DNA of 63,299 bases, counting the filler, from Hyphochytrium catenoides (taxonomy: Eukaryota > Protista > Hyphochytriomycota), in NCBI GenBank assembly GCA_900088475.1. It is 3 parts of 3 records of this genome, joined end to end, with 100 filler letters (N's around TTAATTAATTAA, not from the genome) between each part and the next. Parts side by side here need not be neighbours in the genome. Positions count along the whole stretch, not along the records: positions 1 to 28,961 come from FLMG01002281.1; 2 more parts are not named here. The stretch is one strand, 5' to 3'. Both the position numbers and the translations under genes were made by a program. This document shows, piece by piece, positions 1 through 63,299 of this stretch. Position 1 is the first letter of the stretch; every line of letters begins with the position of its first letter. Under the pieces are notes generated by a model. It was given only the letters and a program-made list of their open reading frames with translations. It ran no database searches and had not been told where the DNA came from.

Positions 1-1963
1 CGGTAGACCCCATCCTTCGTGACAAAAGAGAAAACCTCGCCTGCCGCCTCAGTGATTGCCACTTGAGAAAATCCTTCTACGCAACCCATCACGGTGACCA
101 GCTCGCTCCATTTAAGCTTTCTAAGATGTCATCTATCCTGGGAATCTCATGTGGATAATCCTTTAGCATCTTGTTGATGGTGCTCAGGTCTAGAATAGGT
201 CTATCTCCTCCTGCTGGCTTCCTCACGAGAATGAAAGGTGAATTCCACATTGAGAATTGCGAAGGCTTCACTATCCCTTTCTTGACTAGTTCTCCGACAT
301 GCTCCCTTATCTTCTCTTCCTCTGACTTAGATAGTCGATACTGAGGTGTGTAGACTGGTATTTGCCTGTCAATGTCCACGTCCACTACCATGTCCTTAAA
401 GGTCCCAAGCTTCTCTCCTTCGACCCACATAACGTCCACATACTTTAACAGTTTCGCCCTTAACTGCTTGCGTTGGCTCTCGTCCCTGATGTGGCTGACC
501 TTTGCGTTAATCAGCTCCACCTTTTCCTTAAGGTGTGAAGCTTCTCCTGTTCTTTTTACACGCTTGGGTGATTGCAGCTCCACTTCGTCGTTGTTACTCT
601 CTAGTGTCAAGGTTGAACCTCCATCATGAAGTGCAATCTCCATCCTTACTATGTCATAAATATTAGTTCCTATCAAGATCGGGGGATCAGTGTCCTCCAC
701 CACATGGAACCGTCCTTTAACAAATAGTCCTTCTATACATACGCTCAAGTTGACATAGCCGTATGCTCCAATCGTTGAGTCCGTAGATGCACCGCCAACC
801 TGATGCCTCTTCTCTTCGTACTTTATTCCGTTTTTCTCCAAAAAGACTTTAGATACCAAGGATATTCTAGCTCCCGAATCGAACTCAGCCTTAGCGTAGG
901 CTCCATTGACCAACACGTCGCGTAACAAAATTTGATTTCCCCTGGGTCTTGTTCTTCTCTCTTCAGGTCCTTCCTCTCCAGCAGATGACAAAATTGTGGG
1001 TAATACGGGAAGCGCCTGCTCTGCCCTCAAGGCTTCCCTTCGTCTTTTCCCTGAAGCTCCTCGAGGATTCCCTCCTTGATCTTCTTCACCAACACGTTGC
1101 TGACCTCCTCGAGCTTCTTCGCGGCTACTAGANNNNNNNNNNNNNNNNNNNNNNNNNNNNNNNNNNNNNNNNNNNNNNNNNNNNNCTGGCCTCTCTGCCT
1201 CTTCCACGGCTTCCCCTTGTCTCTCTTCTTATCATAACGAGGTCGCGTAGGGTTTTCTGTTGTGGACGTCTGTCGACCCGGAGCCTTCCCGCTTGAATCC
1301 GCTGTAAACTCCCTGGTGCGTAGGATCACCTTGTACAGCTCATTCCACTCCGTCCATGAACTAGGCTTCCTGAGCTTGTCATCAATGGCTCGTTGCTCAG
1401 TGAGGGATAGAGCATTCTCCATTAGCATGTCTGCCATTTCCTCAAGGCTTAAGGTCCTTTTATACACCTCCTCATAGGCTTTCGCATACTGCTCCACTTG
1501 CTTGACCTTCTTGGCATTCAGATTCTCCCATGCCTCCTGTGACATGTCCGTGGGAAATTCCATGGCGGTAATGCCAGCCTCCATCAGACGAAGCTCCTTC
1601 ATAGATTTGCCATCCCTCGAGAGAGCGTAGACGTCCATTAAGAATTGACGACCGTCAGCGTACGTAGCTCTGACCTTGACGCGCCAATCGCTCCGCATTA
1701 TCCTTAACAGCTCCCACACTTCGATCCTTATCCTTAACAGCTCCCACACTTCGATTGAGAAGAATGTGTAGCTTTTGCTGGTCCCCATATAGGTGACTTT
1801 TCGCTATCCTGTCAAACGTCTGGAAATACTCGCCAATGGTAGGGTTGCTGCGTTTGTCCCCTGTTCTGCCAAACAGCTTAGGAAACTCCTCGAACTGCAA
1901 CTTCCCAACGCCTCTACCATCCAGCGACAAATCCACAATTCTCCTCGCCGCCCTTGTTACCAT
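1..1963 (-). mobile_element. Degenerate Ty3/Gypsy-type LTR retrotransposon (gag - protease - start of RT), running off the left edge of the window
   Basis: Gag-like ORF from ATG 1963, aspartic protease motif (AEFDSGARISLVS...ILIGTN), then RT N-terminus (LVKKGIVKPS..WNSPFILVRK..RPILDL..IN..IPRIDDILESLNGASW). PR directly followed by RT is the Ty3/Gypsy order. Frameshifts at ~1659-1666 and ~96-98. LTR boundaries not resolved; 54-N gap at 1133-1186. Confidence 0.92.
1007..1051 (-). promoter_or_regulatory. -1 programmed ribosomal frameshift signal (gag to pol)
   Basis: Heptamer G GGA AAA (1051-1045) in the gag frame, 6-nt spacer, then hairpin GGGAAGC...GCUUCCC (1038-1007). Pol is in the -1 frame and the gag TGA lies 5 codons after the heptamer. 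Confidence 0.8.
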
Positions 1964-3065
1964 GTACGTTTCTACCCTGTTTGTAGGCTAGATCCGTCTC
2001 TGTCTCCGACTCGGTCTCAATGCTCAACTCCACAACAAAGGTCTCCAGAATCTCTGCTAAATCTCTGTTATCTGCGAAATTGTGAAGTCCCTACCAAACA
2101 GTCTGGCGCCTGTTCGGTAGGTAGGGGGGCAATCACTCCTGACTATCCTAGAGAACTAGGCCGTTAACGTCCTGAAACTATCACAGTGCTACAGAACATT
2201 ATTGATCAGATGAAAGATTGGGCTAGCAATTTTGATTAACTTGATCACTGTTTGCCAGAACTTTTGAGTTTGCAGACATGTTTTGGAAGTGGGGAAAATG
2301 TTACCAACAATAGCCTGCAAAACACATGATGGGCTCTGGACCAATTACAGAGAGGAGAAGTCCCATCACAGCCAATCAGAAAGCTTCCTTCTTTATAAAG
2401 CTAAGATCCGATTGGTGGATCACGGTTATCACACCTCAGATATTTCTTAGGCTCTTTTTCGGTTATCAGATAATAGATCTAACAGCCTTTGATCTATTTA
2501 TCAGAAGAAGAGGAAAATGAAAGTGTCGTTTCGTCCTGAGGAAGATGCGCTAGGAAGAGAGAGGAGAAGAGAGGCTAAAGCTATTGGCAGGAGAGAAAGA
2601 CGCAGTGCGACGTGGAAGAGAGACACGACAGAAGCACGAGTTGAGACCTGGAAGCCTGGAAGAGAGGTCGGACAGGGCAGGGAGGGGAGAGGAGAAGAGA
2701 GCGAGAGTGGGAAATGGGAAAAGAGTAGACAGGCAAAGCGAGGAGAGGGAAGAAAGCAACCTGCCCAGTGAGTGAGGCCAGACGCGCGGTCGAGGGGCAT
2801 CTGTGAGGAGACACAAGCCCCAGGGACCGAGTAAGGACAAACGGCATGCCGGATTAAAAGACAGCGCGTGGAGGACGGGCAAAGAAAGAGCGATAGACAA
2901 GAAGACTGAGATACAGAAAGCAAGGAGGCCTGTTTCCCGCTTATTATACTTCTGGAGGCTCTTGCGGACGCTCGACGGTCCCTAGAGTGCTTCACAACAG
3001 TAGTGCCTCGGCCAGGTCAACTAGGGATCTCCTACCTAGAGAGCTCCGTCGTGAGGAAGTGCAGG

Positions 3066-4249
3066 ATGGGACAGCCACGCTATAGCTCAGCTGTCTCCAA
3101 GGCTTTGGCTCGAATGCGCGTCACTCGGTCCTTCTGGGACAAGAGTCACGCACCCGAAGCAAGAGACGAAGGGACCACAGAGAAAGAGCAGAGGAAAGTG
3201 CCAACGCCAACTCCCTCGTCGCCAGTCTCCCCTGCTGAGGATATATGGCAAGCTATTGCGCAAGGACATGTCCAGGAGGTGATCGATAATCTTTTGCCCT
3301 CTTCCTTTAACCCTTCCATGCCCACGATCCCACAGAACGAATCGCACAGGGTCTTTGCTCTTGGGTTTCGCCATCACACCTTCTCTCTCTCTCTCTCTCT
3401 CTCTCTGTCCCTTTATCTATTCGTTCTCTCTTGCTATCTCTCTCTCTTTGTCCTTTTATCTCTTCTTTCTCTCCTGCTACCTCTCTCTCTCCTCTCTCTT
3501 TTCCTCTCCTCTCTCTCTCTCTGTCTCTTCCTCTCTTTATGGTTCTAGCTATTGGCTCTCATATTTCTCTGCTTATATCTCTAGTGTCCTTTTTTCTTGT
3601 TCCACGGGGACACGCTTAGATATCCTCATTGCATTGCACTTCCCTCTTCCTGTTGCAGGTTCAACGCTTTCTAGAGGGAGGAGATATTGCTTCCGCACTT
3701 AGACAAAGAAACGAAAAGCAGGGCGGGGCCACGCTGCTCCATCTTGCTTGTAGGAGAGGAGACGCTCCCCAAGTTCTGCTGCTCCTTTCATTGGCGCGAA
3801 CGCACTTTGGAGAAGGGGAAGCCAAGGGACTGGTCAACGCACGAGACACAAGTTATCTTCAGTCGACGCCGCTGGCCGAGGTGTTGAGAAGTAGAGCAGG
3901 AGCACCGAGAGAGAGAGAGACAATCATCAAAGAGCTACTGGACATGGGGGCAGACTACAGGCTTAGAGGCTCTACGGTTCTTCATCTGTAAGAAGAGGAA
4001 AAGCTCTGGTTCTATGGCCTTCTGCTTCTCTTATATCTTTTCGCTTCTTGGTCCTAATTGGAAATGGCTAGTTCTATTGTCTTCCTCTTCTCTCCCTTGT
4101 TTGAGGTGCCTCTGCTGTCTCATTGTCCGGGTCCTCTCTTCTTCTTCTTCTCTCTCTCTCTCTTTCTCTCTCTCTCTGTCTCTTTGTGTCTCTCTCTCTC
4201 TGTCTCTCTCTCTCTCTTTGTCTGCCTGTCTCTTTCTCTCTCTCTCTCT

Positions 4250-4280
<31 letters not shown>

Positions 4281-5564
4281 CATCTCACCTTCTCTCTCTC
4301 TCTTTTCTTTCTCAATATTTCTTGCTCTGCCTCTCTTTCGTTTCTCATGTTTCTCTCCCTCTCCATGTGACTGTCCGTGTGTCTTATTTTCTCTCTATTC
4401 TATTTCTCTCTTGCCTCTGCAGAGCCGTTAACAGAGGGCTGGTCTCACCCGTACGACTCCTACTATCTCATCCACACTCAGCATGTCCGGCGCTCGATCT
4501 CAAGGACTGTGCAGGCAGAACGGTGAGGTGCTGACATGAGAGGCGGGGAGCCCCAAGCTTGAACTGACCTCACGGTCTGCTTTCCATGCCTCCCGTCCTT
4601 TTCCCCCTCTCTGCAGCCGCTAGACTTATCGATCCGTCTCTTTGGACCAGACACAGCCCTAAGCCAGTATCTGAAAAAGGCTGAGAAAGAGTTCTCTTTC
4701 CTCTCTCGCGTTCGTCAAGGACAGGCGCTGCGTGTAGCAGAGGCGGAGAAGCGACAGGACAAACTGATAGAGGAATACTTTGAGGTACCCTGAAGAGCTA
4801 TGCCTGCCATTTTTGATTAGCTCTTCCGTTCCTGTCTTTCCAATATCTCATGGCCCTCCTGTCCTCGTAGTACTCTCTCTCCTGTTTTCTCTCATTCTCC
4901 CTGTTTCCCTCTCACTCACTCTCGCGTGCTCGCTAGCTCGCCTTGCTCTTCTCTCTCTCTTTCTCTCTCCTTTTTCTCTCTCTCCATTTTCTCTGCTCTC
5001 CTCAGTGAAGGTCTTACATTGTTTTCCACTTTCTCGCCTACTCCTCGTTTGTCCACAATTTTCCCACGTCTTTTCTCTTTCCTTTCTTTCAATGGCGATC
5101 TTATGTCCCTCTTCTTGCTCTAGACTTTGGAGCAGGCACAGTCTTTCCTAGCTCAAGCGGCAGCGGATTGGTCGCAGCAACATGAGAAGGCACAGGCTGT
5201 ACGGGAAGAGGAGAGAAAGAAGCTTCTCAAGTCTAAGGAGAAAGACTTTGAGAAAGAGTTTGCTCTCTTCTCTTCCTCCAAAGAAGGAAAGCAGTGGGTT
5301 AAGGAAAGGACCACACAGCTCCTTGAGGAAAGAAGAGGAGAGGGGGAAGAGAAGAAGAAGAAGCCCAAAAAGGACGTGGAGAATGCAGCCCGAGCAGAGT
5401 GGATAAAGGAACGAGAAGAAGAGAGACAAAAAGAGGTTGAAGCACTTCTTTCTCTCTCTTCTCCACCTATCACGACCGACCCCGCGTTACAGAGATATAT
5501 GCATCTTCTGGAGACTGAGGAGGATGAGAGTTTGAGGCTTTTCTCTCTTCCTTCCCTTGAGTAG
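3066..5564 (+). CDS. Ankyrin-repeat protein with charged helical C-terminus (5 exons)
   Basis: Spliced via 4 GT-AG introns: IWQAIAQGHVQE|VQRFLEGG, GATLLHLACRRGD, STPL, LLDMGADY..GSTVLHL|AVNRGL..VRLLL, KDCAGRT|PLDL. Stop TAG at 5562-5564. Confidence 0.8.
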
Positions 5565-5912
5565 AAGTAGCGGGGGAGAGACAACAAAAGAGGGAGAGAT
5601 AAGTGGCATAGGGGACAGGAGCGCGAGGAGAACCAAGAGATTAACAGAAAGCCTTTTGCCATCCTCAATGGCCATTGAGCCCTCCTATTCATGACAGATA
5701 CCAGAGAGAGAAGGTCCGGAGCCCACAGAAAGACATAAATGCACCGAGAGAGAGAGAGAGAGGAGAGGAGAGAGAGGGCCGGAGAGAAAAAAGCAACAAA
5801 AAAAGCCAGAAAGAGAAAGGATGCCAATGACAGTTAGACTACGACGAGACTCACAGCATTATGACGTTATTAACCAGCGATCTACACCTGTACAGCACTC
5901 TCTTCCTCTACA

Positions 5913-5947
<35 letters not shown>

Positions 5948-8900
5948 TCAAAGACGAAGAGCTCTCGTACTGATTATCCCAGTGTCTAGAAAGAACTCGG
6001 TACTTGAGGCTTCTCCTTCTTCTTCTTCTTCCACTCCAGCTTCAATCTCTTCGTCTGTCTCTTCAGGAGAGAGATAGTCTTTGCTGGGCCGGCGCAATGC
6101 TCTCCAACTCTCTCTCGCGTCCACCCAGCGATCGTTCTCTGCCTGTTCTCTCTGCTCATCGTCATCGTCATCTTCCTCCTCTTCACTGACAGTGAACGAG
6201 TTCTCTTTTGACTTTCTCTCCTCTTTCTCTCCCTCTTCCGTCCCTTCTTCTGAATCTCTCTCTTTGATGGTTGTAAGGGTAGGGGAGATGTCGTCCGGGA
6301 GCGTTGAGGAAGACTCCTCAAGAGAGAGAGAAATGTCGTCCATGTCGTACCACGTCTCTACCTGAAAAGTATGTGTCATGTCCTCTGAAGAGAGATGAGG
6401 TCTTCTCCCGCCACTCAGAGGAGAGAGAGGAGGCAAGCTCTCTCCCTCTCCCCCGTCAATTTCCTCCTCTGCTGCCGGCTTAAAGCCTAAAGAGGAAGAG
6501 ACGCCCTTGTACATGTACAAGGCAGGCATAGGAGAAGACAAAGGACGTGGAGGAGGTGTCTTCACCGTCAAAGAGCCTATCGCGGTCTGTGCACTAACAT
6601 CTTCCTGCTTCCCAGGAAGAGAGAGAGACGTCCTTGTCTTTCTCTCTCTCTCGTAATCTGCGTCGCTGCCTTCAAGAATATGTTCCTCTTCGGCCCCTTG
6701 AGAGATCAGCTGGTGGGAAAAGTGAGAGGAAGAGGAAGGAGGAACCATCGCTGGGAGTACACCTCGAGTTTCTCCTTCTTTTCTTTGGCCCTTTGCTGGG
6801 AGAAGAGCGTAGCCGTAGAGTGGACATACAAAGCCTAATGCTTTTTCTACCCCTTCATAGACAGGCCGAGAGAGCCAGGTGGCAGTACCAGCTAGTGCAT
6901 CTATTTTCTTTGCTTCTTCTCTCTCTTTCTTGAAGAGAGGGATCGAATAGCCGAGTGCATCTTCCACTCCCAGGTACATTGAACGGCAGAGAGGGGTGGT
7001 GGGCCCTTCCTTCTCCTCTCCTGCTATGGAAGGACGGGAAGAGAGAGCGGAAGGAGAGCTCAGAGGCTTCTCCTGCCTAGGATACATGGGACGGGCTGGG
7101 GTGGAGCTCTTATCTGTCTGAGAAGGAGGAAAGAGAGGGATGGAGAAGCCTAAGGCTTGCTCCACTCCTGCGTACATGGGAAGAGAGGAAACGAGAGGAT
7201 GAGAAGGGCTGCAGGCATTCTGCCTCTCCTTCTGCCTCTCTTCCACCTTCTCCCCGCTTCTCGGGCGTTTGTATCCAAGAGCTTCGTAGACGGAAGGGTA
7301 CATGGGGAGAGAGGAGCGCACGGAAGTAGGAGCAGCATGATTCTCTCTCTTCTCAAATTCCGCTCCAGCGAAGAAGCCGAGTGCCTTAAAGACTCCAGGG
7401 TACATGGCCATGCAGTTCCCTGCTTTCTCCCCACCTGCGGGCGCGGCTCTCATCTCTTCTTTTCCCGCAAGTGGCTCTTTGCTTCCTAGCACTTCACCAC
7501 GTTTCTGTTTCTCTGAATGAGCTTCTTCGATAACTGCCGCCTCCATCTCAGGCTCCTCGGTAGAGGCTTCCAGGGAGTTATCAGTGTACCTTCTTTCTCT
7601 GTCCTGTTCGTCTTCTTCTGGTGCTGCGCGAAGCTGAAATCCGAGAGCGCGAAAGACCCTTGGATACATAGACTTCGTACTGGATGGAGAAGAGCTTATG
7701 TCTTCTTTCTCTTGGTGGACGCGTCTCTCTTTGTTAGTGGCTCTGGCCCTGTATCTTAAAGACTTAAAGACTCCAGGGTACATGGAAGCTTGTTCCCTAG
7801 CCAAGCTCTCGCACTCTTCCTCAAGGTTGGCGGAGAGGTTAGACGGTGGAGAGGTCTGCAGAGGAAGAGAAATAGGCTGAGATATTGAAGAGAGAGAAGG
7901 ACCGTCGTGGGCGAGGATGAGCGTTGCTTTGTCCCCCAATCCTAAAGCCTTGGTCAGGATGGAGATGTACATGGAACTCAGGGGGTCGTGCACAGCAGAA
8001 GCAGAAGTGGAAGGAGGAGATACTTTGCAAAGAGAAGAAGCGGACTCCATCCCAGGAGAGAAAGAGGGAGAAGAAATGGAATCAAAGGGAGAAGAAGAAG
8101 AAGCGTCAGCGGAAGCACAAGAGGAGCGAAAAGAGTAAGAGAAACCGAGTGCGTTGGCCACTCCAGGGTACATTGTCTCCTCGGAGGCCGCAAGGAGCTG
8201 TCCAGATGGGGAGAGAAGAGAGAGAGAGGGACGAAAAGGGCAGGCTCCGCTGTCGGAAGGAGGAGGATAGTTGAAGCCCAGAGCTGCCCTTACACCAGGG
8301 TACATAGAGGCAGATGCAGTGGCAATTTCTCCGCCAGACAAAGAAATACCTCTTCCCTGTTCCATTGGCAGTTCTTTTCCTAGTTCTTCTTCAGCTCTCA
8401 ACGCCTTCTCGCTCTGTGTCTTTCTCTCCTCTCTATCTCTCGCAGACGGTGTAATGGAGGAGAAGCCAAGAGAGCAAGCAACGCCTGGGTACATGTACCT
8501 TGAGTTCACACTTCCGCAAAAGAGAAGAGCGCCGCATCCTTTTCTCTCTTGTCCTGCCTCTTGCGGTAGATACTCTGCCGCTTCCTCTCCCTTCTCCTCC
8601 ACTTCCTCATCAATAATACGGATGCTCCGCCTCACCATGGCTATGGGCTGGGAGCTCGAGAGAGCATCAGATGGTCCATCAGCAACAGAGTAGCCATAGG
8701 CACTCATCGTCCCACAGACGATTCCGATCACCACATCGTCCGTTTCAATAGTAGGAGACGGAGGGATGTTCTCTTGATCTGGATCCTCCGCACTTTCCTT
8801 GTTGCTAGAGCAATCTCCCTCCTTGGACGTCCACCCCAGGCTCAGTGCCACACCTTCATACATATACCGGGCGCTGATCACGCCACGAAGATGGTGGAGG

Positions 8901-10981
8901 ACTGTCCCATCTCTCTCTCTTTGCAGTTCTTGCAAGTGCATCCTGCCATCTGCACTCACTACTTCTCTCTCTACTTCCAAAGAATTAGACTTGTCTGCTG
9001 TCTTCCGGTCTTCCTCTGTATCCGCTTTCATCCTATAGCCAAGACTGGCTTGGACACCTGGGTACATGGTGCTTTGATCATAAGATGCTTGAGCTTGGAA
9101 GGCTGGAGATGGCTCTTTCGGTGAGGCTGAGAATCTCTCTGGGTAGCGCTGGGAGAAGAGCTCTTTCATGAAGACATCCACTGATCGTTTCACTTCCTCA
9201 ATCTCCTGATTACCAAGCGGAAGCTGTGAGGCAGCTCCATTGATTGTTGACTGGAGATCTGTTTCCTCTCCATCTTTCTTCCCTTCTACATCGCGCATAC
9301 CTCTGGCTTGAACTTGGTGTACGCTGTCTGCTTTGTCAGTCTCTGTCATTGCTTTCTGGTCCGTAACGCATCCTCTGGGAAAGAGGAGCTTAAAAAAGAG
9401 ATCCACTGACTCGGAGACGGCGGCATTGAGAGACTGATCTGCCGTCTTCAATGCGACTGGCGCCTCTCTCCTGGGTGAAGTTACTCTCTCTTTATGGTGA
9501 CTTTTTGAAATTTCCCGCGTGGAAGCGGTGGACAATCCTACCCGATTCTTACTCTCCTGCTCTTGCTCTTGTCTCACTCTCTCTGCCAGAGCCGGCAGCA
9601 TGAAGAAATCTGCCTCTGCTAGCAGCTGCGACGTGTCTATGCCCGCTGCCTTCGCAGCCCCGAGGACAGAAAAGCTTCCAGATGTCCGAAGAAACTCCAG
9701 AACGATCTGGAAGATCTTTGGGTTTCTGTCAATGAAGAACTCTCCATTGCCATTCTGAGGCCAAAGGTCGCCGCCTAACGCGCTAAAAAGAGTCTCTGGA
9801 TAGCGGGTGAGAGTCTTCGTCGTCGTTGTGAAGAGCTCTCCGCCTACATTGAGCTTAACGGCGTTGTTGACCTGCTGATAGAAGCCTCCGTGCAACCTGG
9901 TCGTTAAGGAATGAAGATGTCTTCTCTTTCTTTCGAGCTCCGTCTCTGGAGACTCTGCAATCTCTTCCTCTATTTTCGATCTCAGCTGGGGAAGAAGAAA
10001 GAAGTCTGCCTCAGCTAGTAGCTCTTCCACAGAGACGCCTAGTGCAGCACCAGACGAAAGGAGACAATACCGCGAGGGCGCGCGGAGATAGCCTAGAATG
10101 AGCTCAAAAGCTCTGGGACTCCTGTCGATGAAGAACTCTCCTTCTGAAGAGGCTGGCCAAGTGTCTCCGCCCAGACAGTCGAAGAGACTACCCTGGAATC
10201 GAGTCAGAGTTCTGAGCGTGGTCGTGAAGCGCTGTCCTCCTACGTTCAAAGAGACAGAGTTGCGTTGATTCTGATAAAAGCCTCCCTGAAGCCGACAAGA
10301 GATAGCGCGGATGTGCTCTCTTTGTAGAGCTATGTCCCTTCTTTCTTTTTCCAGCTTGTCCTGCTCCTTTCTGACAACCCTCAGCATCTCTGTCTCTGGA
10401 CTCTCCCGAAGCTCTCTTTGGATCTTCTCCTTCATTGAGGAGAGCATGAAGAAATCCACCTCTCCTAGCAGCTCTTCGGCTGAGATGCCAAGAGCTGCAG
10501 CAGCAGGAAGGATAGAGCAGTGAGACGGAGAACGCAGATAGCCCAGAATAAGCTCAAAGGCCCTTGGATTTCTGTCAATGTAGAACTCTCCGTTAGGCCC
10601 TGCAGGCCACGTCTCCCCTCCCAAGCTGGAGAACAGACTCTCGGGGAACTGAGAGAAAGTCCTTCGGCTGGCAGTGAAGCGCTTTCCCCCTACATTTATC
10701 GTCACACTGGCCCTAATATTTTGTTGGAGGCCACCCCTCAACCGCTGTGAGATAGCTTGAAGGTGCTCCCTCTGTCTCTCTATGTTGATTCTTTCTTCCT
10801 CCAGTTCGGCTCTATCCTTCTCAAGCGCGAGGAGCGCAGCCTGTTGCTGCTCTATCCCTGCCTGAACGGTCCTGGCCGTGTCCTGCAGGCTTCGAAGAGT
10901 ATCAACATAATGGTCAATGGACTGCGCACTGGACTGTAAGTCCTGCAGCGTTGAAGATAAAGACTCTACGTCAGGAGCCAT
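5948..10981 (-). CDS. Intronless 1677-aa protein: three tandem KCTD/T1-type BTB domains, long low-complexity region with a repeated short motif, acidic tail
   Basis: Uninterrupted 5-kb ORF; first ATG at 10981 (track start 11032 is TTG). Three copies of V.(I/L)NVGG..F..T..T....P.SLF..L...GEF(F/Y)IDR.P..F..IL.(Y/F)LR...LL.E.DFF.L at ~10708-10440, ~10260-9985, ~9862-9588. Confidence 0.93.
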   Translation of the reverse strand: MAPDVESLSSTLQDLQSSAQSIDHYVDTLRSLQDTARTVQAGIEQQQAALLALEKDRAELEEERINIERQREHLQAISQRLRGGLQQNIRASVTINVGGKRFTASRRTFSQFPESLFSSLGGETWPAGPNGEFYIDRNPRAFELILGYLRSPSHCSILPAAAALGISAEELLGEVDFFMLSSMKEKIQRELRESPETEMLRVVRKEQDKLEKERRDIALQREHIRAISCRLQGGFYQNQRNSVSLNVGGQRFTTTLRTLTRFQGSLFDCLGGDTWPASSEGEFFIDRSPRAFELILGYLRAPSRYCLLSSGAALGVSVEELLAEADFFLLPQLRSKIEEEIAESPETELERKRRHLHSLTTRLHGGFYQQVNNAVKLNVGGELFTTTTKTLTRYPETLFSALGGDLWPQNGNGEFFIDRNPKIFQIVLEFLRTSGSFSVLGAAKAAGIDTSQLLAEADFFMLPALAERVRQEQEQESKNRVGLSTASTREISKSHHKERVTSPRREAPVALKTADQSLNAAVSESVDLFFKLLFPRGCVTDQKAMTETDKADSVHQVQARGMRDVEGKKDGEETDLQSTINGAASQLPLGNQEIEEVKRSVDVFMKELFSQRYPERFSASPKEPSPAFQAQASYDQSTMYPGVQASLGYRMKADTEEDRKTADKSNSLEVEREVVSADGRMHLQELQRERDGTVLHHLRGVISARYMYEGVALSLGWTSKEGDCSSNKESAEDPDQENIPPSPTIETDDVVIGIVCGTMSAYGYSVADGPSDALSSSQPIAMVRRSIRIIDEEVEEKGEEAAEYLPQEAGQERKGCGALLFCGSVNSRYMYPGVACSLGFSSITPSARDREERKTQSEKALRAEEELGKELPMEQGRGISLSGGEIATASASMYPGVRAALGFNYPPPSDSGACPFRPSLSLLSPSGQLLAASEETMYPGVANALGFSYSFRSSCASADASSSSPFDSISSPSFSPGMESASSLCKVSPPSTSASAVHDPLSSMYISILTKALGLGDKATLILAHDGPSLSSISQPISLPLQTSPPSNLSANLEEECESLAREQASMYPGVFKSLRYRARATNKERRVHQEKEDISSSPSSTKSMYPRVFRALGFQLRAAPEEDEQDRERRYTDNSLEASTEEPEMEAAVIEEAHSEKQKRGEVLGSKEPLAGKEEMRAAPAGGEKAGNCMAMYPGVFKALGFFAGAEFEKRENHAAPTSVRSSLPMYPSVYEALGYKRPRSGEKVEERQKERQNACSPSHPLVSSLPMYAGVEQALGFSIPLFPPSQTDKSSTPARPMYPRQEKPLSSPSALSSRPSIAGEEKEGPTTPLCRSMYLGVEDALGYSIPLFKKEREEAKKIDALAGTATWLSRPVYEGVEKALGFVCPLYGYALLPAKGQRKEGETRGVLPAMVPPSSSSHFSHQLISQGAEEEHILEGSDADYERERKTRTSLSLPGKQEDVSAQTAIGSLTVKTPPPRPLSSPMPALYMYKGVSSSLGFKPAAEEEIDGGEGESLPPLSPLSGGRRPHLSSEDMTHTFQVETWYDMDDISLSLEESSSTLPDDISPTLTTIKERDSEEGTEEGEKEERKSKENSFTVSEEEEDDDDDEQREQAENDRWVDARESWRALRRPSKDYLSPEETDEEIEAGVEEEEEGEASSTEFFLDTGIISTRALRL

Positions 10982-11402
10982 TCTCACAGAGCACGAGGTC
11001 CGCCTCGAGGTCCCCACTTCGTGATGCGCCAATAGAAAGCAGTAGTAAGCTCGCGGGAGGCGCTCTGCTCTGCCGCTAGGTCAAGGACATCAGCCGAGGG
11101 TGAAGCTGCCAAGCAAACAGAGATTCTCTTTCTTGTTGGTCAGAGTTCAGAACGTCGAAAGAAGCTGGGACCACTGCGCGAGGTGGCAGCGAAAGAAAGA
11201 GTGGCAGCGAGCTTTCCCGTCGTCTTACACTCTTCTCGCTTTCCTCCCTTTGCCTCCCACAGCCAGATCTAAAAAGTGGTACACCGTTCGGGTTGATGAT
11301 GATAGAAGTGTCTTTGACTTGCTCTCCCTGAGTCTTCCGCTCTCTAAATGCTGCTTTTCACTTCGTGTGTTTGGCCCCCCTGAGCAGCCCCTGTTCTCTA
11401 TC

Positions 11403-11449
<47 letters not shown>

Positions 11450-14400
11450 TATGTCTCCCTCTCGCTCCTGTCTCCACCTCTCTCACTTTTGGTTCTCGTG
11501 CCTCTTCGCCTTCGTCCATACCTACAAGCCGCAGGGCTTGACCGAAGCTGTAGGCTCCTCTCTATCCTACACACTCTCTCTCTTTCTCTCTCTCTCTCTT
11601 GCCAGCGCTCTGGCTGTGGAAGCTCACCTCTCTTTATCCCAGTTCCCTCTCTCGCACCCGCTAGTGTTGACGTTTGAGCTGATATCCTCCTCCTCTCTCT
11701 CTCTCTTTCTCTTCTCTCCCTTTCTCTTCTCTCTCTTTCTCTCTCTCTCTCTCTTTCCTCTCTCTCTCTCTGTTTCCCGCCCTGGTCCCCGCACTCTGTC
11801 TTCCCTGGCTCTCTTGCCCTTTGAAATGCAGTGGATGTTCGAGAGCCAGAAGCACTTTTGGTGTGATTCTGATCCGAACTCACTATTCTCGATGCGCCTT
11901 ATATAGTTGGACTAATATTAAATTCGTCAGATCTGTATTCAGGATGTGAAGATTGATGAAGGGGCACTATCACAGCCAAACTGGAAATCTTTCCAGCAAG
12001 GGAATCTTCTCGAAATAATTCTTTCGCCGTTTATTTTCCCAGGCATACTAAGTGCCTCTTTGTATGAAACCTTTCTTTTACTTGTACAGTGGTGGAATGT
12101 TTCCCTGTAACCTCTCTGAGTCTGGTCATGTGTGGGGAACAAAACCCGCTCTCTGGCACTTGCCTCTTTTGCTGTCTCTCTTCTCTCTCTTCCTCTGTTC
12201 TGCACTCTCTCTCTCTCTCTCTCTCCTTAGCTCTCGCCTCTCAATCTCTCTGTCTGTGGTCAATCCCTGTCTCTCCTCGCCCTTTCACCCAATCATCCAA
12301 TCGCCATCAGATCCAGCCCCAGCGTTGATCACCCTCGAGAGTCTATCCTTAAAGATCGCGACTGTACAGCTGTAGACGGAAGAAGCTCGAGGCACCCGCA
12401 GTGAAGAAACGCACTCCACTTTGTAAAAGTGATGAGTGGCGAGGCCATCATTCCGAACACTTGCGACACACTACTTTTTCTCGGGAAGTCCGCTTCCCCA
12501 TGAGCGTTATAGATGCCAGCAGCTGCGGGAGCATTCTAATGCTCATTCTAGACGCTCTGAAACATGCGTAGGTGCTCTGCACAGCTGCCAGTAGCACCAG
12601 AGATGATAGCAGGGATCTGACCATCGCAAGGCAACCAATCTCAACGTTGACGACCGATAGTTGGACCCACAAAGGAGATGATGCCTTAAACACGTTTATA
12701 AAATAGCAGTACAAGGATTTAACGTCTTTTAGAGGGGTTTGCGTTAGGCAAATGAAACAGCACTGTACGGATGTCAGCCTTAGGAAGGAAGAGCTTGGAG
12801 AGCTGCTAGTTAGCTTCAGGCGTTTCCCGCTTTGCGAAAAGCAGCCAGAAACGTAAGGCTTTTACTGACAAACAGAGAGCTTGCCACAGGTGAGGCACAT
12901 CACACCGTCTATTATACGGGAGGGTCTCTCTAATATTGACCAAGGGAGACGCGGCAAGCCAAGCTCTAACAAGAGCTGAACTCATTCTCGAAAGTAACGC
13001 TGAACAGAAAGGAAGGAAAGGAGACGTCGAATGAAAGGGTACGATAGCCTTCGGCCGAGGGGAGGAACTACCCGCGACGCCACTGATTCTTCGGGGCGAG
13101 GTGTGGACGAGCTCTGAAGATATGAAAGAGCTGGTAGCCCAACCACAGAATCGTGATAAGCAGCTAGAAGGTGTCAGGTGCTAACTAACTCGCCAGGAAG
13201 GCCCTATCATGCCGAGGGTTTTTCCTTGCGTCGTACGGCTACTGCGGAAGCCTTTTTGGCTGGTAGTCGTTATGACATGGCCAAGGTCGTCAAGCGCGCA
13301 CATGTAGCATGACCTAAGACAAGGTAGCAGTCCACAGATGACGAGGAGGGCTTCTAGGTGACTGTACGGAAGGAGACACAAAGCGCAGACGTGGGCACAC
13401 AATTAACAGGTGAAGAGAAAAGAGAGAGCGATTCAAAGCGAGCCGCTACCGAAACGCAAGGTAAGTAAAGACTGTATTAAGCCATTTAGTGCACCAAGAC
13501 AGAGCGAGAGAGACCTACAAAGATGGCGAGAGACGGAAACTAAAGAGAGAGTGCGAAGAAGTCATTGAGTGAGTGAGGAGAGAGAGAGAACAAAAGAAGG
13601 AGGGAGGCAGAAAGAGAGGTGGAGAGGAGAAGAGGAAGAGTAATTGATGAGGATCCGATGATGTGTGATGAGGATGATGGATGAGGATCCTACAGCCTTC
13701 AACCACATCTGCCCTTGAACTTGAAGGAAGTGATTCTGATAGGGGTGGCNNNNNNNNNNNNNTCGGGATATTGGCGGATCTGTTACACATAAAGAAAAGG
13801 TTGAAAATATCCAATCAACGGGTATCTCCCTGGCCACTAGTACGCTCTGCACTTGCTCTAACGTCATAGAGATTAATAGAGAATCTGGCGTAGTAATACC
13901 TTGAACTAACAGTCACGATCTCATCCTTGTCGAAGAAAGAGACAGAGAGAAAAGGCTGGGGGGAAGAGAGAAAAAGAGAGAGAGAGAGTAAGAGAGAGAC
14001 AGAGAGAGACAGGGAGAGAGAGAAAGAGAGACGAAGAGAGAGACGAGAAAGAGGGAAGACAATAATCATACAGTAGGAAAGACACGGTAGAAAGGTCAGG
14101 TCACGGAGAGGAAGAGAGATAAAAGCTGCGAGACAGAGAGAGCCAGAGAGACAGGAAGACTAGAAGAAAGAGAGGGAAGAGAAAGAGAGAGAGAGAATCT
14201 GGTTCCTGCATCAGCCTACGTAGCGGCCCGAGCCCCAATGACCATGCGAGAGAGACGCGAGAGGAAAGGCACAGGTCATGAATCTGTGCATCTATTGATA
14301 AGAACTTGTAAGGCCTTGGTACTTTCCCGCAGACAGTCTAACTTTTCCTCTGCACCAGAGAGGACTGCAGACACCAAGAGTTGGAGTTTATCCCCTGCAT

Positions 14401-14610
14401 TGAAGCCACGGTACCCTTGCAGGTAGAGCACCACGACTATTCGTATGAAGAGAGAGAGAGAGCACGCACGCGCGTGAGAGAGAAAGAGTGTGGGCTTGGC
14501 AGAAAGAGAGAGAGGGTATCCCAACAGAGAGGAAGAGGGCCACAAGGCTCATCACTGAAGTGTTACTCTTTTCTCCTTCGGCTGTCATCGGCCTTCACAG
14601 CTTTGTCATA

Positions 14611-17600
14611 ATGGCGACCAAGGAGCTTCAGGAGAAAGTGCTTCAGCTCTGTCTGAAGGAGAAGATCTTCGACCCTCAGTCTATCAAGGAGGATGTGGAC
14701 TATTTTTTCAATGACTTGGGCCTGCATCCCTTCTACTTCAGCACCACAGAACCAGAGATGATCGCTAAGCATATCATGGGCATCAAGGCTAACCACGTGG
14801 CGGCTGCCAGCTCTGACAAGGAATTTGAGGTGCGTAAGCGGCTCTGTCTTCTGCTCCTTGCCTCCTTCTCACTCGAGATATCGCAGATGATGAAGAACAC
14901 TCTCCTTGTTTCTTTTGGTAGCTTCCACTCTCTTTGCAGTTTGTGCTCTCTCGGTTGCTGTGTGGGCCTATCCTTCCTCCTCTGTCTGTTCCCATCCTGC
15001 TCTCTCTCTCTCAGTTTCTGGCCTGCTCAATCTCTCTGTCTCTCTCCCTGCTTCTCTCTCCACATTTCGGTCACTATCCCCTGGTCCCCAGCTATTCTGG
15101 TACCACTCGCCGTTGCATCGCGAACTAATCTCCACGTACAGGTGCTTCTTCAAGGAGAGACGGAAAACTTTGCTTTCTTTGGCGTTCGTAGTAACATCGC
15201 TGGCGGCCGCTCGCACCCTGCTACTCCTCTATCTAACAAGAAGAAGAGAAAGGGAATTCTTTCAGCTGTGGAGGAGCTTGAAAGAAAGATAGAGGAGGAA
15301 TACCTCAACAGCGGAACGGAGTATGTAGGAGACGGCGTGCCTGGCACTCTGTCTGTCTTCGACCGTAGGAGGTCAATCAACGGCTTTGAAGAGCCCAAGC
15401 AGTACAGACTGCAGTGCTATCGGTCGGAGGGGCCTCTGAAGGACTCCAAGTACCATTTGCGCCTCTATTTCCTCGCCAAGCCAGACTATGTTGATCCCTA
15501 CCCTGCAGAGGATGAAACAGATCTGAATGTCGTTGCGTCTAAGTCTTTTCTAGCCACTGGTGGGCCATTCATCAGAGAGAAGTACCAGAGTGTTATTAGA
15601 AAGGCAAAGAAGCAGATGAGCCCAGTGGTTGAGACTGACTTCTGGACAGGTAAGCAAGAGAGATTGGTTACCCCTTCGGTGTTGTTGCTTTTTTGGTAAG
15701 CCTGCAATTAACTACTCGCGCTGCTTTTTCTTTTATTGATCTTCGGTTTAGTTTGTTGCTGCACTGAGTCCGATCTCTGACATTTCTTCCTTTCTTCCTC
15801 GTGTGGCTGACCTTATATGTCATTATTTCCTCTCCTGATATTTAGAGCCCGATGGCAAGGAGAAGTGCCGCCTTACTATCGCCATTCAATTCGGAACCAC
15901 CCACTCTTACTTCGCTGGCGTGGCTGATGTCTACAGACGACATGGCTTGTACACCACAAGGAAATATGTTGAGTTCTTCAGCAATGGCATCGTCGTTTAT
16001 GCCTTTTATCTCTGCCAGCTTGACGGATCAGCTGGAGGGGCTTCATCTTTCCAAGCCAAGATGCAAAACGTCGTCTATGATGTCTCGCTTCACTTCGTCC
16101 TCCCTCGTACTTCTCTGACTCCACTACTCAAGCAGGAGTACATCACCACACAGGTAAAATACGGGTCAGAATGCTGCAGGGAGGCATGGAGAAGGATCTC
16201 TTGATAGGGAGGTTTGGGCGGGTTCTGGGATGAAAGAGAGACGGAAGAGCCTGGGTGGCCATGAGAGAGGGAAGAAGTGACATCTTGGGGACGATAGAGC
16301 ATGGAGTGATATCAAGAAGATTGAATGGGGACGGTAGCTCCTAACCCTAGCTGGATCAATGCAGGAGAGTGCCTATGCCTACGCCGCATGGAAGTTTGCT
16401 TTCCACTTTCTTCAACGGCTTCCAGATGGCTATATGACGATTGCCGAGTCTCTGAGAAAGCACGACCAAAATGCTTACTCTAGCCTTCAGAAGGTACGGT
16501 TGCTTCGTACTTCTTGCTCGTCTTTCCTAATTTTCGTCAGGCGTCTCATATGATGAGGTCACTTTATCTCATCGTCCTCATCCCTCGTAGCATTTGCTCA
16601 CGTGCCGCTCTCTTCTTTCTGCCTTTTCTAGTTGCGGTTCTCAATGAAGACGAATACTTTCACGGAAGGTCAAATCCTAGACACAATCTTTGCATGCCCA
16701 GCTGCTATCCACCGCCTATACACCGACTTCCATGCTCGATTCTGCCTGAACAATGAGGAGGTTGAGCCACAAAGCGTGATCATGGCCGATATCAGAAGGT
16801 TAGAGACTACATCCGCTACTTATCGCCATTTCCCTTCCAAAGTGACAGACAAAATTGACCCTTATGTTTTCTCTCTCTGCCTCTGCTCTTGACCAGAATG
16901 GCCTCCTCAGACCGCGAAGTGCAGATCTTTGAGACCTTCCTGCGCTTCAACCGCCACATCGTCCGGACGAACTTCTTCAAACCCAACAAGGTTGCCCTCT
17001 CATTTAGGCTGAACCCTGGCTTCCTATCCAACCAGGAATACCCCACCATACCTTATGCTATCATCTACATTGTGGGATCGGAGTTCAGGTATGGAGGAGA
17101 AACCTCTATTGACTCGACCTACCTTAGTACTCCGAGGCCCTACGTTGACCGATCACCCATCACGTCTATCCTGTTTTCCTTACTACTTGGGATCGGTCCT
17201 CTTGCTGAACTAACCCTGTGACGCTTAGGGGCTTCCATGTCCGCTTTGAGGACATTGCACGAGGCGGTATTCGGCTTATCCGCTCCTCCCACTCCCAAGT
17301 TTTCCAGAGAAACACGACGACACTCTTTGATGAGAACTACAATCTGGCCTACACCCAGCAGAAGAAAAACAAGGTAGGAGAGGCGGTTATATAACAAAAG
17401 AGAAGGGAAGGAGGGCGAGCCATGCAGGAGAGAGATGCTTAGAGAGTCACTTTTTGTTAACGCATTCTCCTGCTTTAGGATATTCCTGAGGGAGGCTCCA
17501 AGGGCACGATATTGCTCAACCTAGCACATCAGGACAAGGCCATAGTGGCCTTCAAGAAGTATATCGACTCACTGCTAGACCTTCTTCTTCCTTCTGAAGA

Positions 17601-20295
17601 CATGATTGACCTTTTGAAGAAGGAGGAAATCCTCTTCCTTGGCCCGGATGAGGGTACGGCTGATCTCATGGATTGGGCAAGTCAGAGAGCCAGGGAAAGG
17701 TTAGAAATTGCCCAGACGGAGGAACCCGCTGAAGAAGCGGCACGCTCACATTTCCTCTCCCTGGCCGCCTGTTCTCTATCTTATGCAGAGGCTACCGCTA
17801 TTGGAAGGCATTTACTACTGGCAAGTCCGCTTCTAGAGGTGGAATCCCACATGATACGTATGGTAAGACCAAACTGCATAAATGCTCACTGTCTACGTCC
17901 TCCGACATCCTGCTCCTATTTTCCCCTTAACTTTAAGGTATGACGACACATGGTGTCCGTCAATACGTCCTGGGAATCCAGAGAAAGTTAGGTCTCAAGG
18001 GCAAGATAACCAAAGTCCAGACAGGTAATAGACAACGTGTGCCTGGCTTTTGCTCCGTCAGTTACGATCCCCTCGCAATGCCTAACTTCGCCAACAAAGA
18101 GAGCCACTATGTCTCCTCACTCCCATTTGCCGCTGTGGTTAACTTCTTCGATGTTTGCCTGCCTCTCAACTGAAGATGTCTTTCTAGGTCTTGGTCTAAA
18201 GCTAATTTTCGCCGTTGTCACTGTGTTCTCCCGCGTAGGTGGACCTGATGGTGACCTGGGCTCAAATGAGATTCTTATGAGCCGAGGGATTGAGACCACC
18301 GTTGCAGTAGTTGATGGAAGCGGAGTGCTGCACGATCCACAAGGCATTGATGCCGAGGAGCTGGTCCAACTAGCTAGGTGAGCCACTAAGAAGTAGATTA
18401 TAGCGCGCCTTTATGGAGGAGAATCTGACTGGAAGCGCAGGCAGAGGAAGATGGTCGTGCATGTGGACAGGAGGAAGCTAAGCAAGGAAGGATACCTTCT
18501 CACTGGTGCGTCGGCCCGCTCTCCCAGTGCTTTAGATGTTGATTCTTTACCTCCGACAGTGTTCCTCATTTCATCCTACCCATTGATACTAACGGGATCC
18601 TTGGCGTCTGTAGCATCATACCCTCGCTTTATACCCGTGGCTTTATCAAGTCTTTTTCTATACCTCAATCCTACCGCTCACTAAGCCCTAGCTAATGGCG
18701 TTCATACCTTTGGGCTTTATATGTCTCTCTCATCTGTCCATCCCTCCCTCGTGGTCTCTAATGCAGTTGACCAGAATAACGTAACCCTTCCGGATGGGAC
18801 GGTGGTAGAGAACGGAACAGTCTTCCGCAACCTCTTCCACTTGGATCCAAGAGTTACCGCCGATTTCTTTGTCCCTTGTGGCGGCCGCCCTGAGTCCGTG
18901 AACATCAATAACGTGGAGCAGTTCGCCTTTGCCGAAGGAAAAGACAAACTTCGTTTCAAGTACATAGTAGAAGGAGCCAATCTCTTTATCACTCAGGTAA
19001 GAAGAGAGACTACCCTTTGTCAGAGGTGATCCTCTCGCGTTCTTTTCGTCATGATTAGAATATAGGAGCGTTGGAGGACAGACGTACCGTCCCCGTTCTC
19101 ATGCACGTGTTTCTCACCTTTCCCGTGGATGGATTGTCCTGTAGGATGCTCGGCTCGCTCTGGAGGAGAAAGGCGTCATCCTCTTCAAGGATGCTTCAGC
19201 AAATAAGGGAGGCGTCACTTCCTCCTCGCTTGAAGTCCTTGCAGCTCTGGTTCTGAACGACGAGGTAAGAGGATCAAACGTTCCGCGGACGGGCCCAGCC
19301 GCAAAACAACAAAGGGCGCTCCTTTCTGCTATTCGCTCTGCTCCTCTGCTGTATGCAACTTCTTATAGCCTTCCTGTTCCATCTGACTCTCAGCAAGCCG
19401 CTGACTCCAACGTGCGTCCGCCGCTTGAGTCTCTGTTGTTTTGGTCATCTAAATGCCCTTTGTTCCTCCCTAACTAGGAATTTGCCAAGCAAATGGCTGT
19501 GACTGGAGAGAAGATACCCGAGTTCTATGCCAACTATGTGAAGGAAGTCCAGGATCGGATTGACTTAAACGCCCAACTAGAGTTCGAATGTAAGCCGTTT
19601 GCCATTGCTAAACCTTTCGGCCGCTTATGCTGGCGCTGCCCTGCAACTTGAATCCTCCCGCACTCTTGCATTCAACCATTTATCATCTCACCATTGCCTG
19701 TTACCCTTGTTCTTGCGTCCAGGCTTGTGGATGGAGCACCAGAAGTCTCGTACCCCTCTCTCTGTGCTGTCTGACCAACTGAGCGCCAAGATTGTAGAGC
19801 TGACAGGAAATATTCAGCATTCTGAGAGCCTGTGGAGGAACCAAGAGCTAAGAAACAAGGTCCTTAAGAGGGTAAGTTTGTCCTTTACAATCTCTCCGTC
19901 AAATGCATCTCTTGATCTTGACGATCTCCCTTGCTTATCTGCTTGCTCGTAGGCTATTCCATTGACGCTGCAGAAGGTGGTTAATCTGGAGACCATCCTC
20001 AACAGGTGAGCACTCCAAGAGAACTCTTACTGTCTTTTTTGCCTTATCACTCGCCACCCCTGTACTTTCGCTTTGCATATAATCTAAACCCTCTCAGTAT
20101 CTTTAAGGACGCATCTTCCAGATCTCTAGCCCTTTCGCTATACTTTCTCTGACACTTCTCTTCCTTCTCAGGCTACCGGTCTCTTATCAAAGGGCTCTGT
20201 TTGCTTCTCAGCTGTCCAGTCACTTTGTCTACAACAGCGGACTTCGGTCCTCTGAATTCTCGTTCTACGAGTTCGTAGAGAACTACTTGCAGTAA
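14611..20295 (+). CDS. GDH2: Large NAD-specific glutamate dehydrogenase (fungal GDH2 type), 18 exons
   Basis: After removing 17 GT-AG introns: FRGFHVRFEDIARGGIR, YNLAYTQQKKNKDIPEGGSKG, LGPDEGTA, TGKS..GGIPHDTYGMT, GGPDGDLGSNEI, PCGGRP, IVEGANLF, KDASANKGGVTSSSLEV. Stop TAA at 20293-20295. Confidence 0.96.
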
Positions 20296-20969
20296 GAGGA
20301 ATGTAGAGAGCGGTTTAGTTTGGGGATAGGGATAGGCCGTAATACGGAAGCAAAGTTTGAGGCCGGGACGGTGCTCTGTACTTCAAACCTGTTCCTATTC
20401 ACTGTAGACTGCTGTTACAAGGAATAAAATAAAAAGGAGCTCGGTGTCTCGCCTTCATCCAATTGATTCTAGCGGCACTAGGGATAACACCGCCCAAGAG
20501 ATGAGTCCGAGTCTATGGAGTGCAGAGAGAATACCAAAAGGGTCGGCTTCTGCATCTGTTCTTCTGTCTGTCGTAGAACACCAGCATAAGTTAAGAAAGC
20601 CACCGGAGCCCTTGAGACTTGTCGTGCCCAAGGTGTCTGCAGGTCTATTTTTAACGAGCAAGAATGTTCTCAGTTTTAGAGACTCGTCTGTCTTTCTCTT
20701 TCCTCTTGGTTCAGCAGCCGACGTCTACCGCTTCTATCTGGACTGCACTTTATGTCAAGTAAGGACTGGAGGAAGGAGGAATGCATCGTCGGTTGTGGCT
20801 CCCTTGGTGGTGGCCTCTCGCAAGCGGTAAGCAAGGCGTTGGGTAAGGCAGTCAGGACCACAAAATGTCTACTGCACGGTGTGCGGTCGGAGTCACACTT
20901 GGCAGACTCTTGAGCTAAGAATGGGTCAATGGGGTAGCATCTCCAGTAGAAGAGCAACATTTGATACGT

Positions 20970-21781
20970 CTAGTGTGACTCCTTAGGTTTGAGCCCAAAG
21001 CCGAATTCCTGGTGACGCTTTCTTCTGACCGTTGCGGCTCTAGCTGTTTCCTTCCATTTTGTAACTAACGGGGCGGCTTTCAATCGGATCTCCTCTAGCA
21101 AAGTAAAGAGTATGATGAGAATTCAGGTACAGAAGTAGACCGCTAAAGTTTCGGTCTAAAGACGCTTTGTCGGGGGGAAATCGTAACGCAAGAAGAATTG
21201 GAGGTGAACTCTCCTTGAGAACTGGGATAGCAAGAGCGGTTGTCGCTCATACCGGATAAGTGCTTTGTTCGTAATCTGTTCACAGTGATCCCTATTTTGG
21301 TCTTTTCCAGCACTTCTAAGGAGATAAAGCGCTCTGCCAGGATAGCCAGCACGTCGAGGATCTCTCCGTCCGAAAGCTGTACCGTGAACGTTAGAAGACA
21401 AAGGTGTTAGAGGACGTAATTGAAGTGTTAACGTTGAAGACTTAAGGGAGCCGAAGATGAAACGCAACAGATTCTTAGGAATTGACCTACGTTCGGGTCT
21501 TCAAGTCTGCGCTTGAGACGCATTATCTCTTCTTCGATAACCTGCAGTGCTGGTTCTGAGCTCCTAACCGACGATGCTGGTCTGCAGCGTTATCTTACCA
21601 CATTTTTGCACTGGTGGATTGTCAACTGCTTATACGGCTTCTGGGGCGACCTTGGACGAGGCTTTAACCTAATCTCAAATCCAAGCTTGGTTTGGATGAA
21701 CCGCTGAGGCTTCTTTCTCTCTGCACTTGGTTCATCTCGGTGGTAGACAATGGTGCTTCGCTTCTCCGACGGCATCTCCAT
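20970..21781 (-). CDS. TCEANC2: TFIIS N-terminal (LW) domain protein, TCEANC2-like, 4 exons
   Basis: Spliced product YKQLTIHQCKNV|VIEEEIMRLKRRLEDPN|LSDGEILDVLAILAERFISLEVLEKTKIGITVNRLRTKHLS|EEIRLKAAPLVTKWK: the L..T.IG..VN.LR...LV.KWK signature plus an N-terminal YKQxTI motif recalled from TCEANC2. Confidence 0.8.
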
Positions 21782-22763
21782 GCAGTAGCAAATAGCAAAC
21801 TAACACAACGTTCAGCTATTATGAAGCTTCACAGAAAAAGAACGTCTGGGGATCTGCGAAGTCCCAGCTAAAAATCTACAATGAGCTTCGACGCCAGCGG
21901 AACTTCATTTTCCAGTTTTGCATTCGCGAATTACTGTTCAAATGCAATTGGAAGCTGCCCATTTACGTTTCGCAAAATGTGCCTAACAGGCGCGAAATTC
22001 GTTTCTTCTCGGGTTGGTACCTGTAGTGGGAAAATAAGTAAGGCTTATATATTTATTTACGGGAGTGTGCTGCAAGACAGGAAGCGCGATATTACTTTCG
22101 GGAAATGTAGTCCAGTCAAGCGTAACAATTGTTCCTGTCTCTTCTCTTCTGTTCGATCATAATTCAACCTTCCTCCTGCCCGTCAGCCCGGGGACGGACC
22201 CGCGGATGTAAACATTCCTGGCCGTGATTTGTCACCGCCATTGAACATCCCTGTCCTCGATGATAACTCGTGCAACGTCATCCTTCCCCTTCCAAGAGTT
22301 CCACTTACAAACAGGTATAACTCCTTTTCCAGCATAGTACTTGATCTTCAGATGTGTTTCGCTTGAAGAAGAAGTCGATGCGCTCAGCAGCAGAGAATAC
22401 GATGCTCAGGGAGAAAAGGGTGACAGATTACAAAGTAGGGGAAAGAGGAGGGGGCCTTAGCTCTGTATAGGTTGTCGATTGAAGACCCAAAGGCAGAGCC
22501 TCGTTTGTAAGATATAAATGTTGCTCCGCACGTAGTCCGCTGAAGCTAAAACGCGGAGAGTTGTGGTCGAGATAGAAGTTGGATGTTGAGGTCATAGTGT
22601 GGCTTCCGGCAGAAGACATCAGCGGCGGATATGAAGAGGCGAAATAAGAGACGACAATCTGCCTGTCGTATAGTATGTCACTGACTGTGCAGCTTATTGA
22701 ATAAGGAGAACGCTATGCTAGCCTTCTTCACGTGAGCACCCAACAAGGCTATAACAACTTAAG

Positions 22764-25700
22764 TCAATGTGAATTGGCTTCTTCTTCCCTGAAAGAGGGT
22801 CCAGCAGCATCTCGTGCAGCCCTTAGCTTATGAATTGAAACTCTATCGCCTGCCTCCTTGAGGTCCAAAGAGCTAGGTATGAGAATAAACTAGAATCAGC
22901 TTCTTGTCGACTTTACTAGCTAAAACAGGGCACCGAGATCGAAGAAGAACAACCGATCATGGGAGATGTGAACGAGAAGGGACACTGACCTGACATCATT
23001 AGGCGTGATGAAGATGAATTGGCTGCGAGGGTGCATCAGGCCCATATCTACCAGCCCTCGCAGAGCCAGCGTTCTGTTCTTACTGTCCATGAAGACATCG
23101 AACTCGTCCATCACGCGAAAAGGACAACTTGAGAAAGAGCCTACTGCAGAGAGAAAGGCAAGCTGCACTGTCGACCTGCAGAGTTAAATTTAGAGCGATG
23201 TCTCTGCTGAGTACGGATTGGTTTGGCTCTTCTTCTTACCTCTCCCCTCCTGAGAAGGTGCTTACATCGTTCTCTCCTACAGCGGTCGCCGATATAATGT
23301 TTTGGGTTACCTGTCAAATTGCAGAATGCGATCAGCATGGCTATACTCAAGGATGGGCCTTGCTCCCTTTCGATGTAGCTAGACTTCGCATCTCTCTTGT
23401 CTTTAGGTAGATCCACAACCTGGACGACACGGACCTTGAACTCCAATGTCTCCTCTTTATGGTTAAACGTGATCCCTCCAGTCATGTTTCTATCCAAAAG
23501 GTAAAAGTTGAACTCCTGCGAAATCGTGTGGCTAACAAGACCGATTGAATCCTTAAGATCCCTCTCCCTCTTTTGTACCAAAGTTGCCATAGTACGCTCA
23601 TTGTCTAGCACCTAGGGACACACCGCGTGCGAGTCTTAGCGACGCCACAGAAGACTAGAAAACGCCCTTCAAGAGACAATAAGGGATAGAGCTAAGGCAG
23701 ACAGCGACCAGAAGGCAATCGCTTACACTTTCAAACACTGCTTCCTTCGCCTGAAGTTTTCGCTGCAAATCTTCGTAGGCCTGTGTCAGCTCCACAAAGT
23801 CAAGCACGTTGAATCGTGCTCGATGTTCTTGAATGCGAGCCTAGGCAACCCATTACTATTTAGAGGACTCAAGACAGGATGGCCTTAGGCGATAAGAAGC
23901 GGGGGACAGATGATGAGAAGGAGGGGGAGTGGTCTTCCCGTACCTTGGCCACTTGGAGAGCTTCCTTCACTCTTTCTGACGATTCCCCTAGTCTTATTTT
24001 TTCTGCAAAGCGATAGTTCTCGTTTTGCTCTACCTGAGCAGCTTTGGCCCGAGTCTCTTCTAGCTTTTCCTAGGAGGCCGACGAGGTCAGTATAAAGAAC
24101 ATTCTTCCTCCACGTCGCTCTCTCTCTACCGTCTTTCAATGTCTGTCTTCCAGCTCTCCCCAGACTCTTTATATCCTCGCTTCAGCATCGTCCAATTCCC
24201 TCAACTGTTTACACATCACTTCCTTCTCCTCCTCACCCTAACAGTAATGTCTGTGCAAGAGCTTACCTCGCATTCCTTGCACTCTGCCTCCTTCTGGGAC
24301 GCCCTAGCTCTCTTCTCTTCCACCTTCCTTTCGAGCACCTCGCCTTTTCTCTTAAGTATCTCTAGCGATCCAATCATCTCCTCCAACTGTCTAAGAACCA
24401 CCTCATGCTTCTCCTGCATGCTTTCATCGCTTCTGAAGGCGTGAAGTTGCTCCTAGTGAGAGGGCGGTCAACTTTTCCTCTTTCTTTTAGTACTAGAAAT
24501 TGAACAGGAACAGAAAAGTCACCTCATAGGGCTGAAGTTCGTCTTGCCTCTCTTTGACTCTCTCCTCAAGCATCTCTTTCTTTTGAATCAGGTCTAAGAT
24601 GCTTTCTTTAAACAGTCGGATTTCCTCTTCAAGTGCGCTGGTGTCAACCTCCGTCTCCTACATTGAGCTGTTAGGTCTCGAGATGCTGTAGCGCCCTTCC
24701 TTGCAATGCGGACTTCTCATCTCTCGCAATCCATTTCCTCCGTACAGGTTCAGCGTCTACGAAGTGCAACCACCATTGCCGTCACGATGCAATAGTGAAC
24801 GCCATCCTCTCCCGTATTAGGAAGTTGTTCCATCTGCTGATTCCTCTCTCTCTTCCCTACCTTCTACCCCGCTGCATCCACTCCTGATTGGTTGCCCAGA
24901 ACTTCTCCAGTTTGGCTACTTACCTCAACAAGGGCCTCCCGTATGTCCTTAACTCTATTCTCTGCTTGCGTGATTAGCCGAACGTTCTTGAGGTGCAGTT
25001 TGTTTACAGCTTCAAGCTCTTGCTTTAGAGTCCTGGCAGCATCTCGGAGTTCCTGAAGGGAGCGACGGTGGAAGTCCTGGACAGTTCAAGTGACAGAGAT
25101 GAAGGCAATAAAGGAACAAGCAGTAACTCAGCGAGGGCGAGGGGGCGAGATGAGGTATACTGGAAGAAAATTATAGCGAAGGAACTGTCGATAGGTCTCC
25201 GAGCGTTCACTGGCCACTGAGTGAACTGAGGAGCCAAGATGTAGAAGACCTCGTCACAGTCCTCTGAACAAGCATTTCATAGGCGACCTACCATTTCTCT
25301 GCGATAGGTGTCCACCTGTTCTGTAAGGACCTTGATCTGCTCTTCCACGTTAGTCGTCAGACGGCTGGCTCGTTCCCTGCCTCCTGCGATGAAGGTATGG
25401 TTTCCATTTCGCACATACACCTTGGAGCCATCAGGAATATATCCTTCTTTAACGCCTCTTGGTGTTTGAAGGCTACCATCCTTGCCTAGAAGCATCAAGG
25501 ACCGCAATTGGTCCATGCTATCAAAAACTACCTAGCGAAGGAGAGCGAGGCGTAGTCAGGAAGACAGTCTCTATGCTATGGACACCTTGGTTTGTCCTTC
25601 CCTTTCGACTACCGTCTGATCTTCATTTCAGCTACTAATCGATGTCCACGCCCCTCATCTCCCTCCCTCTAGAGTAAATTTCATGTTCTTTTGCCTTTCC

Positions 25701-28700
25701 CTTCTTGTTGTTCCAAGCTCATAAAGCATGAGAAGTATAGGTCCTGTATCCTATCCTCTAGCCTCTCTCGCCTACTCGCCTTCGATTCCATGTTTGTCTG
25801 GTCAATAAGGCCATTGAAGACAACGTCGACCTCAATGTCTAGGAGGAGGGCGATGGACAGCTTGCGTAGCTCTCCCTCTGGAAGACGGAGCTGAGAATAA
25901 CGGCTGTCTGATCGAGGAACTATCAAGGTGTTGGCCTCTCCTGGTCGCATGCCCACCTAATGGCATCAGAGATCAAAGAAAATAAGACGCCAGGAAGGAA
26001 GGAAGAGAGAAGCGGTCGCCTCAGCGGGCAGACTCAAGGTGCAAAGAGAGGAAGCCTGATGAACAATTAGCGGATTAGAGGAGATCGCCACCCCTGAAGT
26101 TGATCTTCCGGAGCTATGTTTTCGGCGCCTTTGCAGAAATCTGCATTTACCGTGTCTCACCTTGTGCTTCAACTGGTCCATCAATGGCTTATCTTCCGCG
26201 CGCTGTATAATGAAGGACGAGAGGGTCTTTCCGATACAAGCCTCGATTGCCGTGCCCTACGAGGTATTGTGAGTCTCACCTCTCTCTGTCTATATTTCTA
26301 GGTAACGTTCCCCTGCACCCACAGTGGGATCGCTTCTGCAGGTTTAATGTCCCACTCACAGCTGCTATATTGCCGCTCAATGGACATAGCAGCACCATCA
26401 ACAGGCCACCGCTTAAGCTTCGTCCGAAGCAATGGAAAAGCCCTGAAAGGCTGAACAGTTTCTAGGGCTCTTTCCTTTGACCTTTCGCCAGCGTCTGTAC
26501 GCCCTCTTTCTCTGGGCTCTACCCTTGCGTGCCTGTCCTACTACTCTCGTTTTCTAATCTTGAGACCTTACCCACTGCCTGTTCCTTTCCGGTAGGTTCA
26601 TATGCATCCCAATCGGACCGATGGGAGGAGCCTGGAAGCGCCGAATATTCTTCTGTATCTCAGAGAGAAGAGCTCCCATACGAGGACCAAACAGAGCAGC
26701 CCTAACATAGACAGGTAGCGACTTACTCAAGGCAGCCCTTGGAATCTCAGACACACTGAAGCAGAAACGTTGGACAGTGAAGGGACTCTTGCCTGACCGT
26801 ACCGGTTATTCTTTTGGCTTTTCAAGGACTTGAGGCGGTCACTTGCTTTTTCATAGTACTGAGTAGCCTGCTGCAACAGCTCGTTGCACCGTCTCTCCTC
26901 TTCTCTCTTCTTCTCAATTTCTTGGCGCAGGTTTTCCTGGTCCTGAAATATAAATAGAGGTATTAGAAGCGAGAGATCGAGAAAGAGAGACACAGAGAGA
27001 GAGATAAAGAGAGAGAGAGAGAGTAAGCACGACGTACAGCTGCCTACCAAAAGACAAGAAGGCAGACGGAGCAAGCGAAAGCACTTTTCATCCACAGCAC
27101 GCTACCTGACCGTGCTTGGCTTGATCTTCCTTCCTCCTTTCTAGTTCTTCCTCTGCCCGTAGAAGTGTCTCCTGTTGCCTTGCTTTTTTCTCTTTGTTTT
27201 GGCTAAGGGCCTCATTCTGAAGCCGCGATAGCTCAGAAATGGCCTCTCTCTGCTGAGCTTGTTGATGCGCTATTCTTCTCTGCAAACCTCTTACTTGAGT
27301 CTGGATAACACGGAGACGGAGGACAGAAAGAGAGACATAAGATGGCCTTGAAATGGATCTGAATAGAATGTCACAAAGAGCACTATAAAGAGAGAGATCG
27401 GGGAGGAAATGCACCCCAAACGTTGCCTTCCTTACCTCCAGATTCCTCAAAGGGTTCTTCTTCTCCTGGATCACTTTCACTAGGCGCTCTTCCTCTTTCT
27501 TCCTCTCCTCAAACTCTTCGTTCAACGCTTCCATCTCTCGCTGCTTCTCACGCAATTGTTCTCTCTCCCTCTCTTCGCGCTGCTTCTGAGCCTCTAACGC
27601 GTCCAGGTACCTGCAGAACAAGGCTTAGTTACAAGCCAGAACAACGCAGGGCAAGGCTAGAGAACACTCTCATACTTCTGATATTTTGTCTGCTCGGCGG
27701 TGAGTGCCTTTCTCTTCTCAGACAGTTTTGCCTCCTCTTCATACACTTTGGTTCGGGCGAGCTTAACGGTCAACATCGATGCCTGACAAGGAGTTTGAGA
27801 ACACGGAAGAGAGCGCGAGGGGATAGGAAGAAGTCGGACGGCAAAGTGATTTGAGTCGAACGACTGCTAAACATTTCTGGGTATGAGGTAGAAGTGATGA
27901 GTGAAGATAGACAACACGCCATGGAGTCTGTGAGTGTTGGGAGCGAAATCCATATTTTGCACAAGACAAGGAGAGAAGAGAGAGAGGGAGGTGGAGAGAG
28001 AGAGAGAGAGAGAGAGAGGCGGAGGAAGAGAGAGAGGGGGAGAGAGAGATAAGGAGACGGAAGATACACGTAATGATAGGTGAAAAAACAAGGCAAGAGA
28101 GTACCTCCTCTTCCAGCTCTTTCATTCTCCCAGCTTCTTCACAGCGCTTCTTAGCCTCTGCCGCCTCCCTTCTAATAGTCTCTAGCTTCCTCTTCTGCTG
28201 CTCCAGCACGGTCTCCATGACCTCAAGATGATGTCGGGCCTCACTGTATAGTTCTTTGGTCTTCTTGAGCTCGGTGGCGCGAAGAAAGAATGAGTATTTA
28301 TCTTTGTTGCTTCCTTTAATAAAGCGCTTTGCTTCTTCTTGGTCCAGCACCGCACAAGGGTTATCAATCTGCCGAGAACGCCCGGTTGGCGAGGATGAAG
28401 GTTAGGAAGTGTAGAAGAGAGCCAGAAAAACGAGAAGAAAAAGAGGAGTGCGGCTTGCGAGGGAGAGAAGAGAGGAGAAGAAAGACAGAAGAGAGATTGA
28501 AGAGGGGAGAAAGAAATGAGAGGAGAGAGAGAGAAAGAGAGAAAAAAAAGAGAGAGAGAGAGGGGGGGAGATTAAGAGAGAGAATGAGAGAGAGAGAGAG
28601 AAAGAGAGAGAGAAATAGTGTGGAGTATCCTCTATCTCACACCTGAATGTTAAAGCGGTCCAAGAGAGCAATCAAGTCAGCTCTTTTCTTCGACACGACC

Positions 28701-28810
28701 TGCCCCGTCTCGCCCATCAGCCGGTACTCTGACGCTCCAGACGGAAGTATCTTGCGCTCGATGGTGATCGCCGCACCAAAGTCTTCGGGTCGGTACGCAT
28801 CAGACCCTGC
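22764..28810 (-). CDS. SMC6: Structural maintenance of chromosomes protein 6, multi-exon, 5' end (Walker A) missing at the contig break
   Basis: GSDAYRPEDFG..ITIERKI, FNIQ|IDNPCAVLDQEEAKRF, coiled coils, hinge PPIGPIGMH..W|GTAIEACIG, signature FSGGE|RST, Walker B CPFRVMDEFDVFMD, SQFIFITP. Several internal exon borders not fixed. Confidence 0.93.
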
Positions 28811-28961
28811 TAACGTAGTGTTTAAGCGAAGCATGGACCAAGCAGGGTGCTCTTCTGTTACGGGGAAGAGGCTCTACGGAAAGCAGAGAAGACTTTACGG
28901 AAAAGTATAACGTGAGCACAGAGAGAAGGGTTGGGAGAGAGAGAGAGAGAGAGAGAGAGAG

Positions 28962-29061
28962 NNNNNNNNNNNNNNNNNNNNNNNNNNNNNNNNNNNNNNN
29001 NNNNNTTAATTAATTAANNNNNNNNNNNNNNNNNNNNNNNNNNNNNNNNNNNNNNNNNNNN
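28962..29061. other. Artificial contig spacer (44 N + TTAATTAATTAA + 44 N)
   Basis: Six-frame-stop 12-mer at 29006-29017 centred in exactly 100 nt; identical structure at 48100-48199. Confidence 0.97.
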
Positions 29062-29356
29062 TCTCTCTCCCTCTCTCTCTCTGTATCCCTCTTTCTCTCT
29101 CTCCCTCTGCCTCTCATTCTCCCTCATTCTCTCTCTCCCTTCCTCTTCCCCCTCTCTCCTCTCTTTCTCTCTCTGTCTCGTCACTCTCTCTCTCTCTCTT
29201 GTGACGACCAAGCTTCAGCTTTTCTTCTCAAAGCATCCTCGGTAGTCAGTGCCATCGCCTTCCTGGTCTTCAATTCTCACTTCCAAAGTTTAATAGTTGC
29301 AGACACCGAGCACAGAAGACGAAGCCTCTCTTCCTTTCCAAAATAACAGCAGAACT

Positions 29357-29598
29357 ATGGGTAAGGAGCTGAAGGAGGCCCACTCCTCAGCTTCTCTTAT
29401 CGCGTGCTTGTAGCTGGAACTTGACTTCCTCTTTCTTTCCATTTCTCTCTCTCTCTCTCTCTCTCTCCCCCTCTTTGTCTCCAGCTCCCTTCTTCTTTCT
29501 TGGCAGTTCTGTCTGCGCTCTCGCCACCTTTCGTAGGTTTCGCACAGAAGCCCAAAGAGCCTTGCTTCTCTCTTTTGCTTGCCTGACTCTCTCTTTTG

Positions 29599-29641
<43 letters not shown>

Positions 29642-30457
29642 TTTTTTCCTAATGCAGTCTACACAATCGTCCTCGTGCGCCATGGAGAGTCTGAGTGGAA
29701 CCTGGCCAACAGGTTCACGGGCTGGGTGGACGTCGGTCTGTCCGAGAAGGGTAAGATTCTCTCTTCCGCTGCCTGTTATCTCTTTCTCTCTCTCTGTCCC
29801 TCTCTCGCTCTCTCTCTTTCCCCGCACACCCTCCTCTCTTTCCCTGATGTTGCCTCTCTAGCTTTGGGCCCCAGATCCTTTCTCTCTTTCTTTCTCTCTT
29901 GTCATCAGCACTATTGAGGATTGCCCTAGGTCTCATAGTGCCAAAATCCGCCTTCCTTTTCTCTCTGNNNNNNNNNNNNNNNNNNNNNNNNNNNNNNNNN
30001 NNNNNNNNNNNNNNNNNNNNNNNNNNNNNNNNNNNNNNNNNNNNNNNGAGGCAATTGCTGGGGGGAAAGAGCTTCAGAAGCAGAACTATCGGTTCGACAT
30101 GGCCTACACGTCCGTCCTCAAGAGAGCTATCAAGACTTGCAACGTGGTCCTTGAAGAGGTCGACCAGCTTTGGATCCCTGTCGTCAAGGTTAAGCGTCTC
30201 GTTCTTTCTCTCCTTCTCTCTCTCTCTCTCTCTCTCTCTTTTATAAGCTCTCGAAGCCGGATTGTTTTGCTTTCTCTATATTTCTCTTCGCATCCGCTTT
30301 TCTCTCTCTCCCTGCATTTCTCTCTCTCTTCTCTCTTTCTTGGTCTGTTAGGTCAACTCAGGACTGGCGTCTTTCTGTCACTTTCTCTCTCTCTCTTTCT
30401 CTTTATCCTCTTTCTCTCCTTATTTTTCTCTTTCCTTCCCGACTCCCTAACACCTCC

Positions 30458-30500
<43 letters not shown>

Positions 30501-30804
30501 CAACGTATTTGATAGGCTTGGCAGCTGAATGAGCGTCACTATGGCGCTCTCCAGGGTCTGAACAAGCAAGAAACAGTGGAGAAGCACGGCATTGACCAGG
30601 TGAAGATCTGGAGGAGAAGCTATGACATTCCTCCCCCAGAATGCGCGAGAGACAGCGAATATTACCCAGGCAATGACCCGCGCTACGCATCTGTTCCGGA
30701 AGAGAAGCTGCCCACCACGGAGAGTTTGAAGACGACGCTCGAGAGAGTTCTGCCCTATTGGGACCAGGAGATCGCTCCTCAAGTCAAGTAAGTGAGAGAG
30801 AAAC

Positions 30805-30835
<31 letters not shown>

Positions 30836-31622
30836 GAAGAGAGGGGAAAGAAGACAACTTGGTACTTGTGGAAGTGCTCGCCGGTAGGGCTCTCTAGGAC
30901 GACCCGAGACGAAAGAGGGGAGAGAGAGAAAGAGAGACAGTAAGAAGAGGATAGAAAAAGGCTCCAAGCGCTGACTCGAAAGAAAACGAGAAGGGAGAGA
31001 GAGAGAGAGAGAGAGAAGAATGAGCTCTGTCAATGCTAAAGATTGCAATCAAAAGAAAGGAACAAAGGCGAAGAGTGCAAAGTCATTCATTAAAGGGAGA
31101 AGGACACAGAGAGAGATCCAAAGCCTTACCTAACCTTCTCTCCCATTTCCTCTCTCTCTCTCTCTCTCTCTTTCCATCCAGGTCAGGCAAGAAGATCCTC
31201 ATCGCTGCGCACGGCAACTCACTGCGCGCGCTGGTAAAGTATCTGGACGACATTCCAGAGAGCGTCATCACTGAGCTCAACATCCCCACCGGTACGGGCG
31301 CGATTTAGGGAGAGAAGAGAAAAGAGAAAGAGAGAGAGAGAAGGAAGTCCGGGGCCGCAGAAGGGCGTATAGAAAGAGAGAGAGTCAGGAAGACATAGCC
31401 CGAGAGAGAGAGGCGCACGGGGGAGGGAGAAAGGGCAGAAGAAGATTGACCGAACGGAAAGGGCGCCACTTTATAACGCGGATAGATAAGCGTGAGAGCC
31501 AGGAGAGCCTGCCGATAGGATAAACTTATCAGAAGAGAGAGAGAGAGAGCACAAGAGAGAGAATATCTATGTGGCGATCATCTCCCGTCTTGCTGGACTT
31601 GATAGCTCAGGAGAGAAAGGGG

Positions 31623-31653
<31 letters not shown>

Positions 31654-31741
31654 ACGGCGTGCAAGAGTGAGCAATGTGGATTCGATGGTGGGAGAGAGTG
31701 AACTGCTGGTGGCGTTCCGTAGACCGACTGGCTCTCTTAAA

Positions 31742-31773
<32 letters not shown>

Positions 31774-31927
31774 GGCAGGCATTCCTCTCGTGTACGAGTT
31801 GGACGAGAATCTTCGTCCCATCAAGCACAAGGACGCCATCGCGCCTCTCTCTGGGCACTACCTGGGCAACCAGGAAGAGATCAGAGGCCGCATCGATGCT
31901 GTTGCTAACCAGACCAAGGCCAAGTAA
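29357..31927 (+). CDS. PGAM: 2,3-bisphosphoglycerate-dependent phosphoglycerate mutase (dPGM)
   Basis: ATGG|gtaagg first exon, then [73 protein letters not shown]|GIPLVYELD. An N gap hides the start of exon 3. Confidence 0.97.
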
Positions 31928-31962
31928 GGAGCAGAGAAGACAGAGGACACAGAGAGAAAGAG

Positions 31963-31993
<31 letters not shown>

Positions 31994-32360
31994 ACACCAA
32001 GAAGAGAGGACAGCTGTTTAGTCCTAGCAAAGCTATCATAACCTAAGGATTCTGCTATCACCGTCAAGAGTGCCGCCCCGGCCCTTCTGCATCTCCTTCC
32101 ATTAGGCGAAAGAGAAAAAAAAATGGAGAGAGAGAAAGAAAGATAGAGCGAAGAGAAGAAAGAGACAGGCAAGGAAGTAGATAGCGAGAGATGATGAGAC
32201 AAGAGGCTTCTGCAATGGGACTGGACGCCTTAAGAGAGATAGAAGAGGACGAGGACTTGGGTCTGAAGAGAGAGAGAGAGACACGGAGAGAGAGAAACTT
32301 CTTGCTTCCTATTCAAGTTGTATACGTGTCTCTAAGTGTTTATTTGAATAGATAATAAGC

Positions 32361-35300
32361 TCATTCTTCTCTTCTCTCTCTCTCCTTATCTTCCTCCTGA
32401 ATGAGTGAGCGCAGGGCAGATATGCAGAGCTCTCTCAAGCTCTTTCTCCTTTCGTCTCCCTCTATCTCCCTGTCCAGCAGCGCCTCTCTCTCTCTCTCTG
32501 TCTCTCGAAAGTTACTGAGAACGTAATCTAAGAAGGAGAGTTGGTCCTGAATAACCTCATTCTTCTCTCTCTCTCTGTCATTATTCTTTTCTCTTCTCTT
32601 GACAGCGAGCGGCGCAGAGTCAAAAGAGAGAGATGACGAGGGAAAAGAGAGAGAGAGAGTTCTTTTCAGTCGCTTCTGTTGGTCTCGAAGAGAGACTTCG
32701 AACTGTGCTGCAGATGTCTTCGCCTTCGTTTGTTGAGAGAGAAGGATGCGTCTTCCCCCTCTCTCTCTCCCTGTTCCCTCCCAAAATGAGAGAAGATGTA
32801 GAGTTCGGCTTATATATGAGCGCAGAAGAGAGGAACAGTGGGAAAGTCTCTCCTCTTTCTGTCTCGAAGCTTCTCTCTCTCTCTCTAGCTGGCTGTTAAG
32901 CTGCATTACTCTCTCTTTGTTCCTTTCTTCGACAGCGTCCAATTCTCTCTCTCTCCTGGTCAAATCTTTCTCTCTTTCCCGAAGCGCGCGCGAGAGAGAG
33001 TTGCCAATTCGTTGATAACACGTGGAGAGCTCCAGGAGAGCGCTCAGGAGAGAGGAGAGAGACGAAGGAGAAGAGCTTTCTAGCGCCTGCCAAAATGAAG
33101 GCATGAGAGAGAGAGCGTTTGGAGGAAAGTGGAAAGCAGAGAAATTGTGATAGGTAGCGTGGATGTGGTCAAGAGAGAGAGAGAAGCATAAGACGAGAGA
33201 GAGAAAACAAGGAGAGACAGACAGACAGACAGAAAGAAATAACACGGCAGAATTGAATGAGGGAGAGTTGAGGGCCCGAGAGAGAGTGAGAGAGAGAGAA
33301 AAACAGAGAAAGAGACAGAGAGAGAGACAGAGAGAGAGAGACAGAGAGAGAGAGAGTCAGCCTGGGACCGTAGTCTATGACGGCAACACTGAAGCAAATC
33401 AAGCTTAGTGTGGAATAGGAGAGAGAACCGGGAGGAGATAAGGAACCAAGGATAGAGATGAAGAGTGAAGAGAACAACGAGACAGCTGGAGACAAAGAGA
33501 GAAAGACTGTCAGATTTTTTTGAAAATGAAAAGGCAAGGATCATTCTCAACATGTTCAAGAGAGAAAGAGACGGAAAAAGAGAGAGAGAGACAGAGAGAG
33601 AGAGAAAGAGAGAACAAGAGAGAGAGACAGAGAGAGAAACAGAGAGAGAGAGGGAAGTGCACAAGAAAGCAGAGACAAAGACAGTTTACCTCACAGGTGT
33701 TCAGGAGAGAGACATCTTTGCATTGCTGCAGGAGAGAGAGACAACTCTCTCTGTGTACCCTATACGAAGGCAAAAAACCTGCCAGAAGCTCTCTTTCTCT
33801 CTCTTCAGGAGAGACAAAAGACACGTTGGGGCTCTTGAGAGCCTCTCCTCTCTCTTGAGAAGGCTTTCCCAAGATCTTCAAGAGAATATCTTGACTCGCC
33901 GTCCCTTCGGTTTGTTGCTGGTCTTTCTCCCTCTGGCTCGTTTGTCTTCCTTCTTCTTCTCTCTCCTGTGAACAGTAGTCTGCGCTTGCTTTCTCTCTCC
34001 TCCTATCTTTCTCTTCCTTTAGAAGAGTTTCTAAGGCATCTTTCTCCCTTCTGCACGCCTTTAATCTTTCTCTTGCTTCCTGCAGCTCTCTCTCTCTTTC
34101 TCTTCCTTTGTCTCGGCTCTCATTGAAGGCAGAGACAAGCCTCTCTCTCTCTTCTTTGAGCACCATTTCTCTCGCTTGGAGTCTCTCTGTATCTCCTTCC
34201 ATTCTCTTTTCTCTCTCTGCTAGTCTCTCCTCTCTCTCTCTCATTTCTGAGCGGAGAGTCCTTTGGCTATCGAGTAGCTCTTTCTCCCTTTGTTCTAGCT
34301 TCATTTCTATCTCTTTCCTCTCTTTTTCGTGATCAAAGAGACGTGCCTCGAGTTCTCCAAGGCTTCTCTCTCGTCTTCGTAGCTCTTCCTCCTCTGTCTC
34401 GAGCCTCTTCTGAGCGTCCGCGAGCCTTTCTTCCGCTTGGGACAGCGCCAGTTGTCTCTCTCTTAGAGAGACTTCAACGTTTGTCCTCTCTCTCTCTTGC
34501 CTGTGAAGGGCAGCCGCTGTCTCTCTCTCTCTCTTCTCTCTCTCTCTCGTTTGTTTGTCTATCTCTTTCACCAGATCTGTTTCCCGTCTCTTTTGCTGCT
34601 CTATTTGAGAGAGAAGGAGTGTTTCTCTCTTCTTTCCTTCTTCGTTTTCTCTCTCGATCTCTGCTCTCTCTTCTCCTAGTCTCTGTATCTCCTCTTGGAG
34701 CTGCGCAATCCTGTTGCTATTTTTCTCTCTCTCGTCTCTCTCTTGGGCAGTTCTATCCTGCAAGGCCTTCAACTCGCGAGAGAGAGCTTGCTCCTTCCCT
34801 TTCCACGTCTCCCTCTCCGACTGGAGAAGAAGAGAAAGTTTCTTTCTCTCTTCCAGGGAAGAAGAGAGCGCAGAGGGAGGGTACTTCTCGCTCAACATAG
34901 GAATTTTTGTCTCTCTCTCTCTTGTAAGCGCCTCTTCTACCTTCTCTTTTTCCTTGTTAAGTCTCTCTCTCTCGCTCAAAAGGACGCTCATTTCCAGTTG
35001 GAGCCTCTTTCCTTCATCCTTTAGCCTCTCTCTCTCCAGATCTGAGATGGTGGCCCTTTCTGCCGCTTTCTCTCTCTCTTGCCTTTCCCTTTCTCTCTCT
35101 CTTTCTAACATCCTGATCTCCTCTTGCAGAGCTACTCTTTCTCTCTCTCTCTCTTGCGTCAGCTTACATAGTTCTTCCTTAACGTCTGTAAGCTCTTTCT
35201 CCCTTTCTTGATGTTTTCTCTCCTTCTCTCTCCATTGGCGCAATTCTGTTTCTCTCTCTTCCTGATGTCTTTCATCCTCCTCTCTCTTTCTCTCTCTTTC

Positions 35301-36476
35301 TTTCTTAAGCTTGGCCACTTCGAGAGACAAATCCTTGTAGACCTCTCTTTCTCTTTCTCTCTCTCTCTCTCGCTCTGCGGCGTACTCGGCGATCTTTGTC
35401 TCTCTTTCTCGTTGTTTCTCTCTTTCTCTCTTCAGCCTCTGGAGCTCTACAAGCAATCCCTCTTTCTCCTCTTTTTCTCTCTCCAACTCCTCTTTCAAGT
35501 CTTGTTCCTTTCTCTTTAGAGTTTCAAGAAACTGTTCTCTCTCTCTCTCTTTAAAAGTCTCTTGCCTTACCTGATCCGCTTCTTTCCCTTGTTTGTCTTC
35601 TTTCTCTGCCTGTTCTCCCTTTTCTCTCTCCTTCAGAAGACTCTCTCTCTCTCTTTCTCTCTCTTCTAATGTCTCTTTCAGCTGATTTTCTCTCTTCTCT
35701 TTCTCCGCTCTCTCTTCTTTCAGTCTCTCTTCCAACGTCTGAATGAGCGCTGCCGAGTCCCTCAACTTCAGAAAGAGAGAGGAAAGCTTTTCCTCCCGGT
35801 CTTGGACCTCGTTCTGTCTCTCTTCGTCTCTCTCTTTGTCTCTCTTCGCCATGTCTCTTCTCTCCTTCTCTCTTTCTTCCTCCACCCGTTGCAGAGAGGT
35901 TTGTAAGGCCTTAACGGCCATTGCCAACTCTTCTCTCTCTCTGTACATCTCTTCTCTTTGCCTTTCTTCTCTCTCTTTTCTCTCTCTCTCTCTGTTTAGT
36001 AGGCTCTCTCTCTCTTCTTTAACTAGTCTCAGCTCTTCCTCTAGATCTTTCTTCTCTCTTTCCACTCTCTCTCTCTTATTCTCTAATGCGTGCCACTGAG
36101 CTCTCTCTCTTCCCAGATCGTCTTCCCTTTCTCTCTTCTCTCTCTCCAGCCTCAGTATAATATCTGCAGAGTCTTTCAGTTTGAGAAAGAGAGAAGAGAC
36201 TTTGTCGTCCTCTTCAGTTGAAGGTCTCTCTCTCTTTTCTGAAAGAAAGGGAAGGGAAGACAAATCAGTATGCTAGCTGAAAAAGAGAGAGTGAGAGAGA
36301 AAGGGAAAGATAAAGAAGGAGAAGAGAGGGCCGAAGAGAGAGAGAGAGGGGTAAGTACAAGATAGCGAAAAAAAGAGGGAAGAGAGGGAGAAAGAGAGAG
36401 GGGAAGAAGAGAGAGAGAGAGAGAGAGAGAAAGAAAGGAGGGGAGGAAGAGAGAGAGAGAAAGAAAGGAGGGGAGG

Positions 36477-36513
<37 letters not shown>

Positions 36514-37245
36514 AAGGGAGGGAGAGAGAGATGGAGCGGAAAAGTGGAACGAGATCTAAATAGAAGAGAAGAGAAGAGAGAGAACAGCGATGTTAGAAAG
36601 AAATGGAGAAATAGAGAGAAAGAAAGCAAGAGGAAAAGAGAGAGAGAGACAGAGAAAGAGAGACTGGAGGCAAAGAAAGAGAGAGGGAGAGACCGTGGCG
36701 AGAACCCCTATCGTCAGGAGAGAGACAGGCGTTCCGCCTACCTTCCGTCGTCCTTTCTTCCTCATTCTCTTCTCTCCTAGCCGCACTCTTTGCTCTCTCT
36801 TCCTCTAACGCTTGCACTAGCTTCCGAACCTCTTCTTCGTGTCTCTCTTCCATTTCCTCCTTCACAGTCTTGATAGCAGAATGGAGAGAGAGAAGAAGCC
36901 TCTCGCAGTTGTCACATTCTCTCTCCTCTCTCTCTCCTTCTTCGTCTCCTGGCTTCTTGTGAAGAACTCTCTTCACTTTCTCTCTTGCTTCTCTGAGTCT
37001 CTCCCTCCATTCTTCCAACTTCTCTCTCTCCAACGCCAACTGGGCCAGGAGAGACTCTTTCTCTCTCTCTTCATTTGCAGGTTCTCCCGTCTTTCCTCTC
37101 TCTTCTGCGTTGGAAGAGAGAGAAGAGAGTCTCTCGGCTTTCTCTCTCTCGTTTTCGATGCTATCACATGTATGATAGAGTAGAATTAGCTTCTTCTCCA
37201 GTGTGTGTGCGCTATCTAACAGTATTAGCCCCTCCTCGACCTGCG
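32361..37245 (-). CDS. Very long E/R/K-rich coiled-coil protein (multi-exon, main exon ~2.6 kb)
   Basis: 917-codon open frame 33510-36263 with leucine periodicity and an internal repeat (K(V/L)SSLFLKL(K/R)DSA twice); similar flanking ORFs at 36593-37039 and 32361-33245 are separated by CT-rich intron-like tracts. Exact junctions not resolved. Confidence 0.7.
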
Positions 37246-37388
37246 GGGAGAGAGAGAGAGAAAAAGAGAGAGAGAAAAAGAAAGAGAGAGAATGAGAGTA
37301 AGTTCAAGCAGAAAATCCCCACGAATGAGAAAAAGGGATAGCAAGAGCCAGATCGGAGACGCGCTTGGCAAAGACCGAAAAAGGAAAG

Positions 37389-37420
<32 letters not shown>

Positions 37421-37739
37421 AAGGAGAGAAAGAGAGAGAGTGAGACAGAGAGAGACAAAGAGAGAGAGAGAGAGACAGAGAGAGCGAGAGCAGAGATTGA
37501 GAGCAAGAAAATACGTCGAGGGGAGAGAGAGAAGAGAGAGAGAGAGAAGAGAGAGGGTGAGAGAGGAGACACGGAGAGAGAGACAGGAGACAGGAGAGAG
37601 GGCTAAATGAGGGTAACCAGAGAGGATGATAAATAACGAGGACGACGACGAAAAAAAACCCCAGGCCAACGAGAGAGAGAGAGAGAGAGAAAGAGTGGGC
37701 AGGCAGGAGAAAAGAAAAAAAGGATCGGAAAACGGCACC

Positions 37740-38027
37740 TTCAGTTCCCGGAACTGCACGTCCTTTGCCCTTTCTAAGAAGGTGTCCAGCTCAAGTCTTC
37801 CCAAGCGCGAGCGAGAAAAGAAGAGAGAGGAGGAAAGAGCGATAGAAAGAGAGAGGAGAGGAAAGAGAACGAGAGAGACGAAAGAGAGAGAGAGAGAGAC
37901 GGAAAGAGAGAGAGAGAGAGAGACATCGACCCATGCAAGAGTAAAAGAAGATCAACTTAGTGCCTTGAAGGAGAGCAAGGGGAGAGCGATAGAGTGATAA
38001 AAGCCGTCAAGAGGACGCGCGCGGCAC

Positions 38028-38062
<35 letters not shown>

Positions 38063-38986
38063 TTGAGAGAGAGTAAGAGAGGGAAAAGAGAGAGAGAGAC
38101 AGAGAGAGAGTGTGTGGAGTGAGATGAGAGAGGAGAGGAAATAGAGACACAGAAGAGAAGAGAGAGAAGCTCTTGTCCCACCCCAAATCCTCTCTCCCTT
38201 GGATGAGAGCTTCCACTAGAGCAGGTAATAGAAAACGAGGAGGAAGACGATCTGCTCTCTTCTCTCTCTTCTCTTCTCCTCGCTCTTCATCATCAGGCAC
38301 TAGCTTTCCCTCTGAGCCGATGTCTTCTAGCAGCAGAAGAAAAGAAGAGAGAAGAGAGACAGGAAGAGACGGGAAGAGACAAAGAGAGAGAGAGAGGGAG
38401 AGGGAGAGAGAGAGAGAGAGATGAGAGAAGGAAAGGAAGAAAGAGAAGAAAGAAAACAACAGAGAAACAAGTGAAAGACAGAGTGAGACAGAATGCAGAG
38501 AGAGAAAGAGGACGAAGACTTTTAAGAGGGACGCAAGGAAGAGAAGAGAGAGAGAACGCCTTGCAAAAAAGAGAATAGAGGAGAGAATAAACAGAGAAAG
38601 AATAAGGCGAAAACTAGATAAGAAAAAGAGAGAGAGTGAAAGAGAGAAAGCTTCTCTGGAGACAGGAGGGAGAAGAGAGAGAAGGATCTGCCCCTCCGAA
38701 GGTGCTACTATCTCTCACCTGCAGAGGGTGTCTCTCTCTCCACATCCACCTGCTCCTCTGCAACCTGCCCAAGATAGAAGAAGAAAGAGAGAGAAGAAAG
38801 AAGAGAGGGATACGGAAAAGCACAGGGAGGAGGGAAAGGAGCCGAAACACAGGAGAGACCACAGAAAGAGAAAGATAAGTGTGGGATGGAGACAAGAAAG
38901 AGAGAGGGAGAGAGAGAGAGAGAGAGAAAGAAAGAAACAGAGAGAGAGAGAAAGAGAAAGAAAGAAAGAGAGAGAGAGAAAGAGAA

Positions 38987-39029
<43 letters not shown>

Positions 39030-39580
39030 AGAGAACCAAAGAGAGAGATTCAAGCTAAAGTGGGCTCTCTCTCAGCACAAGGCCGTATTCTTCTCACCCG
39101 CATTTCTCCTTCTCTCTTCCTACTCTCCGAAGAGGAGAGAGAAGAGAGAGGTTGACTCCTCGTTCTCTCTTCTTCTTTCTGTTCCTGAACTAGTCTTCCC
39201 TCGGAGAGAGAACGATTCACATCTTTCTCTCCCGCGGGTTCTCTTTCCTTCTCTGTATCTTCTTCGCGCTTTTGAAGAGAAAGTCTGATCGCTCTTCTCT
39301 CTCCTTCTCTTCTTTTTCTGAGTTCTTCTATTGTCTTTCCTGCCCTGATGGCAAAGACAGACTGGAGCTGGAGCTTTTTTCTCTTTCCTCTCTCTTCCCA
39401 TGTGAGAGACAGAGTGTCTTCTACAGCCATACACTGCACAATGTTGCTAATAGAGATAGGCCTCTATGCAGAGGATGGAAGAGAGAAAAAAGAAAGAGAG
39501 AGAGAGAGAGNNNNNNNNNNNNNNNNNNNNNNNNNNNNNNNNNNNNNNNNNNNNNNNNNNNNNNNNNNNNNNNNNNNNNN

Positions 39581-39612
<32 letters not shown>

Positions 39613-39903
39613 TAAGGGGGCATTGAAGGCTAAGCAAGCGAGAGAGCGAGAGAGTGACTGAACAAACATGGTGAAGAAAAAGCAACTTTCTCTCTCTGTC
39701 CATTGTCGCCCTCTCTCTCTCTCTTTCCCTCTCTTTCTCACTCTATCTCCTATTTCTCACTAATTTCTTGTCTCTTCTTTAAACCTTTTCTTCTGGTTCT
39801 CTAGCTTTATTGCCTACTACTCACTCAACCTTTGCTCTTTCTCTCTCTCTCTGTTCACACAAACTCTCCCTTCTCTCACCCTTTTTCAAAACGTCTTCCT
39901 CCC

Positions 39904-39983
<80 letters not shown>

Positions 39984-40207
39984 ACCTACCCCTCTCTCTT
40001 ACCTTTCTCTCTCTCTCTTACCTCTGTCTCTCTTACCTCTCTTCCTCCCGTGACTCTTATAGACCCAGCGGCGCCATCGATCTCAAGCTGCGCTCTTCTC
40101 ATCTCTCTTCCTCCCTCTTTCTCTCCCTCCATCAGCACTGCGGGAAAGCGGTAGCGGGCAGAGCTCCATCCCCAAGGATCTTCCTCAGACATTGTCAGTG
40201 AGACCAT
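37740..40207 (-). CDS. Exon-like islands of unknown function, possibly 5' exons of the coiled-coil gene
   Basis: Non-repetitive open segments (WGWSSARYRFPAVLM..AQLEIDGAAGSIRVTGG; TLSLTWEERG; LLPALVEALIQG; LELDTFLERAKDVQFRELK) between CT-rich tracts on the same strand. Confidence 0.35.
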
Positions 40208-40209
40208 CG

Positions 40210-40264
<55 letters not shown>

Positions 40265-41592
40265 GGCAGAGGAGGGGGGTGGGTGGAGAAAGGACGAGGG
40301 GCCAAGCTAAGAGTCAGAAAGGATAAGAGACCAGTATTGTGCGACAGAGCTCAGAGAGAGAGAGAGAGAGAACGAGAGAGAGACAGAAGAAAAGAGAGTG
40401 AAGCGATGAGAAAAGCAGTGTCTACTAGTTGAGAGTAAGGGAAGAGTAAACAGGGGAGTTCTAACATTTAACACGGAAACCGAGAGGAAGAAATCATAGA
40501 GAGAGGGGAAAAGAGAAACAGAGAGGAGCTTCAAGATGCAGTGCTTCTTTCTCTCCTCTCCTCATCAGCGATCTCTTGGTGGTCTGCCGACTGCTGCTGC
40601 TTTTTTGTGGAAGACTTCTAATGGGGGAGATGTCACTTCACTCTCTCCTTTTCTCTCTCCCTCTCTCTCTCTCTCTTTCTCTCTCTCTCCCTCTCTCTCT
40701 CTCTCTCCCTCTCTCTCTCTCCCTCCCTCTCTGGTCAAAAAGTCACCACCTTGCGCCAAAATTTGAAAAGTCATCAGAAGAGGAGGATGTTTCAAACTCC
40801 ACCCCACCCATTCCTTCTTTGATAAAAACATTAGCTTTCGGGAAACAACTCAAAGCGCCCACCCATCCTGGAAAGAGAATTGTTGATAAGAAGCCTCTCA
40901 TTCTCTCTCTTCTTTCTCTCTCTCTCTCCCTCTTTCTCTCTCTCTCTTCCTCTTCTTTCTCTCTCTCTCTCCCTCTTTTTTCTCTCTCTCTCCCTCCTTG
41001 ATGTGTGTTCTCTCCTTTCTCTCTCTCTTCTTCTTTCCTTTACTGTACCCAATGATCAAGAGAGGCAGGAGCGTCTTTAGTGGCATCCGCCGGCCTCGAT
41101 ATCTTTCTTTACCTTCTCTCTCTCTCTCTCTCTGTTCTTGCTCTCTCTCTCTCTCTCTTCTTTTTGCAATAGCACTTCTTTAGATTGCGTATCAACAGTT
41201 CTGCCAAATAAGCGGTTTGTGCGATCAGCCAGTAATAGCGCTGTGCATGGCAAAGAGAGAAAGGGAAGAGAGAGAAAGAACAAAGGAAAAGGGAACATGC
41301 ACAGAGGGAGAAACGTAAGATTAAGGCGCTGGTGTGGTGCTAGTTAAGGTTGAGAGAGCGACAGCAAGAGAAAGAAATGAGGAGAGAGATAGTAGCGAAG
41401 AAAGGGGAAAGACAGACAGGGAGAAACGAAAGGAAAACAATAAGGAATCATCGAAAGAGAGAAAAAGAGCCAGAGAGAAGGAGATACAGAGAAGGAGGAA
41501 ACCTCTTGAAGAAGAGAGAGAGAGAGAAAGCCAGAGAAAGAAAAAGCGAGAGAGAATGACCCAGGTCTATAGGTGTAGAGACAGAGTTCTCC

Positions 41593-41753
41593 TTATGGCT
41601 TCTTAAAATGTGGCTGAGTCTTTGACGAGATGGCCCTGATGGCCTCACCCAGGTCTTCGCTGTAGAGATGTGCGCAATTCCATAGTCTGACGAAGGAAGC
41701 ATACGAGACAGATTCTGGTTAAATGAAGAAGGATTGCGCGAGAGAAGATAAAG

Positions 41754-41816
<63 letters not shown>

Positions 41817-41994
41817 AGACTGGACAGAGAGAGACCTAGAGAGATGGAGAAAGGCAGAGGGCATTCACAGAAAGAAAGAAAGTGACAGAAGAGGCTCCAA
41901 CATGCAGTTTGAAAGAAGAAAAGGGGAAGAAGAAAAGGGGAGCCGGAGGACGCTTGACAAGACCTATAGCATCCCTCTCTCTCTCTCTCTCTCT

Positions 41995-42047
<53 letters not shown>

Positions 42048-42358
42048 TAGTTCTTTCCACCTTCCCACCTGACTTGCTCCAGAGCCTCTGACACGGGATG
42101 CTCCCGCGCATAGTTAAGGCATTTCTTGACTCCTCTCATCGTCAGCGGGCTCTTGCTTGCAATGGTCTTCGCCATCGCCATTGCTCTCTTCTCGAGCTCA
42201 GAACGGTCCGCATAACACTCAAGGACCTTTCCAGACAGAGAGAGATGGAGGGGGAAAAGGCAGCAAGAGAGAGAGAGAGAGAAAATGAGAGACGAGAGAG
42301 ACAGAGAAAGAGAGAGGAGAGAGACAGAGAAAGAGAGAGGAGGAAGAGAGAGAGAGGG

Positions 42359-42420
<62 letters not shown>

Positions 42421-42735
42421 CAAACATTAGAGACTGAGTAGGACCGAAGCATAGAAGAGAGAAGAGCAGCAACATTTAGAAGAGACAGAAAGGAAGAGAT
42501 GAAACTGGCGAGAAGAGAAAGAAACCTTGCTTTCAGAGAGATAAAAGCGGGTAACCAACAGAAGGGAACAAACAGATGAAAAAAGATAGAGAGAGAGGAG
42601 AACGAGAGAGAAAAGAGAGAGGGAAGAGAGAAAAAGATAATGAAAGCAGCACCCAGTGAACGCCCAAAACCTCTCTCTCTCTCCGTTTGATCTATCCTTT
42701 GGGTCATGGCCAGATAACCGTTTCTCTCTCTCTCT

Positions 42736-42772
<37 letters not shown>

Positions 42773-43198
42773 CGTGTCTCTCCCCTCTTACCAGCCCAAT
42801 CCTGGCCGCCTCCTCTCCGGAGACAGATCTCCCTGTGTAGCTCATCTCCTTGGCTCTCTGCTCTCCCACCAGGCGAGGGAGACGCTGGAGCGTCCCAATG
42901 TCCGCCACAATCGCGAGGTCAATTTCCTTGACGGAGAACTCGGCTGCAGCATCACAGAGCCTAATGTCACAGGAAGTGACCAGATCCACGCCGCCACCAA
43001 TGCAAGGGCCGCCAATAGCGGCAATGACAGGGATCTGAGGAACAGAGAGAGAGAAAGAGAGAGAGGGAGCGAGAGAGAGATTCAGAGATCCGCGCAGCGA
43101 CAAAGGGTTGGGAAAGAGGAAGAATACGGAGATGAGAGGACATCGAGAGAGAGAACGTGGAAGAGCGGACGGGAGGAGTGAGGAACAGAGAGAGAGAA

Positions 43199-43230
<32 letters not shown>

Positions 43231-43936
43231 CGTGGAAGAGCGGACGGGAGGAGTGAGGAACAGAGAGAGAGAAAGAGAGAAAGAGAGAGAGAGAGAGAGA
43301 TGGAGAAAGGAGGAAGAGAAACGGCAGATTACATATGGACTATCTACCTTGCAACTCTCTGGTGCAGAGATGGCGTCCTGGAACTTCCTGATGATCGTGT
43401 TCAGCGCCTCTCTCTTCCTTCCTTCACAGCTCTCAGCCCCTAGAACTTCATTGATAGCCGCAAAGACGGCGAGGTCCATCCCAGCGCAGAAGACTCTTCC
43501 TTCTCCGCCCAAAACGACAGATTTCGCCGCGCTATCGGCGTTAATCAGCGCAAAAGCCTGAAGAAACTCATCCCAGAACTGCATCGTCATGGAATTGAGC
43601 TTCTGCGGGCGATTTATACGAAGGGAGACGACGCCGTCATCGTCTATGGAGAGAGAGATTGTCTCAAACGCGGTGCCGCTCTTCTTTATAACCCCAGCAG
43701 CTGGTGAATGAGACAAAGAGAGAGAAAAGTGAGGTCGGAGTTGCCATGCTTGGTCGCAGATAGTGACTCCTACCATCGGCGGAGTGCGGCTCTATCCATT
43801 GCTGCAGTCGTCTCGCGTCGTCAGAGAGGCTTCTAACTGGCTGAGTACCCAGGAGACGGCTGACTCTTTGGCTTCCTGCCAGGCCTTGCCTAAGCGGCCC
43901 TTGCCTCCAAAGAAGCGCTGATGCCCTACGTAACAT
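41593..43936 (-). CDS. ECH1: Delta(3,5)-Delta(2,4)-dienoyl-CoA isomerase (crotonase family), 5 exons, mitochondrial-type presequence
   Basis: INRPQKLNSM, FCAGMDL, PVIAAIGGPCIGGGVDLVTSCDIR, ECH1-type KEIDLAIVADIGTLQRLP, IASKSP, V|RLWN..LYSEDL. Arg/Leu/Ser-rich N-terminus MLRRASALL. Confidence 0.9.
43153..43300. repeat. 75-bp tandem duplication inside an ECH1 intron
   Basis: gaacgtggaagagcggacgggaggagtgaggaacagagag... starts at 43153 and again at 43228, each copy ending in a GA tract. Confidence 0.9.
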
Positions 43937-44234
43937 ATTAGCAAGCCTTGCTCCTACTATTGCTGGCCAATCTCCTTCAAGATCCTGATCGCTCCTTCGC
44001 CGTCTCCTTTCAGGCCCAAGAATCTTCAAAATTAGATCTTTCTGCAGATGCTGAAGATCTGGAAAAAGCTGCAGATTTGACGGGAACATGACGCCGTGAC
44101 CACCGTGTTGAAGTTAGAGTTCCCGAAAATAGTGTGTGAGCTACTACTGGTAGTATTTCCTTATGGCTGACGTCCGAATAAACGAAAATAGCTTTCGGGG
44201 ATAAGANNNNNNNNNNNNNNNNNNNNNNNNNNNN

Positions 44235-44283
<49 letters not shown>

Positions 44284-44913
44284 AACAGCAGATAATGCTA
44301 CTAATGATAACCACAGGCGGCGAAAGTGCCCCAGACGAAGAGAGAGAAGTATAGGACAAAGCGAGAGAAGAGCAGCATCAGGGAGATGAGACGAGAACTA
44401 GGAGAGACAAAATGAGTTCCAGAATGGAAAGCCAGATTAAGGCTGCGCGAGAGGAGGGAGAGTGCATCAATCGGCCTATGGTCGATGTTCAGGACCCGAT
44501 GCGTGTGGAGCAGGAGTGGGAGAGAGAGAGAGAGAGCGAAGAAAGAGGAGGGACACACAGATAGAAGAGGAAGAAAAGGAAGCCGAGGGAAAATGCTATA
44601 TGTACAAGCCTTCGAGGAAGGCATTGGATAGGGGCTCGGCTCTCTGGGCTTTCCTCTTTCTTTCCCTCTCTCTCGCCCTCTCTCTTTCTCTCTCTCTCCC
44701 TCTCTCTTCTCCCCATCCTTCTCTCTCTGTCTCTCTTGCTTCTCCTCTCCAAATTCCTCTTCTCTCCCGCCGTTACTGTCGGGCTCCTAGTCCATGCTTC
44801 GCGTCAGCCTCTTCTCTCATCCTTTGAAAGCACAGACCACACGCCATCGGGGACAAGAGAGGCCCACGCCTCATCCAAACCTTTTCTCTCTCTTTCCTTG
44901 TCTGTCCATGCCC

Positions 44914-45170
44914 TCAGCTCCTAACACTGTTGCCTAACATAGAGACCAACACCTTCAGGCTGTCTCTTCCCTCTGAGGCCTTGAACGCCTCCTCAGCACG
45001 CTCTAAAGGGTAAACATCCGTGATCAAGCTCTGAACATCCACCTGATGAGTGGCTAAGAGTTCTAAAGCAGGGCGGAATGGTCCGCAGCGCGAGCCCAAG
45101 AGCTTGATCTCTGCAAGAGCAAACGGGAGAGAGAGGTCAAGAGCGACGAATGAAGGGTCAGCCAGATACA

Positions 45171-45215
<45 letters not shown>

Positions 45216-46688
45216 AGAAATGACGGCGAGGGGAAACAAATGGGAGAAAAGGTTCAAGAGCGACAAATGAAGAGTCAGACAGATTCAGAGAGAGAGAGAA
45301 CGAGAGAGAGAGGGAGAGAGAGAGGAGAGGAAAGGAAAGGAGGCAGACAGACAGAGAGAGAGAGAGAGATTTGCAGGATGCCCAAAAGGACCATTTAAGG
45401 GCTTGAAAAGTGACAGAATAGTACTGGGAACGACGCTGGAAAGAAGGAAAAAAGAGGGAGAGAGAGAACGAAGATTGAGAATATAAATATAGGCAGAGGG
45501 CGCTGGCAACCGGGGAGAGAGAAGAGGAGAGAAGATGAAATGATTGGTAGGAAAGAGGTGCTGTCAAAGAGGAAATATAGAGAAAGAGGACGCTTCCTTC
45601 CATCCTCGTGGCTTCTTACCCTTCAAGACTACCTCTGTGAAGTTGAAAGAAAGCTTCTCTCTTGAGGTTGTCTTCAGGACAATCGTCCCGTTGGGCCGAA
45701 CCAGCTTCACTGCCGCATTAAGAGCTTCTGGACTCCCAGAGCACTCTACCACGACATCGTACTGAGGCAAGGCAGACGAATCTTCGAGTAGGAAAGAGAG
45801 AGACGGATGTTGATGGATGTTGGGCTTCTCCCATAGCTTTGCCGAGGGCACACGCACTCTTCTGCCGGCTACCTCTACTCTGCACCTCTTGCTCGCCAAT
45901 GCCTGAGCGACGAGCAGCCCTAGCCGTCCGTTACCGATGATCAGTGCCGTCGTGTCAGAGGAGAGCGGTAGCTGCTCTAAGATCCGGCACGCGGCCGCCA
46001 GAGGCTCTGTAAAGACAGCTTCTCTGTCTGTCACGCCTGTTGGCACTCTGTATAGGTTATCTATTGGGACGCGTACGTACTCTGCAATGGCTCCATCCCG
46101 ACCACGGATGCCGATGACTTCTCTCCCAGGAAAGTGATTCTTCTCTATCTTTTCTGCTCCTTTTGCCTGGTTCTGATGATAGTCCTGAGGGTAGCAGTTG
46201 ATCTCTCCAACGACCCTATCCCCGGGCCGAATGCGCCTCCTCGTGCCGCTCTTCTCTTCGCTGATAAGCTGGCCACAGGGATCCGCCATCGGGCAAACAG
46301 AGGAGGCTTCGTCATCACTGCTGCTTTCTGTATGTTCTGCACTGTTGGGAGACTCCGGAGACTCTTCTTCTTCTCCGTCTATTCTGATCTCTGTCTGCTT
46401 CACGTGCGTTGACCGGCATCCGACGGCCTGCTCTATTGGTGCCTCTCCTCGCATCCGGGGAGCTAAGGCGACAACTGTGCCTACGAACTCATGGCCTAAC
46501 ACCATGTCATAGTCTAGTCCTTTGTAGCCTCGACTAACCTCTATATCTGTCCTGCATATGCCTGCGTAGTGGACCTTGATCAGCGCCTCTCCGCTCCCTG
46601 GTTGAAGCTGCGGGATAGGATGGTCCTGCACGAGGTGCACGCCACCAGAGTTCGGTTTGAAAACTAACGCTTTCATCGTACCGTCCAT
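44914..46688 (-). CDS. Zinc-dependent medium-chain dehydrogenase/reductase (prokaryote-type MDR), 2 exons
   Basis: AGICRTD, VLGHEFVG, RVVGEIN, RDGAIAEY, AVFTEPLAAA, IIGNGRLG, DVVVECSGS, VRPNGTIVLKT, K|EIKLLGSRCGPF..ALELL, LKVLV. One GT-AG intron 45619-45111. Confidence 0.92.
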
Positions 46689-47107
46689 GGTAGCTGTACT
46701 GAATTTTATGACCTGAAAGTCCAGGCCTTGCTCTTATATCTCCAGATGATCTCCGTAGTCGTCTGATCTTCCAGTCTCTGCTGCTGGGCTGGCCCACAGG
46801 CGCGATGATCTTCATCATCCAAAAGCTTCAAAAGTCCTGTCATTTCTATTGTGAAGGCAGCGGATCGGCGATGTTGAGGTCGGACGAACAGGCGAACTTC
46901 GATGTGACATACACCTTCCAAACTTCGTCGTATTACTTTACGGCTCACCTTATATCATAGTAAAACGATATAAAGGAGTTTGTTGTCAGGTCAATGTTAT
47001 AAAGGTCAACTGTTTTTAAGGAGGTTGCTTGGGCGTTATCGACCTTATAAAGTCGTAATGGGAGAAGGTATTTTGTGGTAGATGTGCAGCTCTTTGGAAG
47101 GTGGCCA

Positions 47108-47134
47108 AAAGAGAGAGGGAGACAGAGCCGGGGA

Positions 47135-47189
<55 letters not shown>

Positions 47190-47434
47190 AAGATAGAAAG
47201 AGAGAGCAAGAGCGAGAAAGAGAGAGAAAGAGAGAGAAAGAGAGAGAGTAAGAGGGAGAGAGAGAATGAGAAAGAGAGAAAGACGGAGAGAGAGAAAGAA
47301 AGAGAAAGAAGGGAGAGTGAGAGAGAGGGAGAGGGAGAGCGAGAGAGAAAGAGGAGAGAGAAAGAGAGAAAGAGGGAGAGGGAGAGAGAGGGAGAGAGAG
47401 GGAGAGAGAGGGAGAGGGAGAGAGAGAGAGAGAG
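47108..47434 (+). repeat. ~330-bp near-pure purine (GA)n tract; representative of pervasive CT/GA microsatellites
   Basis: Directly visible; similar tracts fill introns and intergenic DNA, especially 29-47 kb and 52.8-57.2 kb. Confidence 0.95.
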
Positions 47435-48099
47435 TTTACGGGGACGATGCTTTTTGTAAATTCGGTGACAAGTGCTGTGAAATCTGTTACCTATGGTCCT
47501 TCAAACCGTCTTTTAATCGTTTTAGGGTAAGGCACCTCTCTGGCTTCTAGATTAAAGTAAGCTATAGAAAAAGTGAGACTACGAGGGGATATCTCGGAGA
47601 AATGAGAAACCCCTTTGGATGGCCTGAACGCTGCTTCGAAGCGATAATCCATACATCGCAGGCATCAAAAGAGCATAAACGCTGCTTCGAAGCAATAATT
47701 CATTCATCTTGCGCAGCTCAAATAATTTGAATTTCGAAAGGTTTTTTGCGCCTCAAATCTCTTCTCCACGGTTCTGGAGATCCGATAATCTTCATTCGTT
47801 GTTGCTCATCCGCTTACTCTTCTCCGTCTTCGTGGAAGACAATGAATGAGCAGAGCTACGGCCGTATTCTTGAGTAGATTATGGCGTTAGAATCAATGAT
47901 GATGACAACAAATGCCAAAGGCAAGAAGCGTATAACCCCGATCCTCATTAGTTCTTCAGGGAATGTGGATAGCCTTCTTCTCGACGAACATCGTCAAGAA
48001 GAGGACCAAGCAACAACCACCACGTCGTCATTGGATGGTAGCGATAAGTCAAGCTGTGTTTTCGGCAATGGCGTCTTAAGGACGTATGGCGGTCACTGT

Positions 48100-48199
48100 N
48101 NNNNNNNNNNNNNNNNNNNNNNNNNNNNNNNNNNNNNNNNNNNTTAATTAATTAANNNNNNNNNNNNNNNNNNNNNNNNNNNNNNNNNNNNNNNNNNNN
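48100..48199. other. Artificial contig spacer (44 N + TTAATTAATTAA + 44 N)
   Basis: 12-mer at 48144-48155 centred in exactly 100 nt. Confidence 0.97.
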
Positions 48200-50205
48200 A
48201 AGTGCTGGACCACATGCACAGTAACAAGTTCCTTCACAGGTAATAGGACACCTCGCTTTTGCTCGGATTGTATGGGATATCTCAAGTCTATGTCGCCTAT
48301 CGCTTCCTCTCGTTATGGATGAGGGGTCAAAGATGCGTGGTTGACCACTCTTAGCACCGTTTCTAGATCGACATCGTCCTCTTTCCTCCATTTCATTAGG
48401 GAGGCGTTGTGCCGCTCTGAATGGACATGGGAAGTCCCTTCTCTCTCCAGTCCTTTCATTGCACCTGCTTTACCCCGTTCATCCCCTAGAAGTTGACATT
48501 TTACGTGATCGGGCCTTCATTTACCTGTAGGGATATTAAGTGCTCGAACCTTCTCCTGACGCCGTATCATGAGCTCCGACTCGCGGACTTCGGTCTGACA
48601 CGCTCCTACGCAGACGGGAGAGACAGGGAAAAGGAGCTGTCAAACAAGGTCATCACACTGTGGTATAGGCCGCCAGAACTATTGCTGGGAGAGACCAAGT
48701 ACGGCCCAGCCGTAGACCTCTGGTCCGCTGGGTAAGTTAAGACCATTTAAGGACACTGCGTGACTGAGTTATGGCTGGCGGAGGAGAGAGAAGCATAGAA
48801 GAGAGGATTCTTGACAGTAATGAGAGAGCGGATGATATATCTCTTGCCGTTCCTGGCCTCTTGTCGCAGCTTTCGGTCTGCTGGAGGGAGTGGAAGGCTT
48901 CAGCTCTCAGTGTCTCCCTTTCCACGTTCTAAAATTCTATCGCTGTTGGGTGGGCGGTAGGACAACCCCCGGTTTCCTGTCTCGGCTGAACTCATCTTCC
49001 TCGTTCCCTCTTCCCATCTTCCCGCCGGTTAGCTGCATTCTTGCAGAGTTGATTGTGGGCCGGCCTCTCTTCCCTTACAAGACGGAGCCCGAGCAACTCA
49101 ATGGGATCTTTAGAGTGATGGGCACTCCGAATCAACAGAATTGGCCAGGCTATAGATATCCTTTCATCCCTTCTCCTCCTGCCTTGTGTCTCGGAGCTTT
49201 CTTAGCATCTGCTCCGAGTCAGCGCTCTACTCCTGCTCTTTATGGCCGTGAGGCCCTAATTTTCTTCTGTCTCTCTGAACCATTGGTTCTTTAGCCCCTC
49301 GCTTGTTTACTCTGGGTGTCTTCCTTAACTCTGTGCATACATCGCTCCCGCTCTATCAGAGTCTAGGCCCAAGGCAAGATATAGAGAACAGGTTTAGGGA
49401 GTACTACTATAGGTGAGACGCAAGGAAAAGGAGAGAAGACAGTGAGCAATAGCAGGTTCTTTCCTAACTTCTCTGCAACCTTCTACCCAGGAAAATACCC
49501 GCTGACGCTTTGGACTTGCTGGAAAGACTGCTTACGTTGGATCCTTCGCGTCGCCTCTCAGCCAGGGTAAGGGACGCAGACATTTATGCCTTGGCAGGAC
49601 GGGGAAGGAAGGGCTGAGAAAATAGCTGTAGAGAGAGGACACGCACATTTACACATAAAGAGTGAGAGAAAGAATAGAGAGCATAGACAGAGAGCGAGCG
49701 AGCGAGGAAAAAGGTAGCAAGTATTGCGCTGATGAATCAGGGATCATGATCCTTCTTTATATTCAATAGGGAGCACTGGCCAGCAAATACTTCAGCTCGG
49801 AGCCGTTGCCAGTTAATCCTAGAAGGTAGGGAATTGCACGCAGGCGGAAGGGAAAAGAGAGGATTGGGATGAATATCCGTGTCTCTTCCTTCCCATAATT
49901 TTTTCTAAGAGCATCTCCTCAACCCCTCAGCCGTCACTGTTGCTCCTTTATCCCTCTTTAAGTCTTCTGTGAAGCTCTCTCCCTGTTAGTTCGTTTATTG
50001 CTCTTGCAGTTGCTGTCTGTGGCCTGTATGTCACTACAGCCAAGTAACTAGACTTTTTGATGCTTCTGTCCGCAGGCTCCCACCGATAGATCTCGAGAGC
50101 TGTCATGAGCTCAAGACAAAAAGGCTGAAGAAGGAACAATTGGCTAGTCAAGAAGCCATGGGAGGAGGGGCATTTCAAGCCTCATCTGCCAGAGAATATG
50201 GATAG
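48200..50205 (+). CDS. Transcriptional cyclin-dependent kinase (CDK12/13, CDKC, Ctk1-like), 5' half missing
   Basis: [12 protein letters not shown]|[41 protein letters not shown]|[33 protein letters not shown], and C-terminal extension [13 protein letters not shown] (CHE motif plus basic cluster of CTD kinases). Confidence 0.92.
49156..49340 (+). other. U12-type (minor spliceosome) AT-AC intron, 185 nt, phase 2
   Basis: 5' end ATATCCTTT, branch site TTCCTTAAC at 49321-49329, 3' end CATAC. Removal gives in-frame WPGYR|[14 protein letters not shown]. Confidence 0.93.
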
Positions 50206-50912
50206 CGCCAGCTGAAGCTTTTGAAATAGCAAAAGAACAGCTCTTCTCGCGCTTCAGCGGTCCAAATGATAGATGCAAGGGAATGCAGGACGTGCCCTCT
50301 CTGTACCCAGTCATGGGCAGTGAGGAAGAATAGTTGTACATACTGTCTAGCTGCGGCTTCAGCTGTCTTCTCCTCCAGAGAATTGCCTGCAACTCTCTCT
50401 TTGTGGGCTTGCTCTATCCTTTCTCCTCTCCCTTCTGTCTAGTAATGCGCCCATGTGTTAATATAATACCTAATATAATACCTCGCACATTCACCTCAGT
50501 ATTGAGCATGAAAGGAGTTCAGTCCGCGACCTCTCTCTGGCATAGATGGAGGAGGAACTGGCGGTGGGAGCTGAGAGAGAGAAGGATGAAGCCTTGGCCG
50601 TCCCAACTTGGAACCAATGACGCTCTTGCTATGAAACATCGAGTTCATGACACTCAAGCTGCACGACGGGAAGAAAAAAAGAGAAAGCAGAGACACATAT
50701 GAGAGGGAGAGTTAGGCGAGTGGCGGGCACGAAAGGCACTGCTTAATCTTTCTTCCCTTAATGTACAGATTTTCTCTCTCACACCGCTCACTCCCCCAAC
50801 TCTGGTCTCTCTGAGCGTCAGGCCAATCCTCCATGTGTGTCCGTCTCTTACCTGGACATGTCCAGGCGGCCCCCTGCCATCTCTGCAAAAGCTTCTTCAA
50901 AAGCTGACATGG

Positions 50913-53900
50913 TCAACGAGGTATCTGGCAATGGAGAGACAGTGGGAGCCAAGAAGCAGAAGTTAAGCGTAGCAGGAGAAAGCAGATCAGCCACAGACAT
51001 GAGTTGTACCACAAGGGCCGGTGAAGCTCCTTACCTCCAAACGGATTCTGGTCTTCTGCTAGCAATGAGTCTGCCAGGNNNNNNNNNNNNNNNNNNNNNN
51101 NNNNNNNNNNNNNNNNGAGCAAAAGTGCAAAGGCACACACAAAATCAACAGTAGCAGAACTAGACTTTCTCAATCAAAGCAGCTATATCGGAGACAAGCA
51201 CTGCTAGACCAGCGCAGCATATGAGAGCCGAGAAGGTTTTACCTTTGATAGCATTGAGCTTAGGGGATGCCGTCCGAGAAGAGGAAGAGAAGGGAGCTCC
51301 GGGGTGGCGGCGAATCGTCCCAGCTCTATTCGCTCTAAACATTCTTTCTCTTTCTCCTCCTCCTCCTCTTCCATCTGGCTCTACGGTCCTAGGAGGGAGG
51401 AAGGCCAAGTGCTGGAGATCAACACCTGTAAGCCACCAGGAGCATGACATGAGGAACGGATATCTTTCCCGCAATGCTAGCATTAGATGACATGAGAGAC
51501 CGAGAAAGAGCCAAACCAAAGTCTGTGAGGCAAGGGGCACATTCAGCGCGAAAAGATAGAGGGACACGTAGACAACCGCAGACACAATACCTTCCCCGTG
51601 AGCGTCCGATGGCTGGCGAGGAGGAAGCCTTAAAGAAGAAGGGGATGTAGGGCCCAGCCTCTCACTGCCTTCTGATCCTTGTGGGAAAAGGTCGTCTTCC
51701 TCGCTAAGGCACGAAAAGAAACGTAGGGGCGATAAAATAGTATGACGGAGCAGTCGACAAGGTACAGCTGATCAGTCAGGAAGGCCAGTAAAAGAAAGGA
51801 AGAAAATCAACGTTAACAGATGTCGTCCAGGAAGGATATTCTCAGGAAGAAACGGCATGTAGGGGAAGCCCAATTTGGTTATGCAATGGAGAAGCACAGG
51901 TCCATAAATGCCCGAATGTGCGGATGAGGAGGTGGGAGATGGAGAATGACAGGCCTCGAAGTGAAAGAAATCACCTTTCTGAACTAATTGATAGCTGCAA
52001 TCCCGCAGCAGGACTTTGCACGGCTGACTCCTCAGTGACACTTCTCGCAAGGAATGGATGAGGAAAAGAGGCATCTTTGTCTCCTGTCTCTGGTCTTTCT
52101 TCTCGTACAGATGTCTCCTGGTCACCGCTCTGCGCAGGAATAGATGCGTGGGGTGACCTATAGAGGAGCGCAGACGAGCTTGGAGCCCTGGGGCAAATAA
52201 GACCAAAGCAAAACGACGGAACGTTATTGACAGTGAAGAGAGAAGTGTTGACTGGAGGCGGGTCGTACATCGTAGCTGGGATCCCGCCAGTGTCACTTTT
52301 CGGTTCTTCTGTTTCCTTCACGCTTTGAGCGCCACTATGGTGGGCTCCATAGACTGTCAGTAAAGGGCGGTGTCGATCCTGACGGAGAGAAGTTAAGATT
52401 TCGGGAGTTCCAATCTCTAGCAATTCTGCAGGTTAAGTCGAGATGTGCTTCAGATGCACTAGCTATTCGCTTCAGACGGCGCTCTATCGTCTCTTAACTT
52501 CCATGTCTCTCCCTTAAAAGTCTGTCTCAACCGTTGACCAATCTAGACGAACTGACCTCTTTGTCAATTCTCTATCCTCTGAGGCGAACTTGCCCCTGAT
52601 CTAGTATAGAGTAACCCACCTTTGATTTCTCAGCCAGCCAAAGCTGCTGACACTCGGTTGATGACAGCTGGTTCAAGAGCAGAAGTGTCAGACAGCGTCA
52701 GAAGCGAGGGAAAGGACAAAATGACCAAGTCATATCAACCAACCGACTTAGTTTGCTTCCCTCATTTGTACTTCCGTCTACTTGATCGCCAAACCTCTCT
52801 GTCGTCCTTTCTTTCTTTTTTTCTCTCTCACTCTCTCTCTCTCTCTCTTTCTCTCTCTGTGTGTGTGTCTCGTCTGTCGGTCTCTCGGGCTTAGGGTTTC
52901 ATTCGTCCCATTAGACCCTCTTCCTCCCGTAGCACACTTTCTCGTTCCTTCTCTTAACACTCTTACTGTTTGCCTCGATGGCGCTTATTTGTACCTTAAG
53001 AATGTCAGCGATCTTCTCCCAGTCAAAGTTGTGCCGCCGAGCCAGTTCGCTTACACTCTCTCCTCCCCTCCCGAGGCCGCTCCCGTCACGAGAGACTGAG
53101 CGGTCCGAGGCATAGATCATGCAGAAAGGCAGAGAGCGGAAGAGGGGCGTTGGAATGGAGAAGAAAAGGTATAGAGGGAGAGAAAAGATAGACACGCCCA
53201 CAAAGGAAGGCTGCACACCCAATACTGAGGGGATAGAGAGAGTGTAAGAAAGAGAGCGAGAGAGTGTAAGAAAGAGAGAGAGAGAGAGAGAGAGNNNNNN
53301 NNNNNNNNNNNNNNNNNNNNNNNNNNNNNNNNNNNNNNNNNNNNNNNNNNNNNNNNNNNNNNNNNNNNNNNNNNNNNNNNNNNNNNNNNNNNNNGAGAGA
53401 GAGAGAGAGAGAGAGAGATTCATGCCTACCTTCTCCTTCTCTACTTCCCGACTGGGCCAAAGAAAGATGGTTGAGGCCGAGGACGTCACAGGCGGGAGAG
53501 AGGTCACGAGAGGCGAAAGGAGGTGACCGAGGAAGTGGAGAAGAGACAGAAGAACCTACAGGAGAGATGCAATGGGATCCTAGAGAGTTCCGTTGGCCCT
53601 CTTCCTCTTCCACATGTGACTCCACTGCTCTTTTCTCTCTCTCTTTCTCTTCCTGCTCCTTTCTTCCTGCACCGTCATCTGCTGCTTGAGTGGTCACACT
53701 CTCTCTCGCTTGCTCTTCTCTCTCTAGACTCTGCCCAGCGTCCTCTTCTCCACTTTCCGGGAGAGAGTCAAAGAGAACAGCGTAGCGCTTAACACATTCC
53801 AACGGTGTCCGACCAAGAGATTGCGATACCTCTCCCCCTGGAGAGAGAGAGGAAGAAAGAGAGATGGCATTTTTCAAAAAGATTAGAAGCTTTGAGAAAG

Positions 53901-54251
53901 AGGACCTCTCTTTTATAAGAAGCATGTTTATAGCGAGATGGATCATGGGATTGAAAACAGTGAGAGGCAGGGACAAAAAAGAGACAGACAGGGGCAAGAG
54001 AGAGAGAGAGAGAGAGGAAGAAAGACAGGCATATGAGAGAGGCAGGAGAGAGATGACAGAGACAAAGTGTGATGCAGGAAGAGAGCGGCAGAGCGAGACC
54101 CAAAGAGTGCGAGAAGGAGAAGATGATGGAGAGGAGGTAGTTATGAAAGCGGAAGGAGAGAGGAAGCACTAACAGCAGCAGGAAGGACATACGTTGAATA
54201 AAGAAAGCAGAACGGAAGAGAAAGAGACCGCAAGCAGACACACACGCACAC

Positions 54252-54290
<39 letters not shown>

Positions 54291-54740
54291 AGAGAGAGAG
54301 AAGAGACTGCTTACAATCCACCCCGCTGGGGAACCTAGACCTCCTAATCTTGCTTTGTAGGTAATTATCGATCAGTTGAACGAGAGAGAGATCATCTGCT
54401 GCCTGCCATGCACGTGTCTCACCAGCCTCCTTTATCTGAGGGGAGGAAGAAGCACAAAAAGAGAGAGCGAGAGAGCGAGAGAGAGGGAGGGAGAGTTAGA
54501 CAAGGGCAGCAGAAAGGTACAGAAGAGAAAGACATTGAGGTAGGAAAAGAGAGAAACCAAAAGAGGCTTACGAGAGTAGGACTTTAGGCAACAAAGAGAC
54601 CGGGAGTAGAGCACGAGAGAGAGAGAGATAAGGGAAGAGAGAGTGAGGCAAGGGGACGGAGAGAGTTAGAGAAGGGGAGGAAGAGAGTGAGAGAAGGGGA
54701 GAAGGGGAGAACAAGAGAGAGAGAGACAGAAGGAGAGAGA

Positions 54741-54772
<32 letters not shown>

Positions 54773-54965
54773 AAAAGGGAGAAGTACCTGCGACCACCGC
54801 ATCGTACCCTTGGCGCCTCCAGGGACTTCGATTCCTCCCTGCAGAGGAGAGAGTTGTGCACTTTCCTGCCCCTGCTGCGTTGCTTCTCACTCTCCCGCTT
54901 CACTCTCAACAATCTTTGAACCAGTCGCCCTTCCAGGAAATTGCTGTCGCTTCCTCTTCTCTCTT

Positions 54966-54999
<34 letters not shown>

Positions 55000-55122
55000 T
55001 TTTCCAACCTCAGTCTTCTCTTGGTGTTCTGTCTGTTTGTCTTTCTCCCTTCTCTCTCCTCTCTTGGATTCTTGTCCTTCTTCCAGCTGATGCCGCAGTG
55101 TTCCGCACCAGCAATCCTTCAC
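50913..55122 (-). CDS. Probable Myb/SANT-repeat protein with long low-complexity C-terminus (exon structure uncertain)
   Basis: Exon-like pieces RAWQAADDLSLVQLIDNY (~54420-54360), EVSQSLGRTPLECVKRY (~53835-53780), LARRHNFDWEKIADILK (~53047-52996) resemble Myb helices; downstream GT-AG-joinable exons at ~52430-51240. Start and end unresolved. Confidence 0.5.
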
Positions 55123-55334
55123 GCAGATGCTCCCATCATCGTCTCTAATTTCTCTTTGCTCTCTCCTTAGTCGTGCTCTCCTCGATCCTGCGCCTTTCTC
55201 TCTCTCTCTTGCTCATCACTCGCTTTCTCTCTCCTCTCTCTTCTCTTCTTTCTTCCCTCTTTTCTCTTCACTTCTTGTTCTCTCTCTGTCTCTCTCTCTC
55301 TCTCTTCGCTTCTTGCGCTCTCTCTGTCTCTCTC

Positions 55335-55381
<47 letters not shown>

Positions 55382-55856
55382 NNCCTATTCTGCCTGTTCC
55401 CTTTCATCTCTCTCTTTCTCTGTCTCTCCGTTATCTCTATCTCTAGGGCTCAGCGTCTCTCTTGCTTGTCCTCCTCTTGAAGTGAAAAGAGAAAGCCCAC
55501 ACCTCCTCCAGGAGTGGCGGCTCCAGAAGCCACGATAGCAGAGATCAAGAGAAAAGAGTGAAAAAATGAGAGAGAGAGAGAGAGAGAGAAAGAGAGATAG
55601 AAAGAAGAGAGATAGAAAGAGAGGGAGAGAGAGAGCGAGAGAGAGAGAGAGAGAGAAGAGAGAGTCATTGCAGAGCGGCGACAGAAGGTCAAGCACCGAC
55701 GAGAAAGAGAGATAACAAAGAACAGCAGCCGTGCAGGAGAACGACGGCTCTCTTCGGCATTGTCTAGAAAGAAGAAGTAGAACAGAAGCTCCAGACGAAG
55801 GCGCGAGAGAGCAAGGTCATCGGCATCTGCAACCTCTCCTCAGACCGCAGGCAGTC

Positions 55857-55972
55857 ATGGGACTCTTAACTATCTTGAAGAAAGTGAAGCAAAAGGAGAA
55901 GGAGATGCGCGTCCTCATCCTGTACGAGAGTCCGACCCGCTCTTCTCTTCGTACTGACAACATCTCTTGATG

Positions 55973-56003
<31 letters not shown>

Positions 56004-56260
56004 TCTCTCTCTCTCCTTTTCTCATTTCTTTTCGCACCCTCGCTCTGTCTTATTTGCCTCTCTCTCTCTTACTCACTCCCTCTTCCTCGCTGCATTTTGA
56101 ATGCTTCTCTGATTGTCAATCGCTGGGCGGGCTACGCAGAGGCCTGGACAATGCGGGAAAGACGACAATTCTGAAGAAGTTTAACGGAGAGGATATCAAC
56201 ACCATCAGCCCGACACTGGGCTTCAATATCAAGACCCTAGAGTTCAAAGGGTATATTAGA

Positions 56261-56298
<38 letters not shown>

Positions 56299-57743
56299 TC
56301 TTTCTCTTTTCTTTCTTTCTCTCTTTTGCCTGCTCTCTTCCTCTGTCTCTCTCTCTCTCTTTTACGTGTCTCACTGCTTCACTTCTCTCTCTCTTTGCCT
56401 CCCTGCCCCTGCAGCTATCGACTGAACGTCTGGGATGTGGGTGGACAGCAGACTATCCGGTCCTACTGGAGGAACTACTTTGAGCAGGTCATTTATGTCT
56501 TGCCATTCATTCAATCCAACACAAAGCTCCACTCTCTCTCTCTCTCTCTCTCTCTTTCTGTGATGCAATCTGTGTTCTCCTTGTCTCTTCCTGTCCTGCT
56601 GTGACCAACCTCAAGGATATTGCCTGACCCCAGTTGTTTGTCCCCTAAGTCCTTAGCTGTCTTCAAATGCCGTCTATGTCTCTTTGAGTCTGTCTCTCCT
56701 CTTCGCGTTGACCTTAAGCAGGGAGTTTATAGATCCAGCTCAGTTTTCTCTCTTCGACATAGAGACTCGCTTAGTCCTATGAGAACGCCCTGAGTTGCCG
56801 TGCTTCCCTTCGTGAATCAATTACTTCGCCTCAATGCCTCTCTTCTCCTCTCCCTCGTGCCTCTCTCCCTCTCCTTTGCCCTGATCCTCACTGCTTCTCA
56901 TTCATCAGACCGACGGCGTCGTCTGGGTGGTTGACAGCGCCGATAGGCGACGATTAGAGATGTGCAAAGAAGAGTTGCACAAGCTGCTCCAGCAAGAGGT
57001 AAAAGAGACGAGTTCTCCGTGCTACTTGTTTGCTCTCTCTCTCTCTCTCTCTCTCTCTTTGCTCTCGCCTGCGGCATCCTTCCTCCTATCTCTCCTCTGG
57101 CTCTCTCTTCTCTCTCTCTTGAGATGCTTGCTTTGCTGAGACTCGAGGACCGGCTTCTGCGATTGATGCCGATCCTCTCATGCTCGTCCTCCAGGCCTTT
57201 CATTCTACCTGATCCGTCTCTGGGCACCTTCCTCGGCAGGCCCTCTACTCGCTCCTCTTTCGTCTCTGGGCATCTCTTTCCTCTCCCTCATACACAATAT
57301 CTCATCTCGTGGCCAACTTCCGTCTTTGTCTCTAACTCTCACTCTTCCTCTGGCAGCTTTGCCTTCGCACCTTTTTGCTGCTTTAAACTATATCTTATGA
57401 CTGACGACGACCGCCTCTCTGCTTTGTTCCGTGTTGGCTCCCTCAAATTTCTGGTGTTCCTGGGCACTCTTCTTGGCTTTCTGACTCTCTTACGACTTCT
57501 GTTTCCACGGGAACTACCCAGAAACTAGCAGGTGCCTCCTTGCTCATCTTCGCCAACAAGCAGGACCTAGCCGGTGCTTTAAGTGTAAAAGAGCTGGCGG
57601 AGACTCTGTGTCTCTCTTCTCCTGCCTTCGAGAAGAGACACTTTCTAGTTCTCCCTTGCTCTGCTGTGACAGGAGAAGGTCTGGAGGAAGGAGTAGATTG
57701 GCTTGTCAGTGACATTGCAGCAAGAATCTTTATGATGGACTAA
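55857..57743 (+). CDS. ARL2: ADP-ribosylation factor-like GTPase 2, 5 exons
   Basis: [22 protein letters not shown]|[32 protein letters not shown]..|[19 protein letters not shown]|[14 protein letters not shown]..|[22 protein letters not shown]; 4 GT-AG introns. Confidence 0.97.
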
Positions 57744-58175
57744 AAAGAGCGGAGAAGGAGGATGAGAAGAGTCAGTACAGAGAAGCGAGGAGGTCAATGA
57801 GGAGACAGAGTAGCCTGACGATTGAACCCATCGTCCATTTGGCCTCATTCTCTTCCTTTTCATTTCCTGAACCGAGCGCCTGCTGAGCCATTGAAGCTCT
57901 ATCAAATGGGGGCGATAGACGGTAGCCCTTGGTAGAGCGGATATCGGAAGGCTATTATAAAGAGGCTGCCACACGGAGAGGCGCAGCAGCATACTAATCT
58001 GCTCTTTCTATTTATTGCAATGCTTGGAATGCTTGTCCATATAGTTCTCATTGCGACAGACGGAGTCCCTAAACCATATAGACCTTTCTGGAAGGAGAGT
58101 GGAGAGATGAAGACAAGAGAAAGGCAAAAGTCTCCCTCATTCTCCTATCATATGGTGTGCTTGTGCCGTATGGCG

Positions 58176-61100
58176 TCATCCTTTCCTCTCTGTCGACGCC
58201 TTCGAAGTGGCCCCGTCCGTCTTCTTTTCTGGCTGCCTCTGGGCGTCCGAAGCTGAAGAAGTGACCGCTTGAGGCTCACGCTCAATAGTTAGGTCCGTTA
58301 CTAAGCTGGTGTCTCTTCCGAAGAAGAAGGTCTTGAACCAGTCAACGGGTACCTGCGGGAAAGAGACAGAGTAGAAAGGGTTTAGCGCTGTGTGGCGAAT
58401 CGATGTATAATAGATCAGCGGAAAGTGAAATCACTCTTCCGGTCGACCTCTCCCTGGTACAACTACTAATGGGGTTCTGCTCCTCGCCCTGTCTCACCTG
58501 CATTCTAAGCCTCCAAGCGCCTAACCTGGTGAGGTAGACCGAGCGCCACAAGACCCAAGAAAGGAGTCCTCTGAAAGCAGGACCCTTCAGGCGTTTGCCC
58601 GTCGGAAGCTCGGCATCCCCCATTTGAGTCAGAGCGCTATAGTCTCCAACGTAGGCCATCATTCCTGAGAATAGAAGATTAAACTACGAGAAGAGTGCCC
58701 CAAGCTCGAACTGAAGGTTTACAGCAGACAAGTACGCGGACCTAAGGAAAGAGGCAGATGAAGAGACCCCTAAGGCTCCACTCGAAGAGACAAAGCAAGG
58801 CAAGGAGAAATAGAGCGGCTTCTGCAGGTTGTTGACGTAGGGAGACGCCTGTCTCTATGAAGAGTATCGACAGAAGAGAAAAGAGGAGGAAATATGCTTG
58901 AGAGAAGCCGTTGCTGTCTTTGGATGTCATCGTTTCTCACCTTTGTTGACGAAACTGTACGGCTGCTTCTTCACTTCTATCCTTTCCTCCTCAAGAAGCT
59001 GCTTGAGGAGACCGGCCAGCCAGTACCCTTGAGATTGAGCCACTTGCGCAGTGGCAGGGACAGGAGTGGATGGAAGGGAAGAACAATCTCCTAGTGCAAA
59101 AACGTTTGATGGTACCATCCCCTCAGGCAGCTTCTTTTGAGCCGAAAATGGCTAAGGGGAGAAAGACGGGCAGAAAGGAGGGTCAGAATTTAGGTCATAG
59201 GTGAAGAGAGAGGGACAGAGAGAGAGAGAGTCAGCGTGAGAGAGCGAGCCAATAGAGAGTCAGAAAGAGAGAGAGGACCCCGGTAAAGCAGGTGCAACTC
59301 GATGAGGGACGGCACCTATTACATATACCGAAGCAGGGAAGAGACCATTGCGGCCGAGGAAGAACAGGCAGAAGGGAAGAGAAAAAGTGGAGAGAGGACA
59401 TGGCGTCGAAAGGTCTCAGTATACTCTGCCCGCTTGTCATTGGCCTTCTCTCCTTACCTTCTCTCTTCTTTTCCCCTCCCTGTAGCTCCTCCACCTGCAA
59501 GAAGCCATTGACTGCAATTTGGCCATGGCTTCCTTTTTTGAATTGCAACTCTTGCGTCAACCGTCGAGGCCCGATCCCTGCCACCCAGACTACAAGGCCA
59601 CACGGCAAAACCTCCCCATTGTCCAAAGTGATGGAAGACGGACTGACCTAAACAAAGGAAAAAAGAAAGCGAGAGAGTGAGAGAGAGAGAGAGAGACCGA
59701 TTTAAAGGCTCTGAGTTCCAGGCAGCAACCTCAAGAAAGAGAACGTGGGAAATCGAGGAGAAACAGTGATCAAGATGTGTAGGGGTTGAAGGTTGAAGAG
59801 CCGGTCCAGTTGACAGACCTCAACAGCATTGTTTTTCTTGATAATCATCTCCTTTCTCTTGCTGATCTTATTCAGAGCAAAAGCTCTAAGGCTTGGACTG
59901 AAGAAGCCAAGAAGCTCCCTTGCTTCCACTAAGGTTACCCGGACATGATCAACCAGCTGAGGGTAGAAGAAAAGGTCAGGCATATAAGTGCGACATAGCA
60001 GTGCGACACGCGTATTAAACGAGGAAGGAAAGAGGTCAATAGCACGCATGAGGAAAGCTATGGAAACCTGCCACTGCCGGAACGAGAAGACTTAGGCCCA
60101 AGAACAAGGCACGCGTCCTCGACAAAGGCCCCGGCAGTAGGCGCGGAGAATATGAGACAGACTCTCTAGCAACTAGCTGCTTACGCTTGGATAGAGGTCT
60201 TTGATGTCTTGTTTAACAAAGTCATGAAGTTCAGCGCTGAACTCCACACCAGTGGGTCTGCAAAAGCAGCAGATGCGAACCCGCTGAGAAACGCGCATAG
60301 ATAGCATTCCTATTCTCTACCGCCACCTTGCCCTCGTTGTTTAGCTGTCTCTTAACTATCCTCGTGCTCGATTTCCAGACTGTGGGTCATTGCTTTCTCT
60401 GTTTACGATCTTATAACCCCAGGTCTGGTCGACTTCATTTTGTATCCTTACAGAGAAGTGGCCTCTTACCCGCCGCCGACCACCACGAAATGGAGGAGCT
60501 GCTTCTTCCTCTCCAGAGAGACATCTGCAAGGGATCAACATCCCGGTACAGCAAGGAAAGAGAGGAGACTAGCTTAACTTTTGTCGGCACTCTAAAGAGG
60601 AAACGGTCACCGGGCCTAGCATCCAACAAAGGAGACTAAAGCAAAGAAGAGAGAGGCTGATACTTGCCAATCCAAAAGAAGAGACAAAAAGGCAATCCAA
60701 AAGAAGAGACAAAAGGCCGTTCTTAAGCTGTGGCATCTTTTCCCCTTGCTGATGTGCTCTACGTCCTCCTCCCATCTTGCTTCTCCTTCTATCTGTCCTG
60801 CAGGCGGATCCTTTACCTGGCTGTGCACAAAGCTCAAAGTTCTTGAGGATCTGCATCCGGATTTTTCGGGCGTGCCACACCTCCTTTAGCGGGAATGCGT
60901 GCTCTGCAACACCCTAACGGAGATGAAAAGAGATGTTGATCAAAAGGGGAAAGGTAGGAAAAGCTATGTGTCAGCTAAGATGGAACAACAGGAAGTTATG
61001 AGAGACAGACGCCGTAGCACTAATCATTTCACCACGTGAGGAGGCAAAGAAAGAGGAGCCACATGGCCAGACTAAGGGAAGCACCAGGGACCATAGAGCA

Positions 61101-62698
61101 AATCAACTCATTAACCTCCGAGTGCGAAGATGAGACACGGGGGCGCTGCGATACTCACCTTGATGCCAAAAGTCCTCGTCGTTGCTCCTACGCTCAGTAC
61201 CAAAATGTCATAGGGAACTAGACAGGCAAAGGAAACGACGAAAACCATTAGACACTTAGAGCTATGCCATGGCAGAAAGGATACATAGCAAAGAGCCAAG
61301 CCGAGAAGGAAGATATAGCGTGGAAGTCTCAAGATTGAAGACAATGGTAGAGTTTGGAAGCTTAAAGAGTGGCTGAAAAGGACAAAGTTGTTCCCACTTG
61401 TCTTAGGAATAAACAGCATAGGTTATGAAGGGTGAGAGCATACTTTTCAGACTAAAGTAGCGAGAGAAGCCGCCTGCTATCCTACCCTTGCTGATATGTC
61501 CATCTATCAGGCTCTTTACTTCGACCTCTTGCTTATCCGTGTCCACCCCGCGAACTGTCGCCAAATCGAACATGTGACCGCCCCCAAGGGGACCGTATTC
61601 CCGACGTATCGGCTCAATAATAGAGCGGAACTCGAGCGTCCTGACCCAAGAAGAGAGGATTTAGGAGATAGAGGAGATGTAATGGGGATTATTCAATAAA
61701 TGGGAGGCCAGCAGAGAGAGAAAGAGCTCAAAGGAAGAGACGTATACAGAAAGAGGACGGGCAAAGTGGTTGTAAGCCTATCAAGTTGAGGACGGAAGCT
61801 AGGAAGATGAAATGATCCAACTAAGAGAGAGGCAAACGTCTCACTTCAAGAGACGCCTTACCCGACGGTCGTACTCGCTAGCAAAGGGGTGAACAGGAAG
61901 TGCTACGATCCCAAGTGATATAGCGCATAAGCGTGAGAGGGCGCGCTTGACATAGGAAATGAAAGAGGACGAGCTCTCAGGAAGCTCAAGAGAAGATTGA
62001 GGTTGGGAAGCAGCAGTTCGGGCCAATAGAGGATGCCAAGTGAGCCTAAGGTACGTGAGAAAGACAAAAAAGAACCGAAGACGGTGCGGTCACATGGTAG
62101 GATATCTATCATCAAGAATGGCAAGAGATGGAGAAAGAGAAAGAGCTTCTACGCCTACATTTCTCTCGGAGATGACTGTGATATGCACATTGTTCCTTGT
62201 CGCGAACTTGCTAAACTGGTTCAGTACGGCATATCCTCCCCAACCTGTGAGGAGAGACGAGCTCAGTTAACAAGAGATCGATGTCCCATGATGGAAGGCG
62301 TATAAGCGTAAATGATGGGGAGAGGGATGAATGGAAGGAAGGACGGAGGATCATACATAGACCTGACTAACAGTTGAGAGGACATCAGAGAGTGAGAGCT
62401 ACAAACGACGGAAGTGTGTAAGGCAGTGAGGACTGTATCGCGTTTCTCTTCTCATAACGTGACCTGTGCCAACGATGACCACTCTCTTCTTGGCGTTATC
62501 TTTCTCGACTTGCTCTGTTGCTCCTAACGCTTTAGAAGGCACCTCTTCCTTCAACTGAGCGAGAGAGGGAGACAACGAGAAGCTCCGCTTGGTAGAGCTT
62601 GCTGTCGAGAGCCTTCCGTTACGCAGAAAGCCCCGGCCGCTCCGTCCCAAGGACGAGACAGACCCGAGAGAAGATGAGAGCAGCGACAACCGCGACAT
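58176..62698 (-). CDS. Type II (alternative) NADH:ubiquinone oxidoreductase with mitochondrial-type presequence
   Basis: RVVIVGT|GWGG, |HFLFTPLLASTTVG|TLEFRSIIEPIR, PYDILVLSVGA, HFVVVGGG|PTGVEFSAEL, PCGLVVWVAG, VFALGDC, PATAQVAQSQG, WVLWRSVYL, |VPVDWFKTFFFGRD. One junction near 59150-59460 unresolved. Confidence 0.96.
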
Positions 62699-63299
62699 CC
62701 TGACAGCCCAACCCACCGCTCTATCGTCCTAGTATAAAGCTTCTTGAATGGTGCTGCTTGTTGAAAGAGGACCTTTGACTAAAGACAGATTGCAGATGTG
62801 ACAGAGATCGGCTGCCGCCGTGACAACATATTCATGCCAAGCGGGAACAAAGCTCTGACGGAGAAAAGTGCTTGTCAATAAGCAGGGAAATCACCGACAC
62901 AAAGGCGCCAACCGTGCGTCTAGCCAAGCAGTGCAGGCAGCGACGGGTAGAGAAAGTAGGAGAGAGGAGACAGTCAGGTGCTGCCTGCCTTGCAGGGAGA
63001 AGAGAGATGGTGGAGGTCCGTGCACCAGGTGCGGGAGCCAGAAGAATTTGTCAGGCGAACAGATGCGAGAAGAGACATCCAGATCTTGGCCATCATCATT
63101 CGGGGGGGAAGGGAAGAAGAAAACCAGGCATCCGAAAGCAAGAAAGGCTATGAAAAGAGAGAGAGAGAGACAAGAGAACAGGAAGCGAAAGGAGAGTAGA
63201 ACCCAAGACATGAGACAGTACGAGGGAAAGGGAGACAGAGAGCGAGAAGAGAGCGCGAGAGAGAGCCACTGGGGGAGAGAGAGAGAGAGAGAGAGAGAG

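Follow-up and report, generated by a model that had tools for sequence, protein, structure and literature searches.

We analyzed a window of 63,299 nucleotides of Hyphochytrium catenoides DNA (assembly GCA_900088475.1), the whole stretch to which all positions below refer, and found on its minus strand a single uninterrupted open reading frame predicted to encode three tandem BTB domains followed by a long tail in which an 11-residue motif recurs. Tandem Repeats Finder places a (CT)14 repeat directly beyond the ORF stop, and the flanking ORFs on both sides do not look like extra exons of this gene. The features of the locus are as follows.

5948 to 11032, minus strand: one ORF without interruption (1694 codons and a stop); open frame 1710 aa long
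10979 to 10981, minus strand: ATG (M18), the probable start, giving a product of ~1677 aa
10427 to 10705, minus strand: BTB domain 1, aa 110–202, from a Pfam BTB_3 stretch (110–202), BTB_2 and the unit alignment
9977 to 10255, minus strand: BTB domain 2, ~aa 260–352, one of three BTB_2 stretches, 57% identical to unit 1
9587 to 9859, minus strand: BTB domain 3, aa 392–482, the best BTB_2 stretch
9155 to 9415, minus strand: linker with two putative copies of a second short motif, S-V-D-[LV]-F-[FM]-K-[LE]-L-F (aa 540–551 and 616–626), spotted by eye
6482 to 9067, minus strand: array of the motif, with 13 strict copies plus a degenerate one and a remnant
9035–9067, 8831–8863, 8462–8494, 8273–8305 and 8141–8173, minus strand: strict copies 1–5
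7751–7783, 7637–7669, 7373–7405, 7271–7303 and 7145–7177, minus strand: strict copies 6–10
6947–6979, 6830–6862 and 6482–6514, minus strand: strict copies 11–13
7937 to 7972, minus strand: degenerate 12-residue variant MYISILTKALGL
7073 to 7087, minus strand: remnant MYPRQ, aa 1316
5951 to 6481, minus strand: acidic C-terminal tail, D+E = 32%

The Pfam BTB_2 profile (PF02214) matches the protein over three stretches (E = 2.9e-46, 156 bits), bearing out the three BTB domains of the original prediction, and the three helix-plus-BTB units share 43–57% mutual identity, with a helical or coiled-coil stretch on the N-terminal side of BTB domain 1. Comparison with solved structures reveals similarity to KCTD and Kv T1 domains, including SHKBP1 (4.1e-13), KCTD15 (2.6e-11), KCTD1 and Kv4.3 T1, and the closest solved chains to BTB domain 3 are SHKBP1, KCTD15, KCTD1 and Kv4 T1. 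By these sequence matches, the BTB domains are classified as KCTD/T1-type. The likeness to the KCTD/T1 family (SHKBP1, KCTD1, KCTD15, KCTD5 and KCTD9) resides in BTB_2 domains with significant matches to solved chains, whereas the architecture differs in that a single chain has three BTB domains in tandem, a separate helix standing ahead of each, and in that a recognizable KCTD C-terminal domain is replaced by a ~1170-residue disordered region (aa ~521–1694) that carries the motif array.

Within this tail, the strict pattern [MV]Y..V..[AS]L[GR][FYW] matches 13 times between aa 656 and 1517 (6482–9067), and the 11-residue consensus is [MV]-Y-P-x-V-(aromatic or E)-x-[SA]-L-G-[FY]. Every motif string that the original prediction had listed was recovered in place, including MYISILTKALGL and MYPRQ. 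Copies are spaced 34–123 aa apart by unrelated sequence rich in S, E, A and P, and a loose pattern, Y..V...LG, occurs 12 times in the tail compared to a mean of 0.009 by chance across 20,000 tail shuffles. The further claim that selection acts on the protein, and that the array is not a DNA repeat, also held: direct-repeat comparison places the DNA of the motif copies at 61–78% identity, Tandem Repeats Finder detects no tandem array, and conserved residues are specified by varied codons (four for Val; CTT, CTG, CTC and TTA for Leu). A DNA-level repeat was rejected on the first two of these grounds, and the low DNA identity together with the varied codons indicates selection on the peptide. The motif is genuine and is kept by protein-level selection. 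AlphaFold modeling of aa 1200–1420 returned pLDDT values under 50 for nearly the whole segment, whose five motifs all overlap predicted short helices, so that in the model the motif sits in disorder with a helical tendency running from P3 to residue 8.

We compared the array with described families and motif classes. Pfam analysis of the tail (aa 520–1694) gave no family match, and elsewhere in the protein only BTB families and two sub-threshold N-terminal matches (E up to 1) were found. A literature search for the string MYPGV returned no match, and one for Toxoplasma KCTD/BTB proteins gave nothing useful. The LIR/ATG8, YxxPhi, PxVxL, FxGF, eIF4E-binding, calcineurin, PP1 and other motif classes were set aside because, to our knowledge, they differ in spacing or key residues. 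The motif is absent from Pfam and, as far as can be told, from the motif literature. The original prediction could not match it to a named repeat family, which holds with respect to Pfam and needs amending in one respect, as the motif resembles the described LYPxnL class of ALIX V-domain ligands without the Leu/Ile of that class.

The motif extends beyond the BTB protein. Genome searches with the motif profile and a degenerate DNA pattern place further copies at six sites outside the BTB ORF, spread over seven contigs (C18, C2452, C429, C235, C369 with two copies, and C4179/C4690 with identical sequence); the degenerate pattern alone finds 16 places, 10 in the BTB ORF and 6 elsewhere, compared to 1 for a reversed control. 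At five of these six sites there is just one copy, in putative exons. The exons around the C235 copy look, by eye, like those of a Sec7 ARF-GEF, and Pfam analysis of the exons around the genome's other motif carriers gave nothing significant. Beyond the genome, an hmmsearch with a 20-copy motif profile against 1.84e9 proteins returned 14 matches at E<1e-3 (best 4.7e-18), 11 of which are true carriers with 1–5 full copies each. These are environmental eukaryote-type proteins of unrelated types, several of them with Myb, PHD, RING or C2H2 domains. In the PHD family of carriers, both motif copies form invariant islands at 41–43% overall identity, and carrier P0008 has just generic PHD/zinc-finger neighbors in the ESM Atlas. 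The remaining three matches were rejected as carriers: P0006 and P0011 are "VTxALGYTP" repeat proteins, bacterial or phage-like in look, and P0010 is a partial match. Because the motif is confined neither to the BTB protein nor to its lineage, it is no private repeat but a general short linear motif, and its occurrence in unrelated proteins here and in other microbial eukaryotes makes it look like an undescribed docking signal. It shows the behavior of a genuine short linear motif of wide occurrence, and its most multivalent carrier is the BTB protein. The 44 motif instances behind the consensus were partly picked by a pattern requiring Y, V and L, and the "100% invariance" of these three residues is therefore partly circular.

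We consider it probable that the region encodes the disordered tail of a KCTD-type multi-BTB protein bearing 14 copies of a docking motif for a common partner, held together by BTB oligomerization. The presence of the motif in unrelated proteins strengthens the docking scaffold that the original prediction had proposed. Each copy would be a site of docking, folding onto a groove in a single shared partner that is itself widely conserved. The three BTB domains would oligomerize the scaffold, as solved KCTD/T1 BTB domains do, and BTB oligomerization would thereby multiply its valency. In this picture the BTB protein would give the cell a platform or sink of high avidity for the partner, and proteins with one or two copies would be the partner's ordinary clients. 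Eps15, with DPF repeats for the AP-2 appendage, and syntenin, with three LYPxL motifs for ALIX, are built along similar lines, combining many motif copies in disorder with an oligomerizing or modular head to gain avidity for one partner; the motif and the head domain differ here. The BTB domains may also recruit a cullin, in which case the partner or its cargo would be targeted for ubiquitination. The genome contains four cullin genes, and cullin-3 is not bound by KCTD1 or KCTD15 (PMC7618933).

Among possible partners, the V domain of a Bro1-V (ALIX-like) protein encoded in the genome ranks first, a tentative choice that is more likely wrong than right. One gene on contig C4225, split over many exons, combines exons for BRO1 and for ALIX_LYPXL_bnd with a tail rich in Pro and Tyr, and its sequence EGKNFYSDL aligns with EGRDFYADL of HD-PTP, a stretch that we take to be the region of ALIX Phe676. 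The motif would then be a variant, particular to the lineage, of the LYPxnL ligand bound by ALIX/Bro1 V domains, and the BTB protein a 14-valent recruiter of the organism's ALIX-like protein and thence of ESCRT-III, an explanation we regard as possible and on balance unlikely. ALIX ligands (ELM classes LIG_LYPXL_S_1, L_2, yS_3 and SIV_4) have in common with the motif an initial hydrophobic residue, an anchoring Tyr (in 44/44 instances here, partly by how instances were picked), a Pro that not all instances carry, a helical tendency, a disordered setting and multiple copies in cellular clients, two of them in PacC. The start [LMV]-Y-P-x-V equals type 1 LYPDL except for Val in place of Leu, and Y-x-x-V-x-x-x-L, found in all 44 of these partly pattern-picked instances, has exactly the register of PYKEVTEDL, the type 3 ligand of SIVmac239, with which it shares a hydrophobic residue at Y+3 and Leu at Y+7 (PMC5995805). 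The SIV type constitutes the helical LYPxL class in ELM (PMC8728146), consistent with the AlphaFold helix over the motif, and the pair of YPx[L/I] sites through which the zinc-finger transcription factor PacC binds PalA (PMC3346829) parallel the two-copy C2H2/PHD carriers. However, [LM]YP.[LI] matches 0/44 instances, as an invariant Val occupies the position at which ALIX ligands require Leu/Ile, and a pattern search of the window ORF found neither YP.[LI] nor YP...[LI]. Pro follows Tyr in only 32/44 instances and is dispensable in a quarter of copies; type 3 ALIX ligands likewise lack Pro after Tyr (PMC5995805). The strongly conserved L-G-[FY] end falls outside all defined LYPxnL classes, and carriers elsewhere are mostly nuclear-type proteins. 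A more far-reaching version, to which we give lower credence still, is that, across alveolates and further microbial eukaryotes, the motif serves as the endogenous ligand of the ALIX-like Bro1-V protein and forms an ancient LYPxnL branch of Val type and helical character, and that the BTB protein is an oligomeric 14-valent ALIX/ESCRT-III platform, possibly cullin-coupled, that would supply upstream recruitment in apicomplexans. These organisms lack ESCRT-0, -I and -II (PMC9159051), and an ALIX-like partner would accordingly bear on how ESCRT-III is recruited without upstream ESCRT complexes.

We also weighed other explanations. Binding of the copies to a repetitive lattice such as microtubules, actin or a pellicle/cytoskeletal polymer, in the manner of tau, MAP6/SAXO or nebulin repeats and in line with the polymer lattice raised in the original prediction, would suit an array of 14 copies at 34–123 aa, as short-motif arrays with variable spacers are typical of lattice binders. 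We nevertheless find it improbable, since the carriers found elsewhere, Myb/PHD/RING/C2H2 proteins and an ARF-GEF, have no more than one or two copies, a pattern that fits a soluble hub better than a lattice, and since Pfam gave no likeness to known tubulin- or actin-binding motifs. CRM1-type nuclear export signals of class 1c have the spacing Phi-xxx-Phi-xxx-Phi-x-Phi, and all 44 cores fit it through M1, V5, L9 and F11; both nuclear-type and cytosolic proteins are among the carriers. The export pattern is very degenerate, however, and leaves the invariant Tyr, the Pro, the Gly and the 14-copy count unexplained, so that we see only a slight chance of export function. An equally slight chance attaches to binding of the motif by the protein's own BTB assembly or by other KCTD BTB domains, which would yield self-association, autoinhibition or a condensate and make the other carriers KCTD substrates. 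The precedent is the BTB pentamer of KCTD1, which binds a short Pro/Tyr peptide of TFAP2A with a KD of 380 nM (PMC7618933), and multivalent head–tail contacts would produce a network. Complex prediction of BTB1–3 (aa 95–520) with tail aa 1200–1300 scored 0.00, which is no evidence either way, and the motif also occurs in lineages and proteins without a linked BTB domain. A role as SHP-box-like ligand of the Cdc48/p97 N domain is highly improbable. The genome contains a Cdc48 N-domain exon, pairing a cullin adaptor with p97 would be biologically sensible, and Y-P-G-V-x-x-x-L-G superficially matches the F-x-G-x-G-x-x-h of the SHP box of p97/Cdc48 cofactors (PMC8181520) in length, aromatic start, Gly two residues on and Leu-Gly near the end. 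Yet the first Gly is present in just 18/44 instances and [FY].G.G..h in 0/44, and an SHP box was rejected because its defining second Gly is missing in all 44. Least credible of all is that the copies are functionless leftovers of an internal duplication or that the ORF is not a real gene: the frame stays open for 1694 codons and includes three significant BTB domains, the spacers have diverged past recognition while 5–6 motif positions remain fixed with varied codons, and conservation of the motif reaches into unrelated proteins and remote lineages.

The proposed docking scaffold would carry implications beyond this locus. Eukaryotic signaling and trafficking are wired mainly by short linear motifs, yet almost all classes described so far are animal, yeast or viral. 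Here, conservation of the motif reaches from a coccidian-like source to unrelated environmental eukaryotes. Occurrence of the motif in chromatin-type proteins, an ARF-GEF and the KCTD scaffold points to a conserved hub interaction, for which the 14-copy carrier offers a ready-made bait for the partner. If the BTB domains recruit a cullin, the protein would exemplify a new substrate-recognition logic for KCTD ligases, with a motif array replacing the folded C-terminal domain.

Searches for an orthologue of the BTB protein by word index (with the tail, the BTB region and a 341-aa tail piece) and by profile gave none, a result that does not imply absence. In the acidic tail, DMTHTFQVETWYDMDD (6335–6382) resembles a stretch of a KCTD paralogue on G000:C3104. 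A sister species is represented in Logan, where contig L026 is 93.9% identical to locus L018 of the genome analyzed here.

An uninterrupted minus-strand frame, found by open-frame scan, encodes the window protein, which carries three BTB_2 domains followed by a disordered tail, and nothing suggests additional exons for its gene. The frame runs to 1710 codons when counted back to the upstream stop, a (CT)14 repeat lies downstream of the ORF, and both flanking frames are unlike further exons:

5948-11032, minus strand: window protein ORF, uninterrupted, 1694 codons
10979-10981, minus strand: first ATG of this ORF, codon 18
5127-5564, plus strand: flanking frame
11100-11906: flanking low-complexity frame

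Genes elsewhere in the assembly (61 Mb, 4759 contigs, with the window as contig C1979) have a many-exon structure, and the genome, at ~50% G+C, contains numerous CT-rich tracts that translate as 'SLSLSL'. Among neighboring frames, 14488-15699 (plus strand) matches NAD-specific glutamate dehydrogenase N-terminal (E 1.8e-14) and second (E 6.1e-16) domains, and 92-1207 (minus strand) has a sub-threshold match to a DDI1-like retroviral-type aspartyl protease domain (E 7e-6). Protein searches and profile hmmsearch retrieved no orthologue of the window protein, blanks that are uninformative about absence.

The head of the protein matches BTB_2 (PF02214) in three stretches (E 2.9e-46), and its closest solved chains are SHKBP1, KCTD15, KCTD1, KCTD9, KCTD5 and the Kv4 T1 domain, which together bear out the three KCTD-type BTB domains of the original prediction and define a KCTD/T1-type head. 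The head is built from three helix-then-BTB units with 43–57% pairwise identity and thus represents an internal triplication. Behind it, the tail is rich in S, E, A, P, L and G and contains every motif string previously listed: 13 strict copies of [MV]Y..V..[AS]L[GR][FYW] plus a 12-residue variant MYISILTKALGL between residues 656 and 1517 (window 6482-9067), spaced 34–123 residues apart, with a remnant MYPRQ at residue 1316. The core pattern Y..V...LG occurs 12 times in the tail compared to a mean of 0.009 in 20,000 shuffles, the copies share only 61–78% identity at the DNA level, Tandem Repeats Finder detected no tandem array over them, and fixed residues are encoded by several different codons, confirming the earlier proposal that selection acts on the peptide and not on a DNA repeat. 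AlphaFold prediction of residues 1200–1420 gives pLDDT below 50 nearly everywhere, with short predicted helices overlapping all five motifs in this region. Extended copies of the form LG[FY]-x-x-P-[LPF]-[FY] occur at window 7145-7177, 6947-6979 and 6830-6862 and at a locus on contig C4179, with extensions SIPLF, SIPLF, VCPLY and LPPF.

A motif profile searched against the genome identified six further places on seven contigs:

C18: MYPGVFNSLGY
C2452: MYPGVWQALGF
C429: MYPSVFTALGY
C235: MYPSVEKFLGY
C369: two copies
C4179/C4690: MYNSVYESLGF, one sequence on both contigs

C4179:1-2126 and C4690:10000-14680 are near-identical around the motif exon, and a run of N is present in one of them; the pair probably reflects assembly duplication or a haplotig. 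When M-Y-x-x-V-x-x-x-L-G-[FY] was sought as a degenerate DNA pattern, 16 matches were obtained, 10 in the window ORF and six elsewhere, compared to one for the reversed control. Pfam searches of exons surrounding the other carriers returned nothing significant; by eye, the C235 copy (C235:1000-9000, minus strand) lies among exons resembling a Sec7 (BIG/GBF-type) ARF-GEF, so that the partner bound by the array may also count a trafficking regulator among its clients.

The motif is private to neither the window protein nor its lineage. Using hmmsearch with a 20-copy profile against 1.84 billion representative proteins (E<1e-3), we obtained 14 matches, 11 of which have 1–5 full motif copies. Among these 11, P0004 comes from a sister species and is the near-identical orthologue of the C2452 locus, on a contig 93.9% identical over 3.8 kb; the other carriers are unnamed and derive from environmental assemblies of JGI and ENA. 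Several of these environmental carriers contain domains typical of eukaryotic nuclear proteins (Myb, PHD, RING, C2H2), one on a 136-kb scaffold with a WD40 gene alongside. In a C2H2/PHD family of four members with 41–43% overall identity, both motif copies are invariant islands between variable linkers, and AlphaFold predicts a short helix at each copy amid low-confidence sequence. The remaining three matches are not the motif; P0006 and P0011, proteins of bacterial- or phage-like appearance, were rejected because their long 'VT[SDAG]ALGYTP' arrays are an unrelated repeat matching only the ALG[FY] half. The consensus of 44 pooled instances is (S/T/N)-[MV]-Y-P-x-V-(F/W/Y/E)-x-(S/A)-L-G-(F/Y) with Pro enriched 3–5 residues downstream, and the 100% invariance of Y, V and L is partly circular as metagenomic instances were chosen with a pattern demanding these residues.

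That the motif exists and is conserved is shown directly. Short, located in disorder, locally helical in tendency, conserved as islands, reused in unrelated proteins and often paired or arrayed, it has the hallmarks of a short linear motif. Since 14 of ~21 copies detected in the genome and three oligomerization-type domains reside in one protein, the best-supported reading is a platform that binds a single shared partner with high avidity, in which each array copy would dock this partner, the BTB domains would oligomerize the platform, and the BTBs might provide a cullin link. The multivalent scaffold originally proposed is plausible and better founded through motif reuse in unrelated proteins and other eukaryotes, with docking itself the step we infer. 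Through the motif, a conserved hub interaction of little-studied eukaryotes becomes accessible to direct testing.

Among described classes, ALIX/Bro1 V-domain ligands are closest. These comprise type 1 LYPDL, type 2 LYPLT/ASL and type 3 SIVmac239 PYKEVTEDL (PMC5995805); the classes in ELM are short, long, yeast and 'SIV helical' (PMC8728146). The motif starts as type 1 does save Val for Leu, and its invariant Y-x-x-V-x-x-x-L falls in exactly the type 3 register. One gene on contig C4225 combines exons for BRO1 and for ALIX_LYPXL_bnd with a tail rich in Pro and Tyr, and 'EGKNFYSDL' in this gene lines up with 'EGRDFYADL' from the V domain of HD-PTP. In fungi, two YPx[L/I] motifs mediate the binding of PacC to PalA (PMC3346829), an arrangement paralleled by the two-copy zinc-finger carriers. 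However, the defining Leu/Ile is never present ([LM]YP.[LI], 0 of 44), Pro is absent from a quarter of copies and the conserved L-G-[FY] end is unaccounted for; we therefore do not place the motif in the LYPxnL class, and an ALIX-like partner is a tentative, rather unlikely candidate. The motif, unmatched in the original prediction, appears undescribed as such, although nearest to the LYPxnL family.

Other partners fare worse than ALIX. The SHP box is rejected, its second Gly missing from the 44 instances (consensus, PMC8181520). Class 1c export-signal spacing fits every copy but the pattern is degenerate, binding to the protein's own BTBs returned no answer in a single complex prediction, and lattice binding by the array fits poorly with nuclear carriers bearing one or two copies.

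Two further BTB_2 genes occur in the genome. One (L002; C3104, frame 703-2523, minus strand, 607 aa) is an unusual fusion of BTB_2 (E 3e-10) with the beginning of a beta-carbonic anhydrase domain (Pro_CA, E 1.1e-12), and the other (C4042) has BTB_2 followed by >450 residues of pentapeptide-like repeats, read by eye, an architecture like that of KCTD9. Between BTB3 and the array, the linker (9155-9415, minus strand) contains two copies of a second short motif, S-V-D-[LV]-F-[FM]-K-[LE]-L-F, as SESVDLFFKLLF and RSVDVFMKELF (residues 540–551 and 616–626). The C-terminal stretch DMTHTFQVETWYDMDD of the window protein (6335-6382, minus strand) resembles DMSERYHVNEWYDFEGE of L002 (C3104:30077-33634), and may represent a tail motif common to the KCTD paralogues of this genome.
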